From a virus (Duplodnaviria > Caudoviricetes): 34,661 nt of DNA. How positions within the stretch are numbered: position 1 is the first letter of the stretch; each line of letters opens with the position of its first letter. The position numbers and the translations under genes are program-made. The stretch covers positions 1 through 34,661 of the IMG/VR virus record IMGVR_UViG_3300048579_000438; one strand, 5' to 3'. Below the pieces are notes generated by a model. The model searched no databases, had not been told where the DNA came from, and saw only the letters and a program-made list of their open reading frames with translations. Below, piece after piece: positions 1-34,661 of the stretch.

Positions 1-408
1 TTATTTCTTTTTAAATTTTAGTTCAGGTTCGGCAGCAACATTATAACCATAAGTTGCCTCAGTCTTTTTTTCTCCCAACAATTGCGCTACACGGTCTTCT
101 AACCGGGCTTTTTCGGCACTCAGCCGCTCTATGCGGTCCAGCAATTCAGCATTAGTTACAGTTTCTTTGGCTGACATTGCAAATTCATCGCTGTTTTTTA
201 TCATGCTGCCGTTGCCTGTTAACAACCATCCTGCCGACAATAAATGACAATTTTCAATGACTTTATTCAATATTGATTCGCCCATATCGGCACTTCTTTT
301 CTTCATATTACTCAAATATCCACTTGATAAACCTATTTCCCTTTCAAAAGTTGTTGGTCTAATGTTTTGATTTTCAAGATAAATATACAATCTGTCTATA
401 GCTTTCAT
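1..408 (-). CDS. Phage repressor (XRE-like HTH with C-terminal coiled coil, no S24 peptidase)
   Basis: MKAIDRL..FEREIGLSSGYL..WLLTGNGSM pattern of CI-like repressors; divergent from a cro-like gene; ATG at 408 preferred to the track start at 429. Confidence 0.85.
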   Translation of the reverse strand: MKAIDRLYIYLENQNIRPTTFEREIGLSSGYLSNMKKRSADMGESILNKVIENCHLLSAGWLLTGNGSMIKNSDEFAMSAKETVTNAELLDRIERLSAEKARLEDRVAQLLGEKKTEATYGYNVAAEPELKFKKK

Positions 409-416
409 TTGCTTAG

Positions 417-499
417 TGAAAAAAATCATTAGTAAATGAAAATATTCACTAATTAGTTTGTTAAAATGAATATAGTCATTATATTTGTGTCAGTATTCA
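417..499. promoter_or_regulatory. Putative operators TGA-N6-TCA at 417-428, 437-448, 467-478 and a variant at 488-499
   Basis: TGAAAAAAATCA, TGAAAATATTCA, TGAATATAGTCA, TGTCAGTATTCA; starts spaced 20, 30 and 21 bp; overlap the early promoter. Confidence 0.6.
457..487 (+). promoter_or_regulatory. Early (lytic) promoter, Bacteroidota primary-sigma type
   Basis: TTTG (457-460), 19-nt spacer, TATATTTG (480-487) matches the -33/-7 consensus TTTG-N19-21-TAnnTTTG. Confidence 0.75.
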
Positions 500-503
500 A
501 TCA

Positions 504-522
504 CAAAACTAAGGCAAAATTA
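504..522 (-). promoter_or_regulatory. Candidate repressor promoter -7 elements, facing the early promoter
   Basis: CAAAACTA (504-511) and CAAAATTA (515-522) read as TAnnTTTG on the minus strand. Confidence 0.45.
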
Positions 523-698
523 TGACACTAGCATCAGCATTAAAGAAAAAAAACAAAACCGTGTACCAGCAAATAGCTGAAAAACACGGCGTGAGTGTAA
601 GCTATGTGGGTAAAATCGCCCGCTCGGAGCGCATTGCTGACAAAAAGAAAGGAGCCGAGATCAAGAGAGAACTTGAACTATTGGCTACACAAGAATAA
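522..698 (+). CDS. Cro/Ner-like HTH protein, 58 aa (missing from the ORF track)
   Basis: Hand translation MTLASALKKKNKTVYQQIAEKHGVSVSYVGKIARSERIADKKKGAEIKRELELLATQE; HTH pattern; first gene after the early promoter. Confidence 0.8.
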   Translation: MTLASALKKKNKTVYQQIAEKHGVSVSYVGKIARSERIADKKKGAEIKRELELLATQE

Positions 699-809
699 GA
701 TTATCATCTCACTTACACACCGACAATCCCGGTTCTCTCTCAAGCGCGATGCTGCCCATCGGATGGGCCACCGGGATCAAACTTTTAAAATCACTTTAAA
801 ACTCACCAA

Positions 810-1283
810 ATGAGCAACATTCAAATTTTCGAACATCCACAATTCGGCGAAATTCGCACCGAAAAAGTAAACAACGAACCTTGGTTCTGCGCCTCTGATG
901 TCTGCAAAGCCCTTGATCTTAGGAAAATCGAATCATCTTTAAGGAAACTCGATGATGATGAAAAGCTGATGCTCAAAGTTTACGCATCAGGTCAAAACCG
1001 CGACATGTTATTTGTTAATGAAAGCGGCATATACAATTTGATTTTCAGTAGTTACAAGCCAGAGGCCAAAGCATTCCGCAAATGGGTTACATCTGAAGTA
1101 CTCCCAACCATCCGCCGCACGGGTTCATACCAAAACCCATTACGCTACCTGGCTAAAAGCAATCAACAGCTTGGTCAGGATTTTACCAACCTCATGTTTC
1201 GCGAATTGCTTAAAGTCGATTCTAAGCCGGTTCGCAACCGCATGGCTGGGCTCATTGATTTCTATGTATCTCAAATAAAGTAA
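810..1283 (+). CDS. BRO-N domain antirepressor-like protein
   Basis: FGEIRT..EPWFCASDVCKAL..VNESGIYNLIFSS.KPEAKAFRKWVTSEVLPTIRRTGSY. Confidence 0.92.
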   Translation: MSNIQIFEHPQFGEIRTEKVNNEPWFCASDVCKALDLRKIESSLRKLDDDEKLMLKVYASGQNRDMLFVNESGIYNLIFSSYKPEAKAFRKWVTSEVLPTIRRTGSYQNPLRYLAKSNQQLGQDFTNLMFRELLKVDSKPVRNRMAGLIDFYVSQIK

Positions 1284-1286
1284 CCC

Positions 1287-1448
1287 ATGAAACTCACTAA
1301 TGTTATTCTGGCAGTTTTAACCGGACTATTTACAATAGCCGCTATTTATGCAATAGCTATCGGTAAAACACACCACCTCATTACGGCGTTCATCGCCGCA
1401 TTCGTAACGCTTTTGCTCATTGCTGACGCTAAAAAAGTTAAGAAATGA
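1287..1448 (+). CDS. Small two-TM membrane protein, 53 aa (missing from the ORF track)
   Basis: MKLTNVILAVLTGLFTIAAIYAIAIGKTHHLITAFIAAFVTLLLIADAKKVKK; fills the gap exactly, ATGA overlap with the next gene. Confidence 0.7.
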   Translation: MKLTNVILAVLTGLFTIAAIYAIAIGKTHHLITAFIAAFVTLLLIADAKKVKK

Positions 1449-2092
1449 CTGAGCAAAAGAAACCGCGTAAACAGCGCGAACACCGCATTGTCAGCATCAA
1501 AACGCTGAAAGAAAAGAAGTACGAAACTGTCGACCTGGGCAAATACAACGAGCTATTTGGCGACGTTGAGTCTAAGTTTATCATGATGTGCTACGGCCCA
1601 TCGGGTTCGGGTAAGTCGGTTTTTGTTTTGCAATTCCTGGAAGAACTTACAAAACACAGCAAAGCTCTCTACAACTCTCACGAGGAACGCCTGCGCAAAA
1701 CAATACAGCAGCGTACTATAAACTTCAACATCAATAGCACTAAAATTGCTATTGGCGAATCACTTCCCTTTGATGTCATGCTCGAAAAGATAAAGGCAAA
1801 CCATTACGGTTATGTGGTTATCGACTCCATTCAGTACATGGATTTCACCTACGAACAGCTTAAAGAGCTTGTCGAATTTGCAAAGCGCAAAAAGAAATTC
1901 GGCATTATCATGGTAAGCTTTGGCAACACAATGGACAATCCAACCCGCGCCATCGATCACCTCCACGCTGCCGATCTTAAATGTTTCTTCAAAAACGGAA
2001 GCGTTACCATAACAAGCCGTTACACCGATCAACCCATCCGTAAACAGCTATTTACCCCTAAACACAGTACTCAACAACCAACATTATTTTAA
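1445..2092 (+). CDS. RecA/RadA-like P-loop ATPase
   Basis: Walker A GPSGSGKS, YNSHEE, Walker B VVIDS. Confidence 0.8.
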   Translation: MTEQKKPRKQREHRIVSIKTLKEKKYETVDLGKYNELFGDVESKFIMMCYGPSGSGKSVFVLQFLEELTKHSKALYNSHEERLRKTIQQRTINFNINSTKIAIGESLPFDVMLEKIKANHYGYVVIDSIQYMDFTYEQLKELVEFAKRKKKFGIIMVSFGNTMDNPTRAIDHLHAADLKCFFKNGSVTITSRYTDQPIRKQLFTPKHSTQQPTLF

Positions 2093-2094
2093 AC

Positions 2095-2316
2095 ATGGAA
2101 AAATACACCGTTACTGGAGGCTCAACTGTATCGCATGTGATTGATTCCAACCCACAGCACAAATGGATTGACCAAATATGCACTATATACGAACGAACCT
2201 CACCATTGAAATCACAACAGGTTTGCAACTCTCTCAACATGGCTCACGAGCTTCGCCAGCTTTCACCATCGGCCACTAAAACTCAAATGCTCGAAATCAT
2301 CAACAAATACCGCTAA
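2095..2316 (+). CDS. Hypothetical protein
   Basis: Tightly packed in the early operon (2-nt gaps). Confidence 0.65.
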   Translation: MEKYTVTGGSTVSHVIDSNPQHKWIDQICTIYERTSPLKSQQVCNSLNMAHELRQLSPSATKTQMLEIINKYR

Positions 2317-2318
2317 TC

Positions 2319-2558
2319 ATGCACCAAACCATTATCGCTCAAAACGCAACGCATAAGGCCGTTGCTGAGCACGGACAAATTAGCATTTATCTCAAAGGCT
2401 TCGATATTGAAGGCACTCATTATCCAGATGAATTCATGTACTCCATAGCTGAAGATATGGAAGATGATGTACTGGCAATATTCGAACGGTACGACGAAGA
2501 CAACCGCCTCAATGTTGTCGAATTTCAAAGAGAATACTACTCATCAATAATCGACTAA
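2319..2558 (+). CDS. Hypothetical acidic protein
   Basis: Tight operon packing; D/E rich. Confidence 0.65.
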   Translation: MHQTIIAQNATHKAVAEHGQISIYLKGFDIEGTHYPDEFMYSIAEDMEDDVLAIFERYDEDNRLNVVEFQREYYSSIID

Positions 2559-2560
2559 TC

Positions 2561-2806
2561 ATGGACAAAAAATTCACAATCGAACATCAATTTCAACTGT
2601 ACCTGCAAATGGTAAAACTTGATCCTGCTCAAATGAGTGCAATTCAGCTAAAAGAAACGAAACAGGCTTTTTTTGCATCAGCCGGACAAATGCTAATTCT
2701 TTTACGCGATGACGTTTCGGCACTCGATGAAGAACAAGCTATTAAAACACTTGACGAAATGCTTAGCGAGGTTCACAATCATTTTATGCTATTAACTGCC
2801 AACTAA
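2561..2806 (+). CDS. Hypothetical phage protein
   Basis: Operon packing; ETKQAFFASAG helical motif. Confidence 0.7.
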   Translation: MDKKFTIEHQFQLYLQMVKLDPAQMSAIQLKETKQAFFASAGQMLILLRDDVSALDEEQAIKTLDEMLSEVHNHFMLLTAN

Positions 2807-2816
2807 TACAGCTATC

Positions 2817-3164
2817 ATGCAAACTCAACACAGTGTTTTTATTCGAAAATTTGGCTCTTTAGCTATAGTCATTACAGTAACAGACTGGGAAGTTTTCAAA
2901 CAACTTGAAAAACACTCCGAGCACGACTCTCCTGATTTTATCATTAGTGGAATTACTTCTACTGGAACAATTTACACAAATATGAATATGGAAATGATTC
3001 TTTCCACTAGAGGCGAAGTGAAAGATATTACTGATGAAACTAAAGGTTTAAGTTTAATGGGAATTATGCTTGGTACTAGTCCGGCTGGGCCTCTATGGGC
3101 TTATCGAAAAATTGACGGATTATCTGCTGTTACAGAGATGATCACCACGAAGATCGAAGATTAA
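2817..3164 (+). CDS. Hypothetical protein
   Basis: 115-aa ORF in operon orientation. Confidence 0.6.
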   Translation: MQTQHSVFIRKFGSLAIVITVTDWEVFKQLEKHSEHDSPDFIISGITSTGTIYTNMNMEMILSTRGEVKDITDETKGLSLMGIMLGTSPAGPLWAYRKIDGLSAVTEMITTKIED

Positions 3165-3171
3165 AAAACTC

Positions 3172-3216
3172 TCCTAAACGGTTCGCGCGGGGGTTCGATT
3201 CCCCCGATAGGAACAA
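3172..3216 (+). ncRNA. Mini tRNA-like element 1 (acceptor-like stem, D-loop-like GG, T-arm, no anticodon arm)
   Basis: TCCTA-AACGGTTCGCG-CGGGGG-TTCGATT-CCCCCG-A-TAGGA-ACAA. Confidence 0.6.
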
Positions 3217-3233
3217 CTGAAATACACCAAAGC

Positions 3234-5270
3234 ATGATCAATTCAGGCGACATAGTAAATTATCAATCCAACATTTGGCTCTCACAGGAGTACATTCTGA
3301 AGCATTGCGGCATCAGTAACGAGTACCTTCGTGTAGCCAAAGCACGGGCAAAAAGCGGCAAAACGCAAAGCTGGCAGCACACACAAATACTTAACCGCTG
3401 CTATTTCAGTTATACCGCCTTGCCTCGCACAGCTGCCAACGGTCTGCCATCGCTCAACGAACTGATCAATAACGCTTCCGAAGTACACACCGATGTACGT
3501 ACCATCATTACCGCCGCAACAATCAGCCGCTACCGGTTTTACCTGTCAACTATGCCTGTCGAACTTGCAAAGGCCGCTGCCGTCATTCACGAAGCAAGTG
3601 TATTCTGCAAACAAAACGGCATAAGCTACAGCAAAAGCCCGTTTTTCGAACGCCTTGCTAACGAAATCGAGGTAAGTAAACTTCGGTACCTGCCCAAAAC
3701 ATGGCGCAACCTTCGCGATAAAATACGCGAATTCTCCGAAGGTACTCCAATGGTCGAGTTGGTATCAACCAAGAACGAAGGCAACCAGAACCGCGCTATT
3801 TTCGCCAACAACGAGCTTATTCAGGGGTGGCTGGTCGAGATGGCCGATTCACAAAAGAACTATTCTTACGCATTTATGTGGCGCAAAATACAAACCATTT
3901 GCGCTCAATATCAAATAACAAACGTACCGTCGCAACGTTGGGTATCCGACTTTCTGGCACAGCCAAAAACACAGTATCTCATCGAGCAACGCTACGGGGC
4001 CAATACTCGCTTTAACCACAAATACCGTGGGTACACGCCTACCGAATCAGCCTTATTTGCTGGCGACTGTTGGGACATCGACGGTACACGCGTGAACATC
4101 ATCGACCATCGCGGCTCATACATCGATAAATCTGGCCGCAAAGTCACCGGTCAGAAGTTCCTGTACATCATTGCTGTTCGAGATGTCATGTCGGGCATGG
4201 TGTTGGGTTACGAGTATTGCTACGAAGAGTCAGCCCAGGCCGTTATTAATGCCCTGGCAATGGCTGTCAACAACGCCGGTTACCTGCCTTACGAGTTACG
4301 ATACGACCGCTTTCCTGGTCACAATACAGCCGAATGGCAATACGTCGAATCGGCCATGCAGCGCATGGGTGTAATTACCACACAAACGGTTAAGGCTGAG
4401 GGTAAAGCACACATCGAGCGTTGGTGGGGTACGCTGCAATCTGTTTTTATGATGGATTCAGACTATTATTACGGCGAGGGTGTTAAATCAACACGCCGAT
4501 CGGCTCACCGCTCGAAAGAATACGTTTCGGCCATGCGCCAACAGGCCATGAAAGCCGGTTTCGATTTCGATGCAGCCACCCGTGAAACCGATCATATTTT
4601 AGAAGGTTACGTCAGTACACCGTTCTCTCGTTACTCACGTAAGTACGCCAAAATCGATAAAAGCCCGTTCCAGTTGCACGACGAAAGCGACAAACCCAAT
4701 GTTTTCGAAGTTGAAGAGCACACGCAGGCTTACCTGTTTGGCCTCCGGAAAGGCGTTGCAATCCGCAACAACATGATCCAGACGCAAATCGATAACGCCA
4801 CTTTCTATTACGGCATCGATGATGTTGAAGTGATCGAACGTTACACCGGCGTGAAGCTCACCAACTGTTTCGATGTGAATAACCTCGACCGCGTTCACCT
4901 GTACGACGGCGAAACATACCTGGGCACATTCTACCAGGTTACACCGGCACAACAGTACGGCCCCGATAAGGATATGCGCGCCGTTGGCAAACTGAAAGCA
5001 ATAGGTGAAGCGGTTAAAACTCACCGCAACTCCAAAAAATCAGAGCTAAACCGCACCAAAATCGAACTGGAGCAAGCCGCTGCCGAATTGATTGAAGATG
5101 ATTCTTCCTCCCTCCCCCTCGGGGAGGGTTGGGGTGGGGCTAATCCTGAAATCGGCATCCTTCAATCGGGCCGCATACGCAAACACGACTATGAAGCCTC
5201 CGAAACCGCCTTCCTTCGCGAAGAATGGGGCGACGAAGAGATCACTATCAATATAAGAAATCAGTATTAA
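3234..5270 (+). CDS. MuA-like DDE transposase
   Basis: 678 aa; catalytic-type motifs WDIDGT, YDRFPG, AHIERWWG; upstream of a MuB-like ATPase. Confidence 0.9.
   Translation: MINSGDIVNYQSNIWLSQEYILKHCGISNEYLRVAKARAKSGKTQSWQHTQILNRCYFSYTALPRTAANGLPSLNELINNASEVHTDVRTIITAATISRYRFYLSTMPVELAKAAAVIHEASVFCKQNGISYSKSPFFERLANEIEVSKLRYLPKTWRNLRDKIREFSEGTPMVELVSTKNEGNQNRAIFANNELIQGWLVEMADSQKNYSYAFMWRKIQTICAQYQITNVPSQRWVSDFLAQPKTQYLIEQRYGANTRFNHKYRGYTPTESALFAGDCWDIDGTRVNIIDHRGSYIDKSGRKVTGQKFLYIIAVRDVMSGMVLGYEYCYEESAQAVINALAMAVNNAGYLPYELRYDRFPGHNTAEWQYVESAMQRMGVITTQTVKAEGKAHIERWWGTLQSVFMMDSDYYYGEGVKSTRRSAHRSKEYVSAMRQQAMKAGFDFDAATRETDHILEGYVSTPFSRYSRKYAKIDKSPFQLHDESDKPNVFEVEEHTQAYLFGLRKGVAIRNNMIQTQIDNATFYYGIDDVEVIERYTGVKLTNCFDVNNLDRVHLYDGETYLGTFYQVTPAQQYGPDKDMRAVGKLKAIGEAVKTHRNSKKSELNRTKIELEQAAAELIEDDSSSLPLGEGWGGANPEIGILQSGRIRKHDYEASETAFLREEWGDEEITINIRNQY
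5107..5140. repeat. REP-like GC-rich palindrome in frame within the transposase
   Basis: CCCTCCCC-CTC-GGGGAGGG-TTGGGGTGGGGC, encoding SLPLGEGWGG. Confidence 0.65.
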
Positions 5271-5288
5271 AAACTTTAAAATAAACCT

Positions 5289-5594
5289 ATGAAAACAATC
5301 GATCAGGCTTCAAAAGAAGCTTTTGAAAAAGAAGTAGAATTTTCCTTTCAAAGAGGTAATACAATTGGGTCTGGTGAAAGAATGTTTAAAGCAGGTGCTG
5401 AATTTGCTCAACGCTGGATTCCAGTCGAAGAAGAACTACCAGCAGAAACTGGTTGGGAAAAAGCACCATACATTGCTAGAACTAAAAAAGAAGATCACAT
5501 TGTTGGTTACACCGCAGGACGTTTTCACCACAAAGGTGGATTGTGCCTCAAAAGCGGATGCGTCACTTCTTGGCGCCCAATCGAACGTAAATAA
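5289..5594 (+). CDS. Hypothetical phage protein (DUF551-like WIPVEEELP motif)
   Basis: FKAGAEFAQRWIPVEEELP..VTSWRPIE. Confidence 0.7.
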   Translation: MKTIDQASKEAFEKEVEFSFQRGNTIGSGERMFKAGAEFAQRWIPVEEELPAETGWEKAPYIARTKKEDHIVGYTAGRFHHKGGLCLKSGCVTSWRPIERK

Positions 5595-5627
5595 ATCAGT
5601 ATTAAATACACTTTAAAACCTCTTTAA

Positions 5628-6557
5628 ATGCTCACAGCAACGCAAAAAAACGAAATCATGCAACTGGTCGAAGACGAAAAACTTCGCCTGGGCAGTTACC
5701 GCGCTGTGGCCGCAAAATGCAAAATCAGCGAGGCCACCATTTCTCAACTCCGCAAAGGAGTTTACGCCGCCGAGGGCGACGACATTTACACCACCATCGG
5801 CCTGGCACTGGGTTACGAGTTCGATTCATCGCGCTGGAACATTGCTGAAACAACCAATTTCCGCATTGTTACCGACGTGCTGAACGATGCCAAATCTGAA
5901 TCAATGTTTATGGGTATTGCCTATCCAGCCGGTTCGGGCAAATCAGCCGCCGCTTCAGTGTTTTTAGCCAATAACCGCCGTACCGGTGTATTCCTGCTTA
6001 CCTGTCGTGAGTGGAATGGCCGCGCCTTCTTAACCGAAATCATTCGCGAAATAGGTGCCGAAATGCCTCGCGGTTATGCTTCAGTAAATGCAATGATTAC
6101 AAGCATTTCCGAAACATTCAAACGCATGGCTCACCTCAAGCCCGAATTAATTCTCGACCAGGCAAACAGCCTTCGTTCATCATCGCTCCGGACGTTAATT
6201 CACTTATTCAACGAGTGCGAAGACATCCTGGGGCTGGTAATCATTGGTTCCGACAACCTCGAGCACGAAATCAAACGCGGTGTACGCCTCAATAAGCTCG
6301 GATACGACGAGATCGACAGCCGTTTTGGCCGCAAATACATTCACCTTATTGGTGCGACGCAGGCCGATGTTAGAAAAATATGCGAGGTAAATGGTATCAC
6401 CGACAAAGATACACAGGAGCGAATTTTTGCCGATTGTGAACCGATTAAGAAAGAACTGAAAGACTCCGACAATGTAAAATCAATACGTGTTGTCGAGGAC
6501 ATACGCCGCCTCAAAAGGCTTATTAAAAGCGAACGTATCAAACTCAAATACGCATGA
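5628..6557 (+). CDS. MuB-like transposition ATPase (N-terminal HTH plus AAA)
   Basis: HTH RAVAAKCKISEATISQL; Walker A PAGSGKS; ELILDQAN Walker B variant; follows MuA. Confidence 0.88.
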   Translation: MLTATQKNEIMQLVEDEKLRLGSYRAVAAKCKISEATISQLRKGVYAAEGDDIYTTIGLALGYEFDSSRWNIAETTNFRIVTDVLNDAKSESMFMGIAYPAGSGKSAAASVFLANNRRTGVFLLTCREWNGRAFLTEIIREIGAEMPRGYASVNAMITSISETFKRMAHLKPELILDQANSLRSSSLRTLIHLFNECEDILGLVIIGSDNLEHEIKRGVRLNKLGYDEIDSRFGRKYIHLIGATQADVRKICEVNGITDKDTQERIFADCEPIKKELKDSDNVKSIRVVEDIRRLKRLIKSERIKLKYA

Positions 6558-7027
6558 ACAACACCAAAAACAGTCACGGACGCTTTTTTGGTCTCCTGAA
6601 GCAAATGCCTTTCACAACCAAAGAAGAGTTGGTACTCGAATACAGTAACAACAAAACGGCCTCATTGTCCTGGTTTCGCGACATCATGCCGCGCGACTAT
6701 GACCGGATGATACAAGATATGCAGCAAATAGTTGACTCAATGAAACAACCCAAAAATAAGACACAACAGCAACCATCTAAATTCACTACCAGCGCAGTAA
6801 CAAAACAGTACCGCTCTGCAATACTAAAAAGGCTTCAGCAACATGGCATCGATACAACCAACTGGGATCGCGTGAATAGCTTCATGGAAAACCCGCGCAT
6901 AGCAGGCAAACGCCTCTACGAAATGAGCGATCAGGAAATGATCGACTTCATTCCAAAAATGGAATCGATACTGAAGAAAGACAAACAGCGCGAAGCCGCA
7001 ATAGAACGCTTAACAACAATGAATTGA
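6554..7027 (+). CDS. GemA/Mu gp16-like protein
   Basis: FFGLLKQM..KEELV..TASLS N-terminus; position after MuB. Confidence 0.55.
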   Translation: MNNTKNSHGRFFGLLKQMPFTTKEELVLEYSNNKTASLSWFRDIMPRDYDRMIQDMQQIVDSMKQPKNKTQQQPSKFTTSAVTKQYRSAILKRLQQHGIDTTNWDRVNSFMENPRIAGKRLYEMSDQEMIDFIPKMESILKKDKQREAAIERLTTMN

Positions 7028-7028
7028 A

Positions 7029-7274
7029 ATGGAAGATTCTCACAAACTGAAGCTACAACTAGGACGAAAAAAGCGATATCTCCTAAACTGTATTAAAGTT
7101 CAGGAATTGCTGTCACGCTACGAAACCAAATGCACCATTCGTGTGAGAATCTACAACGAATACATCAAACCGGCTATCAATGGATTGAGCTACGCACAAT
7201 TCAACAACATTATCAACGAACGCAATCCAGCTAAACAGTTGGAAGAAATCGAAGAACAGTTAAAACAGTTATAA
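7029..7274 (+). CDS. Hypothetical protein, possible DNA binder
   Basis: Operon packing; basic; LSYAQFNNII helix. Confidence 0.65.
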   Translation: MEDSHKLKLQLGRKKRYLLNCIKVQELLSRYETKCTIRVRIYNEYIKPAINGLSYAQFNNIINERNPAKQLEEIEEQLKQL

Positions 7275-7275
7275 A

Positions 7276-7485
7276 ATGAAAAAATCATCCTACTCAACCA
7301 CAAAGCCAGCCGTTTGCACCGACTGTAACGGAGAAGGCCACATCGTAATTAAAGGCGAACACCTGGGCCACGGTCGTTATGCCAACGACACCACCGAAAC
7401 CTGCGAGACCTGCGAAGGCTCCGGCATGGTCTCAGTCGAAAAGAAAACAACCGTCACCATCACCGCAAAGCATCCACTTAAATAG
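7276..7485 (+). CDS. DnaJ-type zinc-finger small protein
   Basis: Two CxxCxGxG motifs (CTDCNGEG, CETCEGSG). Confidence 0.8.
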   Translation: MKKSSYSTTKPAVCTDCNGEGHIVIKGEHLGHGRYANDTTETCETCEGSGMVSVEKKTTVTITAKHPLK

Positions 7486-7514
7486 TATTTAAACACTTTA
7501 AATTTTTAAACATC

Positions 7515-8207
7515 ATGATTGAAATTGACGAATTAACACCGGAACAGATTGCTCAGCTTGAGCAAAAAATTGAAGCTAAAAAGTTAGCTGAAAAGCGACG
7601 CGCAGAAAATGAAATAGCTATTTACAAAGACCTTGTAAAACGTACTGTAGGTGAGCAAATGATCTCACTTCAGGAGGTGAACAACATTTTAAGTTTGGCA
7701 AAAGCACAGGTTTTTGGAAGTTTTACAACACTTATCGAAATGAAACAAGCCCTATACGGCATCAAAGCCGGCCAGCAAGGCCATTCTTTTTCCGATGATG
7801 CCGGGAACACCATTACACTTGGTTACCGCGTAGTCGATCAGTACGACGATACAGTAAACGAAGGTATCTCACTTGTAACCGAATTTATTGCAAGCCTGGC
7901 AACCGACGAAAAAAGCGCGCGCCTGGTCGATATGATTCAGAAGTTGCTGAAAAAAGATGCAAAGGGTAATCTTAAACCCAACCGCGTCATCGAGCTTCAG
8001 AACCTGGCCGAAAAAGAAAATAACGAGAAACTTTCATCAGGGGTTAAAATCATCCTGAACAGTTATAAACCAATTCGTTCAGCCTTCTTTATCGAGGCCG
8101 AGGTAACCGCGCCAGATGGCAAAAAACATGCCGTCGCCCTTTCAATTACTTCAGCCGAATTTCCTAAATCTAAAAGTTTTACCCCAAATTTTGATGTTTT
8201 TAAATAA
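7515..8207 (+). CDS. DUF3164-family protein of Mu-like phages
   Basis: Recognised pattern (GQQGHSFSDD..ITLGYR..LLKKDAKGNL..RVIEL) and Mu early-region context. Confidence 0.75.
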   Translation: MIEIDELTPEQIAQLEQKIEAKKLAEKRRAENEIAIYKDLVKRTVGEQMISLQEVNNILSLAKAQVFGSFTTLIEMKQALYGIKAGQQGHSFSDDAGNTITLGYRVVDQYDDTVNEGISLVTEFIASLATDEKSARLVDMIQKLLKKDAKGNLKPNRVIELQNLAEKENNEKLSSGVKIILNSYKPIRSAFFIEAEVTAPDGKKHAVALSITSAEFPKSKSFTPNFDVFK

Positions 8208-8210
8208 CCA

Positions 8211-8254
8211 CCCTGAATGGTTCACGTGCCGGTTCGAGTCCGGCACAGGGACAA
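8211..8254 (+). ncRNA. Mini tRNA-like element 2
   Basis: CCCTG-AATGGTTCACGT-GCCGG-TTCGAGT-CCGGC-A-CAGGG-ACAA. Confidence 0.6.
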
Positions 8255-8286
8255 TGGCAATAATGCCAGAATTAAAACTCAATACA

Positions 8287-8517
8287 ATGGAAAAAGTAAG
8301 AGCAAAATTTCAATGCGTAAAGGTTGAAAATCAACCTGACAGTGAACAGAAGTTAGTCGATTTTATGGCTGTGACAGATGGAAGCGAAGAAAACAAGTCG
8401 TTTGCAAAGTTTACCCCTGCTGGCGGTGCATATTTGAATATTAGCTATGAAACGCCTGCTGCCGATTTTTTTGAACAGGGGCAGTGCTATTACCTCGACT
8501 TCGAAAAAGCTGAGTAA
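8287..8517 (+). CDS. Conserved hypothetical phage protein, 76 aa
   Basis: MEKVRAKFQC..ENKSFAKFTPAG..YYLDF; A-rich start at 8287 preferred to the track start at 8116. Confidence 0.75.
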   Translation: MEKVRAKFQCVKVENQPDSEQKLVDFMAVTDGSEENKSFAKFTPAGGAYLNISYETPAADFFEQGQCYYLDFEKAE

Positions 8518-8529
8518 TTCTGTACCACC

Positions 8530-8562
8530 ACCCCCGACAGGGTTTCAAACCCTGTCAGGGGT
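8530..8562. repeat. REP-like palindrome
   Basis: ACCCCCGACAGGGTT-TCA-AACCCTGTCAGGGGT. Confidence 0.7.
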
Positions 8563-8576
8563 AATCGATAACAAAG

Positions 8577-8648
8577 GCCCGGTTAGCTCAACGGCAGAGC
8601 ACTTTCCAGTTAAGTTAGAGGCAGGCGGTTCGATTCCGCTACCGGGCG
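8577..8648 (+). tRNA. Degenerate tRNA (Asn GTT-like) with a broken anticodon arm
   Basis: Acceptor GCCCGGT/ACCGGGC, D arm GCTC/GAGC and T arm GGCGG-TTCGATT-CCGCT intact; anticodon stem CTTTC/GTTAG has two mismatches; loop CAGTTAA has A33; G73; no CCA. Confidence 0.7.
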
Positions 8649-8688
8649 CAATGGCAATAATGCCAGACACTTTAAACTCATTTTAAAT

Positions 8689-8919
8689 ATGTCGTACGCA
8701 AACAAAGGAATAATTGATGAACTGATTGCTGTAGAAAAAAAGATGGATGATGTTAATATACATTCTATTATCATAATAGCAAATAGTGACGGATCAGGCG
8801 GTCACATACACGTCGAAGGGGATCTTGATATACTTGCTCAACTAATGGTCTACTTCATGAAAAATGGTAGTGGCCTTGATGAATTAATAGTTGAAACAAT
8901 CAAAAAAGTAACAAAATAA
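8689..8919 (+). CDS. Hypothetical protein
   Basis: Operon packing, A-rich start. Confidence 0.6.
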   Translation: MSYANKGIIDELIAVEKKMDDVNIHSIIIIANSDGSGGHIHVEGDLDILAQLMVYFMKNGSGLDELIVETIKKVTK

Positions 8920-8921
8920 AC

Positions 8922-9224
8922 ATGCAATTCGCTCCCTACAATCGCAAAGGCTTCCTGTGTCCCGAATCAATTCACAGCATGGCCGCATTTCACGCTAAAA
9001 TATATGAAAATGGCGAATACAGGTTCCGCATTCACGACTGCCTTACCTCAATCCGCCTCATTGGCAAACTCGAAACCGAACAAGATTTTGCTGAAGCAGT
9101 TCTAAAATGCGATAACCTTGCCAAAGCCCTGTACGATTTTTCACGTCATGTCGAAAAGCTTCGCTACGAGCTATTCCACAAACCCGAAACTCGCAACCCG
9201 CAACTCGAAACAATTCAACCATGA
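8922..9224 (+). CDS. Hypothetical phage protein
   Basis: Operon packing; C-terminus encoded by a heptamer repeat. Confidence 0.7.
   Translation: MQFAPYNRKGFLCPESIHSMAAFHAKIYENGEYRFRIHDCLTSIRLIGKLETEQDFAEAVLKCDNLAKALYDFSRHVEKLRYELFHKPETRNPQLETIQP
9181..9211. repeat. Heptamer tandem repeat (AACYCGM) in frame
   Basis: aacccga aactcgc aacccgc aactcga aac. Confidence 0.7.
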
Positions 9225-9697
9225 AAGAAATCATGTTCAGCCGTGTATTCCAGGCACATCACCCGCGCAAAGGCGAACCAACGTACTTTGTCGAACAAAT
9301 GCTTAAGCAATTAATAAAAGATGGCAAAGCAAATACCGAAGACCTTAAAGGCCCATTTGTCGACTGCTCTGTACTCGACAAGGTTGGCTACAAAGGGCAC
9401 ACAATCCGCAAAGGCCACAACTTCAAAGCTGGAGACTATTTTAAACCAAAAGTCTGGACTGACAAGCCTTACGCATCGCCAAAACATCAATTTGCCAATC
9501 CGGTACTGGTCGAAAAAACGTTCGATTTTAAACTTGAATTATTCTCCTTTATGGTTAATGACAAAGCGTTAGGACTCGAAGAACTGAAAGTTCTTGCACT
9601 CAACGACGGTCTTAGCTCCGATGATTTTGAATGTTGGTTCAATTCCGAACCATTCGACGGTCAAATAATCTGCTGGAACGCAGCAATAAATTACTAA
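9221..9697 (+). CDS. ASCH/PUA-like domain protein
   Basis: KGHTIRK motif, W..KPY.S, LA.NDGLS..DF..WF. Confidence 0.55.
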   Translation: MKEIMFSRVFQAHHPRKGEPTYFVEQMLKQLIKDGKANTEDLKGPFVDCSVLDKVGYKGHTIRKGHNFKAGDYFKPKVWTDKPYASPKHQFANPVLVEKTFDFKLELFSFMVNDKALGLEELKVLALNDGLSSDDFECWFNSEPFDGQIICWNAAINY

Positions 9698-9698
9698 A

Positions 9699-9741
9699 CC
9701 CTGAACGGTTCAGCCCAGGTTCGATTCCTGGGCAGGGACAA
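9699..9741 (+). ncRNA. Mini tRNA-like element 3
   Basis: CCCTG-AACGGTTCAGC-CCAGG-TTCGATT-CCTGG-G-CAGGG-ACAA. Confidence 0.6.
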
Positions 9742-9752
9742 ATTTTTAAACC

Positions 9753-10652
9753 ATGAAAGAAATACGATTACTTGATTTATGCTGTAAGGCTGGCGGATGC
9801 TCAGTCGGTTACAAACAAGCCGCCGAAGAACTTGGATTGAAAATAAAAATCGTTGGCGTTGATATTGATCCACAGCCAAACTATCCTTTTGAATTTGTAA
9901 AAGCCGATGCCTCTGATTTTTTTATGCAAGAATGGCAACAATTCACGCATTATCATGCTTCACCACCTTGTCAGGAATATACAACATCAACGGTAGAATT
10001 TCGCCTTAAGGGTAAGAAATACAAAGATAACCTAACCGACATTCAACTGCTTTTCAATGCTTCAGGAATGCCTTCGGTTATCGAAAACGTAATGCCTGCG
10101 CCAATCTGCGGCGATGTCATTCTACGTGGCGACATGTTCAAACTAGGAGTTTTGCGCAAACGAAAATTCGAACTGGTCAATTGGTTCATGCTTAACCCGG
10201 TTATGCCGCATAAAATAGGAACGGTAAAAGCCGGGGACTACGCGCAGGTGTTAGGAAAGGGGCAATTACAGGTTACGGGGGGGGCAAAATTCAAGATACC
10301 CGGACAAAACGTCACCGAAGTATGGAGCAACGCAATGGGTATAGATTGGATGACAAAAGAAGAAATGGCGGAAGCCATTCCTCCAGCTTATACCCGGTTT
10401 ATTGGACAATATTTTTTTCAACATTTTCATAAAAACACATTAACCATGCAAGAATTCATCTCTAAAGTATCAGAAATTAGAAAGCTTCAGAAAGCTTTCT
10501 ATAAAGAACGCTCCCAAACTGCACTCATGGCTGCTAAATCTGCAGAATACACGGTTGATACAATGCTTGAATCTCTGGGTTGCCCAGTCGATAAGAAAAA
10601 GGCCAAGCAAGTAAAACCAACACCGCCACAAATGCCAAAACTTTTTCAATAA
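9753..10652 (+). CDS. DNA cytosine-C5 methyltransferase-like protein with a fused C-terminal ~68-aa module
   Basis: Motif I LLDLCCKAGG, motif IV HASPPCQ, motif VI VIENV, R.R.FE, EAIPPAYT. Confidence 0.8.
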   Translation: MKEIRLLDLCCKAGGCSVGYKQAAEELGLKIKIVGVDIDPQPNYPFEFVKADASDFFMQEWQQFTHYHASPPCQEYTTSTVEFRLKGKKYKDNLTDIQLLFNASGMPSVIENVMPAPICGDVILRGDMFKLGVLRKRKFELVNWFMLNPVMPHKIGTVKAGDYAQVLGKGQLQVTGGAKFKIPGQNVTEVWSNAMGIDWMTKEEMAEAIPPAYTRFIGQYFFQHFHKNTLTMQEFISKVSEIRKLQKAFYKERSQTALMAAKSAEYTVDTMLESLGCPVDKKKAKQVKPTPPQMPKLFQ

Positions 10653-10669
10653 CCTAAAAATTTTAATTT

Positions 10670-10786
10670 ATGATACTTTTCTATAAAATAATTACTGCAC
10701 TTGCAGTATTAGCAGTCATTAATCTTATTTTCACAATATTAATAATTTGGGTGCTTTCACGCGAAAACAAAAATTGTAAATCATGA
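10670..10786 (+). CDS. Small single-TM protein, 38 aa (missing from the ORF track)
   Basis: MILFYKIITALAVLAVINLIFTILIIWVLSRENKNCKS; ATGA overlap with the next gene. Confidence 0.55.
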   Translation: MILFYKIITALAVLAVINLIFTILIIWVLSRENKNCKS

Positions 10787-11151
10787 TCATATCAATCGAC
10801 TTCGACGGAACCATCTCGCGCGGAAAATTCCCAGCCATCACCGGACTTCAGCCCTATGCCGCTGAAGTAATCAACCGGCTATACCAGCAAGGACACTACC
10901 TTATTATCAATACATGTCGGTCGGGTGAGCAATGCCTGGAAGCCGTAAATTTCCTGCTTCAGCATTGCATACCGTTTCACCGCGTAAACGACAATCACCC
11001 TGATCAAACCGCGCTGTACAACAACAACAGCCGCAAAATCTACGCGCATGTATACATCGATGATAAGAACCTTGGAGGTTTCCCTGGTTGGCTCCAGGCT
11101 GAAGAAACCATTAACCAAATGGAACTCGAATACAAAACTAAAACCACATAG
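10783..11151 (+). CDS. HAD-superfamily phosphatase-like protein
   Basis: ISIDFDGT motif I, INTCR motif II, RKIYAHVYIDD motifs III/IV. Confidence 0.85.
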   Translation: MIISIDFDGTISRGKFPAITGLQPYAAEVINRLYQQGHYLIINTCRSGEQCLEAVNFLLQHCIPFHRVNDNHPDQTALYNNNSRKIYAHVYIDDKNLGGFPGWLQAEETINQMELEYKTKTT

Positions 11152-11203
11152 ACACCTGGAACACATAGTTTTTTTTCTATGTGACCAATGTGCCTATGTG
11201 GTT
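11142..11203. repeat. Nested inverted repeat
   Basis: AACCACATAG..CACATAG-T8-CTATGTG..CTATGTGGTT; overlaps the stop codon of the HAD gene. Confidence 0.65.
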
Positions 11204-11216
11204 CAAATCAACAATT

Positions 11217-11447
11217 ATGAAACGAGAACAAAAACCCCGCCAGCGCCGCCTCGACCTTATCAACAGCATGCCAACCGGCGAACAAAAACGCATTGCAAGA
11301 CTGTTGAAATGCTCAAACTCTCATGTATCCGCTGTTTTAAACGGACGCAAGCAACAAGACAATGATCTATCGCGCAACATCATCCGCCTGGCCGAACAAT
11401 CAGCTGCCAACGAAGCCGGTAAACGGTTCTTTAAATCGGGCAGATAA
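11217..11447 (+). CDS. HTH DNA-binding protein
   Basis: GEQKRIARLLKCSNSHVSAVLNG; ATG at 11217 preferred to GTG at 11181 inside the palindrome. Confidence 0.75.
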   Translation: MKREQKPRQRRLDLINSMPTGEQKRIARLLKCSNSHVSAVLNGRKQQDNDLSRNIIRLAEQSAANEAGKRFFKSGR

Positions 11448-11479
11448 CCTATATTTGTTCAAACTTTAAACCCTTTAAA

Positions 11480-11767
11480 ATGGATAACAAATGGATTCTT
11501 TTATCACAGGAAGAAAAAGAAAATTATATTGACAAAGTTTTTAGCGAAAAACAAATAACAAAAAATGAGAAAGAGTTGTGTTTACAACTCCTTAGTAATC
11601 TCGAGATTGAATTAGTAGAGTTTTTAAATTTTGCCGATCGGGTTATAAACGAATCGAGTCCACAACTCAAAGCATCGGCAAAATGGGATTTAAAGTATTC
11701 ATTCGAATACTATTGGGAAACACATCATAACCTTCTTGATAAAACTTTAAAAACCACTTTAAAATGA
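11480..11767 (+). CDS. Hypothetical protein, AT-rich
   Basis: 95-aa ORF; ATGA overlap with the next gene. Confidence 0.6.
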   Translation: MDNKWILLSQEEKENYIDKVFSEKQITKNEKELCLQLLSNLEIELVEFLNFADRVINESSPQLKASAKWDLKYSFEYYWETHHNLLDKTLKTTLK

Positions 11768-12012
11768 TAAAATTAACAATACCTGAGGGTGCAATTTATT
11801 TTAAACCAAGCACGTTAGAGTTTATAACAGGAGATGGAAAAATAATATCTCAATATATGGAATGGGGAAACTCCGATAATATAATTAGTGAGACTGAATT
11901 TGAAATATCGCAGTTCACTAAAAAGCATACACTGTTAAAAAGTTCAATAAAAAAAGGAAATAATTTTAAGAAAATGAAAACGGCTAAATATTACAGACTA
12001 GTTAAAATTTAG
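11764..12012 (+). CDS. Hypothetical protein, AT-rich
   Basis: 82-aa ORF ending just before the terminator. Confidence 0.55.
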   Translation: MIKLTIPEGAIYFKPSTLEFITGDGKIISQYMEWGNSDNIISETEFEISQFTKKHTLLKSSIKKGNNFKKMKTAKYYRLVKI

Positions 12013-12016
12013 GTAT

Positions 12017-12047
12017 AAAAAGGCGAGAAGATCTTCTCGCCTTTTTT
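12017..12047. terminator. Bidirectional intrinsic terminator
   Basis: Perfect palindrome AAAAAGGCGAGAAGATCTTCTCGCCTTTTT between convergent operons. Confidence 0.9.
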
Positions 12048-12091
12048 GTGCTATTTTAATTCCCCCGGTTGTTTATAATTTATTTTGTTTA

Positions 12092-15076
12092 TTAGATAGA
12101 ATCCAAATATGTTTTATGACGTTGTAATGCGTATTGAATTGCGGAAAATAAAGCATCTCCAAACTGGAGACCTCCAATTAATGACGGATGTAAATTATAA
12201 TTATTACCATCACTTTGATAAGTATATTCGCCCGGTATTCTTGATTTTCCCGTTATGTTATAGCCAATAACCCTATCCATAGAATAATGTGCTGGGCAAT
12301 AATAAACCCGTCCGTGCCCTGTCGAATTTTGTATAACCGTTTCAAATTGGGTTATTAATTCGGCATTCCATGTAATCCGGGTTGTTTTTGAAATCGAATC
12401 AATACCCATCGGAAAAATTGACGATATTAAAACAATTGCATCGGGATAATTTCGCCACAATTTTGAAATCAATGTGTTGATATTTGCAATGTATTGCGAC
12501 AATGTACAATATCCGGGGTCATTAGTTCCTAACACAATCATAAATGCATCGATTGTGTCAATTGGGTCTGATACATATCTGGACAATAAATTCAAATTGC
12601 TGATATAATTTACAAAATCAATGTCCGCTCCGCCCGGATATGCTGCATTCCAAAGAGGGTTATCACCATCCATGCTGTCTCCAATGTGCCGCCCGTTTGC
12701 AACAAAATGAGGGGTTGCCCAACCACTGTGCCCCTCGTCATAGATATTTCCTAATGAATTAATGTCGGGTTGTGGATTGTGGGTTTTATTTCCAATAAAT
12801 CGAATATCAGAACCTCCTGCGGTTTGTGCAATTTTAAAATTGTCCTGTATTGCTCGCATATAATAGCCCATTTCCATTATCGAATCACCGATAGGTAAAA
12901 TATTAAGACGGCTTTTTGTCATCAATATTTTTTTATCAATACATTTAATTGTAAACGATTTACTGTCAATCACATCTCCTGTTAATGTTTCTTGATATGC
13001 AGTTGCTGTATAATCCCCTAGTGTTGTTGCGTGGTAGAAATTAAACCTGTCTGACTTTTGCATTGCTTGTTGTGCGGTTGTTGCAATCATTCTTACACGT
13101 GTGTATTTTTCTTTATTATCTGTTATTGCACGCAACGAATTATTGTAAATATTCAATTCTAACCCAATGCATATAGGAACTATTGACGGCAAAATAATAT
13201 CCGCTTCTTTTGCAGATTTATTTAATACCATTAATGCGTCCGATGTTGAACTAAAACCGACGAAACACGTTGTTGCGCCCGCCGTCCATGTTCCGGTTTG
13301 GGTTGCACCCGTTCCATTTAATGAATTTGCAGAAATATAATTTAAATCTTTGTCAAATGCTGCGATTAATCCCATTCCCGCAACTCCTGCCAAAATATAA
13401 TTTATTATTTGCCCAGTTGCAACTTTGAATAAAGGCGTATGCCTTTGATATGTTGGGGCAATTGTTCCATTTGAAAAAAAATAATATCCCTCTGTATTAT
13501 AAGCACTTCCAATTTGCGAACTGTCCATTATTTCAAATAAGGACTTACGCAAATTTGCCGTTAATTTTGCGGGGGTAATAGAATTGTCGGGCAATAATAC
13601 ATTCCGTAACCCGGATATTGTCATTAATGAATCGTTATTTGCACAAAAACCGACGTAACACGTTGTTGCTCCCGCCGTCCATGTTCCGGTTTGGGTTGCA
13701 CCCGTTCCGATAAGCGAATTTTCTGAAATATAATTTAAATCTTTGTCAAATGCTGCGATAACCGATAATGCGCCGGATTGCCCCAATAGTGTGTAATCAA
13801 CTTTTTGACCAATTCCAATTTTAAATAATGGGGTCAATCTCATAAATCCGGTTACAATAACCCCACTTGGATTGTAATAACCAACCGTATTATAAGCACT
13901 TCCAATTTGCGAACTGTCCATTATTTCAAATAAGGACTTACGCAAATTTGCCGTTAATTTTGCGGGGGTAATAGAATTGTCGGGCAATAATACATTCCGT
14001 AACCCGGATATTGTCATTAATGAATCGTTATTTGCACAAAAACCGACGTAACACGTTGTTGCTCCCGCCGTCCATGTTCCGGTTTGGGTTGCACCCGTTC
14101 CGATAAGCGAATTTTCTGAAATATAATTTAAATCTTTGTCAAATGCTGCGATAACCGATAATGCGCCGGATTGCCCCAATAGTGTGTAATCAACTTTTTG
14201 ACCAATTCCAATTTTAAATAATGGGGTCAATCTCATAAATCCGGTTACAATAACCCCACTTGGATTGTAATAACCAACCGTATTATAAGCACTTCCAATT
14301 TGCGAACTGTCCATTATTTCAAATAAGGACTTACGCAAATTTGCCGTTAATTTTGCGGAAGTTATCAAATTGTCAGGCAAAGCATATAAGCTCATTTTTG
14401 CATCAGATTGAGCAGAAAACCCTACAAAACAAGTGCCGGCAGTAGCTTCCCACGTTCCGGTTTTTGTAGTTCCATCTGCAAGCAACGAATTTGCAGAAAC
14501 ATACGCTAAGTCTTTGTCAAACGCAGCGATTAAAGCTACGCCAGTTGGCCCATACAATGAATAATCAATCTTCTGGCCAATTCCAATTTTAAATAAAGGC
14601 GTATGACGATTATATGGATCAGTACTTACTGTTCCGCTTGTGGTATAGTAACCTGTTACATTATACCTGTTACTAATTTGAGACGAATCAAGCGTCTTAA
14701 AAATTTTTTCAACAGCCGATTTATCAGCCTTCTGGCTCAAATCCCCAATCTTACACACATACTCCCAGGCACTTCCCGTGTATCGGTAAACCTTACCCAT
14801 TTCTGTAGAATCCGCCTCATTCTGTATAGACACCAACTGTCCCGGTCGTATCTTTTCTCCGTCATCGCCTATGGGAGCAGCAACATCGGCATTCATGGCC
14901 GCAACGCTGGCATAAATCTTCCGTATCGTGAGGTTCGACATATTTAACTCCGCAGCTTGCTGCCGGTTCACCATCTCAGTCATTACACCAAAAACATCGG
15001 TTTTGCTGATCGAGTTCTTACCGGCTCTGCCGGTCAATTCAACTATCTTGTTTTTTATCTGATCGTAACTCCACAT
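12092..15076 (-). CDS. Tail fibre/receptor-binding protein with tandem domains and a C-terminal SGNH hydrolase
   Basis: Last gene of the baseplate cluster; four ~130-aa related modules; ILPIGDSI, GHSGW, LGTND, LHPS blocks. Confidence 0.75.
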   Translation of the reverse strand: MWSYDQIKNKIVELTGRAGKNSISKTDVFGVMTEMVNRQQAAELNMSNLTIRKIYASVAAMNADVAAPIGDDGEKIRPGQLVSIQNEADSTEMGKVYRYTGSAWEYVCKIGDLSQKADKSAVEKIFKTLDSSQISNRYNVTGYYTTSGTVSTDPYNRHTPLFKIGIGQKIDYSLYGPTGVALIAAFDKDLAYVSANSLLADGTTKTGTWEATAGTCFVGFSAQSDAKMSLYALPDNLITSAKLTANLRKSLFEIMDSSQIGSAYNTVGYYNPSGVIVTGFMRLTPLFKIGIGQKVDYTLLGQSGALSVIAAFDKDLNYISENSLIGTGATQTGTWTAGATTCYVGFCANNDSLMTISGLRNVLLPDNSITPAKLTANLRKSLFEIMDSSQIGSAYNTVGYYNPSGVIVTGFMRLTPLFKIGIGQKVDYTLLGQSGALSVIAAFDKDLNYISENSLIGTGATQTGTWTAGATTCYVGFCANNDSLMTISGLRNVLLPDNSITPAKLTANLRKSLFEIMDSSQIGSAYNTEGYYFFSNGTIAPTYQRHTPLFKVATGQIINYILAGVAGMGLIAAFDKDLNYISANSLNGTGATQTGTWTAGATTCFVGFSSTSDALMVLNKSAKEADIILPSIVPICIGLELNIYNNSLRAITDNKEKYTRVRMIATTAQQAMQKSDRFNFYHATTLGDYTATAYQETLTGDVIDSKSFTIKCIDKKILMTKSRLNILPIGDSIMEMGYYMRAIQDNFKIAQTAGGSDIRFIGNKTHNPQPDINSLGNIYDEGHSGWATPHFVANGRHIGDSMDGDNPLWNAAYPGGADIDFVNYISNLNLLSRYVSDPIDTIDAFMIVLGTNDPGYCTLSQYIANINTLISKLWRNYPDAIVLISSIFPMGIDSISKTTRITWNAELITQFETVIQNSTGHGRVYYCPAHYSMDRVIGYNITGKSRIPGEYTYQSDGNNYNLHPSLIGGLQFGDALFSAIQYALQRHKTYLDSI
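13494..14358. repeat. 393-bp tandem duplication (about 2.2 copies, identical by eye)
   Basis: AAGCACTTCCAATTTGCG recurs at 13501, 13894 and 14287; 131-aa unit repeated verbatim. Confidence 0.92.
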
Positions 15077-15128
15077 AATTCGAGTATTTACAATTTGATT
15101 ATTTACAATTCATAAAAGCGCCTTTTTT

Positions 15129-15159
15129 TCCCCTCTTTCGGAGGGGGCTAGGGGGAGGC
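15129..15159. repeat. REP-like element
   Basis: TCCCCTC-TTTCG-GAGGGGG-CTAGGGGGAGGC; same architecture as 5107 and 25523. Confidence 0.6.
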
Positions 15160-15161
15160 CT

Positions 15162-15458
15162 CTAAATCGGGCACGCTGTCAAATTAGTTCGGTAGGCTTC
15201 ACCACCGGCCACGGTCATGGTATCAATATCCAAACCCGTTTCAATTGACTCCACAAACGATTTAAACGCCTCCAGGCGCGCCGTGTAGATGTCAATAGGC
15301 AATTTGCCCATTTCTGTCGGTGTAATGGCTGGGTAAACCGTACCATTCCACGTAAATTCATTCCTTCCGTAGTAGGTATGCGGGTATCCGTCCTGCATGT
15401 AACCGGCTATCGATTTGGTAATCTTAACCGTTAAACTTCTTTCTTTTCCTGTGTTCAT
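15162..15458 (-). CDS. Hypothetical tail-associated protein
   Basis: 98 aa; translationally coupled within the tail operon. Confidence 0.7.
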   Translation of the reverse strand: MNTGKERSLTVKITKSIAGYMQDGYPHTYYGRNEFTWNGTVYPAITPTEMGKLPIDIYTARLEAFKSFVESIETGLDIDTMTVAGGEAYRTNLTACPI

Positions 15459-16210
15459 TATTGCTGTTCTCCTGTTGATAAATCTGTAAACTCGTAGGTA
15501 TAAATGTCATCAGGCAGTTTGGTTATCGTCAGCAGTTTTTTATAAACGTAGTAATGAGCGCCCTCAACGGCCTGTATAGTCACGTCAACATTGGCTTTTT
15601 TTTGTCCGGCCAGCATGTCAATATAAAACGATCCGCCATAAAACTCGGCACCGGCAGCATCGCGGCCAAATACTTCACCGCTGACGTTGATGTCATACTC
15701 AAGAGTCTGACTGGCGTATAAATAAAATTTGGTAGGGGTAACATACGCCGATAGTAATATTGTAAGGTTCGTTTCGCAAACATGGTCGATAAACTCAGCA
15801 GTTAAATCAGAAACGAGATCCTCGCAAACATGATTGCTGAATTCAACCTGATAGCTTACTGATCCAATGCGGAACGTAAATGATTTTCCGGCTAACTTGT
15901 AGCGATTGATCAAGTCTTTTAACTGTTTTTCGTCAACATTTCCGGCAACGTTTACCATGAAGTCGAACGGCTTTCCGTCCATCTCTTCAATCGACACCAG
16001 GGCATTCAGTTCGCGCTCTATCAGTTTCTGAAGGCTCAATACCGAAGCATTCACGTTGCCTCTGAATTTCATTTCTTCAGCCCACACATTAAAATCTGTT
16101 TGCAAGCCTGGCAATTGCATCAGGTATGTCCTGATCCATTCAATAAGGCGTATATTGCGCCAACGCGAAGGCAAAAACATCTGCACAAATTTTCCAAGAT
16201 CAACTCTCAT
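15458..16210 (-). CDS. Baseplate wedge/tail protein (P2 gpI-like position)
   Basis: Follows the baseplate J-like gene; LP..WR..RL..W, I.RYKLAGKSF. Confidence 0.65.
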   Translation of the reverse strand: MRVDLGKFVQMFLPSRWRNIRLIEWIRTYLMQLPGLQTDFNVWAEEMKFRGNVNASVLSLQKLIERELNALVSIEEMDGKPFDFMVNVAGNVDEKQLKDLINRYKLAGKSFTFRIGSVSYQVEFSNHVCEDLVSDLTAEFIDHVCETNLTILLSAYVTPTKFYLYASQTLEYDINVSGEVFGRDAAGAEFYGGSFYIDMLAGQKKANVDVTIQAVEGAHYYVYKKLLTITKLPDDIYTYEFTDLSTGEQQ

Positions 16211-17039
16211 AGCTGGGGATATAAATTGCTGTTACAGTTGCAGCCACATAAAAACCACTTGGGCTTTCAAAGCTTTGGGTATTCACCAAATCACCATTCA
16301 TGCGTACATCGCCCAAAACGGCGTCGTAAACGCCCGAAGCGGCCTGCACCACGTCAATCAGTTTTGTTCGATTAAATGCACCGCCGTACTTAATCGCGCC
16401 CAGGTAACTATCAATTGCATCATTCACCGGCTTATTTCCGCCTGAAGTTGATGTACCGTCACCACCAATCAACTGTGGATTGTAGTACACCGTTAGGTTA
16501 ATAGTAAGCTGATCGGGTGCCAGGCTCACAAAATCAAAGTGAGTTCCAGCCGCCCCAATGCCTTTAATGTAGGCTTTAAAAGCATTCAGCTCATTGGCTG
16601 TCAATGCCGCTTTATTGGCTTTCGATGCAAATACCTGAAGCCTGGTAACTCCCGAAACTTCACGCTGCCGGATAGCGGCATACTTAACGATCCGCTTCGT
16701 TTCATCAATTACCGGATAAGCAAATTTGTAAGTAGTTTCGTCGAATGTTACCAAGTCGCCCAACTGGAAGGCCAGTGATTTGGCGTAATACCAGGGAATG
16801 GAGAACGGCATTTCCACGGCCACCATGTTCTCAACTTCAGCCTTTTTCTGATCAACAATCAGTTCAAAAAGGTAAATTGCTGAAGCAACAATAAACGTAA
16901 ACACCGCCTCAAGCGAAACTTTCGAGAATTGCTCATCAAACGTTTTTGCCGGATCAAGCCCGTAAGCTTCCTGAAGGGTGATGTTTGCCACAAAATCAGC
17001 TCGGATTGCCTGTTTTATTTCGTCAAGTGTTCGTGCCAT
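16200..17039 (-). CDS. Baseplate J-like protein
   Basis: MARTLDEIK..FSKVSLE..WY..K.LAFQ.G..AI..YL..I.YGG.F..TKL.D..Q...GV; start at 17039 preferred. Confidence 0.75.
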   Translation of the reverse strand: MARTLDEIKQAIRADFVANITLQEAYGLDPAKTFDEQFSKVSLEAVFTFIVASAIYLFELIVDQKKAEVENMVAVEMPFSIPWYYAKSLAFQLGDLVTFDETTYKFAYPVIDETKRIVKYAAIRQREVSGVTRLQVFASKANKAALTANELNAFKAYIKGIGAAGTHFDFVSLAPDQLTINLTVYYNPQLIGGDGTSTSGGNKPVNDAIDSYLGAIKYGGAFNRTKLIDVVQAASGVYDAVLGDVRMNGDLVNTQSFESPSGFYVAATVTAIYIPSYES

Positions 17040-17040
17040 G

Positions 17041-17313
17041 TTATGAAAATTCAAATGAAAATTCGTTCCCAAAAACCCTGTCTAACTCAAAATCGTTAAT
17101 TCTTGTCGCTGGCCTAAGGCGATTAACAGCAAAGTAATCAGCTACCGCATCCTTTACTTTTGCCGCGCCGGTTATTTCGCCACCGGCATTCACCGTATCG
17201 GTCACAAACAAACCGTTGTTCACAGCAAGTTCAAAAGCTGCCTCAATACTGCCACACTCCTGAACCGCAATATCAAACAGCGTTTGCTCTTCTAAAACAA
17301 CGACTTTAGCCAT
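17041..17313 (-). CDS. LysM-like/tail X protein
   Basis: EQTLFDIAVQECGSIEAAFELAVNNG. Confidence 0.75.
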   Translation of the reverse strand: MAKVVVLEEQTLFDIAVQECGSIEAAFELAVNNGLFVTDTVNAGGEITGAAKVKDAVADYFAVNRLRPATRINDFELDRVFGNEFSFEFS

Positions 17314-18287
17314 TTCAGTAACTTTGTTAAAAGTGGTATCTCAATTACTTTTTTTCGTATCAAAACGTACAATACGCCACCGGAAATCAGCGCAATACAG
17401 GCAACAATAACCTTCCATTGCGCAATTCCTTTTCTTATGACTTCTTTCTTTTCACTTCTGACTTTAAATTGCAAATTTCGGACTTGATCTACGTTTTCCT
17501 GTTTTTGCCCTTTATCGGTAATTGTACTGTTATCCGCATCCTTTTTCTTAGTCGTGGTCTTTACGGTTCGTATTGCCTTAATAGGGCCTTTATCCACACT
17601 TCCGGTAATTGCGCCGTCCCCTGAGCCTGTCGAAGGGGGAGCATAAAACTCAGTAATCGTTTCTTCGGTTGTAGTTTCCATGTCAGTCGAAACGGCCTTC
17701 TGTACGTTTAAGTCCTTCTTTTCTGTCATCGAAGTATTAACTTCAATACGTTCGTTAGATGTCGTAACTGCCGATTCAACAAGCTTACTTGAGCTTTTAC
17801 AACCGGTCAGTAAAAGCAATGTAACAATCAGTGTTTTAACTACATTTTTCATTGTATCATCGTTTAAATTGATTCCTGTATCCTTTTCAATTTTCTTACC
17901 TATAAAGCCTTTCAATATTCCAAAAATGCGGCCTCCGGTAAGTTGATCCATATTTTCAGAGGCACTCCATACGTAAAATCCGCTAATAAGCCATGCCGCA
18001 ATATTATAACTGGCGGCAATCTTTTGGTTCATCTCTTTATCCATTGCATACAGCAAAGCAACCAACACGCTTGCACCAATGGCCCTCACAATGGCTACAA
18101 AAAATTTGGTCATACTAAACCGTTCTTTCTTTTTAATCATTGAATTAGCTAAACCGGCAATTAAATCGAATAACAGCGCGGCCCACATCACATGAATTGC
18201 GCCTTGTATTTCGGCAAAATACCCGATTATTGCAAAGAACAAACCGCATAACCAATTGTACAGGTGATTGTAAATCCAGTCCGTCAT
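17292..18287 (-). CDS. Holin fused in frame to a lipoprotein with a C-terminal TM (u-spanin-like)
   Basis: Multi-TM holin-like aa 1-145 (ATGA overlap with the amidase); internal MKNVVKTLIVTLLLLTG-C lipobox at 17852; C-terminal TM WKVIVACIALISGGVLYVLI. Confidence 0.7.
   Translation of the reverse strand: MTDWIYNHLYNWLCGLFFAIIGYFAEIQGAIHVMWAALLFDLIAGLANSMIKKKERFSMTKFFVAIVRAIGASVLVALLYAMDKEMNQKIAASYNIAAWLISGFYVWSASENMDQLTGGRIFGILKGFIGKKIEKDTGINLNDDTMKNVVKTLIVTLLLLTGCKSSSKLVESAVTTSNERIEVNTSMTEKKDLNVQKAVSTDMETTTEETITEFYAPPSTGSGDGAITGSVDKGPIKAIRTVKTTTKKKDADNSTITDKGQKQENVDQVRNLQFKVRSEKKEVIRKGIAQWKVIVACIALISGGVLYVLIRKKVIEIPLLTKLLKWLKSLF
17615..17638. repeat. REP-like element in frame within the spanin-like region
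   Basis: Minus strand CCCCTTCGACAGGCTCAGGGGACG, encoding PSTGSGD. Confidence 0.6.
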
Positions 18288-18757
18288 AATAAAGTCTGAT
18301 TTATGCCGATTGATTTCAACCACGCCTGAACGTCAAAACTTGGGCACGCTTTCCCATTATCGAAGTAGCGATGCCCTACAATCTTTACTTCAGGAAACTT
18401 TTTGTGAAATGCCAGGATATCGCGTTTCATCGATTCCTGCTGAGCGAATGACCTGGAATCAAACGGCTTTTTATTATCAGCAGTCATACCCCCTGCATAC
18501 ACAATATGCTTGCAAATGCTGTTTTTTCCGGCTACACCGTTAGTCACTTCCCAGGGATCAACAAAACCGTCATCATTATTCTGAACCAGACGTTCAACAC
18601 CGCCGTTAATGTGGTAGATGTCGGTATATCCAACCTGACTCCACCCTCTACCTTCAGGAGGTGGCGAAGTATGCCAACGCCGTATTTCTTCAGAACTTAC
18701 TTCACGCCCTGCCGGTGTAGCTGTGCAATGAATAACCAGGTACTCTAACTTTCTCAT
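18284..18757 (-). CDS. Endolysin, N-acetylmuramoyl-L-alanine amidase (Amidase_2/T7 lysozyme-like)
   Basis: LVIHCTAT, GWSQVGY, VGHR, KACPSFDV zinc-ligand motifs. Confidence 0.92.
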   Translation of the reverse strand: MRKLEYLVIHCTATPAGREVSSEEIRRWHTSPPPEGRGWSQVGYTDIYHINGGVERLVQNNDDGFVDPWEVTNGVAGKNSICKHIVYAGGMTADNKKPFDSRSFAQQESMKRDILAFHKKFPEVKIVGHRYFDNGKACPSFDVQAWLKSIGINQTLL

Positions 18758-19059
18758 AGTTCTATTTCAAATTGCGATAAATCTTCACCTACTATAATTT
18801 TCGGGTTTAATCCATCTGTTTTTAATTCCTTTGCCAGTTCATTTATAAATTGCTGCCTGCGCTTAACGCTTTTCAGGTAATTATCAATGCCAAGGCCAAG
18901 CGTGGGGTATTCTTTTATTTCGCCTTTTTGGCTTTCAATTATTGTTTTAACCCGCTGATAGTCGATTTCACCAACCACAACACCCTGAACGATCAAACCG
19001 CCATCGAGTACCGAATCAATCACCAGTTCGTAATTCTCATCAAGCAAAATCCCTTTCAT
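18754..19059 (-). CDS. Probable gp25/W-like baseplate wedge protein
   Basis: Size, position, KGEIKEYPTLGLGI motif. Confidence 0.55.
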   Translation of the reverse strand: MKGILLDENYELVIDSVLDGGLIVQGVVVGEIDYQRVKTIIESQKGEIKEYPTLGLGIDNYLKSVKRRQQFINELAKELKTDGLNPKIIVGEDLSQFEIEL

Positions 19060-19092
19060 GTCATTTATTTAGCTCCTGATCCCGTCAAAGGA

Positions 19093-19638
19093 TCAGTGTT
19101 TTATTGTCGTGTCTTCCAGTTCGTCAATGTCCGGATCCGCCGTTTTTGGGTTAAACATCAGGTTCAATGGAGCCCCGTTACCTGCCACAGGCGATGTTTT
19201 CAGTAATGCTTTCAAAGCCGTCATATCCGCTTTCACATCTTTCATCCAGTCAACCATCTTGTTAATGTTCAGCAAACCGCCGTTTTCACCGGCATTAAAA
19301 ACAAAACCGTCTTTATTCGCCAGGTAAGTCATGTCGCCAATCTTCATTTTTACCGCCGAAACTTCCGAGCATTTAATCACAACGGCTTCGGTTTTCATGT
19401 TTTCAATAATGGCCACCAGTACCGCCGATCCTTCAGCCGGATAAACCGTGAAGAAACTCTCTAGGTTATCATCAATCGCGTTCAGCCGAACATTTAAAAG
19501 AGTGGGCGAACCGTCACGTTCAACCTCACAGGTCAGCTCATCCACATTTCGGGCAATACCGGTTAAAATTTGTTTCACCTGCATCCCTCCAAAAATCTTT
19601 TTCAGTGCCAACTCAACAGCTTGTTCCAACTCATCCAT
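19093..19638 (-). CDS. Probable baseplate spike (gpV-like)
   Basis: OB-fold-like NVRL..YPAEGS.VLV; follows the hub gene. Confidence 0.6.
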   Translation of the reverse strand: MDELEQAVELALKKIFGGMQVKQILTGIARNVDELTCEVERDGSPTLLNVRLNAIDDNLESFFTVYPAEGSAVLVAIIENMKTEAVVIKCSEVSAVKMKIGDMTYLANKDGFVFNAGENGGLLNINKMVDWMKDVKADMTALKALLKTSPVAGNGAPLNLMFNPKTADPDIDELEDTTIKH

Positions 19639-19745
19639 CTCTTTTACTTTAAAACCACTTTAAAACTATCCACAATCAACTATTTTGTCGTAAACGATGA
19701 ATTGTACACTAAAACAACTGCGTTCAAAATAGGCCTGTTTTTCAC

Positions 19746-19857
19746 ACTCATAATTCATCATTCAAGATTCAAGATTCAAGACTCATCATTTATCATTCAA
19801 GATTCATCATTCATCATTCAAGATTCATCATTCAAGATTCATCATTCATAATTCCTC
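19746..19857. repeat. Heptamer tandem array, 16 units (ATTCATC/ATTCAAG variants)
   Basis: actcata attcatc attcaag attcaag attcaag actcatc atttatc attcaag attcatc ... attcctc. Confidence 0.9.
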
Positions 19858-20872
19858 ATTCTATTTTATAGCTAAGCGTATTTTCTCTCGAATAACCGTT
19901 GCTTTCGTTGTATGCAATCACTACTTTTTCAATAAGGTATTTGCCCGAACGATCCTTTTCAACCTTGTCATCAATCACCAAAGCATCACCGGCGTGTGTC
20001 CGGGGCAATCCAAAGCCTGTTATCGTGCCGGTGTAACCGTTATAACAGCGTTTGGTATAAATGCTTTCTCCAATGCTGCGTAATTCCTTTTCGGTATGTT
20101 TGCCTGGATAAGTAAACTTCAGTTCTGATGCTCCTTTGTCTTTGTTTCCAACCTCCACGGTTATTTTCTTTCCGTTCAAATCCATCGAACTTACTTTCAC
20201 ATGAAGCTTGTAATCTTCCTTTCGTTTAAATTTCAGTTCATTTTTCTTCACGAAATAAGCATCCATCGGCCCCGCTGTCGTGGGGTTCAAAACATAGCGG
20301 TGCACTTCTTTAATGTCATTACCTGCAACAATGTCGCGCAGGTTTACCGAAAGGTGACCGTTTTGCAACCTGCTGTAAAGTCCGTAGTCATTCTTTATGC
20401 GCTGCAATACCTGGAACGAACTTTCACTGTCTGTCTGAAACCGGCCTAAAGTCAAATCCGGACAATCAAAAGTCAAAGGAGCTTTAATAATGTCGGTAAG
20501 TACTTCCTTTAGCGTAGCGTTCTTGTAGCTCTTGGTGTTTGTATTACGCCGCAAATCAAACGTTTCGTCATCGCAGTGGATCACCAGCGGCAAATCGGCT
20601 TCAATTTCCCTCACGCGGCCAATAAATTCGGTGTCTGTGCTTTTCCATCCTTCGCGGTAATAGCCCGCTTCAATCTTAACCACATCGCCAACACCGATAT
20701 AGTCGAGTACCGTCCATCCGGGCTGATTCTTTACCGAATAATTTACCGGTATGGTTATTTTGGCCGTATTGCTCATCTCAGCAATCCCTTCCGAAATCTC
20801 AAACTGGGTAACGTGATCCAGAACCATGCCGCCAATAGTAACCTTACACACCATATTTAAATAAAGCATCAT
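19856..20872 (-). CDS. Baseplate hub/late control D-like protein
   Basis: 338 aa; GD.V.I..GY..EF.G.V..I..C.D; G.ITGFG.P...GD; G.YLIEKV. Confidence 0.75.
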   Translation of the reverse strand: MMLYLNMVCKVTIGGMVLDHVTQFEISEGIAEMSNTAKITIPVNYSVKNQPGWTVLDYIGVGDVVKIEAGYYREGWKSTDTEFIGRVREIEADLPLVIHCDDETFDLRRNTNTKSYKNATLKEVLTDIIKAPLTFDCPDLTLGRFQTDSESSFQVLQRIKNDYGLYSRLQNGHLSVNLRDIVAGNDIKEVHRYVLNPTTAGPMDAYFVKKNELKFKRKEDYKLHVKVSSMDLNGKKITVEVGNKDKGASELKFTYPGKHTEKELRSIGESIYTKRCYNGYTGTITGFGLPRTHAGDALVIDDKVEKDRSGKYLIEKVVIAYNESNGYSRENTLSYKIE

Positions 20873-21459
20873 CCGAATTGCGATTCTACTGGTGTTATCG
20901 AACGTGCGGTCATCGTATAAGCAATGGTATCTTCGTAACCTTCCACAAAATCAACCTGAACATCCCTGAAGAATATGGACTGAACGCCTACAGCCTGGAG
21001 TATTTCACTGTCGATCATCCATTCCCTGTTTGCTTCAAAAATGGTATTGATAGATGCCAGCTTATCAATCGGGAACTGGTGGTTTTCCATGTCAATCAAC
21101 AGGCCGCGCATGGTTATTTCGTAGGGTTCTGTGCCGTAGCGTTCAACTACCTCAATGTCCGAGTTGTCAACCGATGTAATCACCAGCTTTTTGGCGCGGC
21201 GCATGTTGAGCATGGGCGGCGTTGCAAATACATCGGCATATTCATCGGCCATACTCCTGTAAGCAAAATGGTAGGTTTCCAATCCGTGACGCAGTGTTAC
21301 TTCGTCAAAAGTGTAATCGGCAGTCAAGGGAAGTACGTCAACATTCAGGCTGCTTTTATTCAGTGCGTCGCTGAATAAAGTTTGCGCCAGCTTTGTCGCC
21401 GCTGATGCGGCAACAAAACCAAACGCATTCTTAACCCTACCTGCAAAATCAAACTTCAT
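20869..21459 (-). CDS. Tail tube initiator-like protein (DUF6046-like)
   Basis: Position between chaperone and hub; K.LV.T.V...VVE.Y...Y.I..RG. Confidence 0.55.
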   Translation of the reverse strand: MKFDFAGRVKNAFGFVAASAATKLAQTLFSDALNKSSLNVDVLPLTADYTFDEVTLRHGLETYHFAYRSMADEYADVFATPPMLNMRRAKKLVITSVDNSDIEVVERYGTEPYEITMRGLLIDMENHQFPIDKLASINTIFEANREWMIDSEILQAVGVQSIFFRDVQVDFVEGYEDTIAYTMTARSITPVESQFG

Positions 21460-21471
21460 TTTTTTCTTTTT

Positions 21472-21503
21472 AACTCGTAACCCGCTACCCGTAACCCGTA
21501 ACT
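21472..21503. repeat. Heptamer tandem repeat (AACCCGT-like)
   Basis: aactcgt aacccgc tacccgt aacccgt aact; related to the 9181 repeat. Confidence 0.65.
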
Positions 21504-21705
21504 AAAGCTTTATCCCTCTTAGAAAACCTTCAGCACTCAACCAATTCAGTTCTTTTATTCTGATTGCGTATTGTTCGTCGCTCAGTTTGTCCGGATTCTC
21601 TTTGTAAAAAAACCGGATCATCGCGTCGAACATCGCGTAATAGTCATTATCATCGCAGCTATCGGCCTCCGATATTGGTTTAATATCGGGTAGCTGCTCT
21701 ATAAG
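21502..21705 (-). CDS. -1 frameshift extension of the tail assembly chaperone (gpGT-like)
   Basis: Slippery A AAA AAC (21711-21705) just before the stop; open -1 frame LIEQLPDIKP..DAMIRFFYKENPDKLSDEQYA..LNWL..IKL*. Confidence 0.8.
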   Translation of the reverse strand, partial: LIEQLPDIKPISEADSCDDNDYYAMFDAMIRFFYKENPDKLSDEQYAIRIKELNWLSAEGFLRGIKL

Positions 21706-22046
21706 TTTTTTACAACAGCCTTTCTAACGGGTATCAATTCAGCTATTCCCGACAAAGCCCCGTAGAATAAACCATCATCAGCCAACACCTCTTCTTTGTG
21801 CGATAAAAGGCAGGCTTTTACTAAGATTTCATCGGCTTTCTTCGGATCAGAATCAGCAAAACGGCGATACTGACCAACAACCGAACGCGACGGAATACAG
21901 GCCAATACCGACTTAAATCCATCACTTTCATTGTCGCCAAGTGGCAACTCAATCAATTTAACTTTATCATCTCCATGCTTCTGTTTAGCTTCAGTAACCA
22001 TAGCTGGAGTAATCCCTTCAGGTAATTCTAAGTTTTTAGATGTCAT
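21699..22046 (-). CDS. Tail assembly chaperone
   Basis: Follows the tube gene; ends ..KAVVKNL at the slippery site; ATG at 22046. Confidence 0.8.
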   Translation of the reverse strand: MTSKNLELPEGITPAMVTEAKQKHGDDKVKLIELPLGDNESDGFKSVLACIPSRSVVGQYRRFADSDPKKADEILVKACLLSHKEEVLADDGLFYGALSGIAELIPVRKAVVKNL

Positions 22047-22070
22047 TTTTAAAAGTGTTTTTAAAGTTTT

Positions 22071-22110
22071 AAAAAAGGTAAGCCAGTCAATCAATCAAAC
22101 CGGCTTACCT
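22071..22110 (-). terminator. Intrinsic terminator or attenuator after the tail tube gene
   Basis: AGGTAAGCC/GGCTTACCT stem followed by a T tract on the minus strand; long loop. Confidence 0.55.
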
Positions 22111-22139
22111 CGTAAATCAAATATTCGGTTTTTGGTATT

Positions 22140-22559
22140 CTACAGTACGTTGTACTTAATATCGGTCACAAACAAATCGAACTCTCGTTCAAGTTCGCCG
22201 TCAGCAGTTACTTCGCGGCCCTGATCCTTGAATTTTGCAATTATCACGTCGTGAATCAGTTCATTCTCGGCGTTGGCATAGGTTACGTTGATCGGGAACG
22301 GCCTAATCTGTGCCAACCGGTGACCAGGAGCGGCGCGTTCAATGTCAGAAATGACATCGAGGCTTAAATTCAATTTACAAGTGTGCTCTTCAGCTCCCAT
22401 ACGCCAGCCGCGCGCCTTTCGGGCAATTCCCCTGGAATATTCGTGTTGGTTACTTGTCGAATAGCTGATAGAACTCGGATTAACGTCATTCATACCGGCA
22501 ACAGCTACGGTAACATCGCCTGCGCTATATACTTCACCGCCTTTTCTAATCCTTGTCAT
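22140..22559 (-). CDS. Tail tube protein
   Basis: 139 aa, beta-rich, directly after the sheath gene. Confidence 0.8.
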   Translation of the reverse strand: MTRIRKGGEVYSAGDVTVAVAGMNDVNPSSISYSTSNQHEYSRGIARKARGWRMGAEEHTCKLNLSLDVISDIERAAPGHRLAQIRPFPINVTYANAENELIHDVIIAKFKDQGREVTADGELEREFDLFVTDIKYNVL

Positions 22560-22561
22560 TG

Positions 22562-23788
22562 CTATTGATTTTTAAGGTTGATTGTACCAACAATTTCGTT
22601 CACACAGCCGGTAGGAACTACTGCAAACTGAATGCTCAGAACTTTAGCAATGAGCAAATCACTGTCTGGATCGGTCGATGTTTTACCGTCAGATATCAGT
22701 TCTTTGGTGCCCAGGCTATCAAATACACCGTCGCCAATGGCATCGAAATAACCAACCATTGTAGCAGGTAATTTGCCGTTTTCGTCCAAAACAACAGGCT
22801 TTTTCACTTCAGGCAAATAGGCAGCTCTCAGAGCGCGTTTAGCCATATCAATGGCGTGCGAGAAGTAAATTTCGTGCTGATTCATGTTACCGGCAGCATC
22901 GTTTATTACCGGAGCGCAGGTGTGCCCATCGTTCCAGAAATAACCGCTCAAGCCCTGGTATTTCATCACAAATACATACCCTTTAGTGTTCATGGCTTCG
23001 AGCTCGCTGTACACCTCAGCGTATTTTTTGTGGTTACTTAACCCGCCTACAACAAACCGGCCTAATGCGGCATTGGTAAGGTTCTGTGTGGCCACTTCGC
23101 CGGGGTTACGGTTCCATGCCTGCGAGGCCACGTCGCCCAGGAAATTACCCACATCGGCAAACTTTTTGCCCAAAGTCCACAAGCCGTCAGCATAGTTCCA
23201 GTCCTGACCAACAACAACGGTAACCTTTTCGTATTCGGCCTCCATGTCGCGCAAATCGGTCAACACGTTTGGTGTATCGCTGATTCCACGGCCTTCGAGT
23301 ATGCAATGCAACGGCATATCATGCTCATCGGCCCAATCGGCTAAAGCCTGTAGAATAGGAATAGTGGCTAAAATATCAGCATTCATACCATCAACAAGCG
23401 TTTCAACATATTCGGCAGCCGGATTGAATACAACAGCCAGGTCGGTTATCGCACCATCAGCAGCAACAACCAGATTTTTTGCCTGTTCGGTAATTTCATC
23501 GGGCATTACTGTTTGTGCCAGGATCATCAAATGAAGCTTACGGCCTTCGCCAGCCATGCGGTAAAATTCAGCAATGTGGCGGTACAGGTTCACCGAGTTT
23601 GCAGTATCGTAGGCCGCATCAATGCCCAATGCTTCAGCATCGGCAACGCGGCTAAGCACGTAATGCGTTGCCAGGGCTGCTTTACCAGCCACGGCAACAC
23701 CATTACCAATAAGTCCAAACTCGCGGGAGTCGCCCAGGATGTTTGCACCTATTTTACCTTCTTTTATTTGTACACCTCTCAAGCTCAT
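22562..23788 (-). CDS. Tail sheath protein (DUF2586-like)
   Basis: 408 aa; HIAEFYRMAGEG, L...GY.F..Y.G.SG.FWND, VVPTG..EI...I.L C-terminus. Confidence 0.8.
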   Translation of the reverse strand: MSLRGVQIKEGKIGANILGDSREFGLIGNGVAVAGKAALATHYVLSRVADAEALGIDAAYDTANSVNLYRHIAEFYRMAGEGRKLHLMILAQTVMPDEITEQAKNLVVAADGAITDLAVVFNPAAEYVETLVDGMNADILATIPILQALADWADEHDMPLHCILEGRGISDTPNVLTDLRDMEAEYEKVTVVVGQDWNYADGLWTLGKKFADVGNFLGDVASQAWNRNPGEVATQNLTNAALGRFVVGGLSNHKKYAEVYSELEAMNTKGYVFVMKYQGLSGYFWNDGHTCAPVINDAAGNMNQHEIYFSHAIDMAKRALRAAYLPEVKKPVVLDENGKLPATMVGYFDAIGDGVFDSLGTKELISDGKTSTDPDSDLLIAKVLSIQFAVVPTGCVNEIVGTINLKNQ

Positions 23789-24312
23789 TACTCAGCTTTT
23801 TTAAAGGTTTCAAGTTTCTTTTCAGCAGCGGAAATTACTTCCGGCCTGTTTTTTCCTGCTTTTTCAAGGTTCAGCAACGCTTCAACAGCTTTCTGATCCG
23901 TTTCGGCTTCAATAGCTTCAATGGTTACATTGTCCTTTGGGCTTTGAGCAGCCTCAGCAATTGCCTCAAGTCTTTTGTTGCCAGCATCTATTACCGTTTT
24001 TCTGTTTTTACCAGCAGATTCAGCATCTAGTATTGCTACAACAGCATCATGAGTTTCAGCGGCTTCAATAGCAGCAATCACATCAGCAGCTTTAGCCAGG
24101 TCATTGGTTGCCTTGCCTTCGCCTTTTTCTTCGCCTTCGCCTCCGCCTGCCAGCGGCACTTCAGCCACTTTATCCGCATTGCGTTCAACGCTCATCAGAG
24201 CCAGTCCCTTGTCGGTAAAAAACTCACCTTTTTCGTTCAGGAAAAGCTTTTTGAAACCGTGCTTTTTGGCAAGTTCGCGGCCTTCCTGTAACTTATCTTT
24301 CGTGATTTCCAT
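23788..24312 (-). CDS. Hypothetical head-associated protein with two internal helical repeats
   Basis: E.AGKNR..VI.A repeated twice; lies between capsid and sheath. Confidence 0.7.
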   Translation of the reverse strand: MEITKDKLQEGRELAKKHGFKKLFLNEKGEFFTDKGLALMSVERNADKVAEVPLAGGGEGEEKGEGKATNDLAKAADVIAAIEAAETHDAVVAILDAESAGKNRKTVIDAGNKRLEAIAEAAQSPKDNVTIEAIEAETDQKAVEALLNLEKAGKNRPEVISAAEKKLETFKKAE

Positions 24313-24387
24313 GTCGTACTTTTTTGATTAAGATTTATGAATGGGCTGGCACAATTGCTCATGCCAGCCGCTTAGCTCTTAGGAAAC

Positions 24388-25461
24388 CTATGCAGGTTTA
24401 CCAGATACAATTGCGCCAATTTCGCGAGCCTGGGCAGGCATCACAATGTTGTAGTTTTTGAAGTTGATCAGGTTCCGTTGATTCAACGGATCTGTTTTAG
24501 CTTCAGAGAAGAACATTTTAGCCGGTACGGATGCTTTACGGGCCAGCATCTTGTTGAACACAACAGAAGCCTGACGGTGATCGGAAGTTACAACACCACC
24601 GAAGCTGAGTTTAGCCTTCGTTGTTACGTTGTAATAAGGGTTATTGGCATATTCGCGAATCTCGAAACCAAGCTGGTTGGTAATAATACCATCTTTGAAG
24701 TTTGCATACGACTGTTTAAAGGCTGTATCTGCCAACAATAAATCGTTGACATGAGCATTACACAATACAAGGCGCAAATCTTCAAGTGAGAAACCGGCAG
24801 TTGTCCAAGCCTCACGCAAAGCAACAATATCATCCCATTTCAAACGCAGGCGTGTACCGTCAGCGGTTGCTGCACCTGTGGTAAGTAATACCGGAGTATT
24901 CACAGTATTGCCTGCCGGAGCCAATGAGTGGATTGCCTTTTTCAGCATGTTCTTAACCAATGCATTTTTGTGGCTGTCTTTTACAGTCGCCATCTTGTCG
25001 TAAGCCAATGCAAACAACTCATCATCGGTAATCGGAGTAGCTTTGGTCTGATATTTATCCAGGGTAATGGCATAAGGTGTGCCGTTTAATTCCTGAATTT
25101 CGATAGGATAAGTGGTATTATTAATCAACACGTCTGGCTCAACATCCCAATAAACACTATTAATGGAATACACTTCGCCGTCGCCGGTTACATACTGGCT
25201 TTTATCCGGTATTCCGTCCAGAAATGTATCTTTCAACGCTGCATCAGTCGATTTGGTAACCTCTTTTTCCCATACCTCGCGGTACACGGTAGCCATAGCA
25301 ATACCGCCAATCTGAGGTAAATGCACAAACGATAAGGCAAATAACCCGCCCGAAGCTGGCAACGCCAATGCTGGCAACTCAACGGCGTATGCAAAACCGC
25401 TGCCCATCATCAGGGCTATAATTGCCGAAAATAACACACTCATTACAAATTTCGCTTTCAT
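24388..25461 (-). CDS. Major capsid protein with a hydrophobic N-terminal extension
   Basis: Directly downstream of the protease/scaffold; 357 aa; plausible HK97-type size and pattern. Confidence 0.75.
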   Translation of the reverse strand: MKAKFVMSVLFSAIIALMMGSGFAYAVELPALALPASGGLFALSFVHLPQIGGIAMATVYREVWEKEVTKSTDAALKDTFLDGIPDKSQYVTGDGEVYSINSVYWDVEPDVLINNTTYPIEIQELNGTPYAITLDKYQTKATPITDDELFALAYDKMATVKDSHKNALVKNMLKKAIHSLAPAGNTVNTPVLLTTGAATADGTRLRLKWDDIVALREAWTTAGFSLEDLRLVLCNAHVNDLLLADTAFKQSYANFKDGIITNQLGFEIREYANNPYYNVTTKAKLSFGGVVTSDHRQASVVFNKMLARKASVPAKMFFSEAKTDPLNQRNLINFKNYNIVMPAQAREIGAIVSGKPA

Positions 25462-25522
25462 TTTACTTCAACTTTAAACTTTTATTTAAACTTTAAACTA
25501 TTCAAAATCAATACTATTTTAC

Positions 25523-25548
25523 AAGTCCCCTTTAGGGGATTTAGGGGC
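25523..25548. repeat. REP-like element
   Basis: AAGTCCCC-TTTA-GGGGATTT-AGGGGC. Confidence 0.6.
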
Positions 25549-26675
25549 TACTCAATAACCGGATCAGTTCCGTACTCTTTTTTGTACAGTGCTTTAAACT
25601 GGTCTGGATTAGTTTTTGGCATCTCTTCAAGCTCCTTTTTAGCATTGTTCTGATACCAATTCCAGTCTTTTGTCTGGTCATCTGCACCTGTGCCTGAACC
25701 TTTGCCTCCGGTGATCACGTTTGTAATTGGCGATTTGGTTCCCAATCCGGACAATACGGTGTTCAATACTTCAATACCACTGGCTTCGCCAATGCCTTCA
25801 TAAGTCGGGCGGGTTTCAGCGGTAATTTTACCGGCAGTTTGTGCCGTATCCAGGGCAGCTTTAATGGCGGCAGTCTTTTTGGTTTTCGCTTCAGTTTCCA
25901 AAGCGGTTAACCTGTCGCTGTTTTCTTTAAACTTTGCCTGTAAAGCAGCAAGTACAGCAGTGTCCGAACTTTCTTCGGTAACACCAACCAGCCCAAAGGC
26001 TGCAATCAATTCTTTTTTCATTGTATCACTATTTTTAGGTAAAAAATGTTCTTTGGCACTGGCTACAAACTGGTTGTAAATAGCCTCTTCGCCCATGTTT
26101 TCAATGGTTTTCTTATCAAGAGCGGCAATGCTGGCAACCGATTCTATTTTTTTACCTGCAAGCCGGTATTCAATCATTTCATCGGCACTCAACCAATGAT
26201 CCTGACCATCAAAAAACAATGCCTTTATTTCATCGGCGGTTTTGCCTGTGCGTTGCGCGAGTGTCTTAAGGAAGTTTCCTTCAATTTTCAGTAGTATAGT
26301 TGCCTCAGCCAGGTGAGCCGAAGCATCGCCACCCATTCCACTGGTTGGGCGGTGTATCATTCCGAATCCGTTGGCAGCAATCGAAATGTTTTCAACAGGC
26401 ACATAAGGTAAGATCATGCAGGCCATCGAAGCGGCAATGCCGTCGATGATAATGTTTATTTTCATGGTCGACCGTGCAAAAGCACCGCCAATTACATCGC
26501 CTTCCATCACGGTACCGCCGTATGAGTGAAGCCTGAATGTTGCTTCTGTTACACCATCGGCCTCCAGTTGATCCAGTATCGAAGTGAAATTCTGACCGTC
26601 GATAAACCAACCGCCAATCGATCCGTACATCTTAACCTCAGCCTGCGTTTTACTCAACCTCTTAATAAGTGCCAT
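25548..26675 (-). CDS. ClpP-like prohead protease with C-terminal scaffold
   Basis: LHSYGGTV.EG, IDGIAASMA (Ser), MIHRP (His), WLSADEM; coiled-coil C-terminal half with a probable internal start at 26021. Confidence 0.9.
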   Translation of the reverse strand: MALIKRLSKTQAEVKMYGSIGGWFIDGQNFTSILDQLEADGVTEATFRLHSYGGTVMEGDVIGGAFARSTMKINIIIDGIAASMACMILPYVPVENISIAANGFGMIHRPTSGMGGDASAHLAEATILLKIEGNFLKTLAQRTGKTADEIKALFFDGQDHWLSADEMIEYRLAGKKIESVASIAALDKKTIENMGEEAIYNQFVASAKEHFLPKNSDTMKKELIAAFGLVGVTEESSDTAVLAALQAKFKENSDRLTALETEAKTKKTAAIKAALDTAQTAGKITAETRPTYEGIGEASGIEVLNTVLSGLGTKSPITNVITGGKGSGTGADDQTKDWNWYQNNAKKELEEMPKTNPDQFKALYKKEYGTDPVIE

Positions 26676-26800
26676 AATCCGTGCAATTCGTTTTAATTCG
26701 TGAAAATTGAACTTTTAAAATGCCGCCCTATCCTCACATTGGAAGCCTGGCAGTATAGGTTTTCGGGCGGCATCTTTCCCCTTTCTCTCACCAAAGTTTG

Positions 26801-26873
26801 TAGCGGGAGCCAGACTCGAACTAGCGACCTCGGGGGTATGAGCCCCGCGAGCTACCAACTGCTCTATCCCGCA
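26801..26873 (-). tRNA. tRNA-fMet (CAT), initiator type
   Basis: TGCGGGA TA GAGC AGTTGGTA GCTC G CGGGG CTCATAC CCCCG AGGTC GCTAG TTCGAGT CTGGC TCCCGCT A; 1:72 mismatch, A11:U24, G29-31:C39-41; CCA not encoded. Confidence 0.92.
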
Positions 26874-27007
26874 ATTTTCGGCTAATTTATAGGAGCTTTA
26901 AACATGCTGTACTACCTGTATTGTATGCACTTTATAGTACTATCAATGAATTTTATTGAATAATAAAACCCATTTATTTACAATAATTAAGTCGCGCATA
27001 CTGCTGC

Positions 27008-27015
27008 TAATTTTG
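27008..27015 (+). promoter_or_regulatory. Candidate -7 element for the rightward late operon
   Basis: TAATTTTG 19 nt upstream of the terS start; no -33 TTTG at canonical spacing. Confidence 0.4.
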
Positions 27016-27034
27016 GATTTAAAAACTGTTCAAA

Positions 27035-27523
27035 ATGGCTAAGAAAATGAAGGTCAAACAGCAGGTGAAGCGGGCATCTCCAGCCGAAATAAGTCACGCA
27101 GAAACCTTGTTTTGTGAAAAGAAATGGACTCCGGAGGCAATTGCTGAAGCTTTGAATCGCGACATCAAAACGATTTACGCCTGGCGCGATAAGTACCTAT
27201 GGGAAGAAACCCGCGATTTATTTGATACTGGCCCAACAGAACTAAAGAAAATCCTGCTTAAAGAAGCCGTTCGTATAGCCAAAGGAGATGTCAGGAAAGA
27301 CGAAAACGGCAACGAGCAGAAGGCCATTGATGCCGATTCACTAAGCAAAGTTATGAAGGCATACGATTACATGAGCCAGAAGGCAAGCCCGTCGGTTTGT
27401 CGTGATATACTTATGGAGTTTGATAACTGGCTCAGTACTAAAGATGCCAAACTAGCAGCCGATATGACCATGTATCACAAGATGTTTTTAATCTACAAAA
27501 TTCAGTTGGAAAGTGGCAATTAA
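27035..27523 (+). CDS. Terminase small subunit-like HTH protein
   Basis: AETLF..TPEAIAEALNRDIKTIYAWRDKYLW; overlaps terL. Confidence 0.75.
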   Translation: MAKKMKVKQQVKRASPAEISHAETLFCEKKWTPEAIAEALNRDIKTIYAWRDKYLWEETRDLFDTGPTELKKILLKEAVRIAKGDVRKDENGNEQKAIDADSLSKVMKAYDYMSQKASPSVCRDILMEFDNWLSTKDAKLAADMTMYHKMFLIYKIQLESGN

Positions 27524-29066
27524 CTACGATAAGATACTACGTGAATACGAACTGCACTGTGAGCGCATACATAAAGCTGCTTACGTTGATATTGGTGAAT
27601 CAGCCGATGAGAAATTCAAAAGAATCAAGAGGCTGGAAAAGACTTATATCAAATGGTTCGAATACTATTTTCCTGAATACGCTACCTGTGAAAGTGCACC
27701 TTTTCACGAAAAAATATCCGACACTATCATTTTCAATCCGATTGTAAAGGTGTTAAATGATGCCTTCCGTGGATCAGCAAAATCAGTTCATACGATGCTC
27801 GGAATTCCTTTATTCCTGGCATTGGCAAAGAAAGAAATTTGGTTCATGTTGCTTATTGGTGAGAATGAAGATAAAGCCATAAGGTTGCTGTCGGATATTC
27901 AGGCAAACCTCAAGTACAACAACCGGCTTATTAACGATTACGGCAACCAGTTTAAACATGGCGATTGGGCTGAAGGTAATTTCACCACTAAAGACGGGGT
28001 TCATTTTCGCGCGTTAGGTTTTGGTCAGGACCCGCGAGGTCTTCGCAACGGTGAACACCGTCCAGACTACATTGGTTGCGATGATATTGATACCCTCAAA
28101 CGATGTAATAATGACAGGCTGATCCGTGAGGCTGTTGATTACATTACCGGTACGCTTTGGGGCTGCTTCGATAAAGGTCATGAACGCTTTGTTTTCAATA
28201 ACAACCTGATCCATAAAAATTCAATCATGGCTAAACTGATTGAATTGTCGGTTATTGCTAACAAAGAAGCCAAAGCTTCAGGATTGCAAAAACAATTCTA
28301 TCACTTTAAGATAAAAGCAATTCTGGATGACAACTTTACGCCATCATGGCCAGCCAAATATACATCACAGTACTGGCGCGAAAAACGGGCATCAACACCA
28401 TATCGCTCCTGGATGCGCGAATACATGTGCACACCTTTGGTTGACGGAACCATATTCAATCCGGAGTGGATTCAGCACAAGAAAATGCTTCCGTTACACC
28501 GATATGACGCACTTGTCATGTATGGTGACCTTTCATATAAAGACAAAGGCGACTACAAAGCATTAGGCTTGATTGGTAAAACCGGACGTGAGTTTCACGT
28601 CATTCATTCATTTGTACGCCAAACTTCAAGGGCTATTTGTGCATCATGGCTTTACGATTTGTACGAAAAGAAGCGATTGGAGAAATGCAACATTCAATAT
28701 TTCATTGAGGGACTTTTCGCCCAGGATGAATTTGTAAATGACTTCGACCTGGAAGGCGACAACAGGGGCTATTACATTCCTGTGGTTGCTGACAAAGAGA
28801 CGAAGGGAAACAAATATGACCGTATTGAAAGCATGGCGGGTTATTTCGAGAGGCTCAATATATTCTTCAACGAGGAAGAAAAAGCATACCAGGGACAAGT
28901 TAACCTGATTGACCAGCTATTAGCCTTCGAGAAAGGAAGTGGCGCAAACGACGACGGCCCCGATATGCTACAGTCTGGAATAGCCAAATTGAATAAAGTA
29001 ACGTTCGTCGAAAAGTTCGATGTCAAAATAATTCCCAGGTCAAACTATCAAAACAATAGATTCTAA
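27513..29066 (+). CDS. Terminase large subunit
   Basis: Walker A FRGSAKS, RGLR..RPD.I.CDD Walker B, nuclease motifs GDLS and DDGPD; GTG start. Confidence 0.92.
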   Translation: MAINYDKILREYELHCERIHKAAYVDIGESADEKFKRIKRLEKTYIKWFEYYFPEYATCESAPFHEKISDTIIFNPIVKVLNDAFRGSAKSVHTMLGIPLFLALAKKEIWFMLLIGENEDKAIRLLSDIQANLKYNNRLINDYGNQFKHGDWAEGNFTTKDGVHFRALGFGQDPRGLRNGEHRPDYIGCDDIDTLKRCNNDRLIREAVDYITGTLWGCFDKGHERFVFNNNLIHKNSIMAKLIELSVIANKEAKASGLQKQFYHFKIKAILDDNFTPSWPAKYTSQYWREKRASTPYRSWMREYMCTPLVDGTIFNPEWIQHKKMLPLHRYDALVMYGDLSYKDKGDYKALGLIGKTGREFHVIHSFVRQTSRAICASWLYDLYEKKRLEKCNIQYFIEGLFAQDEFVNDFDLEGDNRGYYIPVVADKETKGNKYDRIESMAGYFERLNIFFNEEEKAYQGQVNLIDQLLAFEKGSGANDDGPDMLQSGIAKLNKVTFVEKFDVKIIPRSNYQNNRF

Positions 29067-29533
29067 TGGCACGATTCATTTTAGAAACCGATTACGCAAT
29101 GCAGATTAAACAGGAGATCATCCGTTTGCTCACTGCACCAACCGACTGGTATAGTTCAGCCAAACTGGTAAGGGCCGAACAAACAGCCATATCGCAAATC
29201 AAAAACCGCATTGGCAAACGGTACGACTGCGCTCTCATTTTCGCACCACTATTACCACCGGCACAGGGTGTAGGTGAGCAAATCGATAGCCGAGATCAGT
29301 GGATTGTAACCATTACCATCGACATCGCTCTTTATCACCTCTACAGCCAAACCGGAATGAAAGACCTTCCGGAGCATCGCGCAGCCCGATACCAGGATGC
29401 CATTGATTGGCTAAAGGATGTGGGCAATGGTTCAACCACTGCCGATCTTCCGGTAATTACCGATAACACCACCGGCGAAGAGTATTCTGAAGTACGCATT
29501 TGGGGCCGTGAGCCCATCGACCATAAATATTAA
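29066..29533 (+). CDS. Mu gp36-like (DUF1320) head-tail connector
   Basis: DIALYHLY..RY..AIDWLKDV..G...DLP. Confidence 0.85.
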   Translation: MARFILETDYAMQIKQEIIRLLTAPTDWYSSAKLVRAEQTAISQIKNRIGKRYDCALIFAPLLPPAQGVGEQIDSRDQWIVTITIDIALYHLYSQTGMKDLPEHRAARYQDAIDWLKDVGNGSTTADLPVITDNTTGEEYSEVRIWGREPIDHKY

Positions 29534-29544
29534 ATCTATTTCAA

Positions 29545-32148
29545 ATGGGCATTAAAGATTTTTTTGGACGTTCAAAAAGTACGGAAGTACCTAAAACCGA
29601 ACAGCCAACCAATGTGGCAACTGGTGTGACTAAAACCGATCTGGCCATTATCAACAAAATTGTTGGTGAGTTTAAAGACCGTTCGCGCAAACAAGTCCGC
29701 CAGTGGCGCGATGCTATGACCGCCACCGAAAGTATAGATAACCCGCGCTGGTATTTGTTGCAGGATATTTTTGATGACATGATTGATGCTCACCTGGCAT
29801 CAGTAATAGACACGCGCAAAATGTCAACAACTAATCACCGGTTTTATGTGGTTGACAAAAAGACAGGCGAACAGCTTGAGGAGCAAACCAACTTCCTGAA
29901 TAAAAAGTGGTTTTTCGACGCAATGGATTATGCGCTCGATTCCATCAATAAAAAATATACATACCTGCAATTTCTGCGCAACGGCGATTCAATTCAGGTA
30001 GTTTTTATACCACGACGGAACATTTGCCCACAAAACAACCGGTTATACACTGAGGTGAGTGGCGACAGGTACATTGATCTTTCACTTGAGAAAGATGTAA
30101 TTGGCATTATTCACCACTCCGACTTTGGCATTTTAAACGACGTTGTACCCAACTGGATTTGGAAGAAAAACGCACTCCAGGCATGGGCTGAGTTTGGCGA
30201 AAAGTTCGGAATGCCGCTGATAACAGCTACAACCGCCAATAAACAGGACATTGCACGTATCGAGACCATGCTCAAAAAAATGGGCGAAGCTGCTCAGGCT
30301 GTTTTACCAACTGGCACTACGGTCGATGTTCACGATCTGGCAAACCGTGGTAATGTAAAAGGTGTGTACGAAGGTCAGGCAGCATTCCATAACAATGAGA
30401 TTAGCAAACGCTTCCTCGGAGGTACAATGGTTTCTGATAACGGTAGCTCAAGAAGCCAGTCTGAAGTTCACGAGCGAACGCTCGATGATAAGATTGCCGT
30501 TGCTGATAAGCGTTTCTTTACGTTCATGGTCAACGATCAGTTGTTTCCGGTACTTCAATTGCTCGGTTTCCCGTTCGATAATACCAAAATGGCTTTTCAG
30601 TACGACGAAACTGAAAGCCTAAGCCTGAGCGAACACTGGAAGATCGTAAGCGATGCCGCTGAAAAGTTCGAGTTTGATGATAAAGGCGTTGAGTGGATCG
30701 CCAAAACTTTCAACATCCCTATCACTGGTGTAAAACAAAACGCCGCTCCTGCTAATCCTGGCCAGTCTTTTAATAATGCCACCACTACGCGGGCATTGGC
30801 GGTGGCTAATGGAATCGATCTGCCCGACTATTTTACACCGTCATTGCGAGCACAGCGAAGCAATCCGTCAGCCGCAACGTCCAATAAATCGCTACTCGAC
30901 GAACTCGACGTTTTCGATCAACAAATAGCCTCCTTTCTGTACAACGATAAAATAACTGAAGCCGATCGACAGCGGTTATTGAAGTCGAAACGTGTGGCTG
31001 AAGACATTCGCGACGGATTATTTTCTGGATGGGGTAACCGCCGCACAGAGATAAACTGGAACGCTCCGGATCACCGCGCACTGGCAGCAATGGAAATGAA
31101 CCTTTTCCGCTTTGCCGATGCCAAAACACGCGCTGAAGTTGTACTCATTAATGGTTTGCTGATTGACAAAGAAAAGAACGAAATCCGTTCTGAAGCTGAC
31201 TTCATTGCCCAAGCCAAAAAGGTCAACTCGCTGTTCAACGAGACGCACTTGAGTGTTGAGCGAAACTTTGCGATCGCAACCGGTCAAACATCGGCCCGTT
31301 GGTTTGAGTTTATGGGCGAAAAGAATACGGTTAAAACATGGCAGTACCAAACTGCCGGTGATGACCATGTTCGACCAGGACACGCCGCGCTCGATGGCCG
31401 TATATTTTATTTTGATGATGTCGAAGCCCGTCGCGTATGGCCACCAAACGGAATAGAATGCCGGTGCGAAGGCAACCAGCACTTAGGCAAACCAGGCAAA
31501 GAGCTGATGACAGGTAACGATGCTGTTCAGTTGGCGTTTGCATCAGCCAAAGAGCGCGAAATGTATGGCATTAACCGTGCCGATGCCGGTGTTGTATTCC
31601 AGCAAAACCAGATGTACCTCGGAACTCTGAAGGATGCTAAAGGCAAAAAGTCATTCGGCAAACCAATAAACGACTATACGTTTACCGACTATGGCCTCAA
31701 AAAATGGAAGGATATAGATGGTTTAACCGCGCTGAAGCTGGATAAAACAATCACGCCCGACAACGTTGGCGAACTGTTCAGTGATAACGCCGGTACCGGA
31801 AGTTACAAGGCTATGGGCTTCGATGACTACCTGAAGCGTAAGCTCATCATCAAGGAAAATACTTTTGCTCAGCATACCAAAGGCAAATATGTTACCGATA
31901 ATGAATTGCGTCATCAGTTATTCCCTCATATATCCGACGTGCTTACGTCGCCCGACGAAATGTACCTGCGCAACTATGCAAAAGGCGACAAAGAACAGTT
32001 ACGGTACATCAAGTTTTACAACGATCAGGTATTAACTGTCGATTGCGAAGTGACCAACGATGCGCTTGAGATTAAAACATGGTATCAACAGAAAGTTGAT
32101 GATTCGAAGTTGAGAACAGGAATGCTTATAAATGCAAAAAACGTTTGA
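29545..32148 (+). CDS. Portal (DUF935-like) fused to MuF and a PBECR2-like nuclease domain
   Basis: Portal motifs WAEFGEKFGMP, NNEISKRFLGGTM, SEVHE; MuF YQTAGDDHVRPGH..PPNGIECRC; C-terminal LFPHISDVLTSPDEMYL..RYIKFY..IKTWY. Confidence 0.82.
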   Translation: MGIKDFFGRSKSTEVPKTEQPTNVATGVTKTDLAIINKIVGEFKDRSRKQVRQWRDAMTATESIDNPRWYLLQDIFDDMIDAHLASVIDTRKMSTTNHRFYVVDKKTGEQLEEQTNFLNKKWFFDAMDYALDSINKKYTYLQFLRNGDSIQVVFIPRRNICPQNNRLYTEVSGDRYIDLSLEKDVIGIIHHSDFGILNDVVPNWIWKKNALQAWAEFGEKFGMPLITATTANKQDIARIETMLKKMGEAAQAVLPTGTTVDVHDLANRGNVKGVYEGQAAFHNNEISKRFLGGTMVSDNGSSRSQSEVHERTLDDKIAVADKRFFTFMVNDQLFPVLQLLGFPFDNTKMAFQYDETESLSLSEHWKIVSDAAEKFEFDDKGVEWIAKTFNIPITGVKQNAAPANPGQSFNNATTTRALAVANGIDLPDYFTPSLRAQRSNPSAATSNKSLLDELDVFDQQIASFLYNDKITEADRQRLLKSKRVAEDIRDGLFSGWGNRRTEINWNAPDHRALAAMEMNLFRFADAKTRAEVVLINGLLIDKEKNEIRSEADFIAQAKKVNSLFNETHLSVERNFAIATGQTSARWFEFMGEKNTVKTWQYQTAGDDHVRPGHAALDGRIFYFDDVEARRVWPPNGIECRCEGNQHLGKPGKELMTGNDAVQLAFASAKEREMYGINRADAGVVFQQNQMYLGTLKDAKGKKSFGKPINDYTFTDYGLKKWKDIDGLTALKLDKTITPDNVGELFSDNAGTGSYKAMGFDDYLKRKLIIKENTFAQHTKGKYVTDNELRHQLFPHISDVLTSPDEMYLRNYAKGDKEQLRYIKFYNDQVLTVDCEVTNDALEIKTWYQQKVDDSKLRTGMLINAKNV
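30839..30866. repeat. REP/RPE-like element in frame in the portal-MuF linker
   Basis: CGTCATTGCGAGCACAGCGAAGCAATCC, encoding SLRAQRSNP. Confidence 0.65.
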
Positions 32149-32243
32149 AGGTGTCCCGAAGTCCTGTAAAGGATATTGTGATCTCGAAGAGGTTGCTAAA
32201 AACAAGCATTAACCCCCGCTTCAAACCCTCAAACGTTTTTTAA
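32136..32243 (-). ncRNA. Candidate structured small RNA convergent on the nuclease domain
   Basis: 16-17 bp closing stem (32226-32241 with 32136-32151), internal hairpins, 3' U6 tract, upstream TATGTTTG -7 element at 32256-32249. Confidence 0.55.
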
Positions 32244-32268
32244 TAACACAAACATACAACTTTTTACA

Positions 32269-34086
32269 ATGGCAAACGGTGTATCAAAACTACAGTTACT
32301 TATCGATCTGAAAAACAAGTTAAAGCTTGGTTTAGATCAGGCCAAACAACAGGTATCAAAAGCAACCGGAGCCATGCAGGCTAAACTAGATGCTTTTAAG
32401 ACAAAGAACTTAGAGCTTTTTAATGCCATTGAGGAGCGCGTTCCTGGTGTAAGTAACGCATTGAGTATGCTCACCAATCCGTATGTACTTATTACCGTAG
32501 CTGCTTTAGCAGCGGGTGCAGCTATTTTCAAGTTCACTGCAATGGCTAATAAGTGGCACGAAGGTTTAGCTGAAATCAATGTTACAGCCGGTTTAACTCA
32601 AAAGGAACTTGGAGGCTTATCTGTTAAGCTGCTCGAAATTGGTGGCCGAAACGTCGCACCGCTCGAAGAAGTTCCCCAGGCATTCAACCGCATTATATCG
32701 GCAGGTCTCGATGTTAAAACGTCGCTTGACGCGCTCGAACCGACGCTACGCGCATCCAAAGCCGGTTTTGCTGACATCGAAACGACAGCAATGGCGGCTG
32801 TATCTGTTATGAACTCCTCTGGGCGCGATGTCAATTACGTTTACGATGTATTGTTTGAGACCGTCAAAGCAGGTAATGCCAATTTTAAGGAGATAGCGCA
32901 ATATCTTCCAAAGATTATTCCTATGGCCCGTAATGCTGGCTTTGCATTGGGAGAAACCGCGGCTGCTTTTGCTTTTTTAACAGCCCAGGGACAAACATCT
33001 GAACGAGCCACCACGCTTACACAGAATGCCATGAAGGCACTGGCCGATCCAGACCGAATTGCAGCTTTTAAAAAGATGGGCATTAACCTGTATGATGCTA
33101 AAGGAAAGATCAAACCGCTGATCGACATTATTGATTTGCTCAATAAAAAGACTGCCGGTCTATCCGATTTATCACGGGCCAATTTTTACGGTGCTTTAGG
33201 CATGGACAGTGAAGCTGCTTCATTTTTTGCAGCGTCGACACAAGATGCCGACAAACTTCGAAAGTATATCGATGAAGTAACCAATAGTCAGGGAGCTTTG
33301 GAACGCGCATATAAAGACTCACTTACACCATTGGAAAGCTGGCATATTGTTCAGAATGCGCTCAAGGTCGAAATGATTAAAATTGGTGAGATATTTCTGC
33401 CAATTATCAGTTCAATTGGTGAAAAAGTACTCGGAATTATCAACTATCTTAAAGAATTATGGCGCACAAATGAGCTTTTCAGGGATAGCATCAAGGCTCT
33501 TGGAGTTGCTTTTGTTGCAATTGGGCAAATATCATGGATGCCTCTAAAACTTTTTTGGAATTTGGCTAAAGGTATTTGGAGTGTAATTTGGGGCATTATA
33601 GACGGAATTGGTATCCTGATTGGTAAAATAACCGGTATAGAAGGCGGTTTTACTGGCCTGTACAATAAAATAAGGCCATACTTAATGTGGATTTACGACT
33701 TTATTAAGCAAATAGGAGGCATGATGTACGATGTTTTAACCCTCAATTTCAAGGGTGTTAAAGACAAATTAACAACGTTCAAAATGCCTGATTTAGCTGA
33801 AATAAAGCAACGGATCAAGGTGGAAACCGAAAGTTCAGGCGATTTTTCCGGGGTTCCCGTTAATGATCCTAACAAACCAGGCAAACCGACAAATCCAACG
33901 GCCAATACGGTACAATCAATTGCATCAGGCTCTCAAACAAAGAGCATTACTATCAATATCGATAGCATGATAAAGAACTTTAACCCAACCAATCAGGAAG
34001 TGAATGGAATGAGTAAAGATCAGCTTGAACGGTTCTTAACCGAAATGTTCCTGCGTGTCGTTAGGTCTGCTGAAACTACAATGTAA
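32269..34086 (+). CDS. Tail tape measure protein (TP901-type core)
   Basis: 605 aa, helical Ala/Leu-rich; D.LF.TV..G..F.EIA..L..I.P.A...G..L.ET.AA.A.LT..G. Confidence 0.88.
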   Translation: MANGVSKLQLLIDLKNKLKLGLDQAKQQVSKATGAMQAKLDAFKTKNLELFNAIEERVPGVSNALSMLTNPYVLITVAALAAGAAIFKFTAMANKWHEGLAEINVTAGLTQKELGGLSVKLLEIGGRNVAPLEEVPQAFNRIISAGLDVKTSLDALEPTLRASKAGFADIETTAMAAVSVMNSSGRDVNYVYDVLFETVKAGNANFKEIAQYLPKIIPMARNAGFALGETAAAFAFLTAQGQTSERATTLTQNAMKALADPDRIAAFKKMGINLYDAKGKIKPLIDIIDLLNKKTAGLSDLSRANFYGALGMDSEAASFFAASTQDADKLRKYIDEVTNSQGALERAYKDSLTPLESWHIVQNALKVEMIKIGEIFLPIISSIGEKVLGIINYLKELWRTNELFRDSIKALGVAFVAIGQISWMPLKLFWNLAKGIWSVIWGIIDGIGILIGKITGIEGGFTGLYNKIRPYLMWIYDFIKQIGGMMYDVLTLNFKGVKDKLTTFKMPDLAEIKQRIKVETESSGDFSGVPVNDPNKPGKPTNPTANTVQSIASGSQTKSITINIDSMIKNFNPTNQEVNGMSKDQLERFLTEMFLRVVRSAETTM

Positions 34087-34661
34087 TGACTGAAGTAACC
34101 GGACTACGCGAGTTTTTAAAGAAAATGGATGCGGTTGCCGATGTTTACAACCGTATCCCCAATGAAGTTGCCATCATTGCTGTAAATTTTACGAAAGAAC
34201 GCTTTCGGGATCAGGCATGGCTCGACAAAACACGCGAGCCCTGGAAAGAACGATCTAAGAAACGCCCAGGTAAGAAGCGAAGCCAGACGTTACTGGTAGA
34301 TAAAGGCCGATTGAAAAGAAGCATTCGCAAAGTATTGGTTACTCAATCGCTCATTGTAATTGGTACCGATGTTCGTTATGCTCAAGCTTTGAATGACGGT
34401 TTTAAGGGTACAATAAACCAACGGGTAAAGGCTCACGAACGGGCAAAAACCAAGTTTGGCATTGCCTCACGAAAGTCATTTAAACGAAGTACCAGGATTG
34501 AATATGGTCGGGTTCGGGTGGGTACAATTAAAGTAAAGGCATTTACCAGAAAGATCAGGCAGAATATACCGGCGCGTCCTTTCATAGGTGCAAGTGAAAC
34601 CCTCGAACGTAGGATTTTCATGCACATTTATTATCGCTTTGAAGAGGTTTTAAACAAATAG
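34086..34661 (+). CDS. Virion morphogenesis protein (Mu gpG/P2 S-like)
   Basis: F..Q..W..R..L.D.G.L.RSI..IGTDV.YA...N.G..IPARPFIG. Confidence 0.85.
   Translation: MTEVTGLREFLKKMDAVADVYNRIPNEVAIIAVNFTKERFRDQAWLDKTREPWKERSKKRPGKKRSQTLLVDKGRLKRSIRKVLVTQSLIVIGTDVRYAQALNDGFKGTINQRVKAHERAKTKFGIASRKSFKRSTRIEYGRVRVGTIKVKAFTRKIRQNIPARPFIGASETLERRIFMHIYYRFEEVLNK

Follow-up and report, generated by a model that had tools for sequence, protein, structure and literature searches.

What stands in the place of an immunity gene behind the nuclease-tipped head protein of a Mu-like phage? To our knowledge, descriptions of polymorphic toxins mention immunity by proteins alone, and RNA antitoxins have been recognised for only a handful of toxin folds. 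The window analyzed here, the whole stretch of 34,661 nucleotides, is a provirus record of a Mu-like phage (IMGVR_UViG_3300048579_000438). A Pfam search finds genes including a transposase, an ATPase, a terminase and Clp, and the relatives of this phage lie in Bacteroidota. A preliminary description of the window proposed that a structured RNA, encoded opposite the end of the nuclease gene, replaces the missing immunity protein.

A nuclease-tipped gene and the RNA unit that faces it

The locus comprises the following features.

29545..32148, plus strand: Portal-MuF-PBECR2 fusion gene, 867 aa (Pfam Portal_Mu 1e-58, Phage_Mu_F 3e-12, PBECR2 3e-11)
31819..32130, plus strand: PBECR2 domain, residues 759-862 (Pfam), with His777 (codon 31873), Arg789 (31909) and Thr845 (32077)
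32136..32243, minus strand: structured RNA of ~108 nt, a predicted candidate antitoxin (z -4.86; 18/33 pairs compensatory; no Rfam match)
32249..32256, minus strand: Bacteroidota -7 promoter box TATGTTTG (antisense box in 76/79 His-intact loci vs 13-17% background)
32225..32241, minus strand: 5' strand of the closing stem P1 (7/15 pairs compensatory)
32188..32217, minus strand: core hairpin with a 3-nt YAA bulge (outer pairs 6/6 compensatory, inner three pairs near-invariant)
32162..32173, minus strand: second hairpin, TCCT-loop-AGGA (3/4 pairs compensatory; varies between homologues)
32136..32152, minus strand: 3' strand of the closing stem and U6 tail, covering the last 13 nt of ORF 29545-32148
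32269..34086, plus strand: tape-measure gene (PhageMin_Tail 1e-32), with the antisense promoter inside its 5' leader

The 867-aa product is a predicted virion protein with an RNase-like tip. The tip scores 43.9 bits against the PBECR2 profile (PF18810, cut-off 27.1), and His777 and Arg789 show no variation across 40 close homologues. Active PBECR domains carry a His and a Ser/Thr, according to the available portion of Iyer 2017 (PMC5512222, section 19), and the window's tip retains both, as His777 and Thr845. The closest folds to an AlphaFold model of the tip (pLDDT 94.8) are BECR RNases: CdiA-NC101 (Z 5.5, rmsd 3.4, 85 aligned), BrnT (5.1) and colicin D (4.6). These scores are middling, a Foldseek search with the model returns nothing at E<=0.001, and a PDB sequence search gives chance rows only; RNase activity is a prediction from the model. 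Elsewhere, the window carries tRNA-Asn(GTT) at 8577-8649 (plus strand) and tRNA-Met(CAT) at 26800-26873 (minus strand), which could, speculatively, offset a tRNase. At ~13530-14360, three near-identical stretches with 393-nt spacing lie within a 994-aa gene.

The gap between the fusion ORF and the tape-measure gene is 120 nt. The minus-strand promoter, the 17-bp closing stem with its U6 end and 13-nt overlap with the nuclease ORF, and the two inner hairpins are all found where the preliminary description had placed them. We take TAnnTTTG to be the Bacteroidota -7 promoter consensus; the RNA would start near 32243, and the 3' strand of the closing stem with its U6 tail presumably acts as the terminator. 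A sigma-70 promoter and terminator scan of the window finds no relevant promoter and no terminator, which is expected because the promoter is of another type and the stem is multibranched. Finer details of the description hold in part. The TTTG read as a -33 box does lie 16 nt from the -7 box, but it is not conserved, and TTTG at 19-21 nt occurs 42 times in 134 loci. The TTGAAG/CTTCGG extension of the stem is present but weakly kept (74% of cells paired, 1/4 pairs compensatory), and an alternative pairing (70%) rivals it. The TTCGAGA taken for a T-loop varies among homologues, is partly paired and forms no conserved loop; T-loop or tRNA mimicry was therefore dropped for the window RNA. What is conserved is a core, GGT-YAA-TGC-loop-GCA-ACC, and the bulged hairpin that contains it may be a protein-binding element. 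Rfam 15 has no family above the gathering threshold for the window or 11 related loci. The unit holds no ATG-started ORF, and hence not the small immunity ORF of MuF polymorphic toxins. A trans target inside the window was discarded, the longest complementary match beyond the locus being only 12 nt.

Covariation, strand and linkage to an intact nuclease

The minus strand folds at -35.1 kcal/mol, a value matched by 0/200 shuffles, and the plus strand is equally unusual (z -5.62), so folding alone cannot choose between the strands. Compensatory change affects 18 of the 33 pairs among 15 close homologues, a count reached by 0/500 shuffles, and sliding the pairing partners reduces pairing from 87% to ~50%; both controls are inflated, as the sequences are related and the structure was derived from them. 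The covarying stems are nested, two alternative pairings compete, and no H-type pseudoknot was counted. The preliminary description had used G:U pairs to assign the strand; the 15 homologues support the minus strand, with 70 G:U vs 9 A:C cells at paired positions, and promoter conservation agrees. We consider it highly improbable that the fold acts in cis within the late mRNA of the plus strand (as a terminator, a processing site or an autoregulatory cleavage site) with no separate RNA. The plus-strand fold is compatible with such an element, and the BECR RNase RegB cleaves phage mRNA according to the available part of PMC5512222, but the G:U bias and the strand-specific promoter argue for the minus strand, as do orphan copies that lack the operon and still have the promoter and the minus-strand orientation.

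At greater distance, a similar bulged core is present in a Flavobacteriales group. For many distant PBECR2 RNAs, L023, L039, L082 and L141 among them, the fold is no better than that of shuffles, and many have different folds and no detectable model in common with the window RNA. A single core pattern fits only 20/79 PBECR2 RNAs, so a single RNA family for all of them is not shown. Model R1 (E<0.01, 157 sources) matches His-intact PBECR2 loci only, and most of these had been used to train it. We observe a two-module RNA of ~220 nt in PBECR2 phages from gut and mouth (L039:5475-5702; L035, L038, L046, L049, L054, L225, L226), of which L227 keeps only the first module.

To follow the unit across tips, we collected 223 loci, of which 197 have a MuF ORF and enough downstream DNA and 150 are non-redundant at 90% identity: 91 with PBECR2 (79 with the catalytic His intact, 12 without it), 37 with CdiA_C-like tips and 22 with other tips. 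Promoters were counted as strict TAnnTTTG boxes on the antisense strand, 30-260 nt past the MuF stop. Such boxes follow 76/79 His-intact PBECR2, 37/37 CdiA_C-like and 22/22 other tips, and 5/12 His-less ones, only three of the five lying in a gap. On the sense strand the corresponding counts are 7/79, 2/37, 1/22 and 0/12, and the background of the box in coding and shuffled sequence is 9-20%. A gap over 60 nt is found at 78/79 His-intact vs 3/12 His-less PBECR2 loci (Fisher p 3e-9 over loci that are not independent; the gaps of L028, L061 and L168 were set by hand, as next-gene prediction failed). The preliminary description had proposed testing for a conserved promoter and covarying structure that disappear when the nuclease domain is missing; both are indeed kept after His-intact PBECR2 and mostly absent after His-less tips. 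Gap-less loci are scattered over several parts of a quick tree and have His- and RNA-bearing sisters (e.g. L090, L140). In independent pairs taken from such quick trees, loss of the His and of the gap go the same way in 3-4 cases and the opposite way in none, which is not significant (sign test p 0.125-0.5). Exceptions run in both directions: L089 has the His and no gap, and L060, L062 and L155 lack the His and keep a gap with the promoter. No such promoter-RNA unit is seen at tip-less MuF genes (FPSV-S1, the G574 prophage) or in Peternella, whose tip looks degenerate.

Any RNA whose role depends on an active nuclease could be expected to disappear along with the catalytic His, and antisense or cofactor roles therefore fit the co-loss too. 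RNA similarity follows that of the nuclease (partial rho 0.19) not clearly above linkage, as given by MuF (0.17) and the next gene (0.13; 45 loci), and we do not claim coevolution. A short-motif scan of viral contigs gave mostly chance matches (80/120 loci tested; one strong match, already known) and was discarded.

In our judgment a type I-like, antisense role is unlikely, whether through base pairing of the RNA with leaky late mRNA between the two genes or through silencing of that mRNA by convergent transcription. The preliminary description had judged type I action less likely because of the 13-nt overlap, and that argument is incomplete: along its entire length the RNA is antisense to the intergenic region of what is presumably a late polycistronic transcript, and its complementarity takes in the full 120-nt gap as well as 13 nt of the ORF. 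The complementarity covers the 3' gap and the ORF end, not the toxin start, and what is conserved is structure, not sequence. Better arguments against pairing are that the structure covaries while the sequence drifts, that the fold depends on the toxin family, that GNAT and papain tips have proteins in the same place, and that diverged, nuclease-free copies survive in arrays away from any target.

Other occupants of the slot and copies away from the nuclease

The CdiA_C-like loci have a different RNA, a hairpin of ~25 nt with a 1x1 loop before the terminator, found in 26/36 units vs 9% of shuffles. It is a second uncatalogued RNA family and looks like a tRNA minihelix mimic. The hairpin often has a UGCG loop and a CCC(A) tail (L005, L008, L009, L088, L100, L174, L193 and others; L233). 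The four GNAT loci (L107, L110, L114, L215) all have convergent acidic ORFs of 48-69 aa, candidate protein antitoxins; ORFs of at least 35 aa occupy the slot at 8/79 PBECR2 loci and 1/36 CdiA_C units vs 4/4 GNAT loci. Among the unclassified tips, the slot RNA of L219 includes a canonical T-arm (GGTTCGAATCC) after position 4534 on the minus strand, and L112 repeats similar stem-loop units after position 4558, also on the minus strand.

Hankyphage p00 has a MuF gene with a papain-fold tip, the same convergent promoter and then a small ORF, hp22 (L231:11572-11841). Published RNA-seq (PMC12135933, supplements 6, 9 and 13) ranks hp22 first among the prophage genes in the control lysogen at 6 h, with 1452-1779 normalised reads against ~345 for the next prophage gene and 1-2 for MuF; virion mass spectrometry in the same supplements lists MuF and not hp22. 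The hp22 product is a candidate immunity protein for the papain-fold tip, and small ORFs after papain-type MuF tips are proposed immunity proteins in the available part of PMC11699363 (section 7). By analogy, the slot after the MuF tip would behave as an immunity slot; hankyphage has a protein in the slot and a different toxin domain, and its evidence bears on the RNA as an analogy, not a test. For the RNA slot itself, contigs of RNA-labelled wastewater runs cover that of homologue L039 at 5477-5677 (X8, depth 14) and 5540-5691 (X9, depth 30), and at depth 2-4 in X5, X10 and X11. These contigs (6/11 runs, all contigs) have neither strand nor ends and come from runs picked for holding this stretch, and are a weak sign of slot transcription; run X1 behaves like DNA. 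The missing cover beyond the slot in X5, X8, X9 and X11 (8.4 kb) and X10 (2.4 kb) is not evidence, the runs being slot-selected, and two contig ends at the predicted start (5703, 5704) are loose ends.

Cassettes and orphans are a further source of evidence. L120, L152 and L157 each have two promoter-RNA units with a leftover PBECR2 C-terminus between them, the pattern that joint replacement of tip and RNA would leave. Genome searches starting from the RNA covered overlapping sets of 151, 151, 6, 8, 151 and 151 genomes. In six genomes RNA copies have a promoter and the PBECR2 profile finds nothing (positive controls run); only G573 looks near complete, and nuclease absence in the other five, which may be incomplete, is provisional. 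G574 has three different RNA units behind one promoter (L368:10348-10661) amid what by inspection are host genes, icd, modABC and dinB, and G774 an array of two different units with one promoter (L382:1501-1704). Each array unit best matches a different prophage variant, unit 1 of G574 being the closest array unit to the window's RNA. G709, G710 and G416 have one RNA copy each. G573 contains, in two copies (L369, L370), a transposable phage element with a reduced gene set (transposase, Clp, capsid-like). The element, possibly a satellite, retains the RNA and has neither portal nor nuclease. Matches in G857 and G755 and a second match in G707 (E about 1e-3 to 1e-4) resemble terminators and were discarded.

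Two further explanations can be weighed against these data. The RNA might serve the nuclease as cofactor, guide or dedicated substrate, packed in the virion as an RNP effector, and not inhibit it. Cognate linkage, cassette exchange and co-loss are equally compatible with this, but the RNA has no variable spacer except a 4-9 nt loop, is made from its own convergent promoter and would bring no gain to nuclease-free hosts, and protein-filled slots resemble immunity in the available part of PMC11699363 (section 7); we regard such a role as quite unlikely. It is very unlikely, in our view, that the RNA serves as a decoy for some protein of host defence or as a trans regulator, the slot being merely a site for lysogen-expressed cargo. 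Lysogen expression in hankyphage, the nuclease-free copies, including the G573 element, and the weak coevolution signal are in keeping with it, but the content of the slot follows the tip family and the His, and the tip-less MuF loci of FPSV-S1 and the G574 prophage are without the unit.

A candidate antidote to a putative virion-borne toxin

The RNA genes tied to MuF nuclease tips are a real, uncatalogued family. We favour the reading that the RNA is a lysogen-made antitoxin binding the predicted RNase tip of the phage head protein, as the preliminary description suggested; it is probable on comparative grounds, namely the His-linked RNA, the protein-filled slot of non-nuclease toxins and the lysogen-expressed slot of hankyphage. 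From a housekeeping-type promoter, the lysogen would produce the RNA at a time when the late operon is silent, and the bulged core hairpin would bind the RNase, probably as a substrate decoy. The RNA would shield the host both from leaky or lytic synthesis and from the nuclease of incoming related virions. Tip and RNA would be swapped together as a cassette, and hosts and defective elements may retain orphan RNAs as a form of acquired immunity, sometimes with several variants sharing a promoter.

The locus shares with MuF polymorphic toxins a MuF protein of a temperate phage that ends in a variable, predicted toxin domain, with PBECR2, CdiA_C, LPD3 and GNAT tips on one scaffold. As far as the available parts of Jamet 2017 (PMC5576092) and the Bxa/Bsi paper (PMC11699363) go, those toxins likewise have a variable tip on a temperate-phage head protein and an immunity slot straight after the toxin, papain and deamidase tips occurring in the same phage group; there the immunity is protein and small ORFs are mentioned, whereas the nuclease-tip slot here has a convergent structured RNA with its own promoter. 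Iyer 2017 (PMC5512222) describes Portal/MuF-PBECR fusions with His and Ser/Thr and notes inactive versions, and its available text proposes no RNA partner or antitoxin. The preliminary description invoked type III toxin-antitoxin systems, whose mechanism would fit but to whose family the locus does not belong. In the accessible text of PMC5086642, type III antitoxins lie upstream and are co-transcribed with a terminator between. ToxIN, CptIN and TenpIN likewise pair a predicted RNase with a cognate structured RNA, and have variant-specific RNAs and tandem orphan units; here the RNA is downstream on the opposite strand, not bicistronic upstream, the window has a single unit, tandem ones being confined to orphans and cassette remnants, and the BECR-fold toxin is fused to a virion protein, matching PBECR2 only in Pfam, with CdiA, BrnT and colicin D, not ToxN, as nearest folds. 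AvcID and AbiF, in the partial accounts available, also have a protein toxin under the control of a non-repeat RNA, but differ in toxin fold and in serving anti-phage defence rather than as virion cargo.

Displaced tips and collected immunity genes have protein counterparts. CDI and Rhs systems have orphan modules of toxin tip and immunity, and Bacteroidales have acquired interbacterial defence arrays; both resemble our loci in displaced tip remnants with an immunity gene and hosts collecting orphan immunity genes, and differ in that our units consist of RNA and the threat would come from phages. We found no description of these RNAs in the open-access literature searched, though the candidate-RNA supplements of PMC10690425 might list them; the available parts of two related-phage papers (PMC10367356, PMC7761591) make no mention of them.

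If the antitoxin reading is true, RNA would join proteins as a means of immunity, here to the BECR and CdiA-type nucleases of widespread Bacteroidota phages from gut, oral, rumen and aquatic settings, and the apparent lack of immunity genes for these toxins would be explained. PBECR domains would become clonable and testable, with natural RNA inhibitors down to ~25 nt. More tentatively, and with somewhat less than even confidence, we suggest that Mu-like Bacteroidota phages may carry swappable nuclease warheads in their heads, each with its own small-RNA antidote from several unrelated families, some tRNA-like, and that bacteria may line up captured variants under a single promoter, building a growing, purely RNA-based immunity array against toxins that phages deliver. 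The orphan arrays hint at an unrecognised layer of host defence.
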